Below, piece by piece: positions 1 through 64,000 of a DNA stretch of 64,000 bases. The position numbers and the translations under genes are program-made. Where the stretch lies: assembly GCA_964247055.1 (NCBI GenBank), contig OZ176058.1, positions 1,922,001-1,986,000 of the forward strand. The letters run 5' to 3'. The notes below the pieces were generated by a model that saw nothing but the letters and a program-made list of their open reading frames with translations, was not told where the DNA came from and made no database searches. Position 1 is the stretch's first letter. Each line of letters starts with the position of its first letter. Origin of the DNA: Paragordius varius. Lineage: Eukaryota; Animalia; Nematomorpha.

Positions 1-1073
1 CAAAAAATTTGGTTCATTTTCAAATATTGTTTTTTAATACTATTCATTCATAATTAAAACTATTTTCTTTATCATAATTTAGTAGATTAGTTAGTAGTTT
101 TCCCAAAATTCATGTACACTTATACAAATGGTTTTTAATTGATGACCAGCGCCTAAATGATATATTTTGAAATATGGAATGTATGGAGCATTTCAAAAGA
201 TTGTCTTTATATATAATTAATGTATATAACATGGTGTTTTTGGTATGTCTTACGACTGAGAAAACTATTTAGACTTTTGTGTAAGCGTCCATATCAAAAA
301 AATGGCAAATTTCACAATTTTTTAAGGTAGGCCCTGCCCAATTGTATTATCTCCATACTTCTTTTACAATAAACAAAAAATAATGCCGAGGCGCAATATA
401 AAATTAAAATATATAAATTTTGAAATCAAATAAAAATTTTTTAGAAAAACGGATATTTGGATTATAAAAAAATTTGGGGAAGCGATTTTCATGGTCTTCA
501 TAAGCATGAGGAAACGGTATTAGAACATTTGTTTTTAAATACTTTTTTTGATTTGATCTATCACTTCAAAACTGTTCTCATATGGATTTTTTTAAAACTA
601 TTTATATTTAACATTAATTAGAAGACAAACCAAATTAGTAACATCATTTTTTTATATAGAAAAGATGTTGTTATAATATTTTAAAGTGTGATACCGTTTT
701 TATCAGGCCTCATAATAAAGACTGCTTTAACATTTTGTAATTAATTTAAACAAAATATAATTCGTAAAAAAATATATATTCTGTTAGATAAACGTAAATA
801 TACTGTGAATACGCATGGATCTTAAATAGAAGCTGGTTTGACATTCGAGGAGAAAAAAATTAGAGAATCTGAACCCAAATTAAAAAAAAAAATTTAAAAA
901 TACTTTTGCTTATTATGTAATTTTTCAAATTCTACCAAAAAAATTATTTAACGAAATGTGGGCAAATGTAATTTTCTGATATGTAGCAGTTACCACAGTT
1001 TATATTTAATTAATAATTAGCTCACAATCAAAAGCAACATGATTATCCTGAAGCATTTAGATTTCAGTATTAT

Positions 1074-1077
1074 ATAC

Positions 1078-1123
<46 letters not shown>
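1074..1123. repeat. (TA)n microsatellite; similar tracts at ~15813-15851, 15947-15986, 22686-22717, 57290-57320, 58764-58810, 59476-59514, 60226-60305
   Basis: Direct reading of TA dinucleotide runs. Confidence 0.9.
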
Positions 1124-1125
<2 letters not shown>

Positions 1126-1510
1126 TTAGGGTATTTTTTGCGACTATAGCCCAGGGCTTCGAATTGGTTAAACAAGATGAAACCAGGATGTTTAGTAAAA
1201 TTATGAATTTGAAACCGGTGTCGTTCCTAAAATTTAGGTACCGGAACCAGGTTGGTTCCAAGCCAATGAAATCCTACAAAAATCTCAGGAACCGGAATCC
1301 AATTGATGATTTTGGTTCACAGTTCTGAGTTATATTATTGATGTTACATTGCATCCAAAACTATTCTAATTTTAGCCCTATAAAAAAGGCATTTGTACTC
1401 CTTGAACAGTAAATAAATATTATTTATAAATGTCATGTATCAGTAACATTTTTATGTTTGACATAATACTCCTCACATGAAAAATTATTTTAAATTTGCA
1501 AAATTTTATT

Positions 1511-3014
1511 ATGGAGAACCAATCAGCAAAGATACGATATAATGGGGAAATGTTATTGAAACACAAAGGGAAATTAATTTATATACTTGTAAAAGTTATG
1601 GAAGTAAAAATTTTTGATTCTATAGAGACAAAAAAAAGCTAAATTTAGAATTTTTATTTTTGTGTTCTTATGTTATTAAAAGAATATCATTAAGTTAATA
1701 TACTAATTCAGATAATTTAAAATTGTATAGGAAAAATTTAGATATAAAATATTTGTAAAAGAATTTGTTTTTTAGTGTTTACATTATAACTCTGAATTAT
1801 AATTTTTACTTTATATTTAATCAATCGATTTCTTTCATATAATTAGATTAATATAGCCAAAAATCTTTGCATTGTGAACTCAAGCGATAAAAAAATTGTG
1901 ACTGTTCTCCTGAGAAATTAATTTCGAATTACGCTTTTGAAAATATTAATTTATTTTAATTTTAAGTACTTAGGGACTAAATTTTAAAAAAAAATAATCT
2001 GAAACATTTTATAATTTAAATTTTCATATTGAAATCGTTCTAAAAAAATCAAAATATATGAAAAATTAAATTGTTATAAATAAATAAAAATATTTTATCC
2101 AAAAGGCTTTGAAGAATTAAATCCAAAAAATAATTATAATTTTTGATAATATTTATGATTAAAATATAATTAAATTATATTTAATATTCATCAAAAATAT
2201 TATAAATTAGATTTTTCTCTTATATTACCCAAAAGGCTTGATCAAAACTGCAAAAATTTAATATTTAATTATATATTAATTAAAATTAACAGAATTTATC
2301 TAAATACGAAAATATATATATAATTAATTTATTTTAGTAATATATTTATAATTTATAAAATTTTGATAGTATTATTTTCAATTTTTTCTAGATTTCAAAT
2401 TATCCAAAAGGCTTTACAGAATTTACAGGGACTGTAGATATGGATGAACATTTAAGATGCAATTATTTCACAATTTTTGACGCCTCTCAAATCGAAAAAT
2501 TTGGTTTATTTTTGGACATTTTTTGTTTTTTTAAAAATGAACTTTTATTATATTTTTTTGTTTAAAAAAATTGCAATATTAAAATAGTTTATTTTAAAGT
2601 TTTTTTAAATATATATTTATTTAAATTCTTTGGTATATTTGATTTTACAATATATTTATATCATAAATTTTTATAAAGAATATTTAATAATCTATAAACT
2701 TCTTTCAAGATAAAATATATTTTCATTTTTATAATTATCTATAACTAAAAATTGATTTTTTATATTTTAAGCCCCGAATAATTAGGCAGTAAATTAACTT
2801 AAATAAAAGAATTATAAATTTTTTTACTAAAGAATATTATATAATTATTTTTTTAAAATATATTTTAGAAAATTTAGATAAATTTATATTTATTTTAGAT
2901 TTCAAAACATATGATCATGCAATTCGCTTATTAGAAAAATATCCTCAATACTATACATTAGAATTGATATTATACAAGAAAATAGCAACAATGCAATTTA
3001 ATATACATATATGA
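1511..3014 (+). pseudogene. RPA3: RPA3 (replication protein A 14 kDa subunit) paralog, damaged copy; exons 1511-1603, 1847-1918, 2392-2503, 2899-3014
   Basis: Exons align to the intact copy at 10125-12720 (MENQSAKIRYNGEMLLKHKGKLIYILVKVME / INIAKNLCIVNSSDKKIVTVLLRN* / ISNYPKGFTEFTGTVDMDEHLRCNYFTIFDASQIEKF / DFKTYDHAIRLLEKYPQYYTLELILY...). Exon 2 ends CAA|GTT in copy 2 but TAA TTT here (stop plus lost donor). A 5-nt deletion near the stop extends the C-terminus by 14 aa. Confidence 0.75.
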
Positions 3015-4832
3015 ATGATTACATATAATATTATTTAATTTTAGTCGAATTCCACAATCGTCAAATAATTATATTTTTTTATATCTAAATATTTGTATTT
3101 ATCAAAAATGGATTTTTATTTATCATTTATAAAATATATATGTCCTTAAATGCACGATTTTTAATTTTTAAATTCTAACCAAAATATATTTATTTAAATT
3201 TAAAACGCAATATATCTGGATGGAATGCAATAAAATAAAAATTTATCGATATTTTTATTAAATGTTAATATATGCAAATTTTAAATTCGAAGATTTTTTC
3301 GTTGAGAAGAAGTGGGTGGTGCTAGTTTTTAAATTGATATACCTTTATGTTTAATTGACACTTCGATTCGAATTGGGGTATTCAATTACTACATAACTAT
3401 ATAAAGCTGATGTTCTAAAAAAACTACTGAAAGAAACGGTCCCAATTTAAATTTTTTTTTCTTACTTAATAATTATATAAATAAGCCGAGTGTTTAATTT
3501 TAAAAAAAATCCAAATAATTACCTCGACGCCATTTGTAACATTTTTGCAAAATTTCAGGTTTAAATTTTAAAAGGTAATTTTCCTTAATTCACTTCCAAT
3601 AATTGATAAAAACAGATGAATGGTTTGACTTGTATAATTACATTTTACTAATGCACACATATCATGGTGACTAGTAATAGCTAGTATTTTTTAATGAATT
3701 TTTTATATTTTGTTTATTAATGTTACTGCAAACTTTTACAATGGATAAAGTTTTTCTACCTAATAATACATTTAAATGCTTTAAAAACTCAAAAAATTAA
3801 CAGAAAACCAAATGAAATTAAAGAAAATGAATATTTTATACATATATAAAATAAATATTGTTGAATTTATTATGATTGATTGATTACAAAAATTAAAAAA
3901 TAGTATAAATAATAATACCCCCACCTCCAAAGCGCAAGAAAAAAATAAAAAAATCCAAAATATAAATCCTACTTTACACTATTGGCTAAACAACTCTTGA
4001 AAAATATGAAAATAGGTGATTTTACCCAAAGAATGCAATCTAAACTCTCAACAAGGTAAAATGAGAGTTTGTTGTGCGTTAAATCCAACGTAATACTCCA
4101 CAAGTAGCATGCATCTTGTCAGCCATGTGTTCCATCCTAGCCTTGCCATTTAGGTTCCGTGGAAGTTCACAAGAGCTCGTCGTAAATGATCCCTCCGCAC
4201 AAATGAGATGGAATCCATCCACCTAAATATTAGGTTTACCTTATCACCCAAAGGTTCCTTCTCCCGTATGGTTATTGCTCATCCGTCCCCCCATGTTCGA
4301 TGAGTCCCGAAACACCGGCATATGATGTGGCAAGGGTTTCTTTAATCAACTATAAGGCTATGAGATTATCCCAATCTGCCCGTGAAGTTGCCTTAAGTTG
4401 GAATTGTGGTACGAATCCTTGTTTAATAATTTTGATTGTCGTCTTCATTTGTGGTTGCCCAATTGGTTAGGAAGGCCTAAAGCCTTCAAATTTTCTTTTC
4501 AACCAGCTTTATCATATAAATTTTTTATGGATTGCCATCTTAGGTGCACAAACCTCTCATCACATCCATATATGAACTCTTGTATTCCAAATTGCAAAAT
4601 ACAGATATTATGAATTTTATGAATCCTGGGCTTGTCTCTTAGATTTTCTTTTTTTACAAAATTTTGCTTAATTCACTAGCTTAATTATATATATGCTCTC
4701 TTTATCTATTTAATCAGCTGGATTATTTGAAATAGCCTATTTATATGAATGTGCTATAATTAATAATTGCCAATGCTATATTCACATGAAACGCACTAGT
4801 TCATTTCACTTGGATACAACACATTCATTTTA

Positions 4833-5380
4833 GTCCTTCGATGCAAATTGGGGTAGTTAGATACCCCAGGCCTGTTTAAAATTTTCCTTAAAAGATATGG
4901 AAGGAATCGAAGTCATGGCAAAATTTTGCACTTATACAACATTAATAAACCTTAATATATAAAAAACTTTATTTAAAAATACTTGATATTAATTATTTTA
5001 AGGTAAAATCCAAAGATGAAAATTTAGTCAACGTGACATGTGTGCATTGGCCAAACTAAAAAATAACACAAAATAAACTACCATTTCTATTTATATCAAT
5101 CTTAGATGTGATTTATATGAAAACTTAGCTTTAATTATACCATTAAAAATAAATAAGCACGATATTTTAAAAATGTTTTGCGAAATAAAAATGGCGTTGA
5201 AGTAATTTGACATGAAGCTATTTTTCAAAACGAAATTTTATTTACATATTTTAGCCTATTTATATAATTTTTATTAGGATAGAAGCATAAATTTAAATCG
5301 GGACCTATTCCTTCAGTAGTTTTTTAAATTTGTTTTAATTTAGTCTGGGGTATTTAGATACCCCAAATTGAATCGAAGTG
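4833..5380. mobile_element. TIR element ending ...ATCGAAGTG|TTAA (piggyBac-like TTAA flank), family also at ~3356 and ~33600-33675
   Basis: Left cttcgatgcaaattggggtagttagatacccc is inverse to right ggggtatttagataccccaaattgaatcgaagtgttaa. TTAA is clear only on the right. Confidence 0.5.
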
Positions 5381-8300
5381 TTAATCCATCTAAATATCAG
5401 TATTATTGAGAGCGATTTTGTTATCCATACGATAATCGCTGAAATTGACTTTTCACGCTTCGTCCACTTAGCTATACTTTCCATGAAGATACTCATATCA
5501 AACTACCTTACTAATCGCTATAACGCTTTCTTCTTTTTTTAAAGATTATTATACAATTTTTTATCGCAGATGATTTTAGCCGGATTAATTCTCTGACGGA
5601 GTGAATGGTTTTATTGCAGAGTTTGATTTTAATGTTTATTGTTCGAGTGTTTTACATTTTTTGATATTTATTATCATTTGTTAATCTGAAATAAAAATTA
5701 TTATTCCACCTAAGAATTTTTTATGTTTTGATTTTCTATGATTATAGGCCTTCTTTTCAAATTAAAAAATATACAACAAATACCCCTCTGTAATATATCC
5801 ATCGAAACAGTAATGAAATTTTGTAAAATGCAATATGTTTTACATCGATAGTTAATATTGGACACATAGGAAGCGAGAGTGTTTTTCCTGATTAATATAT
5901 TACACTAGACAACAAATTCTAACTTTTTCATTCTTGTAAATTTAAAATTTATTTTATTAAAGGACACAATTAGTATATCTGAATAGAAAATTGGTCTAGC
6001 ATGCAAGAATTTTTTTATATTAGAGTTTATCGATAATTTTTGGTCCCACTCGAAATTTCGAAAATTAAAAGTTTTATAGATGAAGCCATGTATTTTATAT
6101 CATTCGAAAGAGCTCAAAAAACTGCATCTTGTAAATGTTAGTAAAGTATTTAAATCAATCGGATGTAAAAGTTATTTGGATTTAAATGGTCGAAATTTTC
6201 CATCCTTAAATAAGTCAAAATTTACAGACAAACTAATATGAAAATCATATAAATTATTTTAATATAATTATTAGGGTTATAATAGTAATTAATTTAAAAA
6301 AAAATTTGAAAAAGCTTTTGGTTTGCTTTAATAAAAATTATTATTATCATAAATATTTTACCTAGTGGATACTAAAATGCATAGTTATAACTCTTAATTT
6401 ATTACATAATGGCTATAAAAGATCAAAAATACCTTAAACTTTGTTTTTATCTTTAAAATTTCGTAATTATCAGCCTCGTAAAGAAAATGAATTAATATTG
6501 ATGAGATGGTTTTAAAAAACAAAAAACTTAAAAATGACTGTTTTGAGTGACAAAGCAATGAAAAATGTTTTAATCAAAAACACTTTCTTGTGTTATCTTT
6601 TTTGGACATTCATCACCATCTAAACAAAGTTTGAGCTATTTTCATCCATTAGTTTTAAAAATATAATAATTAAAAAAATGCTCTCGCTTCGCGCGTTTGT
6701 CGCTCTTTGTGTCCAATATTTACTGTCGATGTAATACATATTAGTATTTTTATAGAGTTTTTATTACTCTTTCGAATGATATATTAATGGGCATTACTTG
6801 TTTATTTTCAAAAAAAAACATTTTTTAGTAAAATTTTGATAAAGAGGGCGCATAATCAAAAAAATCAAATTATATAAAATTTTTCCATCGAGTTATTTTT
6901 ATTTCAGATTTACTGTTAAAATAATACTAAATATCAGAAAATGCAAAAAACGCGAGTGGCAGAAAAATTTGTTGTCCAGTGTTATTAAAACTAATGTATG
7001 AAAATAGCTTACATTTTGTGCAGATGACAAATGACCAATAAAGATAACATATTTTGTCTTAAAAGACTTATTTTTTGCTTTTAAGTCATTCAAAACACCC
7101 ATTTTTTTTTATTTTAAAAAAATTACCATCTTATAATAATTTAATAGTATATAATTTTAAAGTTTCGAAGACAAAAAATATAGGTTACGGTATTGTTAAC
7201 CATTATCTTTTAATTTACAGTTATAACTATGTAATTTGTAACTATGCATTTCAGAGGCAAAATAATTTTGATAATATTTTTATTAAAAAAGCAAATAAAA
7301 TTACCAAATCTAATCTAATTAACTCGAAAGATGTACAATTGAATTTGTAAATTAAAATAAATATGATTTTTAAATTAATTATGAAAAATTTTGATTTAAG
7401 GGTTGAAAATTTTGAGCATAACCCAAATAAATATATCAGATAGTTTTAAATGACAAACTACTATTCGAAAGATACATTTTTTCGATATCTTTTGAATGAT
7501 AGATAATACATGGTTTTATTTCTAAAAATGTTGTTGAAAATTTTGATGGAGACCAAAATTTTTAATAAAACCTAATAAAATTTAATTCTTAAGAAAAATT
7601 TTATTTTCAAATATAATATTTATTATGTATTTTAAAAATTTTATATTATAAGAATACCAGTTAAAAAAATTAAAATTTGTTGTCTAATGTAATTAATTTT
7701 AAGCATTTTTTTCCATTAATAATTTATTCATAATTTTAAAACAATTTTTTAACATTAATTGGTAGGTGATTAAGAGTTTAGTTGAGAATACAAAATATAC
7801 CTTTAGTCTGCATAAATTATATTTAAAGGTAAAGGTATAAATTAGTTTTGGAGAAATATATAGCCCCAACTTACAAACAGAGAAAATTGGAATATCACGG
7901 ACCAAACGTAAAAATGTTAAGAAAAATAGTTTCCCAATAGACAACCATACTTTTTCAAATCACATTTTTTTATTATCATCATTGTTTAAATTATCAAAGT
8001 ATATATAGAGCAGATGTATTTTGGTAACACAATCAATTATTATATATTTTAAAGTGGTTATTTTATATTTTATTATTAGAAAAATAAAAATTAAGCTTTA
8101 AAAAGTATGGGGTTATCTTTTCGAAAAAAATGCTGGTCTTTATATTTTTAAATTTTGTCCTAAGGTATAATTTCAATTTTTACTGTATTTTTGAATTAAG
8201 ACCCCCTTTCATCATGTGTTAATGTGAACATGTCAAACCCAATCAAGTTAAAATGTGGTAATTTAAGTATGTTTATAAAAATAGATATTGGGTATTTATC

Positions 8301-10124
8301 ATATTTTTAAATAAGGGGTACCAAATCAATAAATAAGTAAGTAATTAAGTTAGTAGGCTTATGCATTGCATGATTAATAAAACATTTGAGTAAGTATGAA
8401 TCTAAAAATATATATCACTCATATAATATGTATAAAGTAGAGAAGGTAAAAATAATTATTGTAAATCACTTAGGTATAAATTCTAAAAATCAGGGTTTAT
8501 AGTCAGGGTCTCCAACGTTCGGCGTTCCAAAAATATTTTACAGCCCGTGAAAAAGAAACAAAAAATATACAATATTTGATCATTTAGTTTTAGTAAATAT
8601 ATAATTTATTTTGAATATTGTTTCATTTCAATAATAAATGATTCATAAAAACTATTTTCTTTATCATAATTTAGTGGATTATGAGTTTGGTTGCGAACAC
8701 AAATCATCTGTAACAACACTCCTAATATACAAATGGTCCTTATTAATGACCATCGCTTCTCAAAAGGAAAATATTCAAATATATGAAATGTATGAAGCAT
8801 TTTTAAAGTCTGCCTTTATATATATATTGTATATGAAATATAAAGAGTGGAAACTTATTAGGCATATAATAGTGCTTTTGGTTTTGAGCCTTACGAGTGA
8901 GAAAACACATTAAACTTTTGGGCAAGCGTTTCATATCAATTTGCAATATTTTTAATGTAGACCCGGTCCAAATTTTTTTGCTTCATGGGCTATTTCTTTT
9001 ACACTAAGCAAAAAAATGCCGAGGCGCAATATATTTAAAATATTCTCAATTTTAAAATCAAATTTTTTCAAAATCGGATATTTAAATTAAAAATAATTTG
9101 GAGAAACGATTTTCATGGTCTTTTGAAGCATGGGCAAAACGGTAATAAAACATTTTAAATTTTGTAAGTACTTTTCTTTTTGATTCGATGACGTTGAATT
9201 TCTATCACTTCAAAATTTGTTCTCATAATTGTAAAATTGTAATTTATACTTATCATAAATTTGAAGACAAACGAATATATTAGGAATGTTCGGCATCATT
9301 AATTTATGTAGAAATTATGTATAAATTATTAATGTTTTCATACCTGTTTTATCATATCTCATATAAGTATGAAAAATGCTTTACAAAATTTTGTTGTAAC
9401 TAATTAAAACATAACATTTTTTCGTAAAAAATATTTTGATGTTATACTCGAATTTAACATCCATGACTAGGGCATTTTACGTTTATTTTAAGCCTATCTG
9501 ATTCTGAAGGGGCGAAAAGTCAGAGAATCCGAGCTTAAATTTTAATATTAAAATTTATAAATACTGTTTTGCTTTCTGTTTATATTTTAGTCATGTTTCT
9601 AGCAAAAAAATTTATAAGCAAATGGGCAAATGCTATCTGATATGGAGCAGTTACCAAAAAAGTTTTAATAACTTATTGATTACTAGTTAGCTCCAATTCA
9701 AAGGCACCATGATTATCCTGAAACATTTAGTTTTCAGTATATATATATATATATTTCATTAGGGTTTTTTGACTATAGGTCAGGGCTTCGAATCGGTTAA
9801 AAGAGTTGGAAAAGCCTGGTCCCTAAAAATTTCAAAATGAAACCGGGATGCCTTAAATTTTTGTAAGGGAAATCGGGTTGGTTCCAACCCAATGAAATTC
9901 TGACAATATCTCAGAAACCGGAATCTGATTGGTAATGGTTCAAAGTTTATTATTTATTTTATTTGCAACCAAAACTATTCTCTACTGTAATTCCTATAAA
10001 CAAGCACCTTGTACTCCTTGAACAGTAAATATATATTATTTATAAATGTCATGTATCTCTAACATTTTTATGTTTGACAATATTCTTCACATGAAAATTT
10101 TTTTTAAATTTGCAAAATTTTATT

Positions 10125-12720
10125 ATGGAGAACCAATCACCAAAGATACGATGTAATGGTGAAATGTTAGTGAAACACAAAGGGAAATCAGTTTGTTTAC
10201 TCGGAAAAGTTATCGAAGTAAAATTTTTAATTACAGACAAAACGTAAAACATAAATTTATATTTTTTTTGTAATAAAATTAAAAGATAAAAATGTTAATT
10301 ACTCACACATTTAATCAAATAATTTATATTATAATTATAATCAGTTCTTGTTGGAGATATTAAGGTTCAAAACCTGTAAAAATAATTTTCAGCGTCCATA
10401 CTATAACTTATAATATTTTACTGTAATACTTAATCAATCGATTTCTTTCAAATAATTAGATTAATAGACCCAAAAATCTTTGCATAGTTAATTCAAGTGA
10501 TCAAAAAATGGTGACCGTTCTCCTGAGAAATCAAGTTCGAATTATTTTAAGAAAAAAAATTTCATGTCTATAAAGAATTGTCAGAAATTCGTATTTAAAT
10601 GATTATTTTTTTTTTAATTGTTTTGATGTTTGATATGTCAACTTTCAACATGCTCATTTTTAAGCCTTAAAATAATAATAGCTTATTAAGAATTTTTAAT
10701 TTATAATTAAAAGATATTGCAAAATATTATTCTTGATGTACAACATGCGCATATTGTAATTTTTATCTTTTGTAAAATATTAATTATAAAATTTTATTAA
10801 CTCAAAGTTTAAACACACACATAACCAAAATTAATTTAAAAGATAAAAATATTTATTGATAATTATAATATTTAAATAAATTTATAATTGTTTTCATTTT
10901 CTAGGGGTTTTCTTTGTATACATTCTAACAAAATATGTAAAGAAAAATTATAATAATTTTTTAGATTTTTTTCCCTTCTCTCTTAGCAAAGTCTTGCAAT
11001 TTTGTTATGCTGCTCTAGAGGGGTACTACACCGGGTTTTTTTTTATCATATTGATGTTTAATCTCATGAAAAAAAACATTCAATGGGATTCAGTTGTGGC
11101 GAATAAGGAGGTAAATAAACAATTTTATTCCTTAGCTCACCTACCACCGCGGCTTTGTGAATAGGTGCATTATCGCAAACTATTATTGAACTTAGTATAA
11201 ACTGAGGGAGCTATGTTTTCCTTTAATATTGGATTTCGTTCTGAATTTTTATTTTTTAATATAAACCTTCAAGTACACTAGCTGCCGAGCAAAGAAGAAA
11301 TAATGGGTTATCGTTGATATTCATAATTTTTTAAAATAACTCTAGATTTATGATTTATTTCTTTATATATATATAGAGATTAAATGGACATCTGCTTGGG
11401 TTTAGTTTATATTTTAAGTGCATGTTAAAAACCCCTAGAAAATGATAACAAATATCAAACTTGGTTATCATAAATTACATGCGCATGTTGTAAATAAAAC
11501 GTTCAAGAATAATATTTTGCAACATCTTTTAATTATAAATTAAAAATTCTTACAATAAATAGGCTATTATTATTTTAAGGCTTAAAAATGCGCATGTTGA
11601 AAGTTGACATATCAACATCAAAACAATTAAAAAAAAATTATAATCATTTAAATACGAATTTCAGACAATTCTATATAGACATGACTGTAATTATTTTAAA
11701 TAGTTAGGGAGTAAATTTTAAAAATAATATTTTTAAATATTGAAAAATTATTTTATCTAAAAGGTTTTGCATTCAATCCAAAAAATAATATATATTTATA
11801 ATTTACAAAAACTTAAAATATATTATATAAATATATAATTATCAATAATATTAAAAATAATTGAAATTTAATATATATAATATTCTTAACAAAAATATAT
11901 AAATTATTTTTACGTTCTTATATAAGGCAAAATACTTGTTCAAATTTAATTTAAAAATATATATTTAATTATATTTTTTTGAAAATTAAAAAGAAAATTG
12001 TCTTAATATTCCAATACAGATAATCAATTTATTTATGAATATATTTATAAAATATTTTTAAATATATTTTAATAAAATATTTTAATTTTTTATTTTTGTT
12101 AGATTTCAAATTACCCCATAGGTCTTACAGAATTTACAGGGACTGTAGATATGGATGGACATTTAAGATGTAATGATTTTACAATTTTCGCTTCTCAAAT
12201 GGGAAATGAATTTGGTTTAATTTAGAAATATTTTTTAATTTATTTTAAAAAATTTAAACATACCATTTACATTACAAATTTACCCTTTAACAATTCAGAA
12301 TCTTTAAGATTAAAAATTACCTATATATTTATATATTTTATAACAAAATTTTGTTTTAAATTAAAATAATACTGAAAAAATAATAAACTATGCGCCATAA
12401 AGATATATTTTACAATAATAATGACTTATATTAGTTCAAAATTACAAAATATATTTTCAAGGTCTATTTGAATTGTTTAAGTGAATTTGAACTGTAAATG
12501 GTATATTACATTTAATCATGATTAACCTTTTGAATATTGAAATTCATATTGAAATTTTAATATATTTTTTCAAATTTTATTATAATTATTTTTTAAATTA
12601 TATATTATAAACTTTTTAAAATTTTTTTTAATTATTTAAATATTAGATTTCAAAACATATGACCATGCAATTCGCTTACTTGAAAAATATCCTCAATACT
12701 ATACATTAGCTAATAATTGA
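10125..12720 (+). CDS. RPA3: Replication protein A 14 kDa subunit (OB fold), 117 aa; exons 10125-10217, 10460-10534, 12103-12214, 12647-12720
   Basis: Spliced product MENQSPKIRCNGEMLVKHKGKSVCLLGKVIE-INRPKNLCIVNSSDQKMVTVLLRNQ-ISNYPIGLTEFTGTVDMDGHLRCNDFTIFASQMGNEF-DFKTYDHAIRLLEKYPQYYTLANN*. All introns GT-AG with consistent phases (0,0,1). Matches the recalled RPA3 pattern (RINxxML...V.x.G...; FD..Y..A..I...FPQFY). Synonymous differences from the paralog confirm the frame. Confidence 0.88.
10562..11688. mobile_element. Non-autonomous DNA transposon with long (>200 bp) imperfect terminal inverted repeats, in RPA3 intron 2
   Basis: tcatgtctataaagaattgtcagaaattcgtatttaaatg... is the inverse of ...catttaaatacgaatttcagacaattctatatagacatgactg|ta. 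Right end CAGT/TA type (Tc1/mariner-like). Absent from the RPA3 paralog. Confidence 0.75.
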
Positions 12721-14599
12721 TAATTAATGTTTAAAATGTATTAGAAAATATTAGCAAATGCAATTTAAAAATTTATTTTATAGTAATTTTGAAAGTATAA
12801 AGTTTTCGGCACTATATATTATTAAATTATGTTTTTTTATAATATTATAGTCCAGCAAATAATCAATAGTTTTTTCTATTTATTACAAAATAGCAATGCA
12901 ATAGTACGAATTTTTATTTTTAATTTTTTTTAACATTTTACAATATTTATGATATGTTCAAAACATATTCTTTCTATTTATGGTATGCCTTAAAATGCCT
13001 AATATATTTAAGTGTTTTTAATAAAAAAGATGTAAATATTTTATATATAAATTTTCAAAAATATATTTTTATGTTTTATTCGATCAATTACTTAAATTTT
13101 AAATAGTTTAAATAATATTGCAATTAGGAAAATTTTATTCATATATAGCACACAATCGCAATGCAATTCTCATACTTTAAAAAATTATTATTATATCATT
13201 ATATATTTAATATAAAAAATTTATTTTTATTGGATATTTTATTTTAATAAATATTTTTATGTTTAAATTGAATTATGTTTAAATAAATAAGTAAACTTTA
13301 CAAATGCCAAATTTTGAAAAACTTTAAATAACGTTTGATGCAAAAGATATGGTGTCAATTTAACAACTAAAAAATTTAACTATTTACAAAAATAAATTGT
13401 CTGAATAAATTTTAAAATTTATGGTTTTTAGAATTAAAGTTTTTAATAAATATAGTAAAAACTGAATTATAAGGGAGCGGAAAAATATTACGACAAATAT
13501 TTTTTTTAAAAGACAACCATATTTTTTAAATCTAAATTTTTTTCCATCTAAATTATTTATTAACAATTATACAATATATAATTAATTGTGTTACCAATAG
13601 ACATCTTTATTCCATACTTTGCATTTTTAATAATTATTTAAATTGCAATAAATCAAGATTTAAAAAGTATGGTTGTTTTTTAACAAAAATATTTGTTTTT
13701 ATATTTTTACGTTTTATTTGTATAATTTCAGTTTTTACTGAAGCAGAGTTCTCGCATCCAAAGAGAAGTTTTATATTTTGATTTTTATAAAACTCCTGAT
13801 AGGATGCAATATATTTTAAATTCCCTTTTATAAAATAATACATTTAAGTATTCACAAATAACCGTTTATATGGCAAATAATTTAATTTTATCACGCAAGT
13901 TAGGCATTTTTGCTTTAATTTAATGGACTGTGGAATATTATAAATATATAATTTTGAATCCAATTTATTCATGAAATTCCAGCAATACATTTTCTTGATA
14001 ATATTTAATCTTTAATATAAATAAACAAATAAATAAGATATTCTAAAAAAGACATTTATATAAAATACAATCTAGTTAATGTTTATTCATGGATTTTTAC
14101 TAATTTTTAAAAACTTCAATATTTAAAATATCACCATCTAAACTTTTGTAATATAACACTAAATAATATATATATATTATATATATATAATTGTAATTCC
14201 AAAGTCTATATATACAATATTTATAAAATAAAAATAATTATTCACGATAAACAATTAGTAGTTGACAAGGTTTCATATATATATATATATTATTTTTTCA
14301 TAATATTTTATTTTTATAATCATATATATATTAAAAATTCAACGGTATATATATATATATATGTTTATATTATAATTTAAATATATTGTAAAATAATCAA
14401 AATATTTGATTTTTTGGCTTTATAATATGTTTGGGCAGGTGCACATTTTTAAGGGTGTTTTAAATCGGATATCTTACCAATTTTGGGTTTTTTTATAATA
14501 ATTATTGAATTTTTATTAAAACATATTTTCTAATTTGTTAAACATTTGAAAATTCAAGAATTTCATTATGAACAAGTAAATAATTTTTGTAGGAATTTA

Positions 14600-14893
14600 C
14601 AGTAAAAAATATAATTATACGGACAAAACTTATTTATTAAGACAAATATTTTTTTCTAAAAGACAACCACATACTCTTTAAAACCTTAATTTTCTATAAA
14701 CTATTTTTGTTACAAGTGTAAAATGTAGAATTGATTGTATTAGTAATATATATCTCTATATCACACTTTGCCATTTAAAACAATAGGCTATATTGAAATA
14801 AATCAAGATTTAAAAAAGTATGGTTGTCTTTTAGAAAAAAAAATATTTGTCTTTATATTTTTACGTTTTGTCAGTATAATTTTAGTTTTACTG
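14600..14893. mobile_element. MITE family 1 (TA|CAGTAAAA... ~85-bp TIR, ~280-300 bp), representative copy
   Basis: TA|cagtaaaaa..ttatacggacaaaac...agacaacca ... tggttgtctt...ttttgtc..tataatttt..ttttactg|TA. Further copies at about 7875-8189, 16124-16414, 18660-18923, 19685-19973, 20218-20509, 20822-21104, 24868-25142, 25302-25584, 26206-26504, 34037-34325, 43332-43572, 46329-46597, 52921-53228, 63670-63959. Confidence 0.85.
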
Positions 14894-15423
14894 TAATAAA
14901 ACAATATAATTGCATAGTGTCGCAAATATTAAACCTGCACATAAACGCAAATAAACTCGCTAAACAAATTATATTCATTATGCCTGTAATGAACTATAAA
15001 GGGCTAGTATACTTGTATTAAAACTCACCTAATTTATTTCCAATATTAGTTTTCTATGAAAAAATGTTTTTGCTAAATTTCAAGATTTTTATAATATCGC
15101 AAAAAATTTGGTTAAAATTAAATTTAAGAATTCAAATATTCACAAGAAATAAAAATTAAGATAAAATAACTCAAGTTTCTCTTGGTCTTATTCCAAACTT
15201 TTATATTATGATACAAAATAATCAAATAAATGAATAAATTAAATATATAATATATTATATATATCATATTTTTATATTTTTATAAGTAAAAATTATAAAC
15301 ATTTAGAAACAATTTGCTTAAAAGGTTGACAAAATTTATATTTGAATAAATATATAGACATATATATCGACAATTCCAAAAAAAGTATATTCTATAAATA
15401 TATATACAATATATATATATATA

Positions 15424-15810
15424 CCATTTACAGTTCAAATTCACCCTTAAACAATTCAAATTCACCCTTAAACAATTCTAATTCACCCTTGAACAATTCA
15501 AATTCACCCTTGAACAATTCAAATTCACCCTAAAAATAAAATATGTGTTTTCGAACTAATATAACTCATTATTAATAAAAATATATCTTTATGGCATAAT
15601 TAATTATTTTTTCAGTATATTTTAATTTAAAACAAAATTTTATTTTTTAAAAATATATTAAAATATAGGTAATTTTTAATCTTAAAAAACATGTTAATTA
15701 TTTGAGGGTGAATTTGAATTGTTCGAGGGTGAATTTGAATTGTTCAAGGGTGAATTTGAATTGTTTAAGGGTGAATTTGAATTGTTTAAGGGTGAATTTG
15801 AACTGTAAAT

Positions 15811-15812
<2 letters not shown>
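15424..15812. mobile_element. MITE family 2 (TATA|CCATTTACAGTTCAAATTCACCC TIR with 21-bp subterminal repeats), representative copy
   Basis: Inverted arms built of ttcaaattcacccttgaacaa repeats, flanked by TA-rich sites. Other copies at about 12263-12501, 22945-23255, 25744-25996, 35018-43010 (split by the Helitron), 46600-46964, 47244-47462, 50945-51272. Confidence 0.85.
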
Positions 15813-15854
<42 letters not shown>

Positions 15855-15943
15855 AAAATCATATTTGATTTTTTTGCTTTATGATTTGTTTGAGCAGGTG
15901 AAATTTTCAAGGGCGTTTTTAAATCGGATATCTACCATATTTT

Positions 15944-15989
<46 letters not shown>

Positions 15990-17812
15990 TATATATAAAT
16001 TATTAATTTTTATAAGTAAAACATTTATTTTATATTTGAAAAATATTAAAAGCCCAAATAATTCATTATGGACAAGTAAAATAATTTGTATTAATTTTGT
16101 AAAAATTCAACAAATTACAATTACAGTAAAAATTAAAATTATAAGGACAAAACGTAAAAATATAAAGACAAATATTTTTTTTTAAAAGACAACCCTACTT
16201 TTTTAAAACTTATTTTTTCTTATATATACTACTTGATTATGCTTTTAAATGATAAAATAAATTATGTCAATATAGATATCAATTCTATAATATACCATTT
16301 GAAACAATGAGTTTTATTTCAAAAATGAAGCTTAAAAAAGTATGGTTATCTTTTGGAAAATATTTTTTGTCTATATATTTTTACGTTTTGTCCCCATAAT
16401 TTTAATTTTTACTGTATATACTTTATGTGTATTCAAAAAGTATGGTCGTCTTATTTATATATGGATATATTATGCCTCTAGTTTTTGACGTATAATTCAA
16501 TTTTTACTGTAATATTATAAAACTATTAATCAAATTATTTCCATCTAATTATAAATTGTTGTGAAAAGAGAATTACTTTCATTAAAAAAATATATTTTTA
16601 GTGGTTTTGGCTTTAAATTTTTTATTTAAGCAGGTGCGAATTGAATGGCTTTCAAATTGGATGCATTACCTATTTTTAGCTAATAATTAATAAAAACTCG
16701 TTTAAATTTTATTTTTTGTCAGAAAATAAATTCTTTAAAAAATTAATATCCTATTCACTAAATGGAAAAGTAAAATTTTTCTTTTCATTAAAATTTTTAA
16801 ATATTGTTAATGTATCCAAATAAATTTTATATCCTAATATTTTAATTTTAAAGAAAAAACATAATCTTTGATTTATAAAATTATATATGTAAAATAAGGA
16901 TAATATTAAAACTCTATCATCTTTTGGGGTAAGTTATATCTCAATTGGAAATTTGAATATCTTAAAAAGTATTTAAGGTATTCAAATTTAATAATATGCT
17001 TTTTTTAGCCTTTCTGGCGCATTAAACAAAAATATTTTTTGAAAATGCAAATTGGTAAAAATCCTCTATTTAACAATTTTTGCGGTCATTTTTTGGTGTT
17101 TTATAAGCCCTAAACTGTTAAAAATTAATTTAGTTATAAATATAATTATCAAACATTGTTCTCATGTATTAGATAAAGAGCTTATATTTTTACGGTTTTA
17201 TTTAAGAGACTAAAATTTGAACAGCTCCAAAACTCGATTAAAACGAACAGCTGATATTAAAATCTAAATAAGGTTTGCTGGTAAAATGTTGCCTTAAAGC
17301 TTTTTAAGTCAATTATTCATTTTCTAACTATAATATACATTTACCTGTATTAGTTATTTAAGAAAAATAGCGGCTAAAAAGTTTATGGGGATTTTTTTTT
17401 GAATTATACGCCTAAGCCAAAGAAAGCATATTTTTAAATACGGCCACCTAAAACAAATACTTTAAAGTTAATCAAATCACACTCAGATCGTCATGAAGTT
17501 CTATAGGTTACAAATGAACAAAGTATCTCCAATGTATTTTATATTATTATATAAGAATGTATGACAATACCTAAAGCTTTGCCATAATAGATTTAAAAAC
17601 TTACTCTCTATTACAAATCTCAAAATTTTTTTTTGAATCTAGCACGTCGGGTTTATTGAGTCAAAAATGCGGTCGAAGCTCGTTCATTGCAATTTCCTTA
17701 AAATATTTTTTTATACTATAGTTTAAATTGTAGATGTTTAAATTCCTTTATATTTTATATTAATTTTTTGCCAAGTACCAATAGCAATACAGAAGAAGGC
17801 AGTACAATAAGC

Positions 17813-20621
17813 ATGTGTGGGGAATATAAATGCCCGCCTTATCAGGTGATCTGCACAAATCAAGAGGGCGCATTCGAAATCCGAAAATATGAAACTACCC
17901 AATGGGCTGTGGCTCAAGATAGCTCAGTTTTTAAATGGAAGGCCATTAATGATGCTTTTAAAGAGCTGTTTAAATACATAAAAGGTTATGTTAAATCGAA
18001 AGTTTTATAAGGAAATCGTGGAATTCGTAAAACTTTTAAAATTGAAAATTGATAAATTTTTTTGGCATTATTTCTTTTTGTAAACTCATATATAATTTTG
18101 TTTTTTTTGGTTGATATTTCCCATTTTTGGTTAATTTAACTCTTGAATTATAATAAAGTTACTTTGTAACTAAAAACCATATATGATACTATAAAAAAAT
18201 CTGTTTATTACAGATTGTAACTCAATAGTAACATAAATGAAATTGTTTTTCAAATTTTTATTAAAAAACATCAATTTTACCAAGATTTTAAATTGTTTAT
18301 ACATTTTAAAAATTACCTGATTCAAAACGGTTATTGAAATGCCTTTCGCTTATATATAAGCTAAATGATGTTATAATATTTCCAAATAATTAACAAGGGA
18401 TACTTTTAAAAAAATAATTTACAGATTAATTTATATAATTATATATTAAATAATAATTTAATTTTTATTTATTTTATATTTTTTAAAAAAATTGAAGTTA
18501 TTATCTTCACAGAATCAAATATTCAAATGACAGTACCTGTCCTTATCAAAGAACCACCAACGAATGATAAGACTTACAGCGTTTATTTCTATATGCCAAA
18601 TCCAATCAATTTACCCACAAATTCAAACGTAAATATATTTAAATTTATTTTTTTATATAAAATATGTACAAATTGAAATTATACGGACAAAACGTAAAAA
18701 TATAAGGATAAATATTTTTTTTAAAGACCACCATACTTTTTAATTCTTGATTTTTTTTCTAAATATGATTAACTGATTGTTTTAAACTTTAAAGTATAAT
18801 TTTGTAAATTACCATTTTTATTGAATGATTTTCATAGGATAGGTTAAAAAAGTATGGTTGTCTTTTGAAAAAAAAATTGTACTTATATTTTTATGTTTAG
18901 TCCGTATAATTTTAGATTTACTGTATTAAATGGGTATATATTCCCATTTTTATAAAATTAATCTGAAATATGTTCATTTGGGAAAAAATATTTTATCAAA
19001 CATATCCTAAGAATATTTTAAAATAAATTTCATCATAATTCATTGTTTTTCTTATTTTAACCATTTAATTGAACAGTTAACAGTTCAGACGTTTTAAATG
19101 CGTACACCAGGGGTGTCCAACAGGTGGTTTCGGAAAAACTTTGAGTGGCTCTTTGCAAAAAATAGTTTAATTCTTTGCAAAAAGTTTAATTTTTAAGTGA
19201 CATTTGTAAATTTTTTGATGATAAAAAGTAAAAATGGAAAATTGATTTGTATAAAAAAAATTATAATATTTTTCGTTATTTTTCATCATATTGATTTGAT
19301 CATTCATTTCCTTTTTTTAAATAATCTGAAAATCTTTAGAATACTTGATAATAAATATTGATTATTTGGCAAATTTAAAATATATTTAAAAAATATATTT
19401 TATCATAGAACATAATTAAAAACTAAATTTAAAAAAAATTCCATAGGTAAAAATCGAAGAGTTCCCAGCTCAAGCGTTTTACGTACGTCGTTACGAAGGC
19501 TACGTCAATAAATTGTATTATAATTCGGGCGAATATGAAAAGCTGGTTAAATCTCTGCAAGCTTTGGGAGTTAATATTCAATCAACACCTTATTATGTAG
19601 CTGGTTATAATTCGTAAGTTAAATATTTATATTTAAATTTTTGAATGATAAAAATTTTAAATACATTTCGTATGATTTGAAATAGGCAAAAATTAAAATT
19701 ATACTGGCAAAACGAAAAATATAAAGACAAATATAATTTTGATAAATGATAACCATACTTTTTATTTTTGATTTTATTAAAATACGAACCCTTGTTTAAA
19801 ATAGCAAATTATTAAATAGAGATATATATATGAGTAACAGAATCAATCATATATTTTACAATTGTTGGTAATTTATAATAAACAAATTAAGCTTAAAAAA
19901 GATGGTTGTATTTTGAAAAAAATATTTGTTTTTATGTTTTTACGTTTTGTCCATATAGTTTTTATTTTTACAGTACATATAACAATTGTATTCATTTCAG
20001 TTAAATGTACAACATAGTAAAAATAATAATTTTTGAAAATTGATAATTGTGTCTTTTTATCAGTATTATTAAAATTTAACTAAATATAAAATATAATCAT
20101 ACTTGTATTTTGCAAGCCAAAATGGATATTATAGAATGCAAAAATCTAAAACGGGTTTTCTTATAAAAACCTAGTTTATTTTTTATTTTTACATTTTTTT
20201 AATTTTTATTAGATACACAGTAAAATTGAAATTACATGGACTAAATGTAAAAATAAGACAAATTTTTATTTCAAAAGACAAACATACTTTTTCAAACCCT
20301 AATATTTCCCATAAAAATAAATTATAATTACAATCTTATAATACATAATTGATTGTGTTATCAATTTACATTTCTATTATATACTTTGGAATTTAAAGCA
20401 ATGAGTTTTATTTAAAAAATTAAGGTTTAAAAAGTATTGTTGTGTTTTAGAAAAAATATTTGTCTTTATATTTTCACATTTTGTCCGTATAATTTTAATT
20501 TTTTCTATGTATATATATATAATTTAGACCTTCTGAATTTACTAACCGGAGAAATGAAATTTGGATTCCAGCAAAAACCGAGGATGTCGAGAAAATTTGC
20601 AGCAATAATAAAAATAATTAA
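17813..20621 (+). CDS. SOUL/heme-binding protein family member, ~187 aa from ATG 17813; exons 17813-17984, 18012-18026 (micro-exon), 18513-18628, 19447-19613, 20528-20621
   Basis: MCGEYKCPPYQVICTNQEGAFEIRKYETTQWA...FKELFKYIKG(NRGIQ)SNIQMTVPV...VKIEEFPAQAFYVRRYEG...YYVAGYNSPSEFTNRRNEIWI carries the SOUL hallmarks (P.Y.V, E.R.Y, LF.YI.G, MT.PV, AGY.SP, RRNE.W). Phases are consistent. The micro-exon and the true start codon are less certain. Confidence 0.85.
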
Positions 20622-21627
20622 AAAATTTAATTATGAAAAGCTATTAGAAAAATTGTTAATTTGTCAAAATTATATATATACAAATTAGTCTAAATTCATT
20701 TTATTAATAATACAATTTATTTTCTCAAAATTTTAGCTGTAATTAGTAATTAAATGTGCAAAATTTATGTATGGTTTTAAATAAATTAAATTACAATATA
20801 TTTATGATAATATATATATATTTATAGAAAAAATTGAAAGTATACGGACAAAACGTAAAAATATAACGAAGTATTTTATTAAAAGACAACTGTACTTTTT
20901 TACACCTTAGTTTATCTTATAAAACGAATCGTAAACATAATTTATTGTGTTACCAATAAACATTTCTATAGAATAATTTGTAGTTTAAAACAATGAGTTA
21001 TATTATAAAAAAATAAAGATTAAAAAATTATGATTGTCTTTTTGAAAAAAATATTTGTCTTTATAGTTTCACATTTGTCCATAGAATAATTTCAATTTTT
21101 ACTGTATTTGACCATTTTTCAGAAAGCAACACTTTTTCAAGCAAACGCAACCTTTTTTAAGGAAATGCAACATTCTTAATTCCGTTTTAATAGAAATTGT
21201 TGCGTTTTGAAAAAATTTGCGTTTGAATGAAAAAGTGTTGTGTTTTTGTCTGAAAAATGGTTTTTGATGGTTGTTAATTACCTGTAAGCGATACAATGCT
21301 AATCGAATATTAAATAAAGATTTACATAATTATTATTTGTAATTTTACTCACTGAAATTTTAAGAGTATTTGAAAACGTTTTTGGGGTTTTTTAACAAAC
21401 ACAGGAAATTTTTATAAAATTTTAGTTATTTATTTTTTAAACAAAACAGTAATGGTGATATGCGCTAATCAACTAACTCCTTTACAAATCATTAATTATT
21501 GGAAAATGCAAGTTTATAAAAACTAGTTTTTATATAACTGATTATTATCTACGTAATAATTTATTGCAAATCAAATATTTTAATAATTTTGGGTAAATTT
21601 TGGTAACTTATTGAGTGTCAATGCTGT

Positions 21628-22683
21628 TTACATAGCAATTATCAGTTGTTGAATTGTCAAAAATGTAAGAGTATTTCCTGAATCCGCAATCTAATCGTAG
21701 ATATGTTCCAAGGAAATTTAAATTATACCGATAAAATGTAGAAAATTAACATTGTTTCTTATATTTTTTATATATACCTAAATTACAATTTTGAAATTTA
21801 AGCGTGTTAAAATCCCAAACTATTTAAAAGAAAAAACGTAGAAATATAAAAGACTAATATTTTTCATATGGCAAACAATATTTTAAGACCATAGATGTTT
21901 TTTACATAAACCAAATTACAGTTTTGAAATACAGTCATCCATGTATCCTTTATTTTATCAAAAATTTATTTTCTTTCGTATGGGTATAAATATTTCTTAA
22001 AGAATGAAAAAAACACAATATCATATTTATCAAATTATAAGAATTACCATAGAGCTCTTGTTTTTTCCATTTTTTACCAAATATTAATACCCATTTAACA
22101 AAAAAAAATAAATTTTTGTTAAATGGATGCATGACTGTATATAATTAAGTACATATTCCAATTTACAATATATAATATATTTAGAGCAACCCCAAACGAT
22201 AAGCTATATTTTAGAAATTAACGTTCGAAAAAGTATTTGTGTTTTTATAAAATTTAATCTTTACCATTTATGTTCTGTCCTTATAATTTAAATTTTTACT
22301 GCAATCAGACAAATTCAAGTTTCAATAGTATAGGCTTTTTACAAAAAATAGTCATAAATTTTATAACTTTAAAAACTGAAAAATCAATATTTTTAGACAT
22401 ATGGAATAAAATACATTTCTTTTTAGAATGTAATTCATAATTTCAATTTTTTTACAACTAAAGAAAATTACCGTAATTATTAACGGGTCTGAAGTTAGAT
22501 TCGCCACCATCAAGTTGTATGTAAAATTTGCGGATCCTTTATCTAAAATAAAAAAAAATATTTTAAGCCTAAATTTTTGCGAAAAAGTTAAATCTAAATT
22601 TTTAAAATATTACAATGTATATGTAAAATGACAATTTGAAAACTGACATATTAACCGCAAAATTTGATATACACCACACTTTT

Positions 22684-22721
<38 letters not shown>

Positions 22722-25700
22722 TTTATAAATTTTAAATTTCACTTTACATCAAATAAATTAATATTATAACATATTGTTCACCACTTTTGGCATATTTACA
22801 TTTTACATGATGAAAAAAGATATCCAACTTTTTTTTTAATGACCAACTAAAAGCACTATAAAAACAATTGAATTTCTTATTAGATTATATATTGAAATGT
22901 GGGAACAAAATTACTTTAGCGCGCAAAGATCAGACTCAATATATACCATCTACACTTCAAATTTACCCTTTTCCATTTTAATATACTCTTAAACAATTCA
23001 ATCATCCAACAATTTAAATTCAGCCTAAAATAATTTATGTGTTATTTAAGAAATATATTACTTTTCTATTACCAAAAATGAAAGTTTGTTGAAAATTAAA
23101 ATTATACTTAAATAATAAACTTTGCCTTAAAGAAATATTTCAGTTTAATGATGAGTTATATTAGCCGGAAAACATATAATTTATTTTTAGGGTGAATTTC
23201 AATTTTTTAAGGGTATTTTTGAATTGTTCAAGGGTATATTCGAATCGTAAATGATATAACTCAAATAGTTACTTTTGCAACAAAACTGAACTTGAAAAAA
23301 ACGAGTATTTACTTACTTGCACATACTATAGGGTAGGTCGCTGGTGGAGGATCTTGTTTTGCTGTTAAAGTGTAGTTATGCAAACCACTAGTAAAAGCTT
23401 TAAAAATGGTATAATATAAATTGGAATATAGAAGTAATTAAATTTACAGTATTCAAAGATAATCGAAATTAGAGTAAAAATTAAAATTATAAGTAAAAAC
23501 ATAAAAACAAATATTAGACCGCTAAAATAACTTGATTTTTTTCCCACATAACTCATTAGTTTAAAATGCAAAGTATTGAGATACTAATTTGTAACACAAT
23601 AATTTTGTATTTAACAATTAGTAACAAATAAGATTTATAAAAAGTATGATTGCCTCTTAAAAATTGTTATATTCAAATTTTCTATGGATTAAAAATTGAG
23701 GCTAACGGCAAAACCTTAAAAGTAAGACAAATTTATTTAGTTAAAGTCAACCATAATTTAAACTTTACTTTATATACATAGTCTAAAATTTAGAGTTGGA
23801 TATATAGATATGTAAATTGGTAAGACAATCTAAATTTAAAATTATAATCCGTTCTAGGAAAGTTTCTGTCACTTTTAAAAAAATTTGCTTTTTTGTTTTA
23901 GGTTTTGTCTGCATAATTTAAACTTTTATTATACCCTTTTATAATTTATTTTTATTAATTATTGCATCCCGTAAATATAAACTGTATTTTTTTATACTTT
24001 AGAAACATGCAAGAAACATTTCCTAATCCTTTCAAAACCAAAAACATTAGGTTACGTATAAATTAAAATATACGCGGCGACTAAAAAACACATGTCTTTT
24101 ACTTTTTATAGTTTGTGAATTTTATAATTTTAATTTTGCCACATAACCGATTTTATTCAACCCGATTTGTTTAAAATACTAATGTCAAAATAATATTTGG
24201 TCGATTTTTATAAAACGTGTGTGTGTTTGATAACATTTTCATTCTTTAATAAGGGGAATCCGATACTAAAATTGCAGGATTTAAAAATATTGATGTTTTT
24301 TTAATTAGTTTTACGGATTTAAAATTATTTCAAATTAAAATGAATGGATTTATAAAAAAATATATCAAAAATATTTTAAATCTGTTATAAACTATTTATT
24401 ACCAAAATATGTCCATGTTACATAAAGTATCTTTTTTGAAAAATGTAAAATTAAATATTAAGACAATATTTAAAATATAAAATATATATAAAGAATTAAA
24501 CTCAATAAATTAATTATTATAAAATTATATATGACTTGCTTTCCCTAGCGGGAATCTCATAGAGATGTTCAAAAGACAACCATTTGTACCCGTTGGTGTT
24601 ATAATGCTTATTGCGCCTTTTCTTAATATATAACGTTGAGTTGATAAAGTCATACCATCTTTCAAGCATCCACCTTGTATTATTTTTATATAAAAAATAT
24701 AAAATTCTCGTTTTAAAATATAAATTATGGGGGCAAAAATACAACAAGTAGATTAATATTAAATTTTATGGATATATTATCGTTTTTTATTTATTCTATA
24801 ATATGGATTTTAAGGCTCACTTTCGGATTAAGAAACCAATTTTCTATTTATAAAATTAGGAATACTACAGTAAAAATTAAAATTATATGGACAAAACGTA
24901 AAAATATAATGACAATTATATATTTTATCAAAAGACAGCCATACTTTTATAATCATAATTTTTTTAAATATAACTCATTGTTTTAAACTGCAAAGTATAA
25001 AATAGAAATGTAAATTCGTAATACAAACACTTATATATTTTACAATTCAAATGTTTTTTATAGGATAAATTAAAGTTTATAAAAGTGTGGTTGTCTTTTG
25101 AAATAAAAATTTGCCTAGTCCGTATAATTTCCAATTTTACTGTAATATAGCTAACATTTTTTCTAAAATTAGATATTATCTAACCTTTGATGATAGATAA
25201 AAAGCACATATAACCCTAGAAAATATCTATCCGCTGTAATTTGTTAAAATTATATTATAAAACTCATTGTTTGAAACCACACAGTATGAAATAGGGATGT
25301 ACAGTAAAAACTGAAATTATAAGGAGTAAAAATATAAAGGCAAATATTTTTTTGCCAAAAGACAGTCTACTTTTAAAATAATGATTTTTTTAATATAACT
25401 CATTGTTTAAAATGTCAAAGTGTAAAATAAAGATATATGTTACTAGGATAATCAACTCTAAATTTTACAATTGTAACTAAAAAGCTTATTTATGAAAGAT
25501 TAAGGTTTAAAAAAGTATGGTTGTCTTTTAAATAAAATGTCTTTATATTTTAACGTTTTGTCCGTATAATTTTAATTTTTATTGTAAATTGCTGGGTAAT
25601 ACAATCGATTTTATATTTGACAATCTTTGTTAAATAATTTATGATAATATAATTGATGTGCAAAAAAATTGTTTGCCTTTTGAAAAAAAATTGTCTCTAT

Positions 25701-26104
25701 GTTTTACCTTCCTGTATAATTTCAAATTTTATGATATAATATACCATTTGCAATACAAATTCACCCTTGAACAATTCAAATTTACCCTCGAACAATTCAA
25801 ACTCACTAAAATAAATTATGTGTGTTATAAAATTAAAATTCACCTATATTTAAATATATTTTTAAAAAATAAATTTTGTTTTAAATTAAAATAATGAAAA
25901 AATAATAAAGTATGCCATTAAGTATTTCATATTAATAATGAGTTATACTAGTTCGACAACACGTAATTGTTTAGGGTGAATTTGAACTGTAAATGGTATA
26001 TATTTAAGGTGTATCAAACCTTTTATGGTAGATAAATGGCACAAAGCTCCAACCATGGCAAACATGATTACGATTTTACTAACGCAGATATTTTGAGTTG
26101 TCAT
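21628..26104 (-). CDS. Unrecognised putative secreted or surface protein, ~145 aa; exons 26104-26020, 24673-24536, 23397-23317, 22542-22472, 21690-21628
   Basis: MTTQNICVSKIVIMFAMVGALCHLSTIKG-GCLKDGMTLSTQRYILRKGAISIITPTGTNGCLLNISMRFPLGKAT-FTSGLHNYTLTAKQDPPPATYPIVCAN-KGSANFTYNLMVANLTSDPLIIT-IADSGNTLTFLTIQQLIIAM*. Five GC-richer islands, each bounded by AG/GT, join in one frame (phases 1,1,1,0). N-terminus is signal-peptide-like. Absent from the ORF track in this frame. The last exon is uncertain. Confidence 0.7.
21932..22137. mobile_element. Short MITE, TA|CAGTCATCCATG...GGATGCATGACTG|TA
   Basis: Imperfect TIR with TA flanks; same CAGTCAT terminus as the 10562-11688 element. Confidence 0.6.
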
Positions 26105-27140
26105 TTTTTGTTTTTTTCTGAGAAAATAAATTTATAAACTATATTTACTCAATATTTAAAACTAAGACTCAAAATTTTACATACACGGCTGATTTGATAT
26201 ATTTACAGTACAAATTCAAATTCTACAGATAAAATGTAAAAATATAAAGACAAATACTTTTTTCTAGAAGGCAACCATACTTTCTAAATGGTTAATGTTT
26301 CCCATAAAAGACTTAAATACAATTGTAGAATATAGAATTGATTGTGTTATTAATGTATGTCTCTATTTTACGTTTTGCCATTTAAAACAATGAGTTAGTT
26401 ATTTGAAATAAATCACGATTTAAAAAGTCTGGTTGTCTTTTAGAAAAAAAAATTTGTCTTTATATTTTTACGTTTTGTCCGTTCGTATAATTTCCGTTTT
26501 ACCGTATTGTCTCAAAAAAAATATTTAGCCAAATATAAGTAAACTTTGCGATATACCTAAAATAGTACGTACCTGAGAATATGAGTCGGTCCAATAATAA
26601 CTGAATAAAAGCTTTCTATAAATATAAAATAAATGTTTTATCAAATTTTTTTGATTAAATCATCATTGTTTATTTGTAAGTAATAATTTACACAAGTGTG
26701 CCCTTAATGCACAGTAGCGTATAGCATGGAAAATAGTTTGTCCATAATTCAACAAAATTAATGTGGCAATATAGGAAAAAACACCCAATTTCATCCGTTT
26801 GTTGTTTGTTACCATATGCTACTGGAATAGCTAAATATGTTATACAGCGTATATATGGTAAAATTGTTGTATAAATGACTAATTTTCTTTAAATTTAAAT
26901 ATTTTAAGGTTTTGGGTTAGTCAAAATAATTTAGACAAGCAGTTAAATATATTTTAGATTCCATATTTACCATAAAATTTATTTAAAATAAGTAAAGGTA
27001 TAAAAACTCAATCTTGGGTGAAAAAATGATTATTAAATTATAATAGATGCAAACTTGAACAAATCGGAATATTTTTCAAAAATTAAATTTTAAAAAACGT
27101 AAAAAGTTAAAGACGAATATTTTTTAAAAACCCTTGATTT

Positions 27141-29753
27141 TTAGCTGGCCAGTCACGCTTCGCTGTGACGCAGTCTTACCGATAATATCTCTTAATTATT
27201 TGCAATAAATAGAGGTTATGTAGATAAAAAAATAATTGAAAACATATTCAATAAAAAGAATGTCTTTAATTATTCTTTTAGTTTTTGCATATGCTCAAAT
27301 ATTGTTTCCTCGCAATCGACCATATTTAAACTGTCCCTTATTAAAGTTAAAATTTTAGGAAATCATGGTTAAAAGTTTTATTTTGAAATTGTGTTCACAG
27401 GATCAAGGGATATAAAAAGTAAATCATTTGTGGTCCCTTTTTAAAGGAAAGAATGATATACGAATTCCCCAGAAATGTGTTTAACTGAACTCGTATGGCT
27501 TCTAAGTTTTTGAAAATTAGCTCCAAAACCACGCCATTTTTGTATGGCGTCTCAGTTTTAAACCGGTACCCCCCTACCCATAAACCAATATGAGCGCTGA
27601 GTTAACTTCTTTGCCTTTATAGGGCAAATATTAGGAATCATCTTTGATGCCATCGTCTCATGTGTTATTGGAAAAAATACAACACTAAAAAATCGTTATA
27701 TGATGGCGTATCTTTAGGGCATAAAACCCCAAATTAACGGCTAATAAAAAATGCCTGACCTTTTTAACCTAGTTACCGGTAATATTTCAGGCTTTTAATG
27801 AGCTCAGATGGCTTCCTAATCTGTAAATTAGCTCCAAAACAACGCAATTCGTATATAGTGGCGCAGTTGGCGGGTAGCTCCTAATCCAGGGACAAGTATT
27901 AAAAGCGTTGGGTAAAATTTTTGCCTTTATATGGGGAATATCTGGAATTATCATGGATTCCATATCTTTCTATTAGACTTATAGATTTTCTGAAATTCCA
28001 AAGGCGCTCGATATGGTGACCCAGTTTTACGCGGATAGCCCCTTAACCAGGGGCGAAACAAAAAAACGCTCGATTAAAATTTTTGCCTTAATCTCGAATT
28101 ATGATTTATTCCATATGCTCTTAATAGTTTTTGAAAGAATGGCTAAAATGTCCTTTTATGGTGATGCATTTTTCAGGACAAAGGCCTAATTAAGGGGTGA
28201 TTTAATAAAACCGTTCTACTTAAAATTTTGCCTTTTAGGGGTTATATTTCCACCCCTTATTGCCTGATAAGTCATCGAAAATTTGCCTCCAAAGTCTCAC
28301 GCTGTAACGATATGGTGGCGGAGTTGTAGGGGTAGCCCCCTACCCAGAGACCAATATAAAAAAGACTTACAATAAAAAAAATTTGCCTTTTCATTCATTA
28401 TGTTCCTAATAATTTATGGAAGAATGGCTTCAAAACTAAATAATAGTTCATGATAGTGCATTTTTTAGGGCGTAAAGGGCCTAATTAACGGCTAATTTAA
28501 AAAACCGCTTGACTTAAATTTTTGCCTTTTTAGGGGTAATATTTCAGCCTCATCAAACTTATATGGCATGATAAGTTTTCTAAAAACAACGCAATTTCGA
28601 TATGGTGGCGCAGTTTTAGACGAGTTCCCTGCCCAGAGGCTGATACAAAAAGAGTTCTTGATTAATTTTTTGCCTTTTTACGGAGAATACCTGGAATCAT
28701 GATTGATTCCATGTGCTCTCCTTAGTTTTTGGAAAAATTGCCTCAAAACTATAATACCATTCTATGGTGGGGCATTTTTCAGGGCGTGAAGGGCCTAATT
28801 AACGGCTAATTAAAAAAACCGCTTGACTTAAATTTTGCCTTTTTATGGGTAATATTTTAGTCTTATCAAACTTATATGGCCTAATAAGTTTTCTGAAAAT
28901 TAAATCCTAAACAACGCAATTTCGAAATGGTGGCGCAATTATAGGCGGGTAGCTCCCTACCCAGACGCTGATACAAAAAGAGCTCTTGATTAATTTTTTG
29001 CCTTTTTACGGCAACCTGGAATCATGAATGATTCCATGTGCTCTCATTAGTTTTTGGAAAAATTGACTCAAAACTATAAAACCATTCTATGGTGGGGCAT
29101 TTTTCAGGGCGTGGAGGGCTTAATTAACGGCTAACTGAAAAAAACCGTACGACTTAAATTTTTCCCTTGTTACGGGTAATATTTTAAGTACTTATAAGAC
29201 TCATATGGCCTAAAAGGTTGTCTGAAATTGAGCCCCAAAGGCACACTATTTCGATATGATGGGGCAGTTTTTAGCGGGTATCTCTTTACCCAGCAACCAA
29301 TATAAAACAACGCACGACTAAAATTTTTGCCTTTTAACAGAGGGAATGAAATCCTCATTAAATTTGTACGGTCTCATACCTTGAGCGAAAAATAGATTCA
29401 AAAAATTATTTTTGTGGACCTGGTTTTGTTTGTAAAAAATGGCATTTTACGGAGGGAGTGGGTAGATAAAGGCCCTAAATTAAAAAAGCGAGCCGACTAT
29501 GTTCGGAGCAATGGAAAATAAAAAAAATCATATTTGAAATCGAATGGTCAAATACGTTTTCCGGAAAATTGTCTCAAAGACACGATCTTTGTGGACATGT
29601 GTTTTCAAAAAAACCCGTCTTTGACAGGGCGAAGCTATTGTCGGGGCATTCAATAATGATTACGTATTTTCGACATTTGGATTTAAATGGGTCTACTGGT
29701 TTTCTGGAAACAGATCATAAAGCCAGCATTTTCCATATTTATAAATATATATA
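27141..29753 (-). mobile_element. Older non-autonomous Helitron related to the 7.76-kb element, with degenerate internal ~155-bp tandem repeats
   Basis: About 430 bp at 29310-29750 are homologous to the A unit and its terminus (...aaagccagcattttccat.tttataaatatata). The other end reads gtcac-agcgaagc-gtgac hairpin + tggccagCTAA on the minus strand. The motif 'ttttgcctt' recurs every ~140-165 bp from 27.9 to 29.3 kb. Confidence 0.7.
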
Positions 29754-30473
29754 TTACATATTTCTATATAAAAGATTATGAAAAGACTAAATGTAAAATA
29801 TTTTAATAAATAGATTAATTTATGATAATATATTATTTGAATCTATTCGTATTATAGAAAAAATATGATTCCTGCCCAAATTTTAAAATTTCTTCAAACT
29901 ATTTTATATCATTTCCATATTTTACAGAAAATGAAAATATACAGATACACAACGTAAAACAAACAAACATTTATTTCAAGCAACAACCAAACTTTTAGAA
30001 ATCTTGATTTCAAAAATTATTCTTTGTTTCAAATTGCAAAATTGGATAGACATGCTAATTATGTGTAATTTAATTATGTTTAAGAAATCAAGTGCATAAT
30101 ATGCTTATTTGTAAAAAATATATTTCTTTTTCTAGTTACTTTTTGTCCGTATATATTCAATTTTACTGTGTTTTGGTAATTATATTAAGATATTACTTTA
30201 AAATTTTAAGTTACCAATTTTTTAAGGACAAAAATTATGGTTATATTTTTTTAAATCCAGAAATATAAAAAAATTATCGCATATAAATTAAAATATTTTA
30301 TATTTATTGCATTGGGTTTGATTTCAAAAAAATTACATATACAAAATATTAGCAATATATATAAATTTATAAAAAAATTTAAATATTTTAATATCTAACA
30401 TAAAATTAAATAATATTTTTAATTTAATAATAACTATATTAATTAAATAATTTATATTAAAAATAATATTTTT

Positions 30474-33400
30474 TTAAGATAAAATAGTTTGCTGGTGAAG
30501 TTTTGCCAATTCCATTCTTTCAAGCTCAAATAGGGAAGGCCATTTATGTGTATACTAAAAAAATAAAAAAATTAATAAAAATAAATATATAAATTAAATA
30601 ATTATAAAAATAAAAAAATTTAAATTAATTATTAAAAATAAAAAAAATAAAAATAATTAAAAAATTTTAAATATATATCATAACCTATTAAATAATAATA
30701 GGAAATACTTCCTTATTTGTAATAAAATAATAATTTATAAAATGTATGAAAATTAAAATTTAATAGGAAGTATAAAACAAATTTCAAGGTTATGTCGTCA
30801 TATAAAAATGCAATTCTTCCTGTTTTATAAAAAAATTTATTTTAATCAAAAAATATATTAATCAAAAAAGTTATTTTTATATCGATATGCTTGTTACTTT
30901 TCAAACTTTAATAAAATTACATTTTTTTTTTATATTATTAAATTTTAAAAAGCCTAAATAATTTTATTCATGAAAAATTTGCCTAATTTAATTTTTTTAA
31001 AAAAATTTTAAATTTTAAATATAAAAAAATAATTATCAGACAAAATGTATTTTTTTAAAAAAACAGCCATACTTTATTTTTGCCTGTTTTTCCTAATTAA
31101 ATCATTCATTTATATTATACGATCAAATGTTTACTAATTTACGTTTTTATTCGTATTTTGCAAGACCAAACGATATAAAAAAGAGTTGTCCAAAAAATAT
31201 TAAAAAATTCTGTCTCTTAGTTATTACATTTTGTCTGTATAATTTTAAATTTTACTAATTTAACTTCAAAACTTGTTTAAAAATATTTTATTTAGCCTTT
31301 AGTTAGTTCGCTTTTGAATTATATTTTGAGTTACAATGCAATCTCGATATAATTTTAAAAATTAAATTATTTAAATTTTGATATTTAAAAGTTAAGTTCA
31401 TAAATAAAATAAAAACTATTTTTTTTAGCATTGATTTAAAAAACTCACTTTATGACTAAAGTATGGTTTGAAATTAAACACCGGTAATTTTGGGAGGGCG
31501 GATGGCACATTTTCCCCACAGTTTTCATTTTTGTGGTTAATAAAATCTAAGTCAGGCTTTGTTTTATCGATGGCTATTGGATTATCGACTTCTAAGGGAT
31601 TTACAAAATCTCTGTTCTGACTTTCACAATCTAGCAAGAGTTTAACCGAATTTGCTTCGGAATTCATATATACAGCTGAATTATTAGTATCGCTAATATT
31701 TGAATTTTCAGTAGTATTGATTTTCTTTTCTAAATCAGTTGTTTTATTATTATTCGTAAAATTTTCTATTGTCTTATATATCTTGTCTAAATCGCCTGTT
31801 TTGTGTGAATTGAAATTTGGATTTTCTGAGGTATGTAAATTGTTGTTTAAATCAGCTGTTTCATTGATAAAATTAATATTTTCTGTATTATTTATTATCT
31901 TATCTAAATCAGTTAAATTTGAATTCGAGTTTTCTGCAATATTAATTTTATTGTCCAAATCAGCTGTTTTATTTGAATTAAAATTATTACAAGTTTTTTC
32001 AGGGCTTTTATTTGGAATTGTCATTTCTTTAGTCATAATTTTCTTGTCCATATCAACTGTTTTATATGAAAATATATTATCTTTGTCTGAAACAGCTGTT
32101 TTTTCAAACTTTTTATTGCGAATATGATGTATAGAATTAAAATTTGTGCCTAAAGCTGTTTTATTAACATTTTCTGTAGTTTTTATCTCGAAATCAGTTG
32201 TTTTATCAATATTATTGCAATTTCGCTGGGTGGAATTTTGAATACTATTAATATCTATATTTTTATTAACAATATTATCATAGTTTAAAATCTGATGAGT
32301 TAAATTGTAATTATTATATTCAGATGTTATATTTTTAGAATTTCCTGTTTTTGTGATTTTATTATGATATATATCATTTGCATTGTTAGTTTTCGAACAT
32401 ATAAATTGCAAAGGTTGTTTATAGAAATCCAAGAAAAAGTTTTTAGAATTTCCTAGATCCTGATTTTCCTGAAAAATTTCACCCCTGGCCTCATCAAAAG
32501 TTGTGGTCGTTTTTCTAAAATCAGTTTCATCCATCGACAATGCTTTATTATGTATGATATATTTATCATTATTATCTTTTACAATTTTAATATCGCTTGG
32601 ATTTTTATAATTTTGTTCGCAACCATTCTTTAAATCTGTATTTACAATTTCCGTTTTTATATTATTAAAATTAGTATTTTCTGTAATACAAGTAGTTAAA
32701 TTGTTTGTTATGTCCTCCATCGAAGTAGGGGAATTCAAATTGGCTTGAAAGCGATTTATATCAAACAAATTAACTTTCTCGCCATTTACTCGGCGTTTTC
32801 GCCGCACAAATTTTTCAATTTTATTTTCGGTATTTTCTTTAAGATTTTTGCAATTTCTATGGTCAATTTCACTATTTTCTTCAGAGATCTCAGAAGGGCT
32901 TTTAAGATTAGAGATTGGTTGATATTTTGAAATATTTCCATTTAGCATTACGGTCTGGAGGATTGAATATTGACTATCTACAGCTAGGCACAAATCTTTG
33001 ACAAGAGTTTTTTCTGGGTTTGAATTATTGGAATCATAGTTATAAATAGTTGTATTGTAACTACCTATTAGTAATTTTCAATATCAAAAATGATAGCACA
33101 ATAAAAATGGATATTATACGCACAAAACGTAAAAATATAAAAACAATTTTTTCCCCAAAAGGTCGTTGTACTTTTTTAGATGAATTTTCATATAACCAAA
33201 ATTTAAAATTTATAAAATAAGAAAGAGAGATGCGAATTGTCAACATTATTACTGAAAAATTAAAATTATACGGCAAAACGTAAAAACTTCCGAAAGAAAG
33301 GGTCTTAATTTTAATTTATGATTCTATCCTGAAAATTACATAAAGCCGAAATATTTTAATAAATTTTAGTTTTGACAACATATCAAACTACGTCGACGCC

Positions 33401-36400
33401 ATTTTTATTATATAACTTTACATCTAACTTGAAGAAAGTGGTTTATTTTGTATTGTTTTTAAATTTAAATGCACACATGTCATTCTGATCAAATTTACCT
33501 TTGGTTAATGAATATTTTATAATATTTCGGTTCATTAATATTAAGTGCAAAATTGGCCATGGTTTCAATTTATACCATATTTATTTAAATATATAATTTT
33601 AAACAGGTCTGGGGTATCCAACTACCCCAATTAATATCAAAGGACCGAAAGGAACGTGTGGTATCGAAGTGTTAAAAAGTGTGGTTGTGTTATAAAAAAT
33701 AATATTTCTATTTATGATTTTACGTTTTGTCTGTATAATATTTTTATCTCTAATATAAGATTTTATATTTAAATTTGGATTATTAAAATTAATATTTTTA
33801 GCAAAATATATGTTTCAAATAGTTTTGCCAACTTCTCAGTATATATGAATTCCTTAATCTTATTACATACCTCATTTTATGATTTAAATTATCCAATTTC
33901 TTGGTGCATTCTAAAAAATTTTTTGATAGTTACATTATAATAAAACCATTTTTGTAAGTTACTAGAAAATTTTAATCTTTTGCACATAAATATCATTTTT
34001 GGTTACATAAATTTTAAAACTAATTAAACTTTTTTACATACGGACAAAAGGTGAAAATATAAGGACAAATATTTTTTCTAAAAGACAACCATACTTTTTA
34101 ATCTTGATTTTTTTTAATATAACTCTCATTGTTTTAAACAACAAAGTATATTATATCGAAATGTCAATTGGTAACACAATCAATTAGGTATTTTACGATT
34201 CTAACTCCATGTTTTATATAGGATAAATTAAATATAATCAAAAAAGTATGGTGGTTTTCTATTGATAAAAAATTTTGTCTTTATATTTTTACATTTTGTC
34301 CATAGTATAATTTCAATTTTTACTGTAAAACTAACTCACCATGCATGGACACAGTTAAGACAACACAACCCAAATAAGAGGCTTGTATGAGAGCATTTTT
34401 GATACTTTTAAGGCTTCGATTAGCGCTCAGCTGTTCGCCATTCAAAGCAATCAGCTGATCTCCGTTCCTGAGTCCGGCCCGCTCGGCACAACTTCCTGTA
34501 TATACAAAAATTAAAAAAATAAAAAAGTTAAAAAGTGAATTTATAATAAAATTATGGAAATCTTAAAGACAAAATCGTAAAAATCTAAAAAAAAAATTAA
34601 AAGAATTTTTTAACCATGATTATTTATCAGATTATAAACAAAATATAAAAAGTAAAATACACGTAAGACAAAAAACATAAAAATTAAATCTTTTTTTAAA
34701 CCTTGATATTTAAAATTACTTAACATATACAATAAGTTTTTAAAGACAAAACTTTAAAATTACAAATATTTTATTTAAAAGTCGGATGAGCATATCTTTT
34801 AAACCTTAATATTTTTTTGTATATAAAATTAACTTTTAAAATAATTTTTAAAGATAAACAAACGCAAAAACTAAACCATATAATTTTAGAATCTTGCTAA
34901 TAGTTCCTGTATATGCAAACATAACTTTTCTAAAAATTATAATTTAAAGACAAAAAAATGAAAGAAAATTATATCTTTTTTAAAATCAGACAGATGTATT
35001 TTTATAAATCTTGATATACCATTCACAGTTCGAATTCACCCTTGAACAATCAAATTCACCTTAAAAATAATGTGTCGAATTTATATAACACTAGCGTGAA
35101 TCTCGTGCTGCTACGCAGCCCGAGGAAGTCCTTCGGACTTCTGGGGAGGGGGGGGGGGTTCGAAGTTTGGATTTGATTGGGTCTACCGGTTTTCCTGTAC
35201 CAGATCACAAAGCCAGCATTTTCCATTTTTATAAATATATAGATGAGGATAAATAATGTATTAATATCCATATATCTTTTAACATGCTATGCATATGATA
35301 GATACTCCTTACTCAGCATCTATCATCAAAGAAACGCTTGACTAAAATTTTTGCCTTTTAACAGGCAATACGAAAAATCTTTCTCGAATTTTTACAGTCT
35401 CATACCGTGGACAAAAAAATACAATAAAAAAAATATTTTTGTGGACTTTGTTTTTTTGAAAAAAATGGCATTTTACGGGGGGAGCGGGTAAAAAGAGGGC
35501 CTAAATCAAAAAAGTGACTCGACTATGTTCGGCGCAATCGAAAATAAGTAAACAAAAATCATATTTGAAATTGAATGGTCCAACACGTTCTCCGGAAAAT
35601 TGTCTCAAAAACACGATTTTGTGGACTTCTGTTTTCAAAAAAAACCCGTTTTTCATACGGGGTGGGCCCGAACTGGGGGCCTATTTCAAAAAAAGGGCGA
35701 AGCTATTGTCGGGACATTTATTAATGATTATATTTTTTCGATATTTGGATTTGATTGGGTCTACCGGTTTTCCTGTACCAGATCACAAAGCCAGCATTTT
35801 CCATTTTTATAAATATATAGATGAGGATAAATAATGTATTAATATCCATATATCTTTCAACATGCTATGCATATGATAGATACTCCTTACTCAGCATCTA
35901 TCATCAAAGAAACGCTTGACTAAAATTTTAGCCTTTTAACAGGCAATACGAAAAATCTTTCTCGAATTTTTACAGTCTCATACCGTGGACAAAAAAATAC
36001 AATCAAAAAAATATTTTTGTGGACTTTGTTTTTTTTTTGAAAAAAATGGCATTTTACGGGGGGAGCGGGTAAAAAGAGGGCCTAAATCAAAAAAGTGACT
36101 CGACTATGTTCGGCGCAATCGAAAATAAGTAAACAAAAATCATATTTGAAATTGAATGGTCCAACACGTTCTCCGGAAAATTGTCTCAAAAACACGATTT
36201 TGTGGACTTCTGTTTTCAAAAAAAACCCGTTTTTCATACGGGGTGGGCCCGAACTGGAGGCCTATTTCAAAAAAAGGGCGAAGCTATTGTCGGGACATTT
36301 ATTAATGATTATATTTTTTCGATATTTGGATTTGATTGGGTCTACCGGTTTTCCTGTACCAGATCACAAAGCCAGCATTTTCCATTTTTATAAATATATA

Positions 36401-39400
36401 GATGAGGATAAATAATGTATTAATATCCATATATCTTTTAACATGCTATGCATATGATAGATACTCCTTACTCAGCATCTATCATCAAAGAAACGCTTGA
36501 CTAAAAATTTGCCTTTTAACAGGCAATACGAAAAATCTTTCTCGAATTTTTACAGTCTCATACCGTGGACAAAAAATACAATCAAAAAAATATTTTTGTG
36601 GACTTGGTTTTTTTTGAAAAAAATGGCATTTTACGGGGGGAGCGGGTAAAAAGAGGGCCTAAATCAAAAAAGTGACTCGACCATGTTCAGCGCGATCAAA
36701 AATAGGTAAACAAAATTCATATTTGAAATTGAATGGTCCAACACGTTCTCCAAAAAATTGACTTAACCCATTTTTCACACGGGGTGGGCCCGAACTGGGG
36801 ACCTAATTCCAAAAAAGGGCGAAGCTATTGTCGAGGCATTCATTTGTGATTATATTTTTTCGATATTTGGATTTGATTGGGATCACCGGTTTTCCGGAAA
36901 CAGATCACAAAGTTATATGAAAAATCAGTTTTTAGCGGGTAGCTCCTTACCCAGCAGCTATCATCAAATAAACGGTGGACTAAAATTTTTGCCTTTTAAC
37001 AGGGAATACGTGGAATCTTTATTGAATTTTTAAGGTCTCATACCTAGGACGAAAAATCGATTTAAAAAATATTTTTGTGGACTTTGTTTTTTTTTTGAAA
37101 AAAATGGCATTTTACGGGGGGAGCGGGTAAAAAGAGGGCCTAAATCAAAAAAGTGACTCGACTATGTTCGGCGCAATCGAAAATAAGTAAACAAAAATCA
37201 TATTTGAAATTGAATGGTCCAACACGTTCTCCGGAAAATTGTCTCAAAAACACGATTTTGTGGACTTCTGTTTTCAAAAAAAACCCGTTTTTCATACGGG
37301 GTGGGCCCGAACTGGAGGCCTATTTCAAAAAAAGGGCGAAGCTATTGTCGGGACATTTATTAATGATTATATTTTTTCGATATTTGGATTTGATTGGGTC
37401 TACCGGTTTTCCTGTACCAGATCACAAAGCCAGCATTTTCCATTTTTATAAATATATAGATGAGGATAAATAATGTATTAATATCCATATATCTTTTAAC
37501 ATGCTATGCATATGATAGATACTCCTTACTCAGCATCTATCATCAAAGAAACGCTTGACTAAAAATTTGCCTTTTAACAGGCAATACGAAAAATCTTTCT
37601 CGAATTTTTACAGTCTCATACCGTGGACAAAAAATACAATCAAAAAAATATTTTTGTGGACTTTGTTTTTTTTGAAAAAAATGGCATTTTACGGGGGGAG
37701 CGGGTAAAAAGAGGGCCTAAATCAAAAAAGTGACTCGACCATGTTCAGCGCGATCAAAAATAGGTAAACAAAATTCATATTTGAAATTGAATGGTCCAAC
37801 ACGTTCTCCAAAAAATTGACTTAACCCATTTTTCACACGGGGTGGGCCCGAACTGGGGACCTAATTCCAAAAAAGGGCGAAGCTATTGTCGAGGCATTCA
37901 TTTGTGATTATATTTTTTCGATATTTGGATTTGATTGGGATCACCGGTTTTCCGGAAACAGATCACAAAGTTATATGAAAAATCAGTTTTTAGCGGGTAG
38001 CTCCTTACCCAGCAGCTATCATCAAATAAACGGTGGACTAAAATTTTTGCCTTTTAACAGGGAATACGTGGAATCTTTATTGAATTTTTAAGGTCTCATA
38101 CCTAGGACGAAAAATCGATTTAAAAAATATTTTTGTGGACTTTGTTTTTTTTTTGAAAAAAATGGCATTTTACGGGGGGAGCGGGTAAAAAGAGGGCCTA
38201 AATCAAAAAAGTGACTCGACTATGTTCGGCGCAATCGAAAATAAGTAAACAAAAATCATATTTGAAATTGAATGGTCCAACACGTTCTCCGGAAAATTGT
38301 CTCAAAAACACGATTTTGTGGACTTCTGTTTTCAAAAAAAACCCGTTTTTCATACGGGGTGGGCCCGAACTGGAGGCCTATTTCAAAAAAAGGGCGAAGC
38401 TATTGTCGGGACATTTATTAATGATTATATTTTTTCGATATTTGGATTTGATTGGGTCTACCGGTTTTCCTGTACCAGATCACAAAGCCAGCATTTTCCA
38501 TTTTTATAAATATATAGATGAGGATAAATAATGTATTAATATCCATATATCTTTTAACATGCTATGCATATGATAGATACTCCTTACTCAGCATCTATCA
38601 TCAAAGAAACGCTTGACTAAAAATTTGCCTTTTAACAGGCAATACGAAAAATCTTTCTCGAATTTTTACAGTCTCATACCGTGGACAAAAAATACAATCA
38701 AAAAAATATTTTTGTGGACTTTGTTTTTTTTGAAAAAAATGGCATTTTACGGGGGGAGCGGGTAAAAAGAGGGCCTAAATCAAAAAAGTGACTCGACCAT
38801 GTTCAGCGCGATCAAAAATAGGTAAACAAAATTCATATTTGAAATTGAATGGTCCAACACGTTCTCCAAAAAATTGACTTAACCCATTTTTCACACGGGG
38901 TGGGCCCGAACTGGGGACCTAATTCCAAAAAAGGGCGAAGCTATTGTCGAGGCATTCATTTGTGATTATATTTTTTCGATATTTGGATTTGATTGGGATC
39001 ACCGGTTTTCCGGAAACAGATCACAAAGTTATATGAAAAATCAGTTTTTAGCGGGTAGCTCCTTACCCAGCAGCTATCATCAAATAAACGGTGGACTAAA
39101 ATTTTTGCCTTTTAACAGGGAATACGTGGAATCTTTATTGAATTTTTAAGGTCTCATACCTAGGACGAAAAATCGATTTAAAAAATATTTTTGTGGACTT
39201 TGTTTTTTTTTTGAAAAAAATGGCATTTTACGGGGGGAGCGGGTAAAAAGAGGGCCTAAATCAAAAAAGTGACTCGACTATGTTCGGCGCAATCGAAAAT
39301 AAGTAAACAAAAATCATATTTGAAATTGAATGGTCCAACACGTTCTCCGGAAAATTGTCTCAAAAACACGATTTTGTGGACTTCTGTTTTCAAAAAAAAC

Positions 39401-42400
39401 CCGTTTTTCATACGGGGTGGGCCCGAACTGGAGGCCTATTTCAAAAAAAGGGCGAAGCTATTGTCGGGACATTTATTAATGATTATATTTTTTCGATATT
39501 TGGATTTGATTGGGTCTACCGGTTTTCCTGTACCAGATCACAAAGCCAGCATTTTCCATTTTTATAAATATATAGATGAGGATAAATAATGTATTAATAT
39601 CCATATATCTTTTAACATGCTATGCATATGATAGATACTCCTTACTCAGCATCTATCATCAAAGAAACGCTTGACTAAAAATTTGCCTTTTAACAGGCAA
39701 TACGAAAAATCTTTCTCGAATTTTTACAGTCTCATACCGTGGACAAAAAAATACAATCAAAAAAATATTTTTGTGGACTTTGTTTTTTTTTTGAAAAAAA
39801 TGGCATTTTACGGGGGGAGCGGGTAAAAAGAGGGCCTAAATCAAAAAAGTGACTCGACTATGTTCGGCGCAATCGAAAATAAGTAAACAAAAATCATATT
39901 TGAAATCGAATGGTCCAACACGTTCTCCGGAAAATTGTCTCAAAAACACGATTTTGTGGACTTCTGTTTTCAAAAAAAACCCGTTTTTCATACGGGGTGG
40001 GCCCGAACTGGAGGCCTATTTCAAAAAAAGGGCGAAGCTATTGTCGGGACATTTATTAATGATTATATTTTTTCGATATTTGGATTTGATTGGGTCTACC
40101 GGTTTTCCTGTACCAGATCACAAAGCCAGCATTTTCCATTTTTATAAATATATAGATGAGGATAAATAATGTATTAATATCCATATATCTTTTAACATGC
40201 TATGCATATGATAGATACTCCTTACTCAGCATCTATCATCAAAGAAACGCTTGACTAAAAATTTGCCTTTTAACAGGCAATACGAAAAATCTTTCTCGAA
40301 TTTTTACAGTCTCATACCGTGGACAAAAAATACAATCAAAAAAATATTTTTGTGGACTTTGTTTTTTTTGAAAAAAATGGCATTTTACGGGGGGAGCGGG
40401 TAAAAAGAGGGCCTAAATCAAAAAAGTGACTCGACCATGTTCAGCGCGATCAAAAATAGGTAAACAAAATTCATATTTGAAATTGAATGGTCCAACACGT
40501 TCTCCAAAAAATTGACTTAACCCATTTTTCACACGGGGTGGGCCCGAACTGGGGACCTAATTCCAAAAAAGGGCGAAGCTATTGTCGAGGCATTCATTTG
40601 TGATTATATTTTTTCGATATTTGGATTTGATTGGGATCACCGGTTTTCCGGAAACAGATCACAAAGTTATATGAAAAATCAGTTTTTAGCGGGTAGCTCC
40701 TTACCCAGCAGCTATCATCAAATAAACGGTGGACTAAAATTTTTGCCTTTTAACAGGGAATACGTGGAATCTTTATTGAATTTTTAAGGTCTCATACCTA
40801 GGACGAAAAATCGATTTAAAAAATATTTTTGTGGACTTTGTTTTTTTTTTGAAAAAAATGGCATTTTACGGGGGGAGCGGGTAAAAAGAGGGCCTAAATC
40901 AAAAAAGTGACTCGACTATGTTCGGCGCAATCGAAAATAAGTAAACAAAAATCATATTTGAAATTGAATGGTCCAACACGTTCTCCGGAAAATTGTCTCA
41001 AAAACACGATTTTGTGGACTTCTGTTTTCAAAAAAAACCCGTTTTTCATACGGGGTGGGCCCGAACTGGAGGCCTATTTCAAAAAAAGGGCGAAGCTATT
41101 GTCGGGACATTTATTAATGATTATATTTTTTCGATATTTGGATTTGATTGGGTCTACCGGTTTTCCTGTACCAGATCACAAAGCCAGCATTTTCCATTTT
41201 TATAAATATATAGATGAGGATAAATAATGTATTAATATCCATATATCTTTTAACATGCTATGCATATGATAGATACTCCTTACTCAGCATCTATCATCAA
41301 AGAAACGCTTGACTAAAAATTTGCCTTTTAACAGGCAATACGAAAAATCTTTCTCGAATTTTTACAGTCTCATACCGTGGACAAAAAAATACAATCAAAA
41401 AAATATTTTTGTGGACTTTGTTTTTTTTTTGAAAAAAATGGCATTTTACGGGGGGAGCGGGTAAAAAGAGGGCCTAAATCAAAAAAGTGACTCGACTATG
41501 TTCGGCGCAATCGAAAATAAGTAAACAAAAATCATATTTGAAATCGAATGGTCCAACACGTTCTCCGGAAAATTGTCTCAAAAACACGATTTTGTGGACT
41601 TCTGTTTTCAAAAAAAACCCGTTTTTCATACGGGGTGGGCCCGAACTGGAGGCCTATTTCAAAAAAAGGGCGAAGCTATTGTCGGGACATTTATTAATGA
41701 TTATATTTTTTCGATATTTGGATTTGATTGGGTCTACCGGTTTTCCTGTACCAGATCACAAAGCCAGCATTTTCCATTTTTATAAATATATAGATGAGGA
41801 TAAATAATGTATTAATATCCATATATCTTTTAACATGCTATGCATATGATAGATACTCCTTACTCAGCATCTATCATCAAAGAAACGCTTGACTAAAAAT
41901 TTGCCTTTTAACAGGCAATACGAAAAATCTTTCTCGAATTTTTACAGTCTCATACCGTGGACAAAAAATACAATCAAAAAAATATTTTTGTGGACTTTGT
42001 TTTTTTTGAAAAAAATGGCATTTTACGGGGGGAGCGGGTAAAAAGAGGGCCTAAATCAAAAAAGTGACTCGACCATGTTCAGCGCGATCAAAAATAGGTA
42101 AACAAAATTCATATTTGAAATTGAATGGTCCAACACGTTCTCCAAAAAATTGACTTAACCCATTTTTCACACGGGGTGGGCCCGAACTGGGGACCTAATT
42201 CCAAAAAAGGGCGAAGCTATTGTCGAGGCATTCATTTGTGATTATATTTTTTCGATATTTGGATTTGATTGGGATCACCGGTTTTCCGGAAACAGATCAC
42301 AAAGTTATATGAAAAATCAGTTTTTAGCGGGTAGCTCCTTACCCAGCAGCTATCATCAAATAAACGGTGGACTAAAATTTTTGCCTTTTAACAGGGAATA

Positions 42401-45374
42401 CGTGGAATCTTTATTGAATTTTTAAGGTCTCATACCTAGGACGAAAAATCGATTTAAAAAATATTTTTGTGGACTTTGTTTTTTTTTTGAAAAAAATGGC
42501 ATTTTACGGGGGGAGCGGGTAAAAAGAGGGCCTAAATCAAAAAAGTGACTCGACTATGTTCGGCGCAATCGAAAATAAGTAAACAAAAATCATATTTGAA
42601 ATTGAATGGTCCAACACGTTCTCCGGAAAATTGTCTCAAAAACACGATTTTGTGGACTTCTGTTTTCAAAAAAAACCCGTTTTTCATACGGGGTGGGCCC
42701 GAACTGGAGGCCTATTTCAAAAAAAGGGCGAAGCTATTGTCGGGACATTTATTAATGATTATATTTTTTCGATATTTGGATTTGATTGGGTCTACCGGTT
42801 TTCCTGTACCAGATCACAAAGCCAGCATTTTCCATTTTTATAAATATATAGATTATTTTTTCAGTTTTAAACAAAATTTTATTTAATATAGGTATTTTTT
42901 AATTTTACAAAACATATATTTTATTTGAGGATAAAACTTGAATTGTTTGAGAATAAATTTTAATTGTTCCAGGGTGAATTTGAATTTTTTAGGGTGAATT
43001 TGAATTAAATTATAAACGTAATAAAATAAATCTTAAAATTTGTTGGAAATATCAAGTAGATTGTTTTGATAACACTATAATATTATTGGAATGTAAAAAT
43101 TAAAAAACAGTCAAACATACTTTTTTAACCCTCAATTCTTATATGTAAAAAAAAAATTAAAATTTTAAAGACAAAACGTAAATACTAACAATATACAAGT
43201 AAATTTTTTTTAACCTTAATAAGTCTCTTGAATATATGCAAAGATTATATTTTTAAAAGGCAAAACGTAAAAAATTAATAATAAAAGAGGGAGATAAATT
43301 CTATATATACTTAATTCTTGCTGATAAAATACAGTAAAATTGAAATTATATATGGGCAGAATGTAAAATTATAAAGACAAATATTGTTTTCTAAAAGACA
43401 ACCATTCATCTTAAATCTTATTTTATAAGTTTTAAATTAAAGTATGAAAAAAAGTTGTATATAACACAATTAATTCAATATTTTACATTTGTAATATTTA
43501 TACAATCTTTTGAATGTAATATTTATCTTTACACTTTTACGTTTTTTCTGTATATAATTTCAATTTTTATTGTAGATGTATGGTTTAAAATTTATAAAAA
43601 AGAATTAGCTTTCGGAATCCAAAAATAATTTGGGTTTCTCTCATATTTTGGGAATAAAAAAAACTTTGCTGTAAAATTATTATCTGTTTAATAATAATGT
43701 ATATGACAAAAAATATTTTATTTATTATAATGACTAAATACTTGTTATAAAAAGTTGGCAAATAAATGATTATAATTTTGGATTACTGGATAAAACCAAG
43801 TTTAATGCCATATCCAATTTATAATTATATATAAGATTGTTTACTGAAATATGCATAGGAGATTAAATAAAATTGGTTATATTTCAGAATCCTTTATTGT
43901 CCATATATATTTTGGGCATTTATTAAATTTTATGATTTAAAAATAGGTAAAATATAAAAAACTATATAGTGTATTCAGTTAAAAGCAACGTTTTTCAAAC
44001 CGCAAAAAATAATTGATTAACTTTTTGGAGTTTAATTCTATTTTTTTAATCTATCGTAGTTACGCATAAAATACAATTCGAACACCGGAAACAAAACTGT
44101 GTTTAATCGGGTTTCGACAAAAAAACTTTATAAAAATGGGTTGTTTATAGCTTAAACTGAATTTAAAAAAACCCTAAATATAAGTAAAAAACAAAATCAA
44201 AATCGGTGGAAAGTTGTTAAAGATTAGTTTGGTGACACCGTTTCGATTTCGACAAAGAAATGCTATGAAATTAGCTTATATAGCAAATTTAAAAATTGGA
44301 ACCTTTTAAAATTGTTAAAATTTAAATTTTCTAGTGTGGAAATCGATTTTAGCTCATGGGTATATATTATTATTTCTTTATTATTTTTCTTTAAGGTATT
44401 AAATTTATTAATTGAATTTTTGTGTATAGTTTTTGAAAAAATTATTAACCGTGAATACTAATACAAACCTAGGATAACCTAGATATCAAAAATAAAATCT
44501 TAACTAATTTGCACAATATTAACTAGTTTTTTGGAAAAAAAACGGTTTAAAATGACCTAAAATAAACTTAAAAACAATCAAAACAATTTATTATTAAGAT
44601 TCATCAAATTAATATTAATTTTTACATAACGCTTTCAGAGTTACGTTAAGAAACTGAAATATCCAATATCATATATAAATTGGTCGAATTTTTTTCAAAT
44701 CTAGTCGGGCTCGAATTAAGTTTACATTTTCTTAAAAAAAACTAACTTTTAAATTACAACTCAGATCACTCAAACTAAAAAATAAAATTTTATTTTCTAA
44801 AAAAATAAACAATATAATAAATAATTTTATTTTAAATATTGTTGTTAAAATCCGTAATGTAACGATAAAGGATAATTAAATAGAAAATAATCCGTTAATT
44901 ACCATTACAATTTTATATTAAATTCACATAAAAATGTTAAAACACTAATCAATAACATTTTTTTTGGAAAAAATATTTATTAAATAAAAAAAATAAGAAA
45001 ATCATACCTGGTTTCACGTTTTCAATCACAAATATAATATTGTTAATGATTGAATCATGTTGTATTGTTAAATTATCATTATTATTAGCTAAGATTGCTG
45101 AATTTTTACCATTTTGAGATATTTTGGAAAATTCTAAATTTTCGTTTTCATGCAGGAAAGATAAAAATTTCCGACAAATACTAAATCCAAATTCCATTTC
45201 ACCATTTTGAAGTTGAAGAGTGCAAATTTTAACATTTTTATTTTTTTCAATATTTTCCTTTTTGATATCATCAGTAATTAAATAATTTTCCATATTTTGT
45301 TCATTCGAATTATTGCAATTATTATTATTGGGATTTTTGGAATAATTTGATGGATCTTTGTAAATCATTACCAT
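30474..45374 (-). CDS. PDZ-domain protein with a long Asn/Lys-rich low-complexity C-terminal region, ~740 aa; exons 45374-45008, 34495-34340, 33064-31449, 30554-30474
   Basis: Exons 1 and 2 join to give KICTLQLQNGEMEFGFSI...IIFVIENVKPG|SCAERAGLRNGDQLIALNGEQL...LKSIKNALIQASYLGCVVLTV, a PDZ pattern. Phases 1,1,0. The 522-aa ORF is exon 3 (ends AAA|GTGAGT). Terminal exon YTHKWPSLFELERMELAKLHQQTILS*. An in-frame TGA precedes ATG 45374; an acceptor at 45395 suggests an upstream UTR exon. Confidence 0.8.
35091..42852 (-). mobile_element. Non-autonomous Helitron, 7.76 kb, filled by a tandem array, in intron 1 of the PDZ gene
   Basis: Minus strand: A|TCTATATATTTATAAAA at 42852 (5'-TC) ... GC hairpin ctcg-g-gctgc-gta-gcagc-a-cgag (35102-35124), 7 nt, CTAG|T at 35091. 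Gives AT target, no TSD, TC...CTRR termini. A second hairpin lies at 35125-35141. No RepHel ORF. Confidence 0.85.
35160..42852. repeat. Higher-order tandem array of A (580-581 bp) and B (~478 bp) units, order partial-A,A,A,B,A,B,A,B,A,A,B,A,A,B,A
   Basis: Repeated ORF starts at 35514, 36095, 37153, 38211, 39269, 39849, 40907, 41487, 42545 (spacings 581, 1058, 1058, 1058, 580, 1058, 580, 1058). Units are nearly identical. Confidence 0.95.
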
Positions 45375-48300
45375 TTTTCAGGTTTTAGAATGTGCTAGAA
45401 AAATTTAAAATATGATTTGTTAAAATAGCATATTAAAAACAATATAAAAATATAAAATGACAATATTACTAGTTTGGAATTCACAAAAGGAAAAATACAA
45501 ATAAAAAGTTTGAATTCAAAAAAATATAAATTAATTATGAAAATATATAAAAAAAATTTTTATCAGTGAAAAAAATAATTAACTTGCAAAATAGGGTAAA
45601 ACACTTAAAAAATTGTTTTTTTATTGAAAATACAGGTGGAAACAAATCAATAAAATATATTTATTTTCAATGTCATGATTAGTAATATATATATATATAT
45701 ATATTATCCATATAATTTGTTAATAAGATTAATTATTAATAAATTTTTTACGCCCATATTTTATTTTTGAAAAAATATTTTATTACTGTAGCATATGTTA
45801 TAATAAAAAAGTTTGACACAATTATAATCGAATTTATTTTAATACATAGGAAGTAAAATGTTTAATTTAAACCGCGTGTTGTTTGTTCCCATACGCGACT
45901 GTAAATAAGATTTATATTTTTTTATATAATAGTGTTTTCCACATATCTCCTGTATAAAAATATTATGTTAAAAATTATTTTTTACTGAAATTAAAATATT
46001 TATAAATTATATATATAAAGCTTCTAGAACTCGATACAAACACCTGATGTTTAACGAAAAAATGTGCCAATTTCGATTTTATACATTTACAGTAATTTAA
46101 TTTTTTTCATCTTAATAAATATATTTTAGTGATTAAATGAATATATTAGGACATATTTAAGCGACAAAAAATTAAAATTTTACAATTTTAAAAATATAAC
46201 TTTTCTAGCTAGGTTACAGAATATATATTGATAATTTAAATTTATATTATAAATATTATTTTAGAAATCGACCAGGGGTAAAAAATTATTTTAAAGTTTT
46301 TTTTTATAAACAATTTCCGACAAAATTACAGTAAAAACTGAAATTATACGGACAAAAAGGTAAAAATATAAAGACATAGATTTATTTCTAAAAGACAACC
46401 ATACTTTTTAAATCTTAATTTTTTTAATATAACTCATGTTTTAAATGGCAAAGTGTGAAATAGAGAGAGATATATATATATATATGACTAACCCAATCAA
46501 TTCTATATTTTGGGAAACATTAAGGTTTAAAAAGTATGGTTGTCTTTTTGAACCAAAAAATATCTGTCTTTATATTTTTACGTTTTGTCCATTATAATAC
46601 CATTTACAGTTCAAATTCACCCTTGAACAATTCAAATTCAGAACAATTCAAATTCACCCTCGAACAATTCGATTCACTCTAAAAATAAATTATGAAATTT
46701 CGGTCTAATATAACTCATCAATATAGATAAATATATTTTTATGGCAAAGTTTATTATTTTTTCAGTATTGTTTTGATTACATACAAAGTTTCTTTTTTAC
46801 AAAATATAAAAAAATATAAATATTTTTTAATCTTAAAAAACACATAATTTATTTTAGGGTGAATTTGAATTGTTCGAAGGTGAATTTGAATTGTTCAAGG
46901 TTTGAATTTGAATTGTTCAAGGGTGAACTTGAATTGTTTAAGGGTGAATTTGAGCTGTAAATGGTATATATGGGCATTCAAGAATATTTTATTAGATTTC
47001 CTTTATAAAACTGTAAAATGCAAAAACAAATACCACAATTTTTTATGTTTTGTTGTTAATTTTTACTAATATATTAAATTTGGATTTTCTAAATTTTTAG
47101 CGGGCCGCATATGTTGAACACCCTCGGTCTAAAATGTACCTTTATCAAAAACTTTAATCCAAATTTGTCCTTTAAAAATTTAATTTAAGGTTTCTTAAGA
47201 TTTGTATTACGTTTTTTTAACTGTTCTTGGATTTTGGTATATACCATTTACAATTCTAATCACCCTCGAAACAATTCAAATTCACCCTAAAAATAATTAA
47301 TTTGTTTTAGGGCATCTAATATAACTCATCATTTATATGTAATAGTTTATGGCATAGTTTATTCAGTATTATATCAATTTTAAACATTATAAAAAAATAT
47401 AGGTAATATTTAATGTTAAAAAACACAAAATTTATTTTAGAGTGAATTTGAACTTTAAATGGTATAAAAAATATAATCTAAAATCCATTGATTTATATTC
47501 TATTATAACACATTGATAAAAATAATTAGAAGAGCTATGTTTAAAGAGTATTAAAAATCTAATTTATATAATTTCTATTTTTGAAGTTTATTTTTTGCCA
47601 CTAAATTTTAAAGCTTACATCCTTCTATGAGCAATCAATTATAATTAAAAGCCTAAAAAAATGCATCATTAATACAAAATTTTAAAAATATCGATTATCT
47701 TTTTATTTATTAACGAGATATTTAGAAAAAGCATCAGTTTTTAATCTTAACTTTAATATTTTGTTTTGCTATATTTATTATATAATTTTTAAACGGTATA
47801 TTAAATTAATTGTCGGTTTCAAAAACAATATAAAAGTTATATGGATTTTTTGCAGAATACATATGTTTTTTTTTAAAAAAAGTTACTTAAATTACCAAAT
47901 AATTGTTCGAAAACTTAATTTTATATGACATAAAATTATTTAAATAATGTTTTTTTAAATAATGTTTTTTTAAATAATTTTTTATAAATGTAGAGATATT
48001 TTAGCACCTGTCTCTAATTTAAAAATTAATATTTATCAAAAAAAAGGTTTAATCAATAAATTAATAAGTATAAAATTTTAAGCGAAAATATATAATTATA
48101 AAATAATTTAAATACAATTATATATAAAAAATAAATTACCTGTGGTGTGGTATTGATGGTTACATATTAGAGAAATCAAAATAAATTTAAATGATTTTCA
48201 TGATTTCGAAAAATATATTTTTTTAAACATAAAGAATCCAGATAATGAAAGAATCTTTAAAAAGCGAACAAAATAAAAAATACTAAATTAATTAGAAAAA

Positions 48301-51300
48301 ATTTATATATATATTGCAAATTTAACGTTAAACAGATATTAATATATATATATATATATATATTAGTTAATATATAAGATATACGAAAAATCAAATAAAA
48401 AAGTATAAAAAACAAAAAATATAGAGCATAAAACAGGTGATTGTGTTTTCTTAGGTAAATTTTTTTTTGTATAAAAACTAATTTTTTGACATGAATGTGA
48501 ATAGTACAGTAGCGTATGATATTAAAGAACAAATAGTTGAAAATAAATGTAAATGTTAATAATGTGACAAAGAAAATGTTCAATTTCTACCCTTGTTTTG
48601 TTTGTTACTATACACAACTGTATTTTATAAAAATAAAAAATGATAAAAAGAGAAAGTCATTTATGTAAAGACGTCTTCAAAATAAAAAAATATTTTTCAC
48701 GTAAAAATAATAATTATTTTGACATATATTCAATTAGTAGTAATAATAATTGACAAAAATTTTACAAATATGTTATTTATATTTGATATTTTTTTATAAA
48801 ATTTTTATTTTTTATATTTGTGATAATTCATATTACATTCAATATTTTCTTTTGATTAAGTTAATTAAATTAACCACAAAACTTGCTTTGATAAATAAAA
48901 TATTCTTTTATAAAGATTCAAATAAGATTAATACAAATAATTGTTAAATGATTTTACACATATTTTAAGTTATTATGTCAATTTTTGAAATTTTTTTTAA
49001 AATTATAAACTATATACCTATAATTCCTCTAAAAGGAGTTGAATACTTCAGCCATAAAAATGAGAATTAACTATTCTTTTTTCGAAAAATATATATTTCC
49101 ATTTTAAATGTAGGTTTAATATGTTTCTAATATTTTTGGAGATTAAAAAGGTTGGTAGGTAGGTAGGTAATTCGTTAGGTGGAGTTTGATTCCTTAGAAT
49201 TCCTTCCTTACAGTATTCTGCCATCTTAACATCAGTCTTTCTTTATTTTTTCCAAAAATGAAATTATTCTAAGAAATGTACTTATTAAAATGTAACACTA
49301 AAGTGACCAGATAGGCTGTTTTTCGCAGTACAGTACTGGATTTTTAGAAAAAAACTGCGACTGTACTGCGCTCACTTTTGTACTGCTTTTTGAAATTAAA
49401 AATAATTACTTATGAATATATATTAATTACCTTTTTTAAAAAAAATTATTTTATAATTTAGTACCCTCTGTAAAAATAAACCCATAATTTGTAAACATAT
49501 TGGTCATTTTGTAATAAAAAACTAAGATTGGCCTATTTTGAATTGGTTAATATTTTGTTTTTTGCTCGAATTATACATAAAATTGGATTTTGAATCGGTC
49601 AAACCTTATCATTGTAGCCTTTCGCACATTGGCAAAAATATAAATCTCGGGCTCCACCGTAAGATTCAGGCTAATGGCTCTTTCACTCAGGACTTCCGCA
49701 AATAAAGGTGTCTCAAAATTTAAAATTAACAAAATTAATTTATGATATTTTAATAAATGTTTGATCATGGTTAGAATCATTTTTTGTTAAAATTATTAAA
49801 CGGAAATAGAAAATTGTTATCTCCGTAACTTATATTAAAAATTTATTATTATGGCATATGATTTTGAAATAACCTTTTTTTTCTTAAAAATTAAGAGAGT
49901 TACGTTTTCTATTCTTATTAGGTGTCAGGTATGATACTTAACTTTTTTCCTAAACTTTATGTTTATTAGTTTTCTGATTTTTAACAAATTTGAGATATTT
50001 TGTTGAATACTTCTAACAGTTCTGAATGATGGACATGGTTCGCTTTAAGATATAATAAAACCCTTTTTCTAAATAATTCGATGTTGAACATAGGGTTTTA
50101 ATTTAAAGGTAATTTTGGTGAATTTTTGTAAAAAAACACCATTTTTATTTAACCTAAATTTGAAAACGAACGAATATTTTAATTAACATTTTGAGAAATT
50201 AGCATTATCGAATTATAAAAAAATGTTAGAACAACCGTTTATATCGTTTCCATCATGCTGAAATTAGAATGTAGTATGCTTCAACAAAGTTTGCTAAAAA
50301 TCAAATTTTTGGAGGTATGCATTTTTTAAAAAATATATTTAGTTGATATCAAAATTTAGCATATATAAAACTATTGCATATCTCGGAATTTTTGCGATTA
50401 TTTTAAGAGAACAGTAGTTTTAAGAGAGCCAAAAATTTGGGACTTTCAGAGCCCACATATAAAAACTTCCAAAAGTACCATGATAATCCCGATATTTTCC
50501 TAACAGAGTATATATATTTCATCTGGAAGGTTTTTGTGGAAACTGTCTTATATACCACACCTATGGTGTAGACACAGCCAAAGTATGTTTTAATTTTGTA
50601 CTGCGCTTAAGTTTAAAATATCTAGTCACATTATGTAACACCAATGTAGGTGAACTTTCTTTTTATTATATAGCTTCCATAAATTTTTTTACGATACGAT
50701 TTGAATATGGGTTTTAAACTATCTGAGCAAACTTTCGTAAAATATAGACATAATCAATATTTTAATTTTTTGTGCAAAATATTTTAATTTATAATTAATT
50801 GTTTTTCACAGAACAAGTAATTCGATCATTAAATATATATTTTTAACATTTTAAAGTATGAAACTAAGTATACTATGCTAGAAAGTTAATAATTATTCTT
50901 AAATAGCATATGCAGCAAAGAGATTTTATTTTGGGGCTAATATACCATTTACAGTTTAAATTCACCCTTAAACAATTCAAATTCACCCTTGAACAATTCA
51001 AATTCACACTCGAACAATTCAAATTTACCCTAAAATAAATTATGTGTTTTTTAAGATTATATATTAGCTATATTTTTTATATTTATAAAAAAAAGAAATT
51101 TTGTGTGTAATCAAAATAATACTGAAAAAATAATAAACTTTGCCATAAAAATATATTTAATTTTAATGATGAGTAATATTATACGGAAGTTTCATAATTT
51201 ATTTTTAGGGTGAATTTGAATTGTTCAAGGGTGAATTCGAATTGTTTAAGGGTGAATTTGAACTGTAAATGGTATATATACTTACTGTAAGTACAATATA

Positions 51301-52448
51301 GAATGAATATATTTGAGTGTATAACCAATTTACATCTGTACCAACATAAAACCAAAAACGATATCATCAAGCAAGGAATCAAAGTTTAAAAAAATATGGT
51401 TGGTTTATTTAATGTTTGACTTTAAATTCTACCTTTAATTTGTAAAATTTCATTTTTTGTTGCATAAGCCTTAAAGTAAACTCTGTAAAAAGAAGTCCAT
51501 TAAATTTTTTTACCTTATTTGAAGGGGGTACTAAAAAATCAACTAATGTGTGTCAAATTTTCAAATAAAAATATGCCGTTATAAAAGGGCCTCAGAATAG
51601 CATTTGCAAATATCGTTTTTTTTTAAATTTCCAAATCTGTAAAATTTATTATGTTTACAAATTATTATTTTTATTTAATTCATAACTATTTAGCGGCTTT
51701 ATAACTCTTAGATACAAAGCTAATAAAATAAAATTTTACAGTATTGTTCATATTTAGTTATTTTTATATCACAATTTCAATATTAAATTTGAACAAAATA
51801 AATCCATAATTTATTTAAATTTTTTTGATATTTTTTGCATTTACATCTAAAAATTAGAGCAAAAAATATTTTAGAAATATATATATATTCTGACAGTTTT
51901 TTTTGGAAAATGAAAGCTTAGGTATTTTAAAGTACAATCTAGTATTAAACTTTCGATTTTTAAAAAAAAGATAATTTCATAATTTTTTAGCTTTATATAT
52001 AAATTAAAAATTTATTTTTTTTAGGAAAAATTATTTTTCTTTAAGGCTATTCACACAAAAAGCATATTATTTACTCTAAGTTATTTTGTAATTAATAATT
52101 AAATTTTAAATTAAAAAGAAATATAATTGGTTAAAAGGGAATTTTATTGGAGATTAGAAAAAATTAAATGTTTGTGACACAGGTAAAATGACATTTTAGC
52201 TTTCTTTTCACCAATTTAATAATCTAAATAACCAATATTGAGTATCTTTATATCAGCTTAAAAAATAATTATGTTTTATTGTATATATTTTTGGTAGCCA
52301 TTTCAAGAATTTTTCAAAATAACTTAAAAATAGTTATAAAAAAGTCAAAATATGTGTTTTTAAAAAAGAATAACTAAAAACCAAGATACTAATCATTGTT
52401 TAAAAAAATGCAAAATACATATAATGATATAAAAATTTCCATCTACAA

Positions 52449-52699
52449 CAGCGGTTCTCCTAACCTTTATTTGTTCTTGCCTTACTGAATGGAAAATGAA
52501 AATCCTTGCGCCCTCCTGTCAAAAAAAACCAAAATAAGTAAAATTTATTATAATATTATAAAATCCCCATCAATGAGATATATATATGCAATTTTTAAAA
52601 TATCTTTCCATATCGGTTACAAAGCTTAATAATTTGCACCGAAAATTCTTTCTGATTTTATTTTTAATTTAATTCTTTATTCGCGCTTGGGAACCAGTG
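52449..52699. mobile_element. hAT-like MITE
   Basis: cagcggttctc ... gggaaccagtg termini with a degenerate 8-bp TSD (atctacaa / ctttacaa, 6 of 8). Confidence 0.5.
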
Positions 52700-53250
52700 C
52701 TTTACAATATCATTCAAAAAAATGTTTAACAGAGATAAGGTAAGTTATCAGAACTCAAAAATATTATATTAATTTAATTTTTGTCATAACACATTTAAAA
52801 TAGGATTACATTTACTTAAAATCCAAATTTTTATTGATTCATATAATTAACATTTATTTTGTAATCATATCATATTCCCAAAAACAACACAAAACCAGGC
52901 GTTAGGTTGTTCAGTTTATACAGTAAAAATTAGAATTGTGCAGACGAAACGTATAACCATAATGAATATTTTTTACAGTAAAACTTATTGTGCAGACGAA
53001 ACTTATAACCATAAAAATATTTTATTTCAAAAGACAACCATACTTTTTAAACCCTTGATATTTACATAAACTATTAAAATATATAATGTAGCGTATTAAT
53101 CTACATTATATATTCCATTATCTGCAATCCAAAAGATAAGTTACAAAAAATCAATTTGAAATATTTGGTTGTCTTTTGAAAAATATATTTGTCTTCATAT
53201 TAAATTAATTTGTCTGTGTAATTTCAATTATTGGATTTTTACAATTTGTC

Positions 53251-55414
53251 TTAAATCGAGGTTTTAGCCATACTCATGGTTGTTTCATGTACAGAGAAGG
53301 AAATAGAAGTCACAGTAGTGGTTAATGTTTGAGAATTTGGATTGGAAACATTTATAGCTTCTATTATTGTAGTCGCCGTTGGTGGTTGCAAAAAAGTTTG
53401 ATTTTGCTGTGAAGGAAAAAATTTCCCAACCAAATCTCGGATAATTAAATCAACACGCGCTGTATGAGCAAGGCTCATTTCAGCCATCGCCATACTATCT
53501 ATCCAAGTTTCATCTTTTCCAAATAAAGAGTTATTTGGCGTATAAGTTATAGGTTTTTGGGAACCTGAAGAAAAATTTCGCTTCTCCATATCATTTTCCA
53601 TTTTTGGCCCCGTTCTTTCTGAGGCAGAATTTTGGTGAGGTTCTTCTTGGTTAGTCGTTAGGTAGTAGTTTTCATCATTTAACCACAACAAAGAATTATA
53701 TTTATTAGCATTATCCACATTAACATTATCATCCTTACACGATTCATCCAAACTGCGTTTGGTATCAAATTCATCCAAATTTTCTTGAGTAAAACCATCC
53801 GTTTCTGTTTTACATAATATTGATTGTTTGTTTTCGTTTTCAAAAGTTTCATTTCCACCAATTTCTAGTTGTGATGATAAACCACTTTTAGAAACGTTCT
53901 TATTACTGCGTGTTGATACGTGATGTAAAAATTGACCAAACGCACTTTGGCAATGGTAGAGCGAGGATAGCAGACGAGTATGTAAAACGGTCGATAAATC
54001 AGGACTTTGATACACCACACCTGCTATAATGTAATAATCTGTTAGGGGTGTAGTCCCCATAACATAAGATGGGCCGGCGCCGTGATCAGCTGATTTAATC
54101 AGTTGATTTTGCGCATTAGGATTAGCGGTATTAATTCGATGTCTATGTTGTTTTCGTATAACATATAGGATTGGTTCCTGGCTATGTATGAGGACATACT
54201 CTATCCCCGTCATATTTTTGAGGTGTGTAGCCGGGTCAAGACCTAAAAAAATAATAGAAAATTGGATAATATATACAGTAACGAAAGTTTTTATAAGACA
54301 TATCTGTATTTCAAAAGGGCTAAAAAGGTCTGTTACCGGGTGTATGAAATTTTTCTTTTTATTTATCACTTAATTAATTAAACACTGTATTTTTCAAATA
54401 TGTAAAACTAATAAAAATGAAAAAAATCGTAACTGGATATGTAAAAAAATATCCTTTATCCATTAAAATCTCAGATAGGGTCTAAATAGTTTTCCTTACC
54501 GTATTATATATAAATAATATAGTTATGCATATTTATGCTGGCCTATTTACATTATTCGGTCACACAGTAGGGTGTGTTATGAAGCAAATGTTGTCCATAA
54601 TTAAATGAACCAATTAATGCGCTAAGATAGGAATAAATTGGTTAATTTTAACATTTCTTTGTTTTTACCCATACTGTCGCGTGTTGCCCTATTGACCAAC
54701 TATAATATGAATAGGCCGGCATTAAAATGCATACTCTATATGTATATATATATATATATATATATCAACATTAGGCAAATCACAGCAAGAATTTAAATTA
54801 AATAGAGAAGAAAGGAAAATTGATGGCTAAAAAAATAGTGAAAAAATCCCTTTTTTCCAGACATTAACATTGAGCCAATAAATAGGATGTATAATAAAAA
54901 ACATTATTTTTATTGCTTATTTGTATTTTTACTGTAAAAATTTCCTCCTAACTGATACTCGCTATCTAGCAAAGTTAAAAACACACTTTCATTTGAAGAG
55001 TACAATTAAAAATTCTTAAAATTTTAAAATTATGCTTGACATTAAAAAACATTTGTCTTTTAGGTTTTTACATTTTATATGTATAATTTTCATTTTTACC
55101 GAAATATAAATGAGGATTAGCGATATATTTTATACGTTTTGTCCGTATAAATTCAAATTTTACTGAACTAAAAAACTTTATAAAACTATAAAAAAGGCTT
55201 CTTAAATTTTGAATCTTTATAATAAAATAAATTTAAAACCTTGCATTTTCACGCTTTCGTTGTTACAGGTGCGATCATAAAATGGATTACTTTTTTCACA
55301 AAAGTAATCTAGCACATTGTTTGCATTTAGAATTGGAATCCAAGCACTATCATGCCAAGAAATACTAAGGGGATTTGAAAGCTCTGAAGCAATATTTTCT
55401 GAAACTAAGGACAT
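53251..55414 (-). CDS. MED6: Mediator of RNA polymerase II transcription subunit 6, 388 aa; exons 55414-55240 and 54242-53251
   Basis: [41 protein letters not shown]|[32 protein letters not shown]...[18 protein letters not shown]...QSAF and C-terminal [11 protein letters not shown] are the recalled Med6 motifs. One phase-1 GT-AG intron. Confidence 0.95.
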
Positions 55415-56235
55415 TATCAGTTTTTAAGTGATTTGAAAATAAAAGTTCAAAAAGGATTTTACCAAGGTTTTGAACTAGATTGAGAGAATATTACGCAACT
55501 AATGGTAAAAGTAGATTTAAAAGTTCTAAAGCAATTTTTGGCGTAGAAATATTTTAATTTTTTATATATATATGTGATTTTTAACCTAAAAATATTATAA
55601 ATAATCGGATAATTCAATTTAAATGCATGAACGAAGCAATATTTGCGATACTAAAGATATATTTCGTTTAAGAGATTATATTATGATTTTCGGTGGAAAA
55701 TAAGTTTGTTTTATCAAGGTTTTAGGTTTTCCGGTAAATTTTTTAGTAAAGACGGCAACTGATATCGTCTGGGAGTTCTATTATAGGATTTATAAAAAAA
55801 ATATGAAATGCGATTTAAACAATTCGAAATGCGATCGATATATAGTGTTCGTAGTGAATAGGATATTTTTAACAGTCTAATTCCAAATTTTCCATTTATT
55901 TGATGTTGAATTGGGTTTTTTTTGAATCCGAATTCAAATTATCTAAGCTTTTAAACTGAATATTTATTGGAGATCGGGGTTGGCTGTATAGCTGCTTTGG
56001 AGATTTAAAAGGTTTTTTAAGATTATAATATTGAATTAAGATATATTATTCCGAATCAAATATTAAATGAGCTAAATTTAATTTTCAATCAAATTATCCA
56101 CAATTTTGAAAAATAGCCATGCTTTGTTCCATACATTCATTAAACTAATAAACCATATTGATTACATCTCCATATCAAAACTTTTGTAACGTAAAAAATT
56201 TAATTTAATTCTAGAAAAGATATAATAATTTCAAA
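55415..56235. promoter_or_regulatory. Probable bidirectional promoter region between MED6 and PSMB1
   Basis: Divergent start codons 821 bp apart; no specific motif identified. Confidence 0.5.
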
Positions 56236-57282
56236 ATGTTAGCAAACCCAATTATTGCTTCAAATGCGATTGAAAGGCATGGACATAGATGGAATCCCTA
56301 CCTAAATCATGGAGGGTAAGATTTTCAGACTTATGATAAAATATAATTACAAATTTTAAAACTTAGTACCTAAATTATTAAAAACTTAATATATTCTTTG
56401 GGTTACTTAAGAATTTTTTTAGTATTTATTTGCCAAATTTATAATCATTAATTTTATATGACTTTAGTTGATTCCTATTTAAAATTTATTTTCTAGAAGC
56501 GTGGTCGCAATAGCTGGTGAAGATTTCGCCATAATCGGTTCTGATACACGCTTGAGTGAGGACGAAAGTGGGGAAATTTTGACCCGAAATCAATCTAAAA
56601 TTTATAAATTGTAAGAATTTTTATAAATTTAATTTAAAATATTTTATTTTTTCTTAAAAATAAAATTATTGAATTTATTAAATATATGTATATAAAAAAA
56701 TATTTCAATTAATATAAAAATTGTTACACGCTTGAGTGAGGACGAAAGTGGGGAAATTTTGACCCGAAATCAATCTAAAATTTACAAATTGTAAGAATTT
56801 GTTTTAATAAATTTAATTAAAAATATTTTATTTTTTAAAAAAAATAAAATTATTTATAAATCTTTAAAATATACATTTATATATTTATATATAAATATAA
56901 AAAAATATATTTTTTCAATCAATATAAAATTGTGACATGGCTGAGTGAGGACATAAGGAAATTTAATTGATCTAACTTTTGGGAATCGTAAGATTTTTTA
57001 TAAATTCTATAAAAATAATTTTAAAATATTTTTTAGATTAACAAGAAATTTATAAGGAATTAATATTTAAGACAGATTTAATATTTTAAATTATTGAATA
57101 TTATAATTTTTGTTTTTACGTAATTTTGTTATCATATTAAATTATTCTATCTAAAAATATTTTTAAAAACAACAATTTATAAATTGTAGGATATTTTTTA
57201 ATAATCAAATAAAAAGTATTTTTAATTTAATTTAAAATTGGTGAATACCAAAGAGGGAAAATTTTAACTTAATCCAAATATA

Positions 57283-57323
<41 letters not shown>

Positions 57324-58761
57324 GTCAAAAAACTTATTTAATTTTATTATAATCAAATAAAACAATTATTAGGCTTAAAAACATTTTTTAACGCAAAAAA
57401 ATTATCTATTTTTTACTTTATTATATATGGGTTAAAATTCATAGTTTTTTTTACAAAAAACATTATAATATTTTTTAATAATAAATTACTAGAAATATAT
57501 AAATATTAAAAATAATTAAATTTCTTTTTATGATTTTTAATAAAAATGCGCACCCTTTTTTAATTTTAGAACGGCTGGTTCAATGTTGGGTCTTTGTGGT
57601 TTCCATGGCGACGTAATTCAATTATTAGGTCAATTGGAATATGCTATTAAAGTACATTTTAAATTTATAATTTTTACATAAAAATATTTTTTATAATGTA
57701 TATAATTTTGTTTATTTATTTTTGCAAAAAAAATTATTTTTTTTAAAAAATTTATTTTAATATAATATTTGAAAAAATTGGAATTATAGGAAAAAATAAA
57801 TAAATTCAATAAATTTAATGTAATTGAAAGTTTAATTTTAAAATTAATTTATTTTAAAATCTTAATTTAAAATTTTTAGTTATAAAAAACTTTGTAAAAC
57901 TAATTTTATGAAGAAATATTTGCAAAAACGAAATTTTTCGTAAAAATATTATTTTTATTTAAAAAAAATATTCTTTAAAACATATTTTTTATTAATAATT
58001 TCTGATATAAATATAAATATTTTATCAAAAAAAATATAAATTTCCAAAAAAATAAATTAATTTAATAAAAAATTTATTTTTTTTAGGTTTACAAACGCGA
58101 AAATTATAGTACAATATCAACCAGTGCACTTGCTAATATGTTATCTCGTTAAAAAATAAATATTTGAAAAAATTAAAAAAAATAAAATTAATTTTAAATT
58201 ATAAAAGATTTACATATATATATATATATGTATATATTTATTTATTTATTTAATAAAAATATTGAAATTTTTAATGAATTTAAGGAAAATCCAAAAAAGT
58301 TTTTCATTTAAAAATATAAATAAAAATTCAATTTAATAAAATATTGTTTATATATATATAGAAATAAAATTTTTAAATTTTTTTATATAAAATAAATATA
58401 AACTGATAAAATTTTTAAAAAAATAATATTAATTTTAGGTTTACAAACGCAAGAATTACATTTCAATATCAACCAGTGCTCTTGCTAATATTTTATCATA
58501 TTAAAAAATGAAAAAATTAATAAAAAGATTAAACTAATAAATAAATATGATAAAATATTTCAAAAATTAGTTTAAAAAATATAAAACATTAATATATTTA
58601 TATATATATATATATATATATTTAATAAAAATATTAAAAATATAATTAAAATTTTAAAAAAATCTAAAAAGAACGAAAAACAAATGTTAATTCATCTAAC
58701 AAAAAAATTTTTATTTATAAAATATATATAAAAATTCAATTAAATTTAATTAAATAATATC

Positions 58762-58807
<46 letters not shown>

Positions 58808-59470
58808 TATAATAAAATTTTTTAAATATATTAATTAATAAATTAATAAAAAATTTATTTTTAATAAAAATAATTAATTTTAGGTTTACAAACGCGAAAA
58901 TTATAGTACAATATCAACCAGTGCACTTGCTAATATGTTATCATTTAAAATATATAAAATTAATTAAAAAAATAAAGATTAAAATTATAACCCTAATATA
59001 TATACATATATATATATATATATATGATAAAATTTTTTAAATATAATTAAGAATTTAAAACGAGAAAAAAAGTTTTTTATTAAAAAAATTAATAATATAA
59101 TTAAATTTAATTGAATAATTTATATATATATATAAATATATTAATAATATAATTAAGATTATAAAAATATTAATAATATAATTAAATTTAATTAATAATT
59201 TTAGGTTTACGAACGCGATAATTACAGTACAATATCAACTAGTTCAATTGCTAATTTGTTATCTTGTTAAAAAATATATATTTGAAAAAATAAAAAAAAA
59301 TAAAATTAATTTTAAATAATAAAAGATTCACATATATATAATATATATGTATATATTTATTTATTTATTTAATAATAATTTTGAAATTTTGAATTTATTA
59401 AGAGAAAAAAAGAATGAAAAATAAATATGTTAATATATTATCTAACATAAAAGTTTTTAATTTAACAAAA

Positions 59471-59519
<49 letters not shown>

Positions 59520-60223
59520 TTTTTTTAACAATTCTATTTAATTAATAATTTATTATATATTTAAATACTAATTAAAAAATTTATGTTCAATAAAAAATAT
59601 TATTTTTAGGTTTACAAACGCGAAAATTACAGTACAATATCAACCAATGCACTTGCTAATATGTTATCTCGTTAAAAAATAAATATTTGAAAAAATTAAA
59701 AAAAATAAATTAATTTAAAAAAAAGATTAAAATTTTAACTTTAATATATATATAATTAATAAAAATATTTTGAATATAATTGAATTTGAAAAAATTTAAA
59801 AAGTATAAATAATATGATTAAGAATTTAAAATAGAAATAAAATTCAATTTAATTAAATATTGTTTATATATATATATATATAATTAATATTTATAAATAA
59901 AAATTTATACATAAATATAAAATTTTTAAATTTTCAATAACAAAATATTATTTTTAGGTTTACAAACGCGAAAATTATAGTACAATATCAACCAGTGCTC
60001 TTGCTAATATGTTATCATGTTAAAAAAATTGAAAAATTTTAAACTAATTAATAAATATTTTATAATATTCTAATATTAGTTTGAATAATTTATATATAGA
60101 TTTAATGGAATTATTAATAAATGAAGATTTTAAAAATATTAATAATAAAGTGAAGAATTTAAAATATCTAAAAAAGTTTTAAATTTAAAAATATATAAAA
60201 AAATTCAATTTAATTAAATAATA

Positions 60224-60294
<71 letters not shown>

Positions 60295-60501
60295 TATACA
60301 TATATATAATTAAATTTCTTTATATAAAATTAATAAAAATTAATATATTTTAATAAAAAATTATTTTTTAGGTTTACAAACGCGAAAATTATAGTACAAT
60401 ATCAACCAGCGCTCTTGCTAATATGTTATCTTGTACGCTTTATAATAGACGATTTTTTCCACTTTATGTCTACAATCTGCTCATTGGACTAGATGAAAAT
60501 G
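56236..60501 (+). CDS. PSMB1: Proteasome subunit beta type-1 (beta6), 5' part; exons 56236-56315, 56497-56610, 57570-57651, 60372-60501; remaining exons not found in window
   Basis: [27 protein letters not shown]|[38 protein letters not shown]|[27 protein letters not shown]|[44 protein letters not shown] matches PSMB1 (PY..NGG, AIAGEDF, DTRLS, GFHGD, LY.RRFFP.YVYN). Phases 2,2,0,1. Confidence 0.95.
56726..57295 (+). repeat. Partial copies of the PSMB1 exon-2 3' half plus donor, in intron 2
   Basis: acacgcttgagtgaggacgaaagtggggaaattttgacccgaaatcaatctaaaattta.aaatt|gtaagaattt is near-identical at 56726-56800; decayed copies at ~56935-57000 and ~57240-57295. Confidence 0.85.
58060..60030 (+). 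repeat. Six tandem partial copies of the PSMB1 exon-4 acceptor plus first ~60 nt, in intron 3
   Basis: ttttag|gtttac...aatatcaac...gctaat..tta.tc at 58087, 58439, 58884, 59205, 59610, 59958, separated by AT-rich spacers of ~260-380 bp. Confidence 0.95.
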
Positions 60502-63500
60502 GTATTATATAAAATTTATTCAGATCACCTGATTTTATTAAAAAAATAAAATATAGAGCAAAAATTTGAAAATTATTTGAGTTTACCTAAAAATTTGGGG
60601 AAATTGGTATTTCTTTGATAATTTATTAATTATCTATTTAAATAAGCTAATATTATAAAAAAAATAAAAAGTTTAAAAATTATATGTGTTAAGTTAAAAA
60701 TTTGGGGAAAAATGGTATAATTTTATCATTAATATATATATTTATTCAGATCAGTTGATATTTTGTTAAATTAAGCTCAAAAATTTAAAAATTTTTGAGT
60801 TTACCTAAAAATTGGGGAGAAAAAATGGTATTTTTTACTATATATTTATTCAGATCAGCTGATGTTATAAAAAAATTTAAATATAGAACAAAAATTTGAA
60901 AATTATTTAAGTTTACTAAAAAATTTTGGGGAAAAATGGTATAATTTTATCATTAATATATATATTTATTCAGATCACCTGATTTTATAGAAAAAATTTA
61001 AAATTCTAGGACAAGTTTATAAATTATCTCCAAAAATTTGAGGGAAAATGGTATTTTTGGTATTTTTTTAATTATCTATTTAAATAAGCTGATATTATAA
61101 AAAAAATAAAAAATTTTCAAATTATTTGAGTTTACCTAAAAAATTGGTAAAAAATGGTATTTTTTCCATAATTTTTGAACGATTTTTAGGTTATGATCAG
61201 CTGATTTTTGAAAAACGTTAAAAAATTAAATTAAGCTCAAAAATTTGAAAATTATTTAAGTTTACCTAAAAAAATGGGGGGGGGAAATGGTATAATTTTA
61301 TCTTTTATATATATTTATTCAGATCACCTGATTTTATAGAAAAAATTAAAATATAGAACAAAAATTTGAAAATTATTTGAGTTTACCTAAAAATTGGGGG
61401 AAAAAATGGTATTTTTTTGATAATTTTTGAACATTTTTTAAGTACAGATCACAGTTGATTGTATAAAAAAATATAAAATATAGAACAAAAATTTGAACAT
61501 TTTTTAAGTTTATTCTAAAAATTTGTGGAAAAAATGGTATATTTTTATAATTATTAATTATTTATTCAAATCACCTGATTTTATTGAAAAAATTTAAAAT
61601 TCTAGGACAAGTTTATAAATTATTTCTAAAAATTTGGGGGGAAATGGTATTATCTCTTATATTTTGATTTTAAGTACAGATCACCTGATTTTATGGAAAA
61701 AATAAAATATAGAACAAAAATTTGAAAATTATTTGAGTTTACTTAAAAAATTGGTGAAAAAATGGTATTTTTTTACTATATATTTATTCAGATCAGCTGA
61801 TTTTATGGAAAAAATTTAAATTTCTAGGACAAGTTTATAAATTATCTTCAAAAATTTGGGGGAAAATGGTATTTTTTCGATAATTTTTGAACAATTTTTA
61901 AGTACAAATCACCTGATTTTGTAAAAAAATAAAAAATTAAAATATAGAACAAAAATTTGAAAATTATTCATGTTTACCTAAAAATTTGCGGGTAAAATGG
62001 TATTTTTTTGATAATTTATCTATTCAGATCACCTGATTTTGTAAAAAAATAAAAAATTATTTTAAGGCTCAAAAAGTTGAAAATTATTTGAGTTTACCTA
62101 AAAAAATGGGGGTAAATGGTAATTTTTATCATAATTTATTAATTATCTATTTAAAACAGCTGATTTTTTGTTAAATTAATCTCAAAAATTTGAAAATTAT
62201 TTAAGTTTACTTAAAAAAATTGGTGAAAAAATGGTTTTTTTACGATAATTTTTGAACAATTTTTAAGTACAGATCAGCTGATTTTATAGAAAGGGCTTAA
62301 AACTTATATGTGTTAAGTTAAAAATTTGAAAATTATTTAAGTTTACTTAAAAAAATTGGTGAAAAAATGGTTTTTTTACGATAATTTTTGAACAATTTTT
62401 AAGTACAGATCAGCTGATTTTATAGAAAGGGCTTAAAACTTATATGTGTTAAGTTAAAAATTTGAAAATTATTTAAGTTAACTTAAAAATTTGGGGGTAA
62501 ATGGTATTTTTACGATAATTTATTTTATCTATTCAGATCAGCTGAGTTTATAGAAAAAATTCAAATTTCAAAATTATTTAAATTTACCTATAAAATTTGG
62601 GGAAAAATAATATTTTTCCCATATATTTTGAACAATTTTTGGGTTAAATGAAAATATAGAACAAAAATTTGAAAAATATTTGAATTTACCTAAAATGGGG
62701 GGGGGGGGGGGGGGGGGGGGGGGAAATGGTATTTTCAATAATTTTATTATTTATCTATTCAGATCATCTGATTTTATAAAACAAATTTAAATATAGAACA
62801 AAAATTGGAAATTATTTATGTTTACCTAAAATATTGAGGGAAAAAATGGTATTTTTTCGATAATTTTTGAACAATTTTTGAGATCAGTTGATTTATATTA
62901 AAAAAAGAAAAATTTAAAATTCAAGATTGTTTATTAAAGTTTTAGAATTATTTAAGTTTACTAAAAAATTTCGGGGAAAAATGGTATTTTTTTCATATAT
63001 TTTGAACAATTTATAACTACAGATCAGCTGATTTAGGGAAAACGTTAAAAAATTAAATTAAGCTCAAAAATTTGAAAATTATTTAAGTTTACCTAAAAAA
63101 TTGAAGGAAAATGCTATTTTTTTGATAAATTTTGAACAATTTTTGAGATCAGCTGATTTTTTGTTGAATTAAGCTCAAAAATTTAAAAATTAGTTGAGTT
63201 GACCTAAAAATTTGTGAAAAAATGGTATTTTTTCGATAATTTTTGAACAATTTTTAAGTCCAGATCACAGTTGATTTTGTGAAAAAATAAAAAATTAAAA
63301 TATAGAACAAAAATTTGAAAATTATTTGAGTTTACCCAAAAAATGGGGGGAAAAATGGTATAATTTTATCATTTATATATTTATTCAGATCAGCTGATTT
63401 TATTTAAAAAATTAAAATATAGCTCAAAAATTTGAAAATTATTTGAGTTTACCTAAAAATTGGGGAGAAAAATTGGTATTTTTTCCATATATTTTAAACA

Positions 63501-63530
63501 ATTTTTAAGTTAATATTAGCTGATTTTGAT
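60495..63530 (+). repeat. ~110-135 bp degenerate tandem repeat (about 25 units) in PSMB1 intron 4
   Basis: Unit: g(n)aaaaatggtat...tttattcagatca(c/g)ctgatttt...aaaaatttgaaaattattt(g/a)agtttacctaaaaa. Unit count estimated by eye. Confidence 0.9.
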
Positions 63531-64000
63531 AATGTTAAGAAATAGAGAAGTTTTAGATCAATTAATAAAGAAGATTAAAAATTGAAAATTCTGGGAAAAA
63601 TGTTATCGTTTTATTATAATTTTTATTCTCTTCAGTCGGAATTTTTATTTTTAATTAATAAAGGGAAATAAAATTATACGGGACAAAATGTAAAAATATT
63701 AAGACAAATGTATATTTTTCTAAAAGACAACCAACCAACCATTTATGCTTTTTTGAATTACCTTAATTTGTTCTTTATATACTATTTGCCCACATTTTTA
63801 CATGATATAATTTACATTTATATCTCCTCTATTTTACCACCCAAAACAATAAGTATGATTTGAAAATATTGATTGATTTTGAAAAAAGATGGTTGTTTGT
63901 CTTTATATTTTTGCGTTTTGTCCGTTCGTCCATCCGTAGTATAATTTTAATTTTTATTGTATAAGAAATGATATTAAAAAATTAATCAATTTGTGTAAAC

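What the first reader, a model, noticed from the sequence alone, without database searches (positions are those of the whole stretch)
57652..60371. PSMB1 intron 3 is a ladder of six duplicated AG|GT acceptors: possible recursive-splicing system born from exon-junction duplication
Seen: the real exon 4 (60372) is preceded by six copies of its own acceptor plus ~60 nt (58087, 58439, 58884, 59205, 59610, 59958). Five run into TAA at codon 22 (e.g. [21 protein letters not shown]); the third stops a few codons later. Each acceptor is followed immediately by GTTTAC. In copies 1, 4, 5 and 6 the similarity ends at a second GT (c/t|GTTAAA), defining 61-nt frame-shifting cassettes. Known: recursive (ratchet) sites are AG|GT and are often followed by stop-containing RS-exons with a competing downstream donor. 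GTTT-type donors are used by real introns in this window (RPA3 intron 3, MED6, the secreted-protein gene). Inference: splicing exon 3 to any decoy regenerates AAA|GTTTAC, so the intron could be removed stepwise and an essential gene could tolerate six poison acceptors. The cassettes could also feed nonsense-mediated decay as dosage control. The exon-derived blocks look better conserved than the spacers, and copy 4 has several synonymous or conservative changes.
Basis: partly seen in the sequence, partly recalled or inferred. Interest (0 to 1): 0.88.

Follow-up and report, generated by a model that had tools for sequence, protein, structure and literature searches.

The report
Tandem decoy splice acceptors in PSMB1
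A ~400-base piece spanning the intron 3/exon 4 boundary of a proteasome gene has been copied head-to-tail seven times, leaving six intact-looking decoy splice acceptors in front of the real one; this is real and a good natural test of splice-site choice, but nothing yet shows that the copies drive stepwise (recursive) splicing.

Summary
Six copies of the exon-4 acceptor plus 61 nt of exon lie upstream of the real exon 4 of a PSMB1-type gene, at the stated coordinates. All six keep TTTTAG|GTTTAC.

They belong to a diverged tandem array with units of 321-445 bp. One breakpoint lies in exon 4 at +62/63 and the other in the intron at about 57743.

The blocks are better conserved than the spacers. 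The spacers are about 5% GC and scrambled by indels, and a duplicated exon-2 end in intron 2 shows the same contrast. So this contrast is no evidence of function.

The same gene has two more arrays that span splice junctions:
- two copies of the exon-2 end plus donor, in intron 2;
- 19 copies of the exon-4 donor, in intron 4.

Neither has AG|GT, so recursion cannot explain why they are tolerated.

Best reading (0.6): a near-neutral minisatellite spanning the junction. The true acceptor-donor pair is chosen by exon definition, and any use of a decoy yields stop-containing RNA.

Recursive splicing is possible (about 0.15). A GTTTTA donor is really used in MED6. However, the regenerated AAA|GTTTAC donor is weak and the intron is short.

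No close relatives were found.

First-reader notes of this scan list many similar arrays elsewhere in this genome.

The parts
57570..57651 (+). PSMB1 exon 3. Its donor is AAA|GTACAT at 57652.
   Evidence: tblastn with PSMB1 homologues; sequence.
57652..57742 (+). Unique head of intron 3, upstream of the array.
   Evidence: Only unit 1 has this stretch in the alignment of units.
57743..60434 (+). Tandem array of seven diverged units. Block-to-block spacing is 352, 445, 321, 405, 348 and 414 bp. Each unit is an AT-rich spacer plus an acceptor plus 61-63 nt of exon 4. The last unit runs on into the rest of exon 4.
   Evidence: the repeat finder family D2; MAFFT alignment of units.
58087..58147 (+). 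Decoy block 1. It has a T8 tract before AG|GTTTAC, 95% identity to the live exon, TAA at codon 22 and GTTAAA at +62.
58439..58499 (+). Decoy block 2. It is old (87% identity to the live exon), has a T4 tract, and has lost the block-end GT.
58884..58944 (+). Decoy block 3. It is identical to block 1 over 58 nt. The block-end GT is lost and the stop falls at codon 29.
59205..59265 (+). Decoy block 4. It is the most diverged (85% identity) and has GTTAAA at +62.
59610..59670 (+). Decoy block 5. It has 92% identity to the live exon and GTTAAA at +62.
59958..60018 (+). Decoy block 6. It is the closest to the live exon (97% identity) and has CAT|GTTAAA at +62.
60372..60501 (+). Live exon 4 (130 nt, 34% GC). 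Its acceptor is T6-AG and its donor is ATG|GTATTA.
   Evidence: tblastn at 57% identity to PSMB1 residues 101-144.
56546..56989 (+). Companion array in intron 2. The last 65 nt of exon 2 plus the GTAAGA donor (56546-56612) are copied at 56726-56792, differing in the exon-derived part only at tataaatt/tacaaatt. A decayed third copy lies at about 56935-56989. There is no AG|GT.
   Evidence: Sequence; alignment; tblastn hit at 56726-56791.
60503..63530 (+). Companion array in intron 4, with period about 111/222 bp. The unit repeats the exon-4 end and donor (AAAATG|GTAT) and the first part of intron 4. There are 19 further ATG|GTA sites in the window. There is no AG|GT.
   Evidence: TRF; list of sites in register.

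Best explanation
Intron 3 was inflated from about 440 nt to 2.7 kb by a minisatellite. A segment of about 400 bp ran from the intron (about 57743) to 62-63 nt inside exon 4. It was duplicated in tandem and the array then grew to seven units by unequal exchange or slippage. This is shown.

Only the last copy is joined to the rest of exon 4, so only it can give a working mRNA.

The six upstream copies are by-products, not a device. This is inferred. The AT-poor exon-derived blocks stay recognisable because they lack slippage-prone runs, while the 5%-GC spacers are churned by indels.

The spliceosome finds the right site by exon definition. This is also inferred. The live exon is the only place where an acceptor copy is followed within 130 nt by the gene's real donor and by the unduplicated core of the exon. 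This happens in a gene with 80-131 nt exons at 34-41% GC, set in introns of 10-20% GC.

Occasional use of a decoy would give a stop-containing RNA that is discarded.
For: - Whole units, spacers included, are homologous and lie head-to-tail.
- Every unit carries unique sequence, so this is not an artefact made of identical repeats.
- 52-76% of the sampled 31-mers of the stretch are held by four runs from two samples.
- Blocks have essentially no indels, while flanks carry 6-10 gap columns per 60 nt.
- Blocks 1 and 3 are identical over 58 nt. Their upstream flanks differ mainly by a local 18-20-nt duplication.
- The young exon-2 copy in intron 2 shows the same contrast: a single difference in the exon-derived part against many indels in the intronic part made by the same duplication.
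- The old blocks 2 and 4 decay like neutral DNA, at 13-20% divergence and mostly with replacement changes.
- Introns 2 and 4 of the same gene carry arrays of donor copies without AG|GT. A general tolerance mechanism is therefore needed.
- The GC contrast between exons and introns is strong.
- First-reader notes list many similar arrays in this genome. These notes are unchecked.
Against: - There is no RNA evidence at all.
- The decoy blocks are themselves exon-like GC islands (31-33% GC in 5% GC). They have good T-tracts, and block 1 has the best one (T8). Four have a downstream GT no weaker than the real donors by U1 matching. Exon definition alone therefore does not obviously exclude them.
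- AG|GTTTAC is intact even in the two oldest copies. On their divergence elsewhere, the rough chance of that is about 0.06, which is a mild hint of constraint.
- Variants shared between copies are mostly synonymous: 4 of 5, against 2 of 14 for private variants (my count; Fisher p about 0.017, post hoc). This points to repeated exchange with the live exon rather than simple decay.
Confidence: 0.6

Rival explanations
1. Recursive ('self-healing') splicing. Exon 3 is joined to a decoy acceptor. The junction AAA|GTTTAC then acts as a donor and is spliced to a later copy, until the live exon is reached. Use of a decoy would then cost nothing.
For: - AG|GTTTAC is invariant in all six copies.
- Four copies have a 61-nt out-of-frame unit ending in GT. 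This resembles cryptic RS-exons of about 50 nt (PMC8605326).
- A GTTTTA donor is really used in MED6 intron 1.
- Real donors of this gene are also weak, at 4-6 of 9 U1 matches.
Against: - The regenerated donor has only 3 of 9 U1 matches and A at -1. It is weaker than the block-end GTTAAA (4-5 of 9), whereas ratchet-point donors are normally the stronger of the two.
- The intron is 2.7 kb, not tens of kb.
- The live exon regenerates the same AAA|GTTTAC, so an efficient recursion donor would also skip exon 4.
- GTTTAC is simply the Val-Tyr start of the exon.
- The donor-copy arrays in introns 2 and 4 are tolerated without any AG|GT.
Confidence: 0.15
2. Regulatory poison cassettes or decoy exons. 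The 61-nt blocks are recognised as exons. Either they are included, shifting the frame so that NMD follows, or they engage the intron's ends unproductively and cause retention of intron 3. Either way they would tune proteasome subunit dosage.
For: - AG...GT units of 61 nt with stops are present.
- Decoy exons in introns longer than 1 kb that promote intron retention are described in human erythroblasts (PMC6097662 and PMC7373989, listed).
- The blocks have exon-like GC.
Against: - No expression data exist.
- Copies 2 and 3 have lost the downstream GT.
- Copies differ in age and decay, which fits drift rather than a maintained device.
- Similar arrays are noted in many unrelated genes of this genome, which argues for a mutational habit rather than gene-specific regulation.
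Confidence: 0.1
3. Assembly artefact. The array, or its copy number, is an error of assembly in very AT-rich repetitive DNA.
For: - GC is about 10% and several (TA)n runs are present.
- Only 52-76% of the sampled words are held by the four DNA-like runs, against 64-94% for exons 1-2.
- Those runs may be the assembly's own data.
Against: - Units differ from each other by many substitutions and indels, and each has unique spacer sequence. Artefacts give near-identical copies.
- The blocks carry distinct private changes.
Confidence: 0.04

Closest known systems
Recursive splicing at ratchet points with cryptic RS-exons (Drosophila Ubx, kuz, Bx; vertebrate long genes), as summarised in PMC8605326.
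   Same: The acceptor and GT are juxtaposed. A short out-of-frame unit of about 60 nt with its own downstream GT follows. Inclusion would be harmful.
   Different: Here the GT-side motif is weak (GTTTAC) and is set by the coding sequence. It is not stronger than the downstream GT. The intron is 2.7 kb. There are six sites, 320-445 nt apart, made by recent duplication. No intermediates have been observed.
Intragenic tandem duplication spanning a proto-splice site or splice junction (the tandem-duplication model of intron gain or sliding; PMC2891723, PMC4974935).
   Same: A local tandem duplication copies splice signals together with coding sequence. Only one copy stays in use and the rest becomes intron.
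   Different: No new intron is created. An existing intron is lengthened about six-fold. The duplication has been repeated up to seven units. The same exon is also flanked downstream by an array of its own donor.
Decoy exons that promote intron retention (PMC6097662, PMC7373989), and poison exons coupled to NMD.
   Same: These are stop-containing cryptic exons with usable splice sites inside an intron longer than 1 kb.
   Different: Known cases are single, conserved and shown by RNA data. Here there are six copies of differing age and no RNA data.

Membership tests
Recursive splice site (ratchet point / RS-exon) | A 3' splice site and a 5' splice site are juxtaposed (AG|GT). | tested here: met
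   TTTTAG|GTTTAC is present in all six copies.
Recursive splice site (ratchet point / RS-exon) | The regenerated donor is strong, and stronger than the donor of the cryptic RS-exon (PMC8605326). | tested here: not met
   AAA|GTTTAC has 3 of 9 U1 matches, against 4-5 of 9 for the block-end GTTAAA. Caveat: donors are weak throughout this genome, and AAG|GTTTTA is used in MED6. No species-specific model could be built.
Recursive splice site (ratchet point / RS-exon) | A short cryptic exon lies downstream with its own donor. | tested here: met
   A 61-nt unit ends in GT in copies 1, 4, 5 and 6. The GT is lost in copies 2 and 3.
Recursive splice site (ratchet point / RS-exon) | The site lies in a very long intron. 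| tested here: not met
   Intron 3 is 2720 nt, with steps of 321-445 nt.
Recursive splice site (ratchet point / RS-exon) | Splicing intermediates, saw-tooth coverage or lariats are seen at the site. | not testable with these tools
No listed run is shown to be RNA holding the locus.
Recursive splice site (ratchet point / RS-exon) | The AG|GT core is conserved between species while the exon body drifts. | not testable with these tools
   No close relatives were found. The best MED6 hit has 57% identity, the best exon-4 hit 64%, and the metagenome scan gave 0 hits.
Junction-spanning tandem duplication (intronic minisatellite) | Copies lie head-to-tail and their spacers are homologous too. | tested here: met
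   The repeat finder families D2, D4, D8 and D17; alignment of units.
Junction-spanning tandem duplication (intronic minisatellite) | The terminal copy is continuous with the unduplicated rest of the exon, and the breakpoints can be defined. | tested here: met
   Similarity to the live exon ends at +62/63 in every copy. What follows matches the intron at about 57743.
Poison exon / decoy exon | A cryptic exon with a stop or frameshift is bounded by usable splice sites. | tested here: inconclusive
   The sequence features are present, but whether the sites are usable is unknown.
Poison exon / decoy exon | Inclusion or intron retention is seen in RNA and is sensitive to NMD. | not testable with these tools

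The most novel reading that the evidence does not exclude
Duplications of an exon junction create working ratchet points from scratch. Whenever exon 3 is joined to a decoy, the AAA|GTTTAC junction is re-spliced to a later copy. The ladder is therefore self-healing. This property would let arrays of decoy acceptors build up in essential genes of this genome at exons that start with GT. It would show a birth mechanism for recursive splice sites.
Probability: 0.12. Interest if true: 0.8.

Novelty: new member of a known kind. Interest (0 to 1): 0.45.

Why it matters
One essential housekeeping exon sits between six near-perfect copies of its own acceptor and about nineteen copies of its own donor. 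The genome's splice signals are weak: real donors match the U1 consensus at only 4-6 of 9 positions.

That makes a ready-made natural experiment on how the spliceosome picks the right pair. The candidates are exon definition, first-come-first-served choice, and recursion.

The array is also a trap for gene annotation.

If such arrays are as common in this genome as the scan's unchecked notes suggest, two further things become possible. They would allow a genome-wide test of whether decoy acceptors are tolerated only where AG|GT is regenerated. They would also document a strong local tandem-duplication process that shapes intron size.

Tried and rejected
- RNA evidence. There is therefore no junction, lariat or coverage data. 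After that, no search tool received letters of 59270-59322. The Rfam scans were split around those places, and the scripts skipped or masked them. Some local scripts did read the whole window file: TRF, and the column table, which touches 59270-59284.
- Sequencing runs. X1-X4 hold intron as well as exon, so they look like DNA. X5's 0.05 share is probably (TA)n words.
- Relatives. The MED6 ORF next door gave at best 57% identity over a quarter of the query. The exon-4 peptide gave at best 64% identity among 1.84 billion representatives. An exact-pattern scan of metagenome contigs gave 0 hits. No cross-species comparison of the array was possible.
- Spliced protein query. A query joining exons 1-4 has no reference, so I left it out rather than type it.
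- Rfam.
- Masking structure. No reverse-complement match to the block longer than trivial AT 9-10-mers was found from 55000 to the window's end.
- TRF does not report the intron-3 array, because the spacers are too diverged.
- Coding constraint on the decoys is rejected. Overall 6 of 19 inferred changes are synonymous, and copies 2 and 4 carry mostly replacement changes.
- Literature. I found no paper describing arrays of duplicated exon junctions of this kind.

Full report
**Observation**

The sequence between 57652 and 60371 holds six copies of the exon-4 acceptor and the first 61 nt of exon 4 of a PSMB1-type proteasome gene. They start at 58087, 58439, 58884, 59205, 59610 and 59958. The live exon starts at 60372.

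Each copy reads TTTTAG|GTTTAC. Five copies hit TAA at codon 22 and copy 3 stops at codon 29. Copies 1, 4, 5 and 6 end in C/T|GTTAAA at +62.

PSMB1 homologues recovered with the exon-4 peptide align by tblastn to exons 2, 3 and 4, and partially to all six decoys. That fixes the exons at:
- e1: 56236-56315
- e2: 56497-56610
- e3: 57570-57651
- e4: 60372-60501

The blocks align to each other without gaps at a mean 91% identity. The alignment score is 49.6, against 6.8 +/- 2.1 for shuffled sequence. Chance is excluded.

**Anatomy**

The copies are not isolated insertions. The whole 321-445 bp unit repeats head-to-tail, and the spacers share recognisable sub-blocks (families D2, D4, D8 and D17; alignment).

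In every copy, similarity to the live exon stops at +62/63. What follows matches the intron at about 57743. So the founding event was a tandem duplication of about 400 bp, running from the intron into exon 4.

Before that, intron 3 was about 440 nt. Now it is 2720 nt at 9.8% GC.

The pattern of relatedness between units is a mosaic:
- Blocks 1 and 3 are identical over 58 nt.
- Block 6 is the closest to the live exon (97%).
- Blocks 2 and 4 are old (87% and 85%).
- The closest partner of a unit changes from segment to segment.

This is what unequal exchange produces.

Because every unit has its own sequence, an assembly artefact is unlikely. Four runs from two samples hold 52-76% of the sampled words, though they may be the assembly's own data.

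**Are the blocks conserved for a reason?**

The blocks are far better preserved than their flanks. The 60-nt flanks score only 26, against 21 +/- 3 for shuffles. The difference, however, lies mostly in indels. The flanks are about 5% GC, full of A-runs, T-runs and (TA)n, and carry 6-10 gap columns per 60 nt. The blocks carry essentially none.

Blocks 1 and 3 illustrate this. Their blocks are identical, and their upstream flanks differ mainly by a local 18-20-nt duplication.

A control exists in the same gene. The last 65 nt of exon 2 plus its GTAAGA donor are copied at 56726-56792. The exon-derived part differs from the live exon only at tataaatt/tacaaatt. The intronic part made by the same duplication already has many indels. 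That copy has no acceptor. So the contrast is a property of the DNA, not of a splicing function.

Within the blocks I infer 19 changes, of which 6 are synonymous. Copies 2 and 4 carry mostly replacement changes. There is no coding constraint, and copy 4 is not special.

Two weak hints remain:
- The AG|GTTTAC core is untouched even in copies 2 and 4. Given their divergence elsewhere, the rough chance of that is about 0.06.
- Variants shared by several copies are mostly synonymous: 4 of 5, against 2 of 14 for private variants. My hand-calculated Fisher p is about 0.017, and the test is post hoc.

The second hint is better explained by repeated copying from, or exchange with, the selected live exon than by function in the decoys.

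**Context in the same gene**

Exon 4 is flanked on both sides by copies of its own splice sites. Intron 4 is an array with period about 111/222 bp. Its unit repeats AAAATG|GTAT and the first part of the intron. There are 19 further ATG|GTA sites in register within the window. With the exon-2 copies, three of the four visible introns carry arrays that span a junction.

Neither donor array has AG before the GT. Recursion therefore cannot be what makes them harmless.

First-reader notes of this scan list many similar acceptor or donor arrays in other genes of this genome, including CYC1, ZDHHC, DPM1, sestrin, PPIH, eIF5A, RUVBL1 and RPB1. I did not check them.

**Mechanism**

The reading that covers all three arrays has two parts. 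The first is a genome with a high rate of local tandem duplication in AT-rich introns. The second is a spliceosome that defines exons across the exon.

Exons here are 80-131 nt at 34-41% GC, in introns of 10-20% GC. The live exon 4 is the only place where an acceptor copy, the unduplicated exon core and the first donor copy lie within 130 nt.

This reading is inferred, not shown, and it has a weak point. The decoy blocks are themselves exon-like GC islands with good T-tracts (T8 in copy 1). Four of them have a downstream GT that is no worse than the real donors by U1 matching.

**Recursive splicing**

The idea is coherent. Joining exon 3 to any decoy gives AAA|GTTTAC. Homology also forces a real AAG|GTTTTA donor in MED6 intron 1, so GTTT-type donors do work in this organism.

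Measured against the defining features summarised in PMC8605326, several points do not fit:
- The regenerated donor is the weaker of the two competing donors: 3 of 9 matches, against 4-5 of 9.
- The intron is short.
- The live exon regenerates the same motif, so an efficient recursion donor should also skip exon 4.

I put recursion at about 0.15, regulated poison or decoy exons (PMC6097662, PMC7373989) at about 0.10, and an artefact at about 0.04.

**What could not be done**

There is no RNA evidence.
- No close relative exists in the protein collections or metagenome contigs.
- Rfam finds nothing.
- No antisense partner of the block exists nearby.

**Verdict**

This is a real and striking structure. 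Its origin by duplication of an exon junction is established. A splicing function is neither shown nor excluded, and a neutral by-product is the most economical reading.

Noticed in passing
window 60503-63530: Intron 4 of PSMB1 is a tandem array with period about 111/222 bp. Its unit repeats the exon-4 end and donor (AAAATG|GTAT) plus the first part of the intron. There are 19 extra donor copies in the window. Exon 4 is therefore flanked by arrays of both of its own splice sites.
   Followed up: partly
window 56546-56989: The last 65 nt of exon 2 plus its GTAAGA donor are copied in intron 2 at 56726-56792, with a single difference in the exon-derived part. A decayed third copy that still keeps GTAAGA lies at about 56935-56989.
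   Followed up: partly
window 12260-12504, 15421-15815, 25741-25999, 46597-46967, 47241-47465, 50942-51275: Six copies of a 225-395 bp MITE-like element. Its inverted ends finish in ...GAACTGTAAATGGTAT, and it has subterminal repeats of about 22 bp (GGGTGAATTTGAATTGTTTAA).
   Followed up: partly
window 55241 (minus strand), MED6 intron 1: Homology to MED6 proteins forces a donor AAG|GTTTTA. Donors with T at +3 are really used in this genome. The MED6 second exon continues into a long Asn-rich C-terminal extension (ORF 53251-54369).
   Followed up: yes
window 28413-29228: A tandem repeat of period 325 bp, 2.5 copies and 85% matches, at about 34% GC. It could be a duplicated exon or another array that spans a junction.
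   Followed up: no
window 62690-62725: A run of more than 30 G inside one unit of the intron-4 array. It is an expanded version of the GGGG found in every unit.
   Followed up: no
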